Source: Chlamydiales bacterium
GTDB lineage: Bacteria > Chlamydiota > Chlamydiia > Chlamydiales > SM23-39
DNA: 32,000 nucleotides
Assembly (NCBI GenBank): GCA_965261025.1
Contig: OZ253438.1
Span: forward strand, 930,001-962,000
Direction of reading: 5' to 3'
Shown here: positions 1 through 32,000 of the stretch, one piece after another
Layout: each line of letters begins with the position of its first letter
Position numbering within the stretch: the stretch's first letter is position 1
Made by a program: the position numbers and the translations under genes
Notes under the pieces: model-generated
Databases searched by the model: none
Told to the model about the DNA's origin: nothing
The model's input: the letters and a program-made list of their open reading frames with translations, nothing else

Positions 1-1
1 T

Positions 2-649
2 TGCCAGGGAAAGGGAACTCGCTCTTCTCGCGGTATCCAAAGCTGCTCTTCCTGTCACGGAAAAGGGCAAGTTTTTCAAAGTAGGGGTTTTTTTAGCATG
101 TCTTCTACCTGTCCTCATTGTCAGGGATCGGGTGAAATGATCGTAGATCCTTGTTCTGAGTGTCACGGAGCAGGAAGAATAAAGGGGAAAAGAAAAGTCT
201 CTTTATCTATCCCTGCCGGAGTAGATAATGGTATGACGCTAAAAATGAGTGGGCATGGAGATGCAGGAGAACCGGGAGCCCCTCCTGGAGATCTTTATGT
301 ATTCATTGAAGTAAAACCTCATGAGTTTTTCCGAAGAGAAGGAGATGATGTATACTTAGATCTTCCTATCACCTTTGTGGAGGCTACATTAGGAGCCAAA
401 AAAGAAGTACCTTCTCCGAATCAAGAAATTTGCAAGATGATTATCCCGGAAGGTTCTCAGACTGGTAAGGTTTTTCGAGTGCGAGGAAAAGGATTTCCCA
501 ATATTCATGGACATGGAAAAGGAGATCTTTTAGTCCGCATTTCTGTACAAACTCCTCTTCATCTTTCCAAAGAGCAAAAAACGCTTTTGGCTTCTTTTGA
601 AAAAACAGAAACGACTAAGAACTATCCTTATAAAGGGGAATCTTTTTAA
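2..649 (+). CDS. dnaJ: Chaperone DnaJ, C-terminal portion (5' end outside window)
   Basis: The frame of ORF 98..649 stays open back to base 2 (CQGKGTRSSRGIQSCSSCHGKGQ...). This gives four CxxCxGxG zinc-finger repeats (CQGKG, CSSCHGKG, CPHCQGSG, CSECHGAG), followed by DnaJ C-terminal domain-like sequence (GDLYVFIEVKPHEFFRREGDD, GKGDLLVRISVQTP). Confidence 0.9.
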   Translation, partial: CQGKGTRSSRGIQSCSSCHGKGQVFQSRGFFSMSSTCPHCQGSGEMIVDPCSECHGAGRIKGKRKVSLSIPAGVDNGMTLKMSGHGDAGEPGAPPGDLYVFIEVKPHEFFRREGDDVYLDLPITFVEATLGAKKEVPSPNQEICKMIIPEGSQTGKVFRVRGKGFPNIHGHGKGDLLVRISVQTPLHLSKEQKTLLASFEKTETTKNYPYKGESF

Positions 650-698
650 AAGAGAGCATTCCTTCCCCTTCTTAGGAGAAAATCTCTTTTCAAGAATT

Positions 699-730
699 CC
701 TCCTTTTTGTAGAAAACAAAAAAAAGGAGG
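699..730 (+). promoter_or_regulatory. Possible SD-sequestering hairpin upstream of CDS 735..1109
   Basis: CCTCCTTTTT (699..708) is perfectly complementary to AAAAAGGAGG (721..730), with a 12-nt loop. The right arm contains the AAGGAGG Shine-Dalgarno 4 nt upstream of ATG 735. Confidence 0.3.
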
Positions 731-734
731 CTTC

Positions 735-1109
735 ATGAAAGGAGAAGGAGTCGAACTTTCTCGTTTAAAAAAAGAAGGAAGCAAGTATCTTTACCAGGGC
801 AGAAGATGGCGTTTAAACCATCCTGTCCCCTCCACTTCCAAGACAAAAAAGATGATGGTTCTAGCTACAAAAACCATCCAAGGGAAAAGAAAAGCCAAGT
901 TAATCCACTTTGGAGCAAGAGGCTATGGACACAACTATAGTGAAAAAGCCAAAAAAAGCTATCTGGCAAGAAGCGCTAACATCCGCAATAAGGCGGGAGT
1001 TTTAACAAGAACCGATCGATGGAGCGCTAATTATTGGGCTAGAAAAATTCTTTGGCCTAAAAATAAACCAACGAATGGCCCTAGAAAAACAGGGAAAAAG
1101 GCGGCTTAA
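735..1109 (+). CDS. Small, very basic hypothetical protein (124 aa)
   Basis: ATG 735 is preceded by a strong RBS (AAGGAGG, 724..730). The upstream part of track ORF 597..1109 overlaps dnaJ and looks non-coding. The protein is Lys/Arg-rich (KKMMVLATKTIQGKRKAKLIHFGARGYGHNYSEKAKKSYLARS...RWSANYWARKILW). I could not assign a family with confidence. Confidence 0.6.
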   Translation: MKGEGVELSRLKKEGSKYLYQGRRWRLNHPVPSTSKTKKMMVLATKTIQGKRKAKLIHFGARGYGHNYSEKAKKSYLARSANIRNKAGVLTRTDRWSANYWARKILWPKNKPTNGPRKTGKKAA

Positions 1110-2317
1110 AGCCATCCCTTGGTAGCTGCTATCTGTAAAAAAATAATTCCTAAAGAAACTATAATCATAAGAAGAAGAAGGGGCTTGCCTCCAAAAACGA
1201 GAAATTTTACTCTCTTCTTTTCTCTGTATCTTCCATGCCAAACCATTAAAGGAGGTAAGATTCCATAAAGAATCGCAACAAAAACTCCCGCATATCCTAA
1301 AAAAAGCAGAAAACCCTTTGGAAAGAAAAGAGTAAAAGCCATAGGAATTATAAACATGATACCCAGAAGGAGTACTTTTCCCCAGAAAGTCTTCTTAATT
1401 TTGAAACCATCTGCTAAAAAATCAAATAAGCTTAAAGAAACCCCAAAAAAAGAAGTGACCAAGGCAAAAAAAGAAAAAAAGCCTACCAAAATAGAAACCC
1501 AAGGTACCTGCAAAAAGTAATATAAAGATTCTGTTAAGGCCGCTACAGGGTGCGTTTTTTTTGCTAAAGCTTCTAATCCATAAGTTCCTTGTAAGGGTAA
1601 TAACCCAAATATTAAAAACTCCCAGAGTAAATAAAAGATTAGTGGAATGATGCTGCCCCAAATAAGCGCCTTCTTTAAATCTAAAATATTCCCTCGTAAG
1701 TAAGTCCTTAAAGAAGGTACCACAATGTGGGAAGTAAATGAAAGGATTACAATAGGAACCGCAGTCCATATATAACGAATACTCCCCCCCTTCTCCAAAT
1801 GCCTCAAATCCACCAAAGGGCTCACAAATAGAACCAGTCCCAAAAAACAGAGAAAAAGTCCTATGACACAAATCCGATTTACCCGATCTACGCCCTTTAC
1901 TCCAAAGCTTACTAAAAAACCAAATACGGCTAGAAAAAGCCAAATACCTATACTAGAGTCAGATTTTATAGAAAAAACCTCCTCAAAAACGCTTTGAATT
2001 AAAGAGCCTCCTGCCGAAAGATACGCAGCTGCCACGGCATAAAGAAGGAACAAAAAAGAAAACCAAGCTACTATTTCTCCTTTAGGACCTAGTCTTTGCC
2101 TTACCATCGTAATCAGATTGGCATCCCCTTCATTAGAGAATAGATTTGCTTCTAAAAGCAAAAACAAAGAACAAAGCATAAAAGCAAAACAAAGAAGAAA
2201 AAGGAGGAAAGAATAAGAAAATCCCATAGATCCTGTGCTAATAGGAAGAGCGAGCATCCCTGCCCCAATTTGAGTTCCTGCGATTAAAAGAGCGCTACCT
2301 AAAACTTTACTTTTCAT
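1106..2317 (-). CDS. tyrP: Aromatic amino acid (tyrosine/tryptophan) permease, HAAAP family
   Basis: The N-terminus MKSKVLGSALLIAGTQIGAGMLALPISTGSMGF closely resembles E. coli TyrP/Mtr N-termini (..GTTIGAGMLAMP..). About 11 hydrophobic segments, 403 aa. Confidence 0.75.
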   Translation of the reverse strand: MKSKVLGSALLIAGTQIGAGMLALPISTGSMGFSYSFLLFLLCFAFMLCSLFLLLEANLFSNEGDANLITMVRQRLGPKGEIVAWFSFLFLLYAVAAAYLSAGGSLIQSVFEEVFSIKSDSSIGIWLFLAVFGFLVSFGVKGVDRVNRICVIGLFLCFLGLVLFVSPLVDLRHLEKGGSIRYIWTAVPIVILSFTSHIVVPSLRTYLRGNILDLKKALIWGSIIPLIFYLLWEFLIFGLLPLQGTYGLEALAKKTHPVAALTESLYYFLQVPWVSILVGFFSFFALVTSFFGVSLSLFDFLADGFKIKKTFWGKVLLLGIMFIIPMAFTLFFPKGFLLFLGYAGVFVAILYGILPPLMVWHGRYREKKRVKFLVFGGKPLLLLMIIVSLGIIFLQIAATKGWL

Positions 2318-2355
2318 ACTCCCCCTATCATTCTGTAAAATCTAAAAAGACTATC

Positions 2356-3591
2356 CTACGAGTATTTTTTGCGAGAATATATCATAGTTCCTATAGAAAG
2401 GATAGAAGCCACAAGCAAAATAATCTTTGGAGAAAAAATTAAAAAGACCCCTCCTAATAAGCAAATAATCCCATCTCCTAAAACCCGCAAAGAGACCTGA
2501 GTTCCTAATACTTCCCCTTGTATCGAGTCAGAAGAGGCGTCAGAAATTTTTACAGTAAGAAGGGTTACTACAATTCCAATTACTATTCCAATTAGAAAAA
2601 AACAACCCATCATAAGAAGAGGAGAGTCATTTACGAGAATTAAAAATAAAAGAAGAGAAAAACTAAACATAGCCCATAAAGTAGCAAGTCGAGAAGATCC
2701 TCGAGAAGATATAAAAACAGGGAGCCATCCATTACCAAGAATCAGCCCCAAGCAAAGCAGGCCATTGTAAATAATGAGGCTAGAAGGGACCAAAAGCCAT
2801 TTAGCTGTAAGATACACAGGAGCAAATTCATAAAAGATATCCACTCCCAAGGTAAAATAAGTAGAAGCGATCATAAATACCTTCAAAACCTTATTAGAAA
2901 ACAGTCTCTTCAATCTCCCAAATAGGTTGAACTGCTCTTTTAAGGTTTTTCTTTGCGCTAAGGAGGTTCCTTTAGATTTTTCCAATACCCAGAAAGTTAA
3001 AATAGCAAGCAGTAAGGTAAGAACTGCCATGAGATAAAAAGGAGTAGAAGTAGAAAGCCTTCCAAAAATTTGCTTGTCAGCCATAGAGGCTCCCAGCAAG
3101 GGCCCTGTCAGATAGGCCATTGCTGCCGCTGCATTTATTTTTCCAAAAGTCTCTTGCTTAGAAAGGGCCGTAAAGTCCGTGCACATAGCTCTAGCTATAG
3201 CAATGTTGCCTTCCATGAACCCCGCCAAAAATCGGGCTATTATAAGAAGGGCTAGATGGTGTATCTCTACCGAAACTCCCATAACTACACTACAAACAGA
3301 AGTAACAGCCAAGCTTGCAACAAGGAGAGGTTTTCTCCCATACTCATCTGAAAGAGCTCCTAAAATAGGAGCCCCTACAAACTGCCCCAAAGGATATCCA
3401 GATAAGGTAATCCCCAAAAGAACTGCTCGAGCAGTAGTTCCCCACTGCCCTGGTAAAAAAGAATATTCTGGATTTAAAAATAGAGGAGGAAAAATTAAAT
3501 AGGGCATAGATATACCAAAAAAACCCAAAAATACGATGGTCCAGATAAGCCAAAACTGTCTTTTTTGCTGTTTCTTCCCTGACGAGGTCAT
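2356..3591 (-). CDS. MFS transporter (12-TMS, DHA1-like drug/H+ antiporter type)
   Basis: MFS motif A-like GALSDEYGRKPLL after TM2. Polytopic hydrophobic profile, 411 aa. Confidence 0.75.
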   Translation of the reverse strand: MTSSGKKQQKRQFWLIWTIVFLGFFGISMPYLIFPPLFLNPEYSFLPGQWGTTARAVLLGITLSGYPLGQFVGAPILGALSDEYGRKPLLVASLAVTSVCSVVMGVSVEIHHLALLIIARFLAGFMEGNIAIARAMCTDFTALSKQETFGKINAAAAMAYLTGPLLGASMADKQIFGRLSTSTPFYLMAVLTLLLAILTFWVLEKSKGTSLAQRKTLKEQFNLFGRLKRLFSNKVLKVFMIASTYFTLGVDIFYEFAPVYLTAKWLLVPSSLIIYNGLLCLGLILGNGWLPVFISSRGSSRLATLWAMFSFSLLLFLILVNDSPLLMMGCFFLIGIVIGIVVTLLTVKISDASSDSIQGEVLGTQVSLRVLGDGIICLLGGVFLIFSPKIILLVASILSIGTMIYSRKKYS

Positions 3592-3679
3592 AGTGGTAAA
3601 AGTCCCTTACAAGAGGGAATATTGTAAAACAAAAAGCCTATATAGCCCATAGAAAAAATATTTTTCCTACCTAGACTAC

Positions 3680-5134
3680 TTACCTAGGAGAAAAAGGTCT
3701 TTTCTTTAGAAAAAAACTAAGAAAAAAACCTAAAAAGGCTAAAAGAAAAAAGCCCCAAGCGTTATAGCGAATCGCCTGAATAAAGGTTTGCACTACTTCT
3801 TGCCAAGTTTGCCAAGAAAACGACTCCCTTATTACAGAAAAAGGTAACAGCCCTTTTGCTGCACGAGAAAGTAGCGGGGTTTGTGAAAAAGGGGAACGGG
3901 TTGCTACAAAATCTATGATAGCAGTAGTAATAGAGACTCCTAAAGAACAGGCTAGCCAGGCAATAGTAAAAAAAATTCCCGAAGCCCGCCCTAATTTCTC
4001 AAAAGTAACGGAATGTAGAGCCCCTGCAATAGTTGCTACAAAAGAGATAGCAATAGATGCTCCGAAAAATACAAAAGAGATACACAACCATAGCAAAAAC
4101 CAAGAGAAAGGAGCCACAATGAGACAAACAGAGGCTATCATAAAAAAGACCATAGATAGTTGGTTGGGAAATTTATCCCCTGATCGATCAATCCACTTTC
4201 CTGCAAAAGGAGAAATGAGCGTAATGACTAGCATTAAAAAAAGCAAAAAAAGTCCTGTATGCAAAGGGCTAATTCCTAAGATATTTTGTAAAAGCAGAGG
4301 AGCAAAAAAAAGAGTCCCTAAAAAAATAATCTGAGTAACTACTCTTAAAAAATTATTAATAGAAAAATTTCTTTCTAAGAATAGGGTAAAATCAAACGTT
4401 TTTAAAAGAGATTTCTTCTCTCTTCTGTATAAAAGAAAAAAAAGAGCTATACTGACTACCATACCTAATAAAAACTTTCCCGAGAAAGCGCCCCATATAG
4501 AAAGCTGATTTAAAGAAAACGCTAAAATAAATAAGGCAAACATTAAAAAAGCCATTCCTATTTTATCGAACTTTTTATTCCCACTAGGAACAGATTTGCA
4601 AGCAATACAAGCTACCAAAAAACAGAAGACCCCTATGGGAATGTTGATATAAAAAATCCATCTCCATCCTAGAGTATGTAAAAAAAATCCTCCCAAAGGA
4701 GCCCCTATAGCCAAAGCAATACCCATTGACGCTACCGTAAAACTCCTTGCATAGGATTGCTCTTCCTTAGGAAAAGCTTCCGCTAATAAAGTAATAGTCA
4801 AAGGACTAGCTATCCCTATCGATACTCCTTGTAAAGCTCGAAACAAAATCAGCATATTTTCACTAAAAGAGATACCTGCCCCTAAAGAACTTAAGACAAA
4901 TAAAAATAGAGCATATAAGAAGGTCTTTTTATGTCCAAAGGAATCCCCTAAGTGTCCCCCCAAGACTTGTACCATAGAAGCAAAGATGAAAAAGGCATTA
5001 ACCACCCACTGAACACTTACCAGTTTTGCATAAAACTCTTGAGCAATAGCAGGAACTACCATATTTACCACCGTAGCATCGACACCGAGCATTACGGTTA
5101 CAAGACACATACAAACAAGGACCCACCACTTCAT
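3680..5134 (-). CDS. MFS transporter (14-TMS, DHA2 / EmrB-QacA-like)
   Basis: The N-terminus ...LVTVMLGVDATVVNMVVPAIAQEF and GHLGDSFGHKKTF are typical of the DHA2 family. 484 aa with many TM segments. Confidence 0.75.
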   Translation of the reverse strand: MKWWVLVCMCLVTVMLGVDATVVNMVVPAIAQEFYAKLVSVQWVVNAFFIFASMVQVLGGHLGDSFGHKKTFLYALFLFVLSSLGAGISFSENMLILFRALQGVSIGIASPLTITLLAEAFPKEEQSYARSFTVASMGIALAIGAPLGGFFLHTLGWRWIFYINIPIGVFCFLVACIACKSVPSGNKKFDKIGMAFLMFALFILAFSLNQLSIWGAFSGKFLLGMVVSIALFFLLYRREKKSLLKTFDFTLFLERNFSINNFLRVVTQIIFLGTLFFAPLLLQNILGISPLHTGLFLLFLMLVITLISPFAGKWIDRSGDKFPNQLSMVFFMIASVCLIVAPFSWFLLWLCISFVFFGASIAISFVATIAGALHSVTFEKLGRASGIFFTIAWLACSLGVSITTAIIDFVATRSPFSQTPLLSRAAKGLLPFSVIRESFSWQTWQEVVQTFIQAIRYNAWGFFLLAFLGFFLSFFLKKRPFSPR

Positions 5135-5277
5135 AGGATCTCTCTGCCAGATCTTTTTTTAATTGTAAAGAAAGCCTTTTGAGAAAAATCCTAAGAGATC
5201 CTGTGAATTCACTGAGCTTCAAAAACCATCTTATCACAGGATATCTAAGGCTCTTTAGAAAGAAAATAAGAAGATTC

Positions 5278-6429
5278 CTATAAGTTATTCGAGCTATCTT
5301 CTATTAGCTTTATCAAATTTTCAGACCAACTAGAACGAATTCCTAGCATCTTTGTTACAGTCTCAATAGGGACTTTTGGCGTATTTTCTTGAAAAGCCTG
5401 GATTGCAATAGAAAGATCTTTGGCGCTGTTTGCAACTAAGCAGAGCCGGTTCTTTACAAGAATATCTTCATAACATTCATGACCTACTTGAACAGACCCA
5501 ATACCTGCTAGAGCAAACTGGGGCCCCATACTTGTTTGATAGTAGAAAAGAGCATCAGCCAAAACTAAACTGTTCTCTGTAGTCTCTTTTGAAATAAAAA
5601 CCTTAGCAGAGCGTTCATTACTCCCATATCGCCTTATCCACTGCTCAAGAAGCGCTCCATCGGTATTCCTTATTTTTGCCCCAGGATGTTGCTGCAATAT
5701 AACGATAACCTTGGATAAATCCTGCTCACTACTTAGTTCAGCCATAAATCGAAGAAAAGCAGGAAAAGCTTTTGAAAAATAGGCTGTATTATTGCCTCCT
5801 ACATAGACAAATATTTTCTGTTCTTCTTCTACTAGGTTGTGCTCTACAAGAAATTTTTCACGCATTTTAACATGCTCGTAGGCTCTTCTTGTTGCAAGCT
5901 TTTGCGCCTGCTCTAAAGGATAGTATCCTAGCCCTATTTTTCTATCTTCAGGTAAGGACACTCTCTTATGAGGCGTCTTATAAATGGGAGTTTTAGCAAG
6001 ATGTAAATTAGCAAATAAAACCTTATCCGCCTCCTGCATTACTTCGGAAGCTATCTCAGAATACCCCCCAGGTACATAAGGCTCTGGATTATCATAGTAA
6101 GCTATGCGCTTTACTACTGGAGCAACCCTGGCTAATGCCTTTTGAATAGCTAGATCAAAGCTATGCCCCACGTCCGTAATTACTACATCAGCACCTCGAC
6201 ATTTTTTAGCTATTTCCTCCGCTATTTGCTCCTGAGAGTTTTCCTCATCAAGAGAAAACTCTTTTAGTCCTGAAATAGACCATTCTTGAAACTTCTTTAA
6301 AGCAGGACCCGTTGCATAAACCTCAACTGTATAACCCCTACTGGATAAATCCGTAGCATAAGTAGCAAAATGATTAGCCGCTCCCCCATGACAAGCAATA
6401 AAGCAAACTACGGCCGTAAATAACTCCAT
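5278..6429 (-). CDS. Hypothetical protein, two Rossmann-like halves (possible GT-B-type glycosyltransferase-like fold)
   Basis: Long clean ORF (383 aa). The N-terminal beta-strand/Gly-loop VVCFIACHGGAANHF and a second beta-alpha start KIFVYVGGNNTAYF near the middle resemble GT-B architecture. No catalytic motif recognised. Confidence 0.6.
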   Translation of the reverse strand: MELFTAVVCFIACHGGAANHFATYATDLSSRGYTVEVYATGPALKKFQEWSISGLKEFSLDEENSQEQIAEEIAKKCRGADVVITDVGHSFDLAIQKALARVAPVVKRIAYYDNPEPYVPGGYSEIASEVMQEADKVLFANLHLAKTPIYKTPHKRVSLPEDRKIGLGYYPLEQAQKLATRRAYEHVKMREKFLVEHNLVEEEQKIFVYVGGNNTAYFSKAFPAFLRFMAELSSEQDLSKVIVILQQHPGAKIRNTDGALLEQWIRRYGSNERSAKVFISKETTENSLVLADALFYYQTSMGPQFALAGIGSVQVGHECYEDILVKNRLCLVANSAKDLSIAIQAFQENTPKVPIETVTKMLGIRSSWSENLIKLIEDSSNNL

Positions 6430-6844
6430 AAAGCCTCTTAAATAATTTTAGTGTAGGTCCCTCGGAATAAATCCCAGAAAATTCCCAATCAGGGATTTTG
6501 GTCCCAGTCTCCTTTCTTTTCCAGATTTTTTGTCAAAAAAAGGAAAGTTCTAAAATGCGTGTTTTAGAAAATATTTTAAGTAGTAAACTTAGAGATAGTT
6601 ATCCTGTTTTTATAAAAAAAAGCCTCATAAACTGGCTGTTTTTGTCTAAATTCAGCCACTAAACCTAGCTATTTTTTCAAAGAAATAAACTCAACTAAAA
6701 ATTCAGTTTTTCAGTATAAGGTCAATGCATAGAAACTCTAACAGATCAACTTCTGCTAGGTTCTGTGAAGGCATTTGTAAGCAGTTTCAATTATTGTTTC
6801 TCTTTGATAGACTGCGGTTTTTTTTAAATTGAGTAGCTTACTCT

Positions 6845-7303
6845 ATGAGTACAACAAAATTTGCTCTTTCTGAAAAACAACGTTTTAAGATGAAAATGGG
6901 AGTTTTTCTAGTTCTATTCAGCGAGGAAAAGGTTCTTCTGATTAGAACCGGCATTGCTGATGGACGCCATGTTTTCCCGATGGGAGCAGTTAGTTAAAAT
7001 GAGACTGCTATTGAAGCTTTGGTTCGTGAAGCTAAAGAAGAGGTAAATATTACACTGCGCTCACATGCAATTGATTTAGTCCATACGATGCACCGTATGC
7101 ATCACATGCCTGATGGAAGCTCCTTTAAACAAGTTGACCTATTTTTCCAGCCAAATTATTTCTCAGGAGAAATAAAAAATAGGGAGCCACACAAATATGA
7201 TGAAGTAGCATTCTATGCGCTGAATGCTTTGCCTGAGACTACTGAATCATTCATTTGTCAAGCTCTTAGCAACATCACTCAAAATATACCCTACTCTGAG
7301 TAG
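6845..7303 (+). pseudogene. Nudix hydrolase interrupted by one in-frame TAA (6995..6997) inside the Nudix box
   Basis: ATG 6845 and track ORF 7019..7303 are in the same frame. The joined translation reads ...GRHVFPMGAVS*NETAIEALVREAKEEVNI, which fits GX5EX7REUXEEXGU (G-AVS*N-E-TAIEALV-RE-A-K-EE-V-N-I) with the stop at a variable position. Confidence 0.75.
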
Positions 7304-7319
7304 GCTTAGGAGAGATATC

Positions 7320-8123
7320 GTGACTAAAGAGCTGTCTTCAAAAATTTATGAAACTACAGCTAAAAACTATAATATAGGACGCAAAGCGGATCCATTCATA
7401 GTGGAAAGAATAGGAGAAAACCTTCTACAAGATCTAAATGGGGTATATTTAGATGTTGGATGTGGTACTGGGAATTATACAAGTGCTCTAGCTCAACTAG
7501 GTTTTACTATTCAGGGCTTAGATCTATCACCTTCAATGCTTGCAGAAGCAAAAAAATCATTTCCCGAATTGATATGGCATGAGTCAGATATGAGAAATCT
7601 ACCGTTTCCTTCTCAGTCTTTCAATGGAGTTGTTTCAATTAACACTTTGCATTATGTGCGTTATACAATAAATGAAGTGTTTCATGAGATAAAACGAATA
7701 TTAAAACAGCGTGGAAAATTTGTGTTATTTCTAGTGACTTTAGAGCAATCTCTTCAATTTTGGGTAGGTCGCTATTTCCCCTTTTTCTGGGAGCTTGGAA
7801 AGCAAATTCTCATGTCAAGGCAAACAATTCTTGATTCCTTGGATCAAGTGGGATTTAAAAAACTGAAGGTCATTCCTTACTATATAACAGAAACTTCAGA
7901 AGACCTTTACATATATGCTTGTAAATACCGCCCTTATCTACTTCTAGATCCTACAATCCGAGAAGGCATGACCCCTCTACAAAGACCAGAATATCAAGCA
8001 TTAGTATCAGCTGGATGTAGCTTGCTAGCAAAAGACATCAAAACAGGAAAAATTAATGATGTTATCAATGAACATGAATCCGATCTAGGTGAAGGCTTGT
8101 TTATTAGTGCATCTTTAGAATAA
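7320..8123 (+). CDS. Class I SAM-dependent methyltransferase
   Basis: Motif I YLDVGCGTGNYT, then a post-I acidic residue (QGLDLS) and a motif II-like region FNGVVSINTLHYV. GTG 7320 is preceded by AGGAGAG (7308..7314). The alternative start ATG 7224 would overlap the Nudix gene by 80 nt. Confidence 0.8.
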   Translation: MTKELSSKIYETTAKNYNIGRKADPFIVERIGENLLQDLNGVYLDVGCGTGNYTSALAQLGFTIQGLDLSPSMLAEAKKSFPELIWHESDMRNLPFPSQSFNGVVSINTLHYVRYTINEVFHEIKRILKQRGKFVLFLVTLEQSLQFWVGRYFPFFWELGKQILMSRQTILDSLDQVGFKKLKVIPYYITETSEDLYIYACKYRPYLLLDPTIREGMTPLQRPEYQALVSAGCSLLAKDIKTGKINDVINEHESDLGEGLFISASLE

Positions 8124-8396
8124 AGGCACTGTCAGGTCTTTTTAGGAAGACATTTAGCCATTTCTTCGGCAATTCGCTGTCATTTCAATTTGATCTATCT
8201 CTAATCCTCATCCATAGCCCCCGCATGAAGAATCTCAATAAAGATCAATCATAAATGTTATGTCCCCAAGGAATTTGGGCAACAGCTGTTGCCCAATTTT
8301 CGTCAGGGTAACTGTCAGCAAATTGCCTCATAATATTAGACTTCTTTCGAAACTAAAATTTTGATGCGTCAGTTCTGTAAAATTTCTTCTTTTACC
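8124..8396 (-). pseudogene. Remnant of a DUF1016/YhcG-like (PDDEXK nuclease family) gene, multiply frameshifted
   Basis: Minus-strand fragments in different frames: ..ELTHQNFSFERSLIL*, MRQFADSYPDENWATAVAQIPWGHNIYD*, and ..GLEIDQIEMTANCRRNG*. They resemble, from memory, the conserved GFSxRNLxYMRQFxxxYPD...QIPWGHN...GWSRxxLxxQIE..R motifs of DUF1016 proteins. Confidence 0.4.
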
Positions 8397-8449
8397 TTTT
8401 AAAAAAATCTTAACACTTCTACGATCACCCCTCACTTTTTGAGGTTTTT

Positions 8450-8954
8450 ATGAAATGGCTTTTTACTTTGCTCGCAATGTGCACTCAATTATCAGCAGGG
8501 ACATTCGATGAAGTTGCACCTTCCACTCCTGAAGAAATCGCTACATTTGGCGGCTATACATTTGCCTTAGGATTTCATGAAGCTGCTGGCATGAGTTTAA
8601 TAGCCTCAGGCTGTGCTACAGCGATGTACCATGCACAAGATATGAAAGCCCCCGATATAGCTTGGAAGAATACGAACCCTTGATGGACCTGTTGATGGAG
8701 GAGTTATAGTAGTTGATCCACAAGGAAATGCAATTCCAGTACCTGAGAATAATTGGATAACTGGTTCAAAAGATGGGAAGTGGTTACAAGTCCGCGAACC
8801 CTCTGAGAACCCAAGAGGTAAACAAACCGGAGTACGAAAAGATGATAAACATCCGAAAGGGCCAAAACATTCGGATCCAAGATCTTTACAGCCGCATGGA
8901 CACCGCGCTGGTATAACAAACCCTAACGGAACGCCTTGGCTCCCAATACACTAA
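8450..8954 (+). pseudogene. Frameshifted gene: signal peptide + Gly/Ala-rich hydrophobic segment (8450..8683), then a His-rich toxin-like C-terminal domain in the +1 frame (8661..8954)
   Basis: ORF1 is MKWLFTLLAMCTQLSAG... (signal-peptide-like) and ends at TGA 8681..8683. A second frame is open from 8661 with no start codon. It reads LGRIRTLDGPVDGGVIVVDPQGNAIPVPENNWITGSKDGKWLQVREPSENPRGKQTGVRKDDKHPKGPKHSDPRSLQPHGHRAGITNPNGTPWLPIH* (stop 8952..8954). Confidence 0.6.
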
Positions 8955-8969
8955 CTTATTTAACAAACT

Positions 8970-9218
8970 ATGCCTAAACAAGAAAATAAATTTACATGGG
9001 GAGAGCCTGTTTATGTAAAACGAAATGCCCCCTTGGTTTTTCATCCAGGAGAATTCGCTTCAATATGCGGAATTGATAAAATCTTATCTCAAAAAGAAGC
9101 AGATGAACTTTCTTGTAAAAATCAAGAATGGATTTATCTTGTGGAATTTGAAGATGGAAGTTCCATGGAAATTCCTGAATGTTACTTAGAAAAAGACCTA
9201 GGTAATTTTAAGGCCTAA
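8970..9218 (+). CDS. Small SH3/Tudor-like protein (82 aa), candidate immunity/antitoxin-type protein
   Basis: Starts 16 nt after the toxin-like domain. The pattern FTWGEPVYV..NAP..FHPGEFASICG....WIYLVEFEDGSSMEIPECYLE is typical of small beta-barrel domains. It is a paralog of the N-terminus of 9547..10176. Confidence 0.7.
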   Translation: MPKQENKFTWGEPVYVKRNAPLVFHPGEFASICGIDKILSQKEADELSCKNQEWIYLVEFEDGSSMEIPECYLEKDLGNFKA

Positions 9219-9295
9219 CAATAACTGTCCTGGCTAAAACTTCACTTGACAAACACTACTTATTTTACCGTGTCCAATTCACACTTGACTTTCCC

Positions 9296-9539
9296 CAAAA
9301 AATGGACAAAAATTTATTAGCCTCTAAAACTAAAAACCCATTTTTGGAGGATAAAAAATGCAAAAAAAGTTTGATCAAGAATTTCGAGAACAAGCAGTTA
9401 AGCTTGCTTTAGAAAAGAAAATTTCTCAGAAAGAATTAGCAAAGGATTTAGGAATAGCAAGATCCACTTTAGTAGGGTAGATACAGGCTTATAAGAAAGG
9501 CAATCCTATTGTTACAGGAGAAACTCCTGAGCAAAAAGA
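9296..9539 (+). mobile_element. IS3-family left-end/orfA remnant, copy 1 (truncated, nonsense-inactivated)
   Basis: ATG 9358 gives MQKKFDQEFREQAVKLALEKKISQKELAKDLGIARSTLVG*IQAYKKGNPIVTGETPEQKE. This is the HTH transposase OrfA pattern of IS3-family elements, with TAG 9478..9480 where Trp is expected (..STLxxW..). Near-identical to 10191..10435. Confidence 0.75.
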
Positions 9540-9546
9540 GCACCGT

Positions 9547-10176
9547 GTGAACATGAATATAAAAGCTGATGATAGTAAATTTACTTGGGGCGATTCTGTT
9601 ATTATTCGAAAAAATTCACCTACAAAATTTCATCCAGGCGAATTTGCTTCTGTTTGTGGATTTTATAAGGTCCAATCCAAAGAAACAGCAACAGAGCTCG
9701 CGTGTAAGATTGGAGACTGGGTTTATACAGTCGAATTTGGGGATGGTTCTGATGTTGAAGTTCCAGAATGTTATCTCGACAAGGATTTTTCGGTTATTCG
9801 TGGAGAAGAATTATCTAAATATGCCTCTTATTTTGTTAATGGGGCTGTTTTAGAAATTGTTTTAAATATGGATGTAATAAAGATAAAACTAAAAAGTTCT
9901 TTTGTTCATCAGCAAATTTCTAAAGACCCACTCTTCTTGAAAGATGGTTATTTTACTGGAACCTTGATCGCGACACGAATTATTAAATTTGTTATGGAAA
10001 ATAGTAATTATCCAACCAAGCGACAGCAGATTGGAAATATTTTATCTTTTGAAATATCTGATCAGACTCTTAAATTACATATAGAGTGGGAGCAATGTAA
10101 AACAACATCCTTAGAAATCCAAGCAATTCAATTTTGGTGGGAACAAGAACTTACTCATAAACAAGACAGCTTTTAA
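9547..10176 (+). CDS. Two-domain protein: N-terminal SH3-like domain paralogous to 8970..9218, plus a ~125-aa C-terminal domain of unknown function
   Basis: About 59% identity by eye over ~70 aa with the 82-aa protein (KFTWGDSVIIRKNSPTKFHPGEFASVCG...WVYTVEFGDGSDVEVPECYLDKD). The start is GTG 9547 or ATG 9553. The frame is continuous with the truncated IS orfA upstream. Confidence 0.7.
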   Translation: MNMNIKADDSKFTWGDSVIIRKNSPTKFHPGEFASVCGFYKVQSKETATELACKIGDWVYTVEFGDGSDVEVPECYLDKDFSVIRGEELSKYASYFVNGAVLEIVLNMDVIKIKLKSSFVHQQISKDPLFLKDGYFTGTLIATRIIKFVMENSNYPTKRQQIGNILSFEISDQTLKLHIEWEQCKTTSLEIQAIQFWWEQELTHKQDSF

Positions 10177-10190
10177 AGGGTGGCCTTCCT

Positions 10191-10523
10191 CAAAAAAATG
10201 GACTAAAATTTATTAGCCTCTAAAACTAAAAACCCGTTTTTGGAGGATAAAAAATGCAAAAAAAGTTTGATCAAGAATTTCGAGAACAAGCAGTTAAGCT
10301 TGCTTTAGAAAAGAAAATTTCTCAGAAAGAATTAGCAAAGGATTTAGGAATAGCAAGATCCACTTTAGTAGGGTAGATACAGGCTTATAAGAAAGGCAAT
10401 CCTATTGTTACAGGAGAAATTCCTGAGCAAAAAGAAATCCGTAAGCTAAAAAGAGAGAATGATTTATTACGAGAGGAGAGAGATATCTTAAAAAAAATTC
10501 TAAGAAATATTAGCTTGGATTAA
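10191..10523 (+). mobile_element. IS3-family left-end/orfA remnant, copy 2 (longer, same nonsense codon, no orfB)
   Basis: ATG 10254; identical TAG at 10374..10376. It continues ..PEQKEIRKLKRENDLLREERDILKKILRNISLD* (stop 10521..10523), which is the leucine-zipper-like end of IS3 OrfA. An A8 run at 10490..10497 sits where IS3 elements carry their -1 frameshift site. No transposase orfB follows. Confidence 0.75.
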
Positions 10524-10560
10524 AAACATAAAGATACGCTTTTGATACTAGCATGAGACC

Positions 10561-11460
10561 TCATACACTGGAAAATACCTTACATAGCACTTGTAATATT
10601 GTATCAAACCGAGCTTGAAGCTGACCACCAGAGCTTCTATAAATAGATAAAATACGGTAGGGAGAGGGAGCTGGTTGCCACAAAACTGGATGAAGCTTAA
10701 ATTTTTGAGCTAGAAAGTCTGGAAGAAAACCCACCTCATCAGTAGCTTCACAAATTTGTCCAATAAGGGACCAGCTGGGTATTCTAGATTTAATCGGCAG
10801 AGAATATCCATGTACCTGAAGCCAGGTTTGCTGCAGAAAAAGAACCTCCATTTGATCTTCAGGCAATAGTACAGGTTTGGCAGGGGTATCTTTGTTACGA
10901 GAATAGAGTTGAAAATACCCCTTTCCTACTTCCGCTGCAACAACCCCCTTCCAGGGGGAGTTATCCAATACCAGGGCCATATCTGCATCGTGCTGTAAGA
11001 TAGCGGCATAAGCTTGATCAGGTCTCATGTGTTTAAAGTCAATATTACTTAGAGATAAAAGAGAAGGTACAGCTACTCCCGCGATAGCATGCGTTGTTAC
11101 TAGACGAATAGCAGGCTCATCCCTTGAAATAATTAAGTTTCGTATTTCCTTAACTATCCCTTCAATTTTGGGAAGCAAAACCTGACCTTCCCTTGTTAAG
11201 CTAAACTGGCGTCTTTCATGAGTGCAAAGATCCAACCGAAAAGCTGTCTCAACCCTCTGAATAGCAGTGCTTGCAGCACTCTGGCTTAATCGATGTACTA
11301 AAGCCGCTTTTCCTAAATTTTTCAAACGAGCTGCTGATATAAAAATTTCTAAATCAACAATACGTAAATTTTTAAGAGAATTTTCAATCTTTTGCAGCGT
11401 CTTTTCCTCAAATAATTGTATTTCAGTAGAAATATCACCCAAGCTTTGCATAATAAACAC
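10561..11460 (-). CDS. LysR-family transcriptional regulator
   Basis: HTH region LEIFISAARLKNLGKAALVHRLSQSAASTAIQRVETAFRLDLCTHERRQFSLTREGQVL plus a C-terminal substrate-binding-like domain. About 30 aa of unusual N-terminal extension, so the start is uncertain. Confidence 0.8.
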   Translation of the reverse strand: MFIMQSLGDISTEIQLFEEKTLQKIENSLKNLRIVDLEIFISAARLKNLGKAALVHRLSQSAASTAIQRVETAFRLDLCTHERRQFSLTREGQVLLPKIEGIVKEIRNLIISRDEPAIRLVTTHAIAGVAVPSLLSLSNIDFKHMRPDQAYAAILQHDADMALVLDNSPWKGVVAAEVGKGYFQLYSRNKDTPAKPVLLPEDQMEVLFLQQTWLQVHGYSLPIKSRIPSWSLIGQICEATDEVGFLPDFLAQKFKLHPVLWQPAPSPYRILSIYRSSGGQLQARFDTILQVLCKVFSSV

Positions 11461-11469
11461 CCTTATTTC

Positions 11470-11488
11470 AAATCGATTTTTTCGATTT
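11470..11488. promoter_or_regulatory. Candidate LTTR box (ATC-N9-GAT / T-N11-A dyad) in the lysR/ntt divergent intergenic region
   Basis: AAATCGA-TTTTT-TCGATTT is a perfect 7-bp inverted repeat with a 5-bp spacer. A further ATCGA half-site lies at ~11503. Confidence 0.45.
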
Positions 11489-11564
11489 TATATATCTATA
11501 TAATCGACAATACAAATAAAACCCAATAAAATATTCTACCCTTTTTGATACAGGAGTCTATTCC

Positions 11565-12971
11565 ATGAATAAAAAATCAGGTATATTACAGTTTTTTCAA
11601 TGGCTATGTCGATTCAACTTTGGCACATTCGAAAAAGAAGAGTTTAAAAAATTTTTACGTATGGGGTTGATTTTTGCCCTCATTATTGGGGTTTATTGGA
11701 CACTGCGGCCATTGAAAGACTCTATTTTCATTCAACTCGTTGGAAAGTTTCAGCTCCCGTTTGCAAAAACCATTTCCGTTCTAGCCCTGCTACCCCTTGT
11801 GATGTTCTATACAAGACTTTTAGAAAAGACCTCTCGCGAAAAAATGCTGATTATTCTCCCTGCTTTTTACGGAATGGGAATTCTCTGTTTTAGCCTGATA
11901 ATGAATCTCGTACAAAGCTCTTTGGAAGAACTATCCAATATTTCCCTTTTTTATTCAGCTAGCCTCAAATCATTAGGATATTTCTGGTACTTATTTGTTG
12001 AAAGCTTCGGTTCTTTAGTAATAGCCCTATTTTGGGCATTTGCTGCTGATACAACAAACCCTATTCACGCAAAAAGAGGATTTCCTCTAGTTGTTGCAAT
12101 TGGACAGATTGGAGGAATCATTTTTCCTTATAATATAGGAGGATTACCTCATAGGCTCCACTGCTCAACAGACTCACTTTCTATGCTATGCTTAGGTCTA
12201 CTTACTCTCTTAATTATTCCACTAGTTCGTTATTTCTTAAAAACAACCCCAAAAGAATTACTCACGTCTTTTCACGAAAAAAAGGAAAAGCAAGAGAAAT
12301 CAAAACAAGAACCGGGATTTTTAGAAGGACTAAAGCTTCTCCTAAAGAACCGCTATTTACTCTGCATTTTTGGCGCAAATTTTATCTATGAGGTAGTAGT
12401 CACAATTTTTGATTTTAACTTCAAAATTACTGCAGGCTCTATTTACTCTGGAGTAGCTTTAAGTAATTACCTAAGCATTTATGGATCTAGTGTAAACATG
12501 GTATCCTTGCTTTGCCTAATTCTGGGAATTAGCAATATAACCCGTTTTTTGGGAGTTGGAATTGCTCTTGCAGCAATGCCCCTCATTGTAGGTTTTGCTT
12601 TATTTGGTTTTATGAGCCTAAATACACTCCCCTTTTTATTTGCTTTAATGGTTGGTTCCAAAGCTATTAACTACGCTTTAAATGGCCCGGCTTTAAAACA
12701 GCTATATATTCCAACAACCCCTGATGTGAAATTTAAATCTCAGGCTTGGATTGAAACATTTGGCTCCCGCTCTTCTAAACAAGCAGGATCTGTATTCAAT
12801 ATGTCTTTAGAGCCAATACAAGAAGCATTTGGAGCTACACTAGGCAGAACTTACTACTTAGCTCTCAGCGGAGTACTATGTTTCCCCCTACTTGCCCTAT
12901 GGCTAATTATTGCTATTTTCCTGGGAAATTCCTTCAAAAAGGCTATTGCTTCCAATGAAACTGTTTGTTAG
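11565..12971 (+). CDS. Nucleotide transporter-like protein (TLC / ATP:ADP antiporter NTT family), divergent
   Basis: The N-terminal region EEFKKFLRMGLIFALIIGVYWTLRPLKDSIFIQLVG...LPFAKTISVLALLPLVMFYTRL parallels the NTT signature (ELKKFLPM...FNYTILRDTKDTLVV...IPFLK.W.VLP). Polytopic, 468 aa. Confidence 0.65.
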   Translation: MNKKSGILQFFQWLCRFNFGTFEKEEFKKFLRMGLIFALIIGVYWTLRPLKDSIFIQLVGKFQLPFAKTISVLALLPLVMFYTRLLEKTSREKMLIILPAFYGMGILCFSLIMNLVQSSLEELSNISLFYSASLKSLGYFWYLFVESFGSLVIALFWAFAADTTNPIHAKRGFPLVVAIGQIGGIIFPYNIGGLPHRLHCSTDSLSMLCLGLLTLLIIPLVRYFLKTTPKELLTSFHEKKEKQEKSKQEPGFLEGLKLLLKNRYLLCIFGANFIYEVVVTIFDFNFKITAGSIYSGVALSNYLSIYGSSVNMVSLLCLILGISNITRFLGVGIALAAMPLIVGFALFGFMSLNTLPFLFALMVGSKAINYALNGPALKQLYIPTTPDVKFKSQAWIETFGSRSSKQAGSVFNMSLEPIQEAFGATLGRTYYLALSGVLCFPLLALWLIIAIFLGNSFKKAIASNETVC

Positions 12972-13167
12972 CGAAATCTCAGAAAATTACAGACGAAACC
13001 TACCTAATTTTGAATATATAGAAGCTTTCGATAACAAAAGGTTGTCAAAAGAAAGCAGCGGATTTCAAGTTTGAGAAATCAAGGATTCCGGCCTATTTAC
13101 GGCAACTTTCTTGAGAAAGAATTAAAGAATAGATACATTTGCTCCTATATTGTAAATTTCAAAACTC

Positions 13168-14214
13168 ATGAATCGATCAGATAAACATTCTTATTTACCT
13201 ATAATCGACCTCCATTGTGATTTATTAGGATGCATAGAATATGGTCAGGGGAAATATAACTTTGATAGCCCCGAATTGAATTGTTCTTTGCCACAACTTT
13301 CTGCAGGAAATGTAAAGTTACAGGTGTTGGCTGTTGCTGCGATTACAGGCAAAGATTCCTCCCTGACAGGAAAAAATCAAATCAATCTATACAAAAAGTT
13401 GCTAAAGACTCGGTCAGATGAAGTGGGCCCGTTTCAGCAGTTCATTTCTAACTCAAAAAAAATATACTTTCTTTTGGGTATTGAGAATGCCTCTACCCTT
13501 TTGGATGAGCATGAAAATTTAGAAATTTTATTTGAACGGATTGAAAGGTACCAGGCTTTAGAAAAGATATTGTATGTTAGCTTAACTTGGAATCAAGAAA
13601 ATCGTTTTGGAGGAGGTAATCTTTCTTCTACTGGGCTTAAAGATGATGGAAAAGTTCTTTTGCAATATCTAGACAGAAAAAATATCGCTATTGATTTTAG
13701 TCACACCTCTGATGCACTTGCATGTGATATCCTAGATTTTGTTCAAAATAAATCGTTAGATATCCCATTAATTGCAAGCCACTCTAATTATCGTTCAGTC
13801 TGTAATGATAAGAGAAACCTACCAACTGATATCGCAAAAGAAATCATTCGTCAAAATGGAATTATCGGCTTAAACTTTGTACATAGATTTGTAGGTAAAA
13901 AACCAGAAACCTTTATTGATCATATTAAGCATGCAGTTTCTATTGGAGGGGAAAACTCAATCAGCTTAGGAGCGGACTTTTATGGAGGACTTAATGTCTC
14001 CGCAGAATTGTGTCCAGGAAAAACTCCTATCACATTCTTTTCAAAATATGCAAACTCTGGATCATACCAAGTCTGGTTAGATTTGTTGAAAAAGGAGTTC
14101 TCAGGGGATTTTATCAAAAAAATTTGCTATCAAAATGCTAAAAATTTCCTAAATCGAGTTTTCTCTAATCAGCATTCTTGGACGCCTACGTTAAAGATGC
14201 TTCAAAATCTTTAA
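13168..14214 (+). CDS. Membrane dipeptidase (peptidase family M19)
   Basis: IDLHCDLL (HxD metal site), GIENASTL, SLTWNQENRFGGG, IDFSHTSD and ASHSNYRSV are M19 hallmarks. Confidence 0.8.
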   Translation: MNRSDKHSYLPIIDLHCDLLGCIEYGQGKYNFDSPELNCSLPQLSAGNVKLQVLAVAAITGKDSSLTGKNQINLYKKLLKTRSDEVGPFQQFISNSKKIYFLLGIENASTLLDEHENLEILFERIERYQALEKILYVSLTWNQENRFGGGNLSSTGLKDDGKVLLQYLDRKNIAIDFSHTSDALACDILDFVQNKSLDIPLIASHSNYRSVCNDKRNLPTDIAKEIIRQNGIIGLNFVHRFVGKKPETFIDHIKHAVSIGGENSISLGADFYGGLNVSAELCPGKTPITFFSKYANSGSYQVWLDLLKKEFSGDFIKKICYQNAKNFLNRVFSNQHSWTPTLKMLQNL

Positions 14215-14803
14215 TGCGGAGACCTAGCTTAGCATTTCCTTCGATTAGCTCTTTCATTGCAACATCATTAGGCAGCTGACTTTTTTGATAATGACGCATA
14301 GCGTCTGTTATAAACTCCGGGCCCTTCACTTGTACCTCTCCTCGAATAAACTGCTTTAACCAAGTGGCAGCATCTAAGAGGTCATTAATCACAACATCGC
14401 TCAAAGACTCTACAAATGGATGAACCCAATTTTGCACTCTTACACCAAGTAACTTTACTTCCTGTTTTTGATAGTGAGTATTTTTTGGAGCCAGCGTCAA
14501 GACAGGAATACGATTCATTTTGGCCCACATCATCTCTGCGCCTACTCCCAAACCCCTTCTTTCCCGCGCATCCACCAAAATAATATCAGCGAAATACACC
14601 TGCGTCATATCTCTCTCAAATACTGATTTTTGATCAGAAAGATCGTCAGTTCGCATTGCTGGGTTTAAAAAAGTTAATTTACATGGATGTACTGCCTGAG
14701 CAAGAAATACTTGATCATCATGAGTCCAAAAAATTTCACTTTCCTTCTCATGCCCTTTTTGAATATTTCCTGCTAAATAAATAGCTATTTGTGCATCTTT
14801 CAT
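14186..14803 (-). CDS. Nucleoside 2-deoxyribosyltransferase-like protein
   Basis: IAIYLAGNI..., FLNP, VFERDMTQVYFADIILVDA, GVGAEMMWAKMNRIPVL fit the NDT-like Rossmann pattern (YLAG...D...aD.vv...G...E...A...PV). Its start overlaps the upstream gene stop by 4 nt. Confidence 0.55.
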   Translation of the reverse strand: MKDAQIAIYLAGNIQKGHEKESEIFWTHDDQVFLAQAVHPCKLTFLNPAMRTDDLSDQKSVFERDMTQVYFADIILVDARERRGLGVGAEMMWAKMNRIPVLTLAPKNTHYQKQEVKLLGVRVQNWVHPFVESLSDVVINDLLDAATWLKQFIRGEVQVKGPEFITDAMRHYQKSQLPNDVAMKELIEGNAKLGLRIKDFEASLT

Positions 14804-15156
14804 TGAGTGTCTCCCGAGACTTGCTTGAACCGTGAAACTGTGTCTCCATCCAACTCTATATTTTCTAAAAACATGCTAAGTGGCCTCGACCAAACATCCT
14901 GATTTCCATTGAGGTCTTGATAAATCACTACCTCTTCAAGCGTCTCGCTATTACGCCCGACAGAAAGCAATTTATACCCATTACCCTTATAGTTTTCATA
15001 GATTGATCCAGGAACTAAAGAATCGGCTGCCTTGGAAAATGGCTCTAAACTCCTACTTTCTGGAGGATTTGGAGGGTTATAGTAGCAACGCAATTCCTTC
15101 ATCTTCCCATCTTCAATTTGAATAAAGTCAACCCCATAAAGAGTCAAAGCATCCAA
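14800..15156 (-). CDS. DUF1653-domain protein with uncertain N-terminus
   Basis: The C-terminal part YENYKGNGYKLLSVGRNSETLEEVVIYQDLNGNQDVWSRPLSMFLENIELDGDTVSRFKQV matches my recollection of DUF1653. The track start is a TTG. The frame stays open upstream right through the tRNA gene. The internal ATG (MKELRCYY, 15102) is an alternative start. Confidence 0.6.
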   Translation of the reverse strand: MDALTLYGVDFIQIEDGKMKELRCYYNPPNPPESRSLEPFSKAADSLVPGSIYENYKGNGYKLLSVGRNSETLEEVVIYQDLNGNQDVWSRPLSMFLENIELDGDTVSRFKQVSGDTQ

Positions 15157-15206
15157 AGTTATCTGGAACTCTAAAATACCGGTATTTCCATCTTCAAAAG
15201 CAATGA

Positions 15207-15279
<73 letters not shown>

Positions 15280-15344
15280 TTATCTTCTAAGATAAAGAAG
15301 CCAAGGATAGTCAGGGTAAGAAAATGTTACAAGGGAAATAAATT

Positions 15345-17351
15345 TTAGGCTGCATTAGAGAGCCTTTTTGAAACCCTATCTAGAGAACTCTCTTTCTCTT
15401 GGATTTGAATCATATCGCGAAGAATATACAAAGCTTCTCTCATTTGCAAATCCTCTTTAGGGAAAATAGAAGCGGGATCTAAAGAAATAGCCTCCTTGTT
15501 TTGCAGCTTCTCTTTTATCTTTTGCTGTTTTCGTAGAAAATCCTGAAATTTAGAGCTATTTTGCAGTCTCTTCCTGCTATTTTCTTGTAGAAGGGGGAGC
15601 ATCTTTCTCCAGACTGTGATCTTTTTTTGCAAAAAAGGTAAATAATTACTTTGAAACCACCTTTTATGCCTTTCCTCTAAATCTTGTAACGTATCCGCAT
15701 AGGCCGCTTCTAGGTGATCTACAGAAAGAGGATACTCTAAGTATTTCTCCCCTATATTAAAAGGAGCAAAAGCGGAAGGAACCACTATATCTGCTAGTAC
15801 TCCTTCTATCTGGGTAGATCTTCCGGATACCGTATAATACCTTCCCACTGTCACTTTAAAAAAGTACTCCGCATTTTTATCTGTTATGGTTTGGTACTGG
15901 ATAGAACCTTTCCCATAAGTTGTTTTATCTCCCACGATGATAGCAGCTCCATAGTCTTGCAAAGACTGCGCTACAATTTCTGCTGCCGAAGCAGATAATT
16001 TTGAGGTGAGAATAACCAAAGGACCGCTGTAATAGGCGTGAGTATCAAATTTACGAAGATAATGGACTTCATTCTTCCCATATTTTGAAATCGCTACTAC
16101 TCCACTTGATATAAAAACCCCTGCTACCTTCACTGCCTGACTTAAAAAGCCCCCAGGATTATCCCGAAAATCTAAGACAATACCTCGAATAGGAGCAATA
16201 TTTTCTAGGGCTTTTAACGCTCTTTTTAAGTCTTTTTCACTAGTAATGCCGCTAGAGCTTTCATAAAAGGAAGGGAGAACAATTTTAGCTAGGATCCCTC
16301 CTTTGCAAGGCTCGTAGCTATACTGAAGACGATCTTGCTCCATGACAATGGGTTTTTTTTCTAGAAAAAGGGAGATCACTTCTCCTGAGTTTTTTCCCTT
16401 CTTCACTTTCAAAAAAAGCTTCCCCTTTGCTTGATTCATCTCTTGTAAGACCACATCAAATCCTACTTTCTCTACAGATTTTTCATTCACTTGTAAAAGA
16501 ATGTCTTCTACTTCAATCTGCTTAGAGCTAGCAGCTGGCCCATGAGGAACCACGGCTGTGATAATAAATCCCTCTATCCCTTCTGCTAGAACAACTCCAA
16601 TCCCTTCAAACTGTTTTTCTAGACCCATTCTTAGTTCATTTGCTTCTTCTCTGCTAAAAAAAGAGGTATGGGCATCCAGGCTTTTAGCAAATGCCTTGAC
16701 AAGGCGGAGAGCTTTATACTTTTCCCCTTTTTCCCCCTTAGAGAAATAGGGCAGCTCTTGTTTTGCTATTTTTCTTTCATAAAGAACTACAAGCTTTTCT
16801 CTTTTCTCTAGAGAGTCTATACCCCCTCTCTTCTCATGAAACTGAAAAAACCGAGCCATTCTCCCCCAATTTTTCCCTCTTAGCTCTTTTTCGGTTTTGG
16901 CAAAGCCTAGCTCTTTTTCCGTTTTAGCAAAATAAGGAGAGAGAGTTACAGACTCTCTCTCCTGCTCTGCTAGAACATAGCTTTGAGCCTTCTCAATACG
17001 AAGATTACGAGATCTGATTATTGCTCTTTGGATCAAAAGGTCTAAAGTTTGAAAATCGGAAAAGTCCCCCTTTTTCATCCTCTCCATGACTTGAATAGCC
17101 TGCTTTTGATTCATGGTAAAATAAGGGAGGACTTCCTCCTCGTAAAAGTAAACCTTCTCTGGATCAAACTGCTCTATATAGATCCTAAAGGATCTTCTTA
17201 CTATGGTGGGGGTAATATCTTTATTTTCTACATGAAACTGCATTAACCGCTTCATTATCTTGGGGACTTCTTCCATGGTCAAAGTCCCTTGGGAAAACCC
17301 TAAGTTACAAACACAAGCAAAGAGAAATAAAGCTTTTTTTATCATATGCAC
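15345..17351 (-). CDS. ctp: Tail-specific (C-terminal processing) protease, peptidase S41
   Basis: Signal peptide MHMIKKALFLFACVCNLGFSQG, PDZ-like GIGVVLAEGIEGFIITAVVPHGPA. S41 core IRGIVLDFRDNPGG, LVILTSKLSASAAEIVAQSLQDYG, DKTTYGKGSIQ (Ser/Lys dyad context). Confidence 0.9.
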   Translation of the reverse strand: MHMIKKALFLFACVCNLGFSQGTLTMEEVPKIMKRLMQFHVENKDITPTIVRRSFRIYIEQFDPEKVYFYEEEVLPYFTMNQKQAIQVMERMKKGDFSDFQTLDLLIQRAIIRSRNLRIEKAQSYVLAEQERESVTLSPYFAKTEKELGFAKTEKELRGKNWGRMARFFQFHEKRGGIDSLEKREKLVVLYERKIAKQELPYFSKGEKGEKYKALRLVKAFAKSLDAHTSFFSREEANELRMGLEKQFEGIGVVLAEGIEGFIITAVVPHGPAASSKQIEVEDILLQVNEKSVEKVGFDVVLQEMNQAKGKLFLKVKKGKNSGEVISLFLEKKPIVMEQDRLQYSYEPCKGGILAKIVLPSFYESSSGITSEKDLKRALKALENIAPIRGIVLDFRDNPGGFLSQAVKVAGVFISSGVVAISKYGKNEVHYLRKFDTHAYYSGPLVILTSKLSASAAEIVAQSLQDYGAAIIVGDKTTYGKGSIQYQTITDKNAEYFFKVTVGRYYTVSGRSTQIEGVLADIVVPSAFAPFNIGEKYLEYPLSVDHLEAAYADTLQDLEERHKRWFQSNYLPFLQKKITVWRKMLPLLQENSRKRLQNSSKFQDFLRKQQKIKEKLQNKEAISLDPASIFPKEDLQMREALYILRDMIQIQEKESSLDRVSKRLSNAA
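16881..16934. repeat. 27-bp tandem duplication inside ctp (in frame)
   Basis: TAGCTCTTTTTCGGTTTTGGCAAAGCC / TAGCTCTTTTTCCGTTTTAGCAAAATA. It encodes FAKTEKELG-FAKTEKELR in the protein. Confidence 0.8.
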
Positions 17352-17607
17352 TTCATAAAGTTGTGATTAATAAAGGTGGGAGGTTGCTAGAGCATATAAG
17401 GCCGGTTTTATAACCCAAACTTAAGCGTCGTAAGCTTGACCTAACTCCACAACCTCCTAAAGGGATTTTAGTTTTTATTTTATTAACTTTTCAAGTTAAT
17501 TCTAATTAATATTTTATTAGTAATTAAACTTAAATTAATTAAAAAAGTTTTTAAATTAAAAACAAACAACACAAAAAGCTTGCGAGACCTAATGGAGGTA
17601 TTTCTTT

Positions 17608-17636
17608 TTGCTAATAATTCGTTTCCAAGATATATT
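17608..17636 (+). promoter_or_regulatory. Candidate sigma-70-type promoter for rpsL operon
   Basis: TTGCTA (17608..17613), 17-nt spacer, TATATT (17631..17636). AGGAG RBS ~8 nt before ATG 17675. A strongly AT-rich tract lies upstream (17461..17575). Confidence 0.4.
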
Positions 17637-17674
17637 GGACGTTCTTGATGTGTTTCATTTTAGGAGCAGGCTAG

Positions 17675-18046
17675 ATGCCAACAATAAACCAGCTGATAAG
17701 AAAAGAAAGAACCCACAAAAATCCGAGAAAGAAGTCTCCCGCTCTACAGAAGTGTCCCCAAAGAAGGGGCGTTTGCTTGCAAGTAAAGACGAAGACTCCT
17801 AAGAAACCCAACTCTGCTTTGAGAAAAGTAGCCTGGGTAAAACTCTCTAACGGACAGGAAGTTATCGCTTATATCCCAGGAGAAGGTCATAACCTTCAAG
17901 AGCACAGTATCGTTTTAGTAAGAGGGGGACGCGTTAAAGACCTACCTGGGGTTCGCTATCATATCGTTCGAGGGGCACTAGACTGCGGCGCTGTAAAAGA
18001 CCGAAAACAAAGTAGATCAAAATATGGGGCGAAAAGGCCTAAGTAA
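17675..18046 (+). CDS. rpsL: 30S ribosomal protein S12
   Basis: [10 protein letters not shown]...[13 protein letters not shown]...[30 protein letters not shown] is unmistakably S12. Confidence 0.98.
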
Positions 18047-18067
18047 CCGTACATAAGGATGTGAAGA

Positions 18068-18538
18068 ATGTCTAGAAGACGTAGAGCAGAAAAAAGGGAA
18101 ATAGCATCTGATCCTCTATACAAAAGCGAAGCAGTGGCCAGATTTGTGAACTGCCTCATGATAGGAGGAAAGCGTTCTTTGGCTCAAAGAATTCTTTATT
18201 CTGCTATGGAGGATTTCAAAAAGAAAATCCAGGCAGAAAATATCTTAGAAGCATTTGAGCAAGCGCTTGAAAATGCAAAACCCTTTCTAGAGGTAAAGTC
18301 TAGGAGAATTGGAGGAGCTACTTTCCAGGTTCCCGTTGAAATAGCGCCTTCCCGAAGAGCCTCTTTGGCTATGAGATGGATTATTACTAATGCAAAGAAC
18401 AAGCCTGGAAGATCTATGATCCAGGGTCTTAGCATGGAGCTTTCTGACTGTTATCAAAACCAGGGCTCTACTATCAAGAAAAAAGAAGAAGTTCACCGAA
18501 TGGCAGAAGCGAATCGAGCTTTTGCCCACTACAAGTAA
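18068..18538 (+). CDS. rpsG: 30S ribosomal protein S7
   Basis: [16 protein letters not shown]...[16 protein letters not shown]...[10 protein letters not shown] is the S7 signature. Confidence 0.97.
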
Positions 18539-18543
18539 GAGAT

Positions 18544-20637
18544 ATGGCAAAGAGAGCAGAAAAGGATAAGTTATCCAATGTAAGAAACATTGGAATCATG
18601 GCCCACATTGATGCAGGGAAAACTACCACTACAGAGAGGATTCTGTTTTATTCTGGAAAATCCCATAAGATAGGAGAGGTTCATGAAGGGGCAGCTACCA
18701 TGGATTTCATGGAGCAGGAGAAAGAAAGAGGTATAACCATCACCTCCGCTGCTACCACTATCTATTGGGGAGACTGTAAAGTTAATATCATTGATACTCC
18801 AGGGCACGTTGATTTTACCGTAGAGGTGGAAAGGTCTCTTCGAGTTTTAGATGGAGCGGTTGCTGTTTTTTGCGCTGTGGCAGGAGTACAGCCTCAATCG
18901 GAAACGGTCTGGAGACAAGCAGACTCTTATGGAGTTCCTCGGATTGCCTTTGTGAACAAGATGGATCGTACGGGAGCTGATTTTTTTTCTGCTGTAGACT
19001 CTATGAAAGAAAGGCTAGCTGCTAATGCTATAGCAGTTCATTGCCCTATTGGAGAGGGAGCTGAATTCAAAGGCCTTGTAGATCTTATCTCTGAGCAAGC
19101 CTACGTCTTTAACAATGAGTCTATGGGAGCCGAATACGAGATAGCAGAAATTCCAGAAGACTTGAAAGAAAAGTGTGCTTCTATGCGTTCTCTTCTTTTA
19201 GAAGAACTTGCTACTTTAGACGAAGGAAATGAGGTTTTTTTAACAAAAGTCTTGGAGGATCCTGAATCTCTTACTGTGGAAGAGATTCACCAAGTGATTC
19301 GAAAAGGAGTTATAGAGAACAAATTCACCCCTGTTCTTTGTGGAAGTGCTTTCAAAAATAAGGGAGTTCAGCAAATTTTGGATGCTATTGTTTCTTGGAT
19401 GCCCTCCCCTATAGACCGAGGAAATATCAAGGGAGTTAATCTAGACACTGAAGCAGAGATATCTATCGAACCAAAAGATGATGCTCCGCTAGCTGCTCTA
19501 GCTTTTAAGGTAGCAACTGATCCTTACGTAGGAAGAATTACTTTTATTCGGATCTACAGTGGCACTTTGGAAAAGGGTATGACTCTGATTAACACAGCAA
19601 AAGACGGAAAAAGGGAAAGAGTTTCTCGTCTTCTACAAATGCATGCGAATCAAAGAGAGGACAAAGAAGCCTTTTTCACAGGAGACATTGCTGCTTGTAT
19701 TGGGCTAAAAAATGCCACTACAGGCGATACTCTTTGTAATGAAGATAACCCTCTTATTTTGGAACAGATGCATTTTCCAGAGCCTGTTATTTCTATGGCT
19801 ATTGAGCCTAAATCGAAGGCTGATAGAGAAAAGCTTTCCACAGCTCTAAGCGCTTTATCAGAAGAAGATCCCACTTTCCGGGTTTCTACCAATGAAGAAA
19901 CAGGGCAAACTATCATTTCAGGGATGGGAGAGCTTCACTTAGAAATCTTAAAAGATAGAATGTTTCGGGAATTTAAGGTAGAGGCTAATGTCGGCAAGCC
20001 CCAAGTTTCTTATAAGGAAACTATTACCAAACCAGGAAAGACAGAAACCAAGTTTGTAAAACAGTCAGGTGGTAGAGGGCAATACGCTCATGTTTGTCTA
20101 GAAATAGAGCCAAATGCCCCTGGAGAAGGAAATAAAATTGAGAATAAAATTGTAGGGGGCGTTATTCCCAAGGAATATATTCCTGCTGTAATCAAAGGAA
20201 TCGAGGAAGGGCTTGCTACGGGAGCTTTGGCGGGATATAATTTGGTAGACACAAAAATTCGCATTGTATACGGCTCTTATCACGATGTAGACTCAAATGA
20301 GATGGCTTTTAAGATATGCGCTTCTATGGCTATCAAGGACGCTGCGAAAAAATGCAACCCTGTTATCCTAGAGCCTATCATGAAAGTAGAAGCAACAACT
20401 CCTGAGGAATATATGGGTGATGTGATTGGCGACTTAAACCGAAGAAGAGGAAAAATCTTAGGTCAGGATAGCAAAAAAGGGGTTACGGTAGTTCTCGCTG
20501 AAGTTCCTTTAAGTGAGATGTTTGGCTACTCTACCCAGCTCCGTTCCATTACTTCGGGAAGGGCCAGTTATACCATGGAACCCGCCCAGTTTGAGAAGGT
20601 TCCCAGTAAAATCCAGGAAGAGATCTTAGCAAAATAA
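18544..20637 (+). CDS. fusA: Elongation factor G
   Basis: G-domain motifs [14 protein letters not shown] and NKMD, then EF-G domains II-V (..GELHLEI..). 697 aa. Confidence 0.98.
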
Positions 20638-20647
20638 AGAAGGAATT

Positions 20648-20974
20648 ATGACTAAACAGACTACTACTAAAGTACAAAAAAAAATTCGGATCCGTTTGAA
20701 GGCCTATGATCAGAGGGCTTTAGATAGATCTACTGCTGATATTATAGAAACCGCAAAAAGAACGGGAGCTCGGGTTGTAGGCCCCATTCCCCTTCCTACT
20801 AAGAGAGAGATTTATACTGTGTTAAGATCCCCTCACGTAGACAGAAAATCAAGGGAACAGTTTTCTATTCATACTCATATGAGGATGCTTGATATCATCC
20901 CTACCCCGGATACTATCGATAAGCTAAAAGTCCTTCCTGTGGCAGAAGGAGTCGATATTACCATTAGAGCTTAG
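20648..20974 (+). CDS. rpsJ: 30S ribosomal protein S10
   Basis: [40 protein letters not shown]...[15 protein letters not shown] is the S10 signature. Confidence 0.97.
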
Positions 20975-21327
20975 AAATTTGAGCTCGTCTGAATATCCAG
21001 GCTATTTCTCTGAAAAGGGGCTGGGCTTTCTTGGAAGATTTTCTTTTCAAAGACTTTTCCTTCCTTAAAGCGAATGAGATAGTGCCTTTCTTCCTGATTT
21101 ATCGTGTTTGCGTAAATTCTCTCCACATATTCGTATTCCACCACCCCATTTTCTTTTTTTCTCACTAGATACGGCCTGCCTAGTTTTTCCCTCACTTCTT
21201 GGCAGCTCTCCCCCAAAGAAACTCCCGAAAAACTATCCATAGTAACTATTTTATGTCCCATACTACAAGAAAATAAGAAAAGGAAAACACCAAAGAAAAT
21301 TCCTTTTCTAGTTAATTTTTTAACCAA
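20971..21327 (-). CDS. Putative lipoprotein (possibly SmpA/OmlA-BamE-like)
   Basis: Signal peptide with lipobox-like LFSC (FLFLFSCS). Short beta-rich body with the pattern G.S..EV.EKLGRP. Its stop overlaps the rpsJ stop (convergent). Confidence 0.55.
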
Positions 21328-21767
21328 ATTTCCCCCTGAATTTGTGTTCTAAATTGATCGCTAGAAGAAACATATTCTGCATACATACGATAACACCCCT
21401 CTTTTATCAGGCTATATGTTTCAAACCCTTCAAAATTAAGCTCATTATTTCGAAACTCCCAGGCGACATTTTTTTCATCAAAAACTCCCTTACCAACTAC
21501 CTTTCCCACGTTTTGATTTTCCATTTCCACAGAAAACGTCTTAGGTTGAAAATCAAAAAAAACTATCTCATTTCTCATACCTTCAGAAAGCCCTTGGATT
21601 TGGATTTCCTGTACACATTGGACCTTTCCCGCTAGATCTTTTCCCGCTATGCTCCAATCTGCCAAAAATTTCAAGTTTTCTTCTACCATGTTTAATAGAA
21701 TTTTCCCTTCCCCCGTCCACTTTCCTGGGAAAAAAAGAAATCCGTGTTTACTATTTTGCTTATCCAT
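21312..21767 (-). CDS. Hypothetical protein (151 aa)
   Basis: Clean ORF. It is coupled to rodA (TGATG overlap at 21767) and overlaps the downstream lipoprotein gene by 16 nt. No motif recognised. Confidence 0.6.
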   Translation of the reverse strand: MDKQNSKHGFLFFPGKWTGEGKILLNMVEENLKFLADWSIAGKDLAGKVQCVQEIQIQGLSEGMRNEIVFFDFQPKTFSVEMENQNVGKVVGKGVFDEKNVAWEFRNNELNFEGFETYSLIKEGCYRMYAEYVSSSDQFRTQIQGEIWLKN

Positions 21768-22891
21768 CAGAACATAAACCTTCTTATATATATACTTTGT
21801 AAAATCCCCAGGGCTGCCATAGTTACTAAAACAGAATTAGAACCATAGGTTAACAAAACCAAAGGGACCCCTGATATAGGTAAAAAGCCACACATCATAG
21901 CTGTATTCATTACCATATGCATTGCAAGATAGACAGTCAACCCTGAAGCTAAAAAAGATCCATAGGTATCTTTTGCACAAGAGCATGTATAAAAACCCCG
22001 ATAAACAACTCCTAAGAAAATAATGAGCAAAAAACCCATTCCCAAAAGACCAAATTCTTCTCCAAAAGAGGAAAAAACTGAATCAGTGTGGGGAGCTGGG
22101 AGCCATTTTTGCGAAGAAAAAGTTCCTTTTTTCCAGCCGATTCCTTGAATTCCTCCAATAGCAATAGCAGTCTTAGAAGCCCTTTGATGGTATGTATCAG
22201 GGTTCAATCTTTCAAACTGATAGGGTTTCATAAATTTAGTAAAGTAAGGTTTCATATTCTGATGGGAAAGGATTCCTAAAAAAACGGCTATTACAAAGAG
22301 AAAAATCAAAGAAAACCCCCATAAATAACACCGAAATAATCTTCGGTGCAAACCTCCTAAATAGGCCATAATTAAAAAAATAGGTAAAAGGACTAAGGCT
22401 GAGCCTAAGTCAGGCTGCTTTAAGATAAGCAAAAAAGGGCATAAAAGCAGAAGAGTAAGCTGTAAAGAACAAGAAAGTCGATTCATAGTTTCTGTTTTTC
22501 TTTCTAAAAACCATCCAAGAGCAAGAACTACCACCAACTTTGCATATTCAGAAGGCTGAACTGTCATCTTCAGAAAAGGAATATAATACCATCTATGGAC
22601 TTGATTCATGGCACTGGTAAAGTAAAGTCCTATTAGGGAAAAAATCATAAAAAGATACAAAAACCATGTCCACTCTCTCAACTTTTGATAGTCAAACCCT
22701 GCAAAAAAGAAAAATATTCCCCATCCTAAGATAAAAGCTCGAATCTGACTCTTTACGCACCTTGTAAAAAAGAAAAAAGAGCTATTTTCTTGTGTAGTAG
22801 AGCTGATGATCAGAAGAGAAAAAAGCATCAAAAGAAAAATAAGAAAAAGAACTTTCCCATCGATTCGGGAAAAATATTTAGAGCTCCACAT
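21767..22891 (-). CDS. rodA: SEDS-family peptidoglycan polymerase (RodA/FtsW family)
   Basis: QPSEYAKLVVVLALGWFL, KQPDLGSALVLLPIFLIM, LPAPHTDSVFSSFGEEFGLLG and PLVLLTYGSNSVL are SEDS motifs. About 10 TMS. The rodA call over ftsW rests on size and on the neighbouring birA, as I recall for Chlamydiaceae. Confidence 0.8.
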   Translation of the reverse strand: MWSSKYFSRIDGKVLFLIFLLMLFSLLIISSTTQENSSFFFFTRCVKSQIRAFILGWGIFFFFAGFDYQKLREWTWFLYLFMIFSLIGLYFTSAMNQVHRWYYIPFLKMTVQPSEYAKLVVVLALGWFLERKTETMNRLSCSLQLTLLLLCPFLLILKQPDLGSALVLLPIFLIMAYLGGLHRRLFRCYLWGFSLIFLFVIAVFLGILSHQNMKPYFTKFMKPYQFERLNPDTYHQRASKTAIAIGGIQGIGWKKGTFSSQKWLPAPHTDSVFSSFGEEFGLLGMGFLLIIFLGVVYRGFYTCSCAKDTYGSFLASGLTVYLAMHMVMNTAMMCGFLPISGVPLVLLTYGSNSVLVTMAALGILQSIYIRRFMF

Positions 22892-23119
22892 GGTTCTTCC
22901 TAAAAATCTTCACTTAAGTCTATTTGAGGTAGATCTTTAGCTTAGATTAATAGGAAAGGGCTTTTCTCCAAACAGAAATTGCTTTTTCCTAAACCTCTTC
23001 CTAATTCAGATCGACTAACTACTCAAACCAAAACCGAATCGCTCTTACGCTGTATTGTAATTTTTTTCCTTGTTCAGATCTTTATTTACCCAGTAGACTA
23101 CCCAGAGTTGGTCTTAAAT

Positions 23120-23854
23120 ATGCCTATAACTTATATCCACCTAGATACCCTACCTTCCACTCAAGATTGGGCGAAAAAAGAAAGAGCTTCTTTTAACAAA
23201 GAATCTCTTGTGTGTGTAGTAGCAAAAAAGCAGACAAAGGGAAGGGGGAAATTGCTACGCCCTTGGATCTCATCCGAAGGCGATATTTCAGCTACATACT
23301 GCTTTTATCTACCCAGAGAAACAAAAGATCTTTTTAGCCTAGCCCAATTACTTTCTTTAAGCCTTGTCAGACTTCTTTTACAAAGAAATCTCTCTCCTCA
23401 GCTAAAATGGCCCAATGACATTCTTCTTTCAAAAAAAAAACTAGCTGGAATTCTGTGTGAAACTAGTTTAGAAGGTTCAGATTACCAAGTTTTTTTAGGA
23501 TTAGGAATGAATGTAAATCAGGATTTTTCCTCTTTACAAAAGATTGATCAACCCGCTACCTCTCTTTGGGTTGAAACAAACCAAAAAGAAAATCCTTTAA
23601 CCCTATTAGAGGAATTAGAACCTTTTTTTTTAGAAGATCTTGCCTTATTTCGGGAAAAAGGTTTTTCTGCTTTTTATAAAGAATACCAAGCTTTTCTTGT
23701 CTTTTTAGGAGAAAAAATCCGCTGCTTAGAAGGAAAAAAAGTGTATGAAGGCCTTTGTGAAGGAATCAATTCTTCCGGAGCCTTACTCCTTCGTACTTTA
23801 GAAGGCTCTTTGAAAACCCTTTATTCAGCAGATATTCTTTACACACGAGTCTAA
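23120..23854 (+). CDS. birA: Biotin--[acetyl-CoA-carboxylase] ligase (group I BirA, no HTH)
   Basis: LDTLPSTQDWA, QTKGRGKLLRPWISSEGD (GRGRxGRxW-like) and KWPNDILLSKKKLAGILCE. I place the start at ATG 23120. The track TTG 22979 start adds 47 aa of non-BirA-like sequence. Confidence 0.85.
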   Translation: MPITYIHLDTLPSTQDWAKKERASFNKESLVCVVAKKQTKGRGKLLRPWISSEGDISATYCFYLPRETKDLFSLAQLLSLSLVRLLLQRNLSPQLKWPNDILLSKKKLAGILCETSLEGSDYQVFLGLGMNVNQDFSSLQKIDQPATSLWVETNQKENPLTLLEELEPFFLEDLALFREKGFSAFYKEYQAFLVFLGEKIRCLEGKKVYEGLCEGINSSGALLLRTLEGSLKTLYSADILYTRV

Positions 23855-23876
23855 AACCCAGAAACAAACCCCTTAC

Positions 23877-24590
23877 TTATAGCTCTGGAATTACCCGAAT
23901 AGAGGGATAAAGGTGCGTTTGTAAGATATTTTGGATGGCAGAAAGCGTTGATCCCGTGGCAGCGTAGCATCCTGTACAGCTACCAGAATAACGGATCGTT
24001 AGCTCCTCTTTTTCACTAAGTCCAACTACCTCCACTCCTCCCGCATCAAGTTCTATATAAGGACGAATTTTTTCTTCCAAGACTCTTTGGATAAGAGAAA
24101 GTTTTTTTTCTAAAGGATAAGAAGGCCAATCTTCTAAAACTTGAGGCTCTTCTTCTAAAAGCAAAGGAGTCTGTTCAAAGTTATCTGCAAAAGGAATATC
24201 TAAACACTCGTAAACTGCCTTATCTAAGGCTTCCAAAATAAGGTTATAAAAAGAGGCCCATTGGATAGGAAACGTACCTTGAATTCCCGCTGTTTTTTCC
24301 AAAAGATCAGAAGAAATACGAGAAGCTTGATCGTAGGTTTTCCGTATTAAAATGGAACTGGTAATTTCTAAAAAAGCAAGAAGAGGCGTCTCTCCTATGG
24401 CTTGATAAGAAACATCTGAAATGACCCCATCTTGTTCATCTACTAACCAAAAAAAACAAATCTCGGAAAATTCCTTCTTTGCTCTCCCTGTTACAAGTCT
24501 CATTCCTGGTTTCGTCTTGGTAAAAGACCCACAAAAAGAAAGAGATAATAAGGCTTCTCTCATCTTTTCTGTATATAAAGACCAGCTCAC
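23877..24590 (-). CDS. NifU-like protein: degenerate IscU-like N-domain plus Nfu/NifU C-terminal domain
   Basis: The C-terminus IRPYIELDAGGVEVVGLSEKEELTIRYSGSCTGCYAATGSTLSAIQNIL is the NifU_C CxxC domain. The N-domain aligns loosely to IscU but lacks the conserved Cys contexts. Confidence 0.75.
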   Translation of the reverse strand: MSWSLYTEKMREALLSLSFCGSFTKTKPGMRLVTGRAKKEFSEICFFWLVDEQDGVISDVSYQAIGETPLLAFLEITSSILIRKTYDQASRISSDLLEKTAGIQGTFPIQWASFYNLILEALDKAVYECLDIPFADNFEQTPLLLEEEPQVLEDWPSYPLEKKLSLIQRVLEEKIRPYIELDAGGVEVVGLSEKEELTIRYSGSCTGCYAATGSTLSAIQNILQTHLYPSIRVIPEL

Positions 24591-25693
24591 AAGGCCTCCA
24601 CAAAAAGCTTCAGCTTCTCCACTACTTCTTTGAGAAGGGTGACTCCTTTATGAATCTGCTCTTCTGTAGTATATCGAGAAAAAGAAAAACTAGAAAGGAA
24701 GGGACTCAAGTCCTCTTTCCCTATTTGTCTAAAAAAGTCATCTAACAAAGGAGTCTGCTCTGGAATGTACATTTTCTTCTGGTTTAAATAAAAAGCTAGC
24801 GTCTCTTTAGGAATCTTAGGAAAATAAAAGACCGAAGTATTCGGAAGTCTGAGCTCTTTTTCAAACATTCTCTTTGCTCCTGGAATTTCTTGTAAAACTT
24901 TTTTTTCAAAAAGATCTCTAAGTGTCCCCATTTGTAGTCCAGCTCTATCTAAATAGAGAAGAGCTTGTTTAAAAGCTGCGCTTGCTACAGCAAGCAAGGG
25001 TATACTCCATTTTTTCTGAGAAAAGTGGGGAGACAAAAAATGGGGTTTTTTCATCAAAAAAAAACTCTCTTGGGAAAGAGCATGAAGCGGCCATAGCTCA
25101 AAATGAAGAAAAGAAATAGAAAGCTCTTTATAAAAAAGAAAAGTTTTTCCCACACAAAAAGTGGCATCCACATAAAGATCCACCTGCTTTTCTCTACACA
25201 AAAGAGAAATATCTTCTACAGGCTGTAAAATTCCTGAAAAACTCTCTGCCCAGGGGATCATAATTAAGGCGGTTTTCGAAGATATCTTCTCTTCTAACTG
25301 TCCAAGATCAAAAAGACCCCTTTCTTTCTCCCTAGGGATTTCCCAAATAAGGCAACCTCTTTCCTCCAGTTTTTTCCAAATAGCAGGATATTCTTTCTTA
25401 GAAGAGACAAAAAAATGGTTCTTCCCCTCTAAAAGGGTTTTTTCTAAAAAAAGTTGCGAAATCAGTTTTTCTACTACTTCTTCTTTTCTGCCAGAAAACA
25501 GGGCCGTTTCCTCTTCTTCTGCTTGTACTAACTCAAAGAGGGGTTTTAATAAAAAAGAAATCTCTTTGCGAGACTTTTCTCCTAAAAAATGCTCTGAAGT
25601 AGCGTCAACCCAATAACTAGAGAACAGAGAAAAAGCCTCTTTTGCAGAAGAAGCCAAAGGAGAGGACCTGTGATTGTCAAAAAATATTTCCAT
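24587..25693 (-). CDS. NifS/IscS-like class V aminotransferase-fold protein, apparently lacking PLP-Lys and catalytic Cys
   Basis: Colinear with IscS: IFFDNHRSSP ~ IYLDYSATTP; LYVDATFCVGK ~ YHVDATQSVGK; SSFSFSRYTTEEQI ~ SSIRFSLGRFTTEEEI. However SFSGHK is replaced by SFLHFE, and SSGSACTS by IPEQTPLL. I take the start as ATG 25693 (MEIFFDN). The track start 25756 would overlap gpmA by 80 nt. Confidence 0.7.
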   Translation of the reverse strand: MEIFFDNHRSSPLASSAKEAFSLFSSYWVDATSEHFLGEKSRKEISFLLKPLFELVQAEEEETALFSGRKEEVVEKLISQLFLEKTLLEGKNHFFVSSKKEYPAIWKKLEERGCLIWEIPREKERGLFDLGQLEEKISSKTALIMIPWAESFSGILQPVEDISLLCREKQVDLYVDATFCVGKTFLFYKELSISFLHFELWPLHALSQESFFLMKKPHFLSPHFSQKKWSIPLLAVASAAFKQALLYLDRAGLQMGTLRDLFEKKVLQEIPGAKRMFEKELRLPNTSVFYFPKIPKETLAFYLNQKKMYIPEQTPLLDDFFRQIGKEDLSPFLSSFSFSRYTTEEQIHKGVTLLKEVVEKLKLFVEAL

Positions 25694-26384
25694 CTTCTCT
25701 TTTATACTTCCCCTTAAGATACCTATAGATAATAGGCTCTCCTGTGGGAATTTCAAGCCCTAAAATTTGTTCTTCACTAAAGTCTTCCAGCTTCATCAAA
25801 ATGGCTCTTAAAGAATTCCCATGTGCAGACAAGAAAACATTTTTCTTTTTCCTTAAAAAGGGTTCTATTTTTTCAAAAAAATAAGGAAGAGCCCTGTTTG
25901 CTGTGTCTTCCAGACTCTCTCCCGAAGGAGGTGCTATAGAAAAGCTTCTCCTCCACATCTCTACCTGTTTTTTTCCATATTTTTTCCGAGTAGCCTCTTT
26001 ATTAAGCCCTTGTAATTTCCCGTACATTCTTTCATTGAGCCTCCAGGAGCTATACACAGGAATTACCCCCTCTTTGGTAGCTCTACTATGAATTTCAGCC
26101 CATTTCACTCTCTTTTTATCAGGAGAAACAAAAACAGGTGTCTTTTTACAAGTATGGGAAAGCATTGCCAGAAAAAGAGTCATATGAGCTCTGACTAAAG
26201 AAGAGGTAAAAATAACATCAATGGGAATATTTTGGATTTTTCTTCCCCCCTGCAGGGCTTCTTCTACTCCTTTCTTGCTCAAAGGAACATCTACCCATCC
26301 TGTAAATAAATTTTTTTGATTCCACACAGATTCTCCATGTCTCATCAAGATAAGAAGAGAATTCTCTCTGGGAGATGCTTTCAT
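25677..26384 (-). CDS. gpmA: 2,3-bisphosphoglycerate-dependent phosphoglycerate mutase
   Basis: LILMRHGESVWNQKNLFTGWVDVPLSKKG, TSSLVRAHMT, LNERMYG and LSAHGNSLRA are dPGM signatures. Confidence 0.93.
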   Translation of the reverse strand: MKASPRENSLLILMRHGESVWNQKNLFTGWVDVPLSKKGVEEALQGGRKIQNIPIDVIFTSSLVRAHMTLFLAMLSHTCKKTPVFVSPDKKRVKWAEIHSRATKEGVIPVYSSWRLNERMYGKLQGLNKEATRKKYGKKQVEMWRRSFSIAPPSGESLEDTANRALPYFFEKIEPFLRKKKNVFLSAHGNSLRAILMKLEDFSEEQILGLEIPTGEPIIYRYLKGKYKREDGNIF

Positions 26385-26434
26385 TTTACCTCTTTTTCTG
26401 GTATCCTATCAGGAAATGTTTTTTCTAGCATCTT

Positions 26435-27121
26435 ATGAGACTCTCTAAAGCTTTAGCACAAGCAGGCCTAGCTTCCCGAAGAGCCGCGGAAAAGTGGATT
26501 CAAGAAGGAAAGGTATCGGTAAATGGGACCCCTATTTTCCTTCCCGAGACCCAAGTTAATTGGGAAGAAGATGAACTCACCTTAGAAGGAAAAAGGCTAG
26601 AAAGAGAAAAAAAACACTATTTTTTATTTCATAAGCCTAAAAATACCTTCTCTTCCTGCAAAAGGAGAGGCCAAGAAAGGCTTGTTCTCGATTTTTTTCC
26701 AAAGCATTTGCGTCTTTTCCCTGTGGGAAGACTAGATAAAGACACAACAGGGCTTCTCTTAATAACCAATGATGGACTCTTCAGTCAAAAGGTAATTCAC
26801 CCGAGCGCAAATAGAGAAAAAGAGTATTACATTACAACTTCTTTTCCTCTGCAAGAAAACCAAATAGAAAACATCAAAAAAGGGCTTTTTTTACAGGGAC
26901 AAAAGCTCATTCCTGTAAGGGTAGCAAAACTTAACAAAAAGCTTCTTTCTGTCACGGTAAAAGAGGGAAAAAAAAGAGAGGTAAGGCATATGGCGAAAAA
27001 AGCAGGGATTTTTTCCTTTTCCTTGAAAAGAATTCGAATAGATACCCTTCATCTGGGTCGGTTAAAAGAGGGGCAGTATCGTTGTTTAACCCCTTCTGAA
27101 ATAACTTCTTTTTTCGATTAG
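26435..27121 (+). CDS. Pseudouridine synthase, RsuA/RluB family (S4 domain + catalytic domain)
   Basis: S4 domain MRLSKALAQAGLASRRAAEKWIQEGKVSVNG. Catalytic motif VGRLDKDTTGLLLITNDG. Confidence 0.88.
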   Translation: MRLSKALAQAGLASRRAAEKWIQEGKVSVNGTPIFLPETQVNWEEDELTLEGKRLEREKKHYFLFHKPKNTFSSCKRRGQERLVLDFFPKHLRLFPVGRLDKDTTGLLLITNDGLFSQKVIHPSANREKEYYITTSFPLQENQIENIKKGLFLQGQKLIPVRVAKLNKKLLSVTVKEGKKREVRHMAKKAGIFSFSLKRIRIDTLHLGRLKEGQYRCLTPSEITSFFD

Positions 27122-27158
27122 AACCTACACCTTAAAAAAACCAAGCTTGGAGGCGTTA

Positions 27159-27734
27159 ATGTATAAGAGACTCCTATTTTTTATTATCGCCGTCTGCAGC
27201 TTAGCTTTTGCTTTTTTCTACCTTGTCCAATCCTTTACCAGTTCTTTGAGTACAGAAACTCCTTGCGCTTTTTGTAACTATAAGATCTTAAACCGGCAAA
27301 AGTTTTATGAAGATGATTTAGTCATCGCTTTATATACCCATAAGCCTATTGTACCAAGCCATTTCCTTATTCTTCCTAAAAGACACGTGGAAAGACTAGA
27401 AAAGATTTCTCCAGAAGAGATGTCTCGCATCCATCAGGTAATGGTTAAAATCCAGCAAGCTTCACAACAGGTATTTCAAACATCTCCTTACCTGATTCAT
27501 CAAAAAAATGGTCGAGAGGTAGGACAAAGCGTCCCTCATGTACACTTCCATCTCATTGCAAAATCCCCAGGAGATACTTCCCTTGCAAAGTTTATCATAA
27601 ATCTACTCCTAGCCCATTTGAAAAATCCGATACCTCTTAAAGAAATGCAAAACATCACAGAAAAAATGAAAATGGCTATGGAGACTCTTCCCTCTACCTC
27701 TTCAAATTCGCAAAATGTTTTTCCAAAAAAATAG
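27159..27734 (+). CDS. HIT-family (histidine triad) protein with N-terminal hydrophobic anchor/signal
   Basis: HVPHVHFHLI histidine triad and FLILPKRHV. The N-terminus MYKRLLFFIIAVCSLAFAFFYLV is hydrophobic. ATG 27159 is preceded by GGAGG. The track TTG 27147 is less likely. Confidence 0.8.
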   Translation: MYKRLLFFIIAVCSLAFAFFYLVQSFTSSLSTETPCAFCNYKILNRQKFYEDDLVIALYTHKPIVPSHFLILPKRHVERLEKISPEEMSRIHQVMVKIQQASQQVFQTSPYLIHQKNGREVGQSVPHVHFHLIAKSPGDTSLAKFIINLLLAHLKNPIPLKEMQNITEKMKMAMETLPSTSSNSQNVFPKK

Positions 27735-27804
27735 ATAAAATGAAGGTAGACTTTTTTCTTTTGCTTCCTTAAATTCCCCTGCTATTAAAAAGGAGGTTTT
27801 ACTT

Positions 27805-28206
27805 ATGGCAGCGCCTTTGTCTTATAACCAAGAAGTTACTATAGCCGCTGGTGAACAATGGGAATCACCTATTAGTAGTCAATTTGGAGAGTCTTGTTTC
27901 TTCATAAAAAATGAGTCAGATATCCCAATCAGGATAGCCTTAGTTTTGAAGCTTGCTTCTTCATCTGTATTGGTTTCCTATGAAAAAGATAACGAAAAAC
28001 AAACTCTAATAGCCTCCTTAGAAAACGCGCATCGCTTCAGATTTACTGCTATATCCGAGGAAGATAAAGCATTGCAACAGCAATTAGGCGCTATTTCACA
28101 AATATTTGGAAAGAGTATGTCGGGGATTGCCTCCTATAAACTAGAGCCGATTAGGTCGGAGATAGAGCTTTTAAAGGACGAGATGAAACTTCTCGAAATA
28201 AGTTAG
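27805..28206 (+). CDS. Hypothetical protein (133 aa)
   Basis: Strong RBS AAAGGAGG 8 nt upstream of ATG. Coiled-coil-like C-terminus. No motif recognised. Confidence 0.6.
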   Translation: MAAPLSYNQEVTIAAGEQWESPISSQFGESCFFIKNESDIPIRIALVLKLASSSVLVSYEKDNEKQTLIASLENAHRFRFTAISEEDKALQQQLGAISQIFGKSMSGIASYKLEPIRSEIELLKDEMKLLEIS

Positions 28207-28340
28207 AGGATTATTTTCTCCTAAAACGCGAAAAACTCAAGGGATTCTTAGGAAAAAGATCCTTGGCTATTATCTAAAATCTTCGAGGTGGACTTTTCAG
28301 GAAAAATTAGATAGATTTAGGAGAAAAAGAACTTTAGACC

Positions 28341-29015
28341 ATGTTGAATTTTGCTAAACTCTTCGGAAAGTCCCCTTTTGCTCCTTTGCAAAGCCATATG
28401 CAAAAAGTGACTAAATGTATCGACGAGCTTACCTTCCTATATCAAGCTTTGGCCCAAAAAGAGGAAGGGGCTATTTTGGAGTGCAAAAAGAGAATTTCTA
28501 AACTGGAGCATGAAGCCGATCTTACCAAAAATGATATTCGAAATCATCTCCCTAAAAGCATTTTTTTGCCTATTGACCGATTTCAACTTTTGGAAATCTT
28601 AGCCTTACAAGATGCTCTTTCTGATAAAGCAGAGGATTTAGCCATCACAGCTACACTGGCTCCCCTGCATGCTTTTTCCCAGTACGAAAAAGAAATACGA
28701 GTGCTTTTTGAAAAAAATATAGCAGCTTTTCACGGAGTAAAGAAGGTAATTGAAGAAATGGATAGCCTTTTACAGAGCTCTTTTGGGGGTTTAGAAGGGC
28801 AAAAAGTAAAGACTATGATTGAAGAAGTTGCTTATTTAGAGCATGAAATCGATCTTCTTCAATACGACTTTTTAAAAAAAATCTATGCCCAGGCAGGAAG
28901 TCTTTCTCAGGCAGAGTTTCATCTTTGGATTACTTTGGTGAGAGAACTAGGAGAGATTTCCAATCTTTCTGAAAAGCTAGGAAATCGCATAAGGATGATT
29001 TTAGAAATAAAGTAA
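28341..29015 (+). CDS. PhoU-related DUF47 protein (Pit accessory/phosphate transport regulator-like)
   Basis: FGKSPFAPLQSHMQKV...ISKLEHEADLTKNDIRNHL...FLPIDR and a second helical repeat LEHEIDLLQ. It lies immediately upstream of the PiT gene, the usual pairing. Confidence 0.8.
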   Translation: MLNFAKLFGKSPFAPLQSHMQKVTKCIDELTFLYQALAQKEEGAILECKKRISKLEHEADLTKNDIRNHLPKSIFLPIDRFQLLEILALQDALSDKAEDLAITATLAPLHAFSQYEKEIRVLFEKNIAAFHGVKKVIEEMDSLLQSSFGGLEGQKVKTMIEEVAYLEHEIDLLQYDFLKKIYAQAGSLSQAEFHLWITLVRELGEISNLSEKLGNRIRMILEIK

Positions 29016-29020
29016 TTGCA

Positions 29021-30445
29021 ATGGATTTATTTCTGCTTTTCAAAGGACTTACCCTGCTGTTTGGCTTCTATATGGCTTGGAACATCGGAGCCAACGATGT
29101 AGCTAATGCCATGGGCACCTCTGTCGGCTCCAAAGCCTTGAGTCTTACCAAAGCGGTGGTTCTAGCTGCTCTTTTGGAGTTCTCAGGAGCTTTTTTTGTA
29201 GGATCTTCTGTTTCAGAAACTATCCAAAAGGGGATTGTCAATCCGGAGATTTTTGCTCAAGATCCTTTTTCCTTTGTTGTGGGAATGCTTTCTGCCCTTT
29301 TAGCCACAGGCCTTTTGTTACAACTTGCTTCTTATTTTGGGCTTCCGGTTTCTACCACCCACGCCATTGTAGGAGCTGTAATTGGATTTGGAGCTATTGT
29401 AGGAGGAATCCAAGCCGTTTATTGGAAAGAAGTACTGGCTATTTCTACAAGCTGGGTCCTTTCCCCTGTTCTAAGTGGAATTGTTTCTTATCTTCTCTTT
29501 TCTCTTTTACAAAAAAAGATCTTTTTCTCCATGACCCCCGTAAAAGATGCTAAGAAAATAGTTCCTTTTTTTGCTTTTTTTTGTTTCGCCATCTTTGTTT
29601 TAAGCCTTCTTTATCAAGGATTATCTAATTTACATTTAAACCTTTCTCTTTCTAAAGCGCTTTTTCTTTCTTGCCTTGTAGGAGTTTTGGCTTTTTTCTT
29701 TTATTTCTTCCTCATAAAGAGAATAGCTCCCCAAGACCCCTTGGAAAAAAACCCTTCTGTTTCTCCACAACATCTACTGAGCTTGGAAAGAGCTATAAAA
29801 CATCTGCAAAGAGTCGAGTTAAGCTCTGAGGGAAATTTGCAACAAGAAAGTGCTAAAGCATTGGAACGAATTCAAGAGCTAAAAAATCGTCTTTCTAAAG
29901 AATTTTCTTTTGGGAAAAACTATTTTCCCTATTCTCAGGTCGAAAAAATGTTTGTCTATTTACAGATTGTAAGTGCTTCTTTAGTAGCCTTTGCTCATGG
30001 AGCTAACGATGTAGCTAATGCTATAGGACCTGTTGCAGCTATCTTGGAGGTTTTAAAAACCAAGGCTATTTCCCAAAATACCCTTATCCCTAGCTGGCTT
30101 TTAGGCTTTGGAGGAATAGGCATCGTAATAGGACTAGCTACTTGGGGTTGGAGAGTCATAGAAACCGTTGGGAAAAAAATCACAGAACTAACCCCTACTA
30201 GGGGGTTTTGTGCAGAATTTGGCGCTGCTTTTACCATCTTGTTTGCTTCTAAGTTAGGCATGCCCATTTCTACCACCCATTCTTTGGTAGGTTCTGTTTT
30301 AGGAGTAGGTTTAGCTAGGGGTTTGCGCTCTATCAATTTAAGAACATTGAGAGATATAGCCCTTTCTTGGATCGTTACCATCCCTTTGTGTGCTTTTCTG
30401 AGCGTTCTTCTTTTTTACGGGATTTCTCTTTTCGCTAGATCTTAA
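29021..30445 (+). CDS. Inorganic phosphate transporter, PiT (PHO4) family
   Basis: Duplicated signature GANDVANAMGTSVGS (N-half) / GANDVANAIGPVAA (C-half), and PVSTTHAIVGAVIG / PISTTHSLVGSVLG. A hydrophilic central loop is present. Confidence 0.93.
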   Translation: MDLFLLFKGLTLLFGFYMAWNIGANDVANAMGTSVGSKALSLTKAVVLAALLEFSGAFFVGSSVSETIQKGIVNPEIFAQDPFSFVVGMLSALLATGLLLQLASYFGLPVSTTHAIVGAVIGFGAIVGGIQAVYWKEVLAISTSWVLSPVLSGIVSYLLFSLLQKKIFFSMTPVKDAKKIVPFFAFFCFAIFVLSLLYQGLSNLHLNLSLSKALFLSCLVGVLAFFFYFFLIKRIAPQDPLEKNPSVSPQHLLSLERAIKHLQRVELSSEGNLQQESAKALERIQELKNRLSKEFSFGKNYFPYSQVEKMFVYLQIVSASLVAFAHGANDVANAIGPVAAILEVLKTKAISQNTLIPSWLLGFGGIGIVIGLATWGWRVIETVGKKITELTPTRGFCAEFGAAFTILFASKLGMPISTTHSLVGSVLGVGLARGLRSINLRTLRDIALSWIVTIPLCAFLSVLLFYGISLFARS

Positions 30446-30504
30446 AAAACTAAGATAACGAGAACCAATTCCAGAAAATAGAAAAAAAGGCTAGTATCAA
30501 GAAC

Positions 30505-32000
30505 ATGAACTTGGAAGAAGAAGCGGAGCTGGTTTTAAGAAAAATTAAGGGGTATTTGATATCTCAATTAGGAAAGCTGTTAGAAGAAGCCTCTTTGGAA
30601 GAGTTCTATCTCGCTTTTTGCTTTGTTTTGCGAGAAAAAGTAATGGTAAACTGGACAGCTTGCCTACAAACCTTTTCGCAAAGAAAAGACCGCATCCTTT
30701 ATTTTCTTTCCATGGAATACCTTCCAGGAAGACTTCTAGGCAATAATATTAACCATATAGGTGCTTTGGATCTGGTAAAAAAAGTGTTAGAAAAAACCAA
30801 AAAAACCTTGGGAGATTTTTTAGAACAAGAACCTGATCCAGGGCTAGGTAATGGGGGATTAGGAAGGCTGGCTTCTTGTTTTTTAGACTCTCTTGCCACC
30901 CAAGAATACCCTTGTTGGGGATATGGACTTCGCTATCAATATGGTATTTTTGATCAAGAAATATGGGATGGGTCTCAAATAGAAAGACCTGACTGCTGGC
31001 TTTTAAATGAAAATCCTTGGGAGTTTCGTAAAGACAATGATGCTGCAGCCGTCTACTTTCGAGGGAAACCTCTTGCTGCTACCAATTCCCATGGGGAAGA
31101 AGTTTTTCAGCTAGAAGATTACGAAGAAGTAAGAGCCCTTCCTTATGACACCCCTATTATCGGCTATCCGAAAGAAGGAAGTTTCCCTGTTATCTCTTTA
31201 AGACTCTGGACAACTAAAGAATCTCCTAGAAATTTTGAGCTACAAAGATATAATGCAGGACACTTAGATCAGGCCGCAGAAAACACCTCTTTAACTGATG
31301 TCTTATACCCTAATGATCACCATGATATAGGAAAAAGAATTCGTTTGAAGCAGGAGTTTTTATTAGTCTCTGCCTCTTTGCAAGATATTATAAAAAGACA
31401 CCTTAAGATACATGAAACCATAGATAATTTTTCCGAAAAGGTACGAATCCAAGTCAACGACACTCATCCTTCTTTAATCATTGCAGAACTTACTCGAAGG
31501 CTTGTCAAAGATCATGATATGCCGTTAGACAAAGCTTGGGAGATAACACAAACCTGCTGCAGTTATACCAATCACACCATTTTAAAAGAAGCTTTGGAGG
31601 AATGGAATGAAGATAGGCTTTTTCAGCTTCTTCCAAGACAGTATAAAATGATTCAAAAATTAAATTTTCGTTTCTGTTCAGAAATCAGAAAAAGATTCCC
31701 TAACCAAGAAGAAAAACTGCAAAAAATGTCTTTCATTGAAAGAGGGCAAGTCAAAATGGCCCACTTAAGTATCTATGGAAGCCACAAGGTAAATGGAGTA
31801 GCAGAACTTCATACAGAGATTTTAAAGAAAAGAACTTTTCCAGATTTTTATGAAATGTACCCTGACAAATTTTTAGCCATCACAAACGGAGTTACTCAAA
31901 GGAGATGGGTTCTTTATGCCAATCCTTCTCTGGCAGAGCTGATCTGTTCTAAAATTGGTACAGGATGGATCACAAACTTTGAAGAAATTCGTAAGTTAGA
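30505..32000 (+). CDS. glgP: Glycogen/maltodextrin phosphorylase, N-terminal ~498 aa (3' end outside window)
   Basis: Open frame from ATG 30505 to the window end, so it is absent from the track. YFLSMEYLPGRLLGNN, EPDPGLGNGGLGRLASCFLDSLAT, GYGLRYQYGIFDQ, NDTHPSL and YTNHTILKEALE are GT35 phosphorylase signatures. Confidence 0.93.
   Translation, partial: MNLEEEAELVLRKIKGYLISQLGKLLEEASLEEFYLAFCFVLREKVMVNWTACLQTFSQRKDRILYFLSMEYLPGRLLGNNINHIGALDLVKKVLEKTKKTLGDFLEQEPDPGLGNGGLGRLASCFLDSLATQEYPCWGYGLRYQYGIFDQEIWDGSQIERPDCWLLNENPWEFRKDNDAAAVYFRGKPLAATNSHGEEVFQLEDYEEVRALPYDTPIIGYPKEGSFPVISLRLWTTKESPRNFELQRYNAGHLDQAAENTSLTDVLYPNDHHDIGKRIRLKQEFLLVSASLQDIIKRHLKIHETIDNFSEKVRIQVNDTHPSLIIAELTRRLVKDHDMPLDKAWEITQTCCSYTNHTILKEALEEWNEDRLFQLLPRQYKMIQKLNFRFCSEIRKRFPNQEEKLQKMSFIERGQVKMAHLSIYGSHKVNGVAELHTEILKKRTFPDFYEMYPDKFLAITNGVTQRRWVLYANPSLAELICSKIGTGWITNFEEIRKL

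Follow-up and report, generated by a model that had tools for sequence, protein, structure and literature searches.

The window, by which we mean the whole 32,000-nt stretch of Chlamydiales contig OZ253438.1 that was analysed (positions 930,001 to 962,000), holds five elements in a row on the + strand. The original prediction had described them as a signal-peptide gene with a toxin-like tail, an 82-aa SH3-like protein, an IS3 orfA remnant, a longer paralog of the small protein and a second orfA remnant, together forming a decayed toxin/immunity cassette. All five were found in that order and at the positions predicted, and the C-terminal peptide quoted for the first gene is exact in the window; the 82-aa gene begins 15 nt past the toxin stop codon rather than 16. 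The features, several of them placed by comparison with related loci (L089, L090 and others), are:

8381..8449, +: remnant of the rhs promoter and 5'UTR, by alignment to L089
8450-8954, +: toxin gene, a single broken gene in two frames joined at a 2-nt deletion
8450..8541, +: rhs 5' end, 31 codons, signal peptide plus '...FDEVAPSTPEEIA', with an N-terminus as in full-length chlamydial Rhs
8534..8541, +: putative deletion junction at an GAAATCGC microhomology ('EIA') where the YD shell is gone, from the limits of L089 and L090 homology
8534..8678, +: pre-toxin linker (EIATFGGYTFALGFHEAAG...WKNTNP), a constant handle common to the main rhs gene and orphan cassettes
8680..8681, +: 2-nt (TT) deletion shifting the frame and creating a new TGA at 8681-8683, by comparison with relatives
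8682..8954, +, frame +1: toxin tip domain of ~90 aa, unnamed family, HMM match, stop codon included
8970..9218, +: imm82, single-domain SH3-like protein of 82 aa, putative cognate immunity protein, HMM match
9289..9533, +: IS3-family remnant 1, left end and truncated orfA with TAG at codon 41 (HTH_Tnp_1 and IS3 transposase models)
9533..10180, +: segment homologous to L090 1018-1665 (93.7% nucleotide identity), including imm209
9553-10176 (alternative GTG start 9547), +: imm209, 209 or 207 aa, SH3-like N-domain (9553-9822) and beta-rich C-domain
10185..~10523, +: IS3-family remnant 2, left end and orfA with the same TAG and no orfB (HTH_Tnp_1 and IS3 transposase models)

Because the HMM matches reach E 3e-37 for the toxin tip, E 3e-39 for imm82 and E 3e-49 for imm209, the signals at this locus are not due to chance. 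A profile search with the toxin tip recovered at least 344 protein clusters (50% identity) from Chlamydiota, Proteobacteria, Myxococcota, Verrucomicrobiota, Acidobacteriota and Patescibacteria. The tip covers the last 91 aa encoded by the window gene. Of 161 proteins, 133 have the domain as their very C-terminal end, its carriers being RHS_repeat/YD-shell, SpvB+TcdB+RHS, MafB and PT-HINT proteins; because it takes this position on several delivery scaffolds, we regard it as a polymorphic toxin tip, the word toxin being founded on architecture and genomic context. The prediction had likened the tail to those of Rhs/LXG-type toxins, of which the Rhs half holds, while no LXG carriers occurred among the 75 longer proteins scanned. 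The tip has no sequence match in Pfam, NCBIfam or PDB, and its AlphaFold2 model (pLDDT 95.4) no fold match in PDB or BFVD; although no named family emerged, a place as terminal module of known toxin scaffolds leaves the toxin reading standing. Tox-WTIP, considered as a relative, was rejected, its hits lying beyond the domain, in a distinct hydrophobic tail that a few of the proteins have. The conserved residues D55, H58, H64, D66, R68, H73 and H75 may belong to an enzyme, perhaps a nuclease or RNase, which is a guess that we hold with considerable doubt.

Comparison with named toxin families gave two candidates of similar description. Pfam Ntox24 (PF15529), an all-beta 'Y, H, H' toxin (PMC3482391), resembles the tip in size (~90 aa), in being all-beta and in a '...D..H..P..H...PH.H...NP.GGTP' pattern; in L005 it follows the WKNTN junction of the same chlamydial Rhs scaffold, and orphan fragments of it adjoin imm209-type genes. 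The Ntox24 model nonetheless gave no hit to the window domain at E<=1 and hit none of 122 family members at E<=0.1, and hhalign against a shallow, 3-sequence Ntox24-like alignment returned P 0.036 with a probability of 1.4%. Going by its description alone, Ntox12 (all-beta; D, D, H; chlamydiae; PMC3482391) could be the toxin-tip family. A further likeness is to the MafB class 3 cassettes of Neisseria (PMC4287609): proteins of N. meningitidis with that annotation have this domain as their C-terminal end, in partial cassettes after a WDWVKN motif, a homolog bears the source name 'polymorphic toxin MafB class 3', and in a 597-aa protein the tip follows a MafB (PF06255) N-domain. The N-terminal carrier there is MafB/DUF1020 rather than the Rhs of the chlamydial carriers; the PF06255 domain is absent from the window protein, which shares with MafB class 3 the C-terminal tip alone.

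The prediction had called such a locus unusual for an obligate intracellular-type genome, and this did not hold up: at least 16 of 80 genome loci with the toxin tip come from Chlamydiota, such loci are common in environmental Chlamydiota, and chlamydiae are listed among the carriers of polymorphic toxins in PMC3482391. The pattern used in the genome scan required NxDG where the window has NPNG, so that the window's own locus lay outside the scan's reach.

Downstream of 71 of 84 toxin ends, in many phyla, an SH3-like ORF homologous to imm82 and imm209 follows within 150 nt on the same strand (median gap 20 nt), the position that imm82 takes in the window, and the immunity-type gene often overlaps the toxin stop codon. 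The neighbour was missing in the other 13 loci, seven of them from Stenotrophomonas, and in a Neisseria cassette examined apart from the 84 (L088, a MafB cassette) the downstream gene is an unrelated 127-aa ORF. Distances among toxins correlate with those among neighbours (Mantel r 0.48, with 0 of 2000 permutations as high, a correlation that partly reflects shared ancestry), the neighbour proteins being on average the more divergent (mean distance 0.64, compared with 0.44 for the toxins), and the loci with the nearest toxins (L008 and L009) carry the nearest immunity proteins too. The small proteins are hydrophilic at the N-terminus and have no signal peptide. Neither small protein matched a Pfam or NCBIfam family, and they were found in such loci only, which sets aside an unrelated housekeeping role. 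The label 'SH3-like' proved loosely apt: the best Foldseek hit of a small protein was KOW6-KOW7 (E 0.019, prob 0.99, TM 0.43 by target), followed by the Tudor domains of UHRF1 and SETDB1, with none at E<=0.001, and a Pfam Tudor_2 match (E 0.03) fell under its cut-off.

These observations suggest that imm82 is likely the cognate immunity protein of the adjacent toxin. That the small proteins are instead chaperones, adaptors or regulators of the toxin is something to which we give little weight: KOW and Tudor folds are generic binding modules, and Neisseria and Stenotrophomonas use other neighbours, but the gene stands immediately downstream, often overlapping the toxin stop, diversifies with the toxin and faster than it, and persists in tandem and orphan copies after toxin loss. 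Downstream position, co-diversification and orphan persistence are hallmarks of Rhs/CDI immunity genes (PMC3150448). To the immunity reading may be added imm209, which has nineteen full-length homologs and an AlphaFold2 model of pLDDT 83.7. Its L090 counterpart lies directly downstream of an intact Rhs C-end with the same toxin type, so in the window imm209 reads as an orphan immunity gene whose own toxin has been lost, and its dN/dS of 0.30 against the closest homolog indicates that it is under constraint. Orphan immunity genes kept without an effector are described in PMC10539506 for Serratia Rhs; imm209 is likewise intact with no cognate toxin adjoining, and differs in that its host is an intracellular bacterium and its protective role putative.

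The bacterium appears intracellular because a TLC ATP/ADP transporter is present, and host-directed toxin-like effectors are noted in amoeba symbionts (PMC3482391), both of which favour a system aimed at the eukaryotic host (amoeba) rather than at competing bacteria. The same survey tells host-directed effectors from polymorphic toxins by the absence of immunity genes, and in the present family an immunity-type gene accompanies the toxin in nearly every case, while free-living phyla carry the family widely; both points make a host target improbable. Inter-bacterial conflict inside amoebae, the origin that had been proposed for the locus, is speculation.

It is in the nature of the first gene that our reading departs from the original one, which had it as a signal-peptide gene with a toxin tail: signal peptide and tail were confirmed, and we now find that the gene would be an rhs gene from which the entire YD shell has been deleted. 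Window positions 8381-8541 are 76% identical to L089 295-452 across the start codon of the L089 rhs gene, and the encoded N-terminus matches those of full-length chlamydial Rhs proteins (L089, VRWLFLLIG..FDEIAPSSSDEIAS; P0034; the L007 Rhs). This homology to the rhs 5' end stops at 8541, and homology to the rhs 3' end of L090 begins at 8534, the match to L090 being ~96% identical over its first 210 nt. No RHS core occurs anywhere in the window, where tblastn with a 1,705-aa chlamydial Rhs matched a 40-aa stretch of linker only; also absent from the window is the core-end motif (DPxG...NLYxYxxNNP), which stands directly upstream of the linker in L090, L007, L002 and L005. In L007 the linker is present three times, with 47 aa identical between the main Rhs and a downstream 168-aa orphan cassette. 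Because the shell is absent here and present in other carriers of the domain, the window gene counts as a remnant and not as a working Rhs member.

What remains of the gene is out of frame. Positions 8450-8683 encode 77 aa in frame 0 (MKWLF...KNTNP*), and the sequence continues in frame +1 (LDGPVDGG...TPWLPIH, stop 8952-8954), a part that has no start codon of its own. At the break the window reads CCTTGAT where its closest relative, L090, reads CCTTTTGAT; L090, L007, L025 and L008 all have CCTTTTGAT or CCTTTTAAT, encoding NTNPF. A programmed +1 frameshift at CCU-UGA was rejected, the gap to L090 being 2 nt and the conserved Phe codon gone. The tip also deviates from its family at two residues conserved at 90% or more, P77 (here A) and D83 (here N). 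We think it very improbable that the frameshift is a sequencing error or programmed, with a short signal-peptide/linker/toxin protein made and functional: the shell deletion keeps the frame and the break falls in a T-run beside a UGA codon, yet the difference from L090 is 2 nt and not 1 within otherwise identical flanks, the Phe codon is missing, the two conserved residues are changed and the toxin frame lacks a start. Against it stands also that we know of no delivery route for a toxin without its shell. Since the shell is deleted, the frame broken and these residues changed, the window toxin is, judged from its sequence, dead. Barely credible and already disfavoured is a reading of the first gene as an ordinary orphan toxin-tip cassette, common for this family and beginning inside the linker (MASGVAIEIATFGGY...), with the 'signal peptide' a chance upstream extension of the ORF and not an rhs start, since the identity to the L089 rhs start includes the 5'UTR, the first 31 residues match full-length chlamydial Rhs and the 13 short homologs inspected all lack a start of this sort.

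Over 251 nt the two IS3-family copies show 97.6% identity, and in each of them codon 41 is an in-frame TAG. Their orfA matches HTH_Tnp_1 (E 1.9e-10) and an IS3 transposase model (E 3e-11), as in IS3-family insertion sequences; unlike these, both copies lack orfB, each ending within or just after orfA, and carry a common nonsense codon, and remnant 1 is broken off at 245 nt in the A-rich stretch GCAAAAAGA. No third copy occurs in the window and no inverted repeats were reported; both copies are dead remnants. L090 homology stops at 10180, just past the imm209 stop codon. A promoter and terminator scan of 8100-10700 found no more sites than in shuffled sequence, and the upstream methyltransferase, used as a synteny probe, led to no close relative in the metagenome collection. 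Window proteins looked up by exact sequence gave no record.

A history of decay may be proposed from these limits, its order and mechanism reconstructed from two short metagenomic relatives (L089 and L090). First, an in-frame deletion between two 'EIA' microhomologies would have taken the whole shell, leaving signal peptide, linker and toxin; second, the 2-nt deletion would have broken the frame, with changes at two toxin residues that are otherwise near-invariant; third, a deletion that began within IS3 remnant 1 and reached the A-tract immediately before imm209 would have taken that gene's own toxin; and fourth, imm209 is followed by another copy of this defective IS.

In an intact relative, a signal-peptide-bearing Rhs protein of ~1,700 aa would be exported, its YD-repeat shell enclosing the C-terminal toxin, which would be preceded by the core-end motif (...DPxG...NLYQYVFNNP...), a hydrophobic glycine-rich linker and the 'WKNTNP' junction. 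After delivery the toxin would act in the target-cell cytoplasm, since the partner proteins have no signal peptide, and the small SH3-like protein from the gene directly downstream would protect the producer, most likely by binding and blocking the toxin. Downstream toxin-tip/immunity cassettes with the same linker would be able to recombine into the main gene, the linker being common to both. These steps are drawn from established Rhs knowledge and extended to the toxin-tip family. In the Rhs/YD-repeat systems of Enterobacteria, as PMC3150448, PMC3967940 and the survey PMC3482391 present them, one meets the same RHS/YD shell, core-end DPxG...NNP, variable C-terminal toxin and immunity gene directly downstream as in the relatives here, and downstream cassettes that have a homology handle in common with the main gene; the window gene has the corresponding linker, and differs in having no shell and a shifted frame. 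The carriers here differ from those systems in having Sec signal peptides with no PAAR/VgrG context seen, in the junction motif 'WKNTNP' and in toxin and immunity families that are unnamed.

We conclude that a chlamydia-like chromosome here very probably carries the decayed remains of an Rhs-type polymorphic toxin and immunity locus, in support of the original reading as a decayed toxin/immunity cassette; the kind of system is already known, and this is one more case of it. Annotators would do best to read the 77-aa 'signal peptide protein' jointly with both 'hypothetical' small proteins as one rhs remnant. The decay path suggests that toxin and delivery shell are the first to go in a symbiont-type genome and that the immunity genes outlast them; imm82 and imm209 are intact and may give protection against toxins of related bacteria. 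Taking all this together, we tentatively suggest, at less than even confidence, that the tip is an uncurated, widespread toxin family with a fold that has no solved counterpart, neutralised by a Tudor/KOW-like barrel protein, and that intracellular chlamydiae are under selection to stay protected against co-infecting relatives, of which rhs wrecks without a shell but with intact immunity genes are the mark. The tip spans Rhs, Tc-like and MafB scaffolds, including those of Neisseria meningitidis and Stenotrophomonas, and with its partner makes a clean toxin and immunity pair for experiments, unmodelled in Pfam and NCBIfam and with a very confident AlphaFold model that matches no solved fold; if this reading is true, its characterisation could uncover a new toxic activity.

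The locus is laid out as follows.

8450-8683, + strand: toxin gene, first part, 77 aa (MKWLF...WKNTNP, stop)
to a stop at 8952-8954, + strand: toxin gene continued in frame +1 (LDGPVDGG...NPNGTPWLPIH)
8970-9218, + strand: imm82 gene, 82 aa
9289-9533, + strand: IS3 orfA remnant 1
9547/9553-10176, + strand: imm209 gene, 207/209 aa
10185 to about 10523, + strand: IS3 orfA remnant 2

The original prediction had described this order and its elements accurately, save that it gave 16 nt between the toxin stop and the 82-aa gene, where we measured 15 nt. Over 251 nt the two IS3 remnants have 97.6% identity; codon 41 is an in-frame TAG in both, and neither has orfB.

Searched against 1.84 billion representative proteins, a profile built from 13 initial homologs of the toxin tip (the ~90-aa C-terminal domain at 8682-8954) returned 344 clusters. 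Of 161 proteins, 133 terminate precisely with the tip. Its carriers are between 81 and 2,315 aa in length, and the long carriers are RHS-repeat/YD-shell proteins, SpvB+TcdB+RHS fusions, PT-HINT proteins and one MafB protein; a homolog from N. meningitidis bears the annotation 'polymorphic toxin MafB class 3'. Polymorphic toxins are defined by a single domain being found on many delivery scaffolds (PMC3482391). The C-terminal domain of the window gene fits this pattern and is, by its architecture, a predicted polymorphic-toxin tip; the toxin-domain reading originally proposed is upheld by the domain's place as the terminal module of RHS, SpvB/TcdB, MafB and PT-HINT proteins. The tip matched nothing in Pfam or NCBIfam, and no toxin family was found among 122 family members scanned. 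After the toxin domain, a few members have a ~50-aa hydrophobic tail ending in WTIP (homologous proteins P0101, 283-317; P0163, 265-298; and P0166, C-terminus), which matches Pfam Tox-WTIP in its C-terminal half only.

That a cognate small protein follows the toxin is likewise borne out by position. We built an HMM from the N-terminal domain common to the 82-aa and 209-aa proteins and searched six-frame translations of all fetched homologous loci, including 80 genome loci from many phyla: an SH3-like homolog starts within 150 nt downstream on the same strand at 71 of the 84 toxin ends with room downstream (median gap 20 nt). The 13 loci where it is missing are seven from Stenotrophomonas and six others. 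In one locus (L088, 445-828), what comes after an N. meningitidis MafB class 3 cassette with the toxin domain is an unrelated ORF of 127 aa that is not SH3-like. Locus L001 has two tandem partner copies, and L007 a two-domain fusion. Pairwise distances of toxins and neighbours correlate (Mantel r 0.48, reached in 0 of 2000 permutations), the neighbours diverge faster than the toxins, and L008 and L009, the loci with the toxins nearest to that of the window, also have the neighbours nearest to imm82. As judged from position and sequence, the small SH3-like proteins are the partners of the toxin tip. They have short hydrophilic N-termini without a signal peptide, and therefore, by the usual reasoning, the toxin target would lie in the cytoplasm. 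The best fold matches of the imm209 model (pLDDT 83.7) are KOW and Tudor domains, all below significance.

The AF2 model of the tip, of very high confidence (pLDDT 95.4), is mainly beta with one short helix, and matched no fold in PDB or BFVD; nor did the tip sequence match any PDB sequence. Its conserved polar residues (D13, D32, R53, D55, H58, H64, D66, R68, H73, H75, N81, D83) suggest a putative enzyme. The motif pattern of the tip resembles that of Ntox24; the profile comparison between them was not significant. Ntox24-like tips are also carried on the chlamydial Rhs scaffold that bears the window's toxin type, and they too follow the WKNTN junction. This motif, WKNTN(P), marks the boundary between constant linker and variable tip in chlamydial Rhs proteins (L005 at about 3790-4121, L090 at 730-750, and L013, L027, L025, L034 and L008), and precedes both the window's toxin type and an Ntox24-like tip. 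Ntox24-like orphan fragments also lie just 3' of the two-domain immunity gene in L090 (1840-2028), L025 (2941-3087) and L077 (5632-5730); the fragments, from three unrelated loci, gave an E of 0.0015 against Ntox24 (PF15529), which falls short of the cut-off. There is a hint here that the cassette order, two-domain immunity gene then Ntox24-like fragment, is conserved.

The first gene of the locus appears to be a collapsed rhs gene, for which in-frame deletion of the shell (the YD-repeat part) is the simplest reading. The classic orphan-cassette layout is seen in Ca. Neptunochlamydia (L007, 1.83 Mb). Its main Rhs, 1,705 aa long, bears a different tip; downstream of it lies a 168-aa cassette that opens with 47 residues identical to the pre-toxin linker of the main Rhs and continues into a window-type toxin domain, and a double SH3-like protein comes next. 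Residues 29-77 of the window protein are the same linker (EIATFGGYTFALGFHEAAG...WKNTNP), and its first 31 residues are not cassette-derived. Positions 8381-8541 (+ strand), comprising 5'UTR, start codon, signal peptide and '...STPEEIA', are 76% identical to the rhs gene start in L089, a short metagenomic relative, and the N-terminal part resembles the N-termini of two full-length Rhs proteins from chlamydiae, P0034 and that of L007. From 8534 on, the window matches the rhs 3' end in L090, also a short metagenomic relative, at about 96% identity over the first 210 nt; both homologies cover GAAATCGC. The whole shell, ~1,500 codons judging by the L007 Rhs, would thus have been deleted in frame at the 'EIA' microhomology; no RHS core remnant was found in the window.

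At L089 361-1283, the toxin most similar to the window's (82% aa) is likewise within a collapsed rhs gene; there, ~230 codons of the N-terminus plus a single YD repeat pass, out of frame, into '...SWKNTNPFD...'. Because L089 looks collapsed at a junction different from the window's, the comparison suggests that rhs decay occurred more than once. Directly 5' of the ATG at 8450, the window has a hairpin (CCTCA-N5-TGAGG) and T-run (8430-8444), and the L089 rhs 5'UTR has a different hairpin in the same place (CCCCT-N10-AGGGG), a comparison of two sequences only.

Further decay is seen in the toxin itself. At the frame break the window reads CCTTGAT where relatives have CCTTTTGAT (NPF-D), with flanks otherwise identical to L090; since 2 nt are missing, this argues for a true mutation, a 2-nt deletion, rather than a homopolymer miscall. 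The tip also departs at two residues conserved at 90% or above (P77 to A, D83 to N), and its frame in the window has no start codon. As for imm209, L090 1018-1665 matches window 9533-10180 at 93.7% identity; in L090 a homolog of 205 aa comes directly after an intact Rhs C-terminal end that carries the same toxin domain in a variant form. This homology begins exactly at the breakpoint of IS remnant 1, in a microhomology rich in A (GCAAAAAGA on the IS side, TAAAAAAAAAGTA after the L090 toxin stop), and because it starts where the IS breaks, a deletion starting inside IS remnant 1 would have taken out the cognate toxin of imm209. The match to L090 stops 4 nt past the imm209 stop, and IS remnant 2 starts at 10185. 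The imm209 gene is intact, with dN/dS 0.30 vs. L090; in L025 and L077, too, a gene of this two-domain form comes immediately after the toxin. We predict imm209 to be an orphan immunity gene.

Genes around the locus are chromosomal (methyltransferase, LysR regulator, TLC ATP/ADP transporter, Tsp protease, EF-G) and fit a chlamydia-like intracellular bacterium. The TLC-family ATP/ADP transporter, whose gene lies at 11565-12971, is typical of obligate intracellular bacteria. A 94-aa ORF (7019-7303) overlapping the start of the methyltransferase ORF (7224-8123) had no Pfam match at E<=1e-5 and may be a gene fragment. In L007 (9624-15084), PDDEXK_2, MobA/MobL relaxase and TraD genes within 1-6 kb after the rhs array suggest that the array sits in a mobile-element neighbourhood. 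The expectation that such a locus would be unusual in an obligate intracellular-type genome did not hold: at least 16 of the 80 genome loci come from Chlamydiota, and earlier work had already named chlamydiae among the organisms that have RHS proteins and polymorphic toxins (PMC2811131, PMC3482391), so that this kind of system is known and not unusual here. What is new is the uncurated toxin and immunity family, together with the shell-less state of the window rhs gene.
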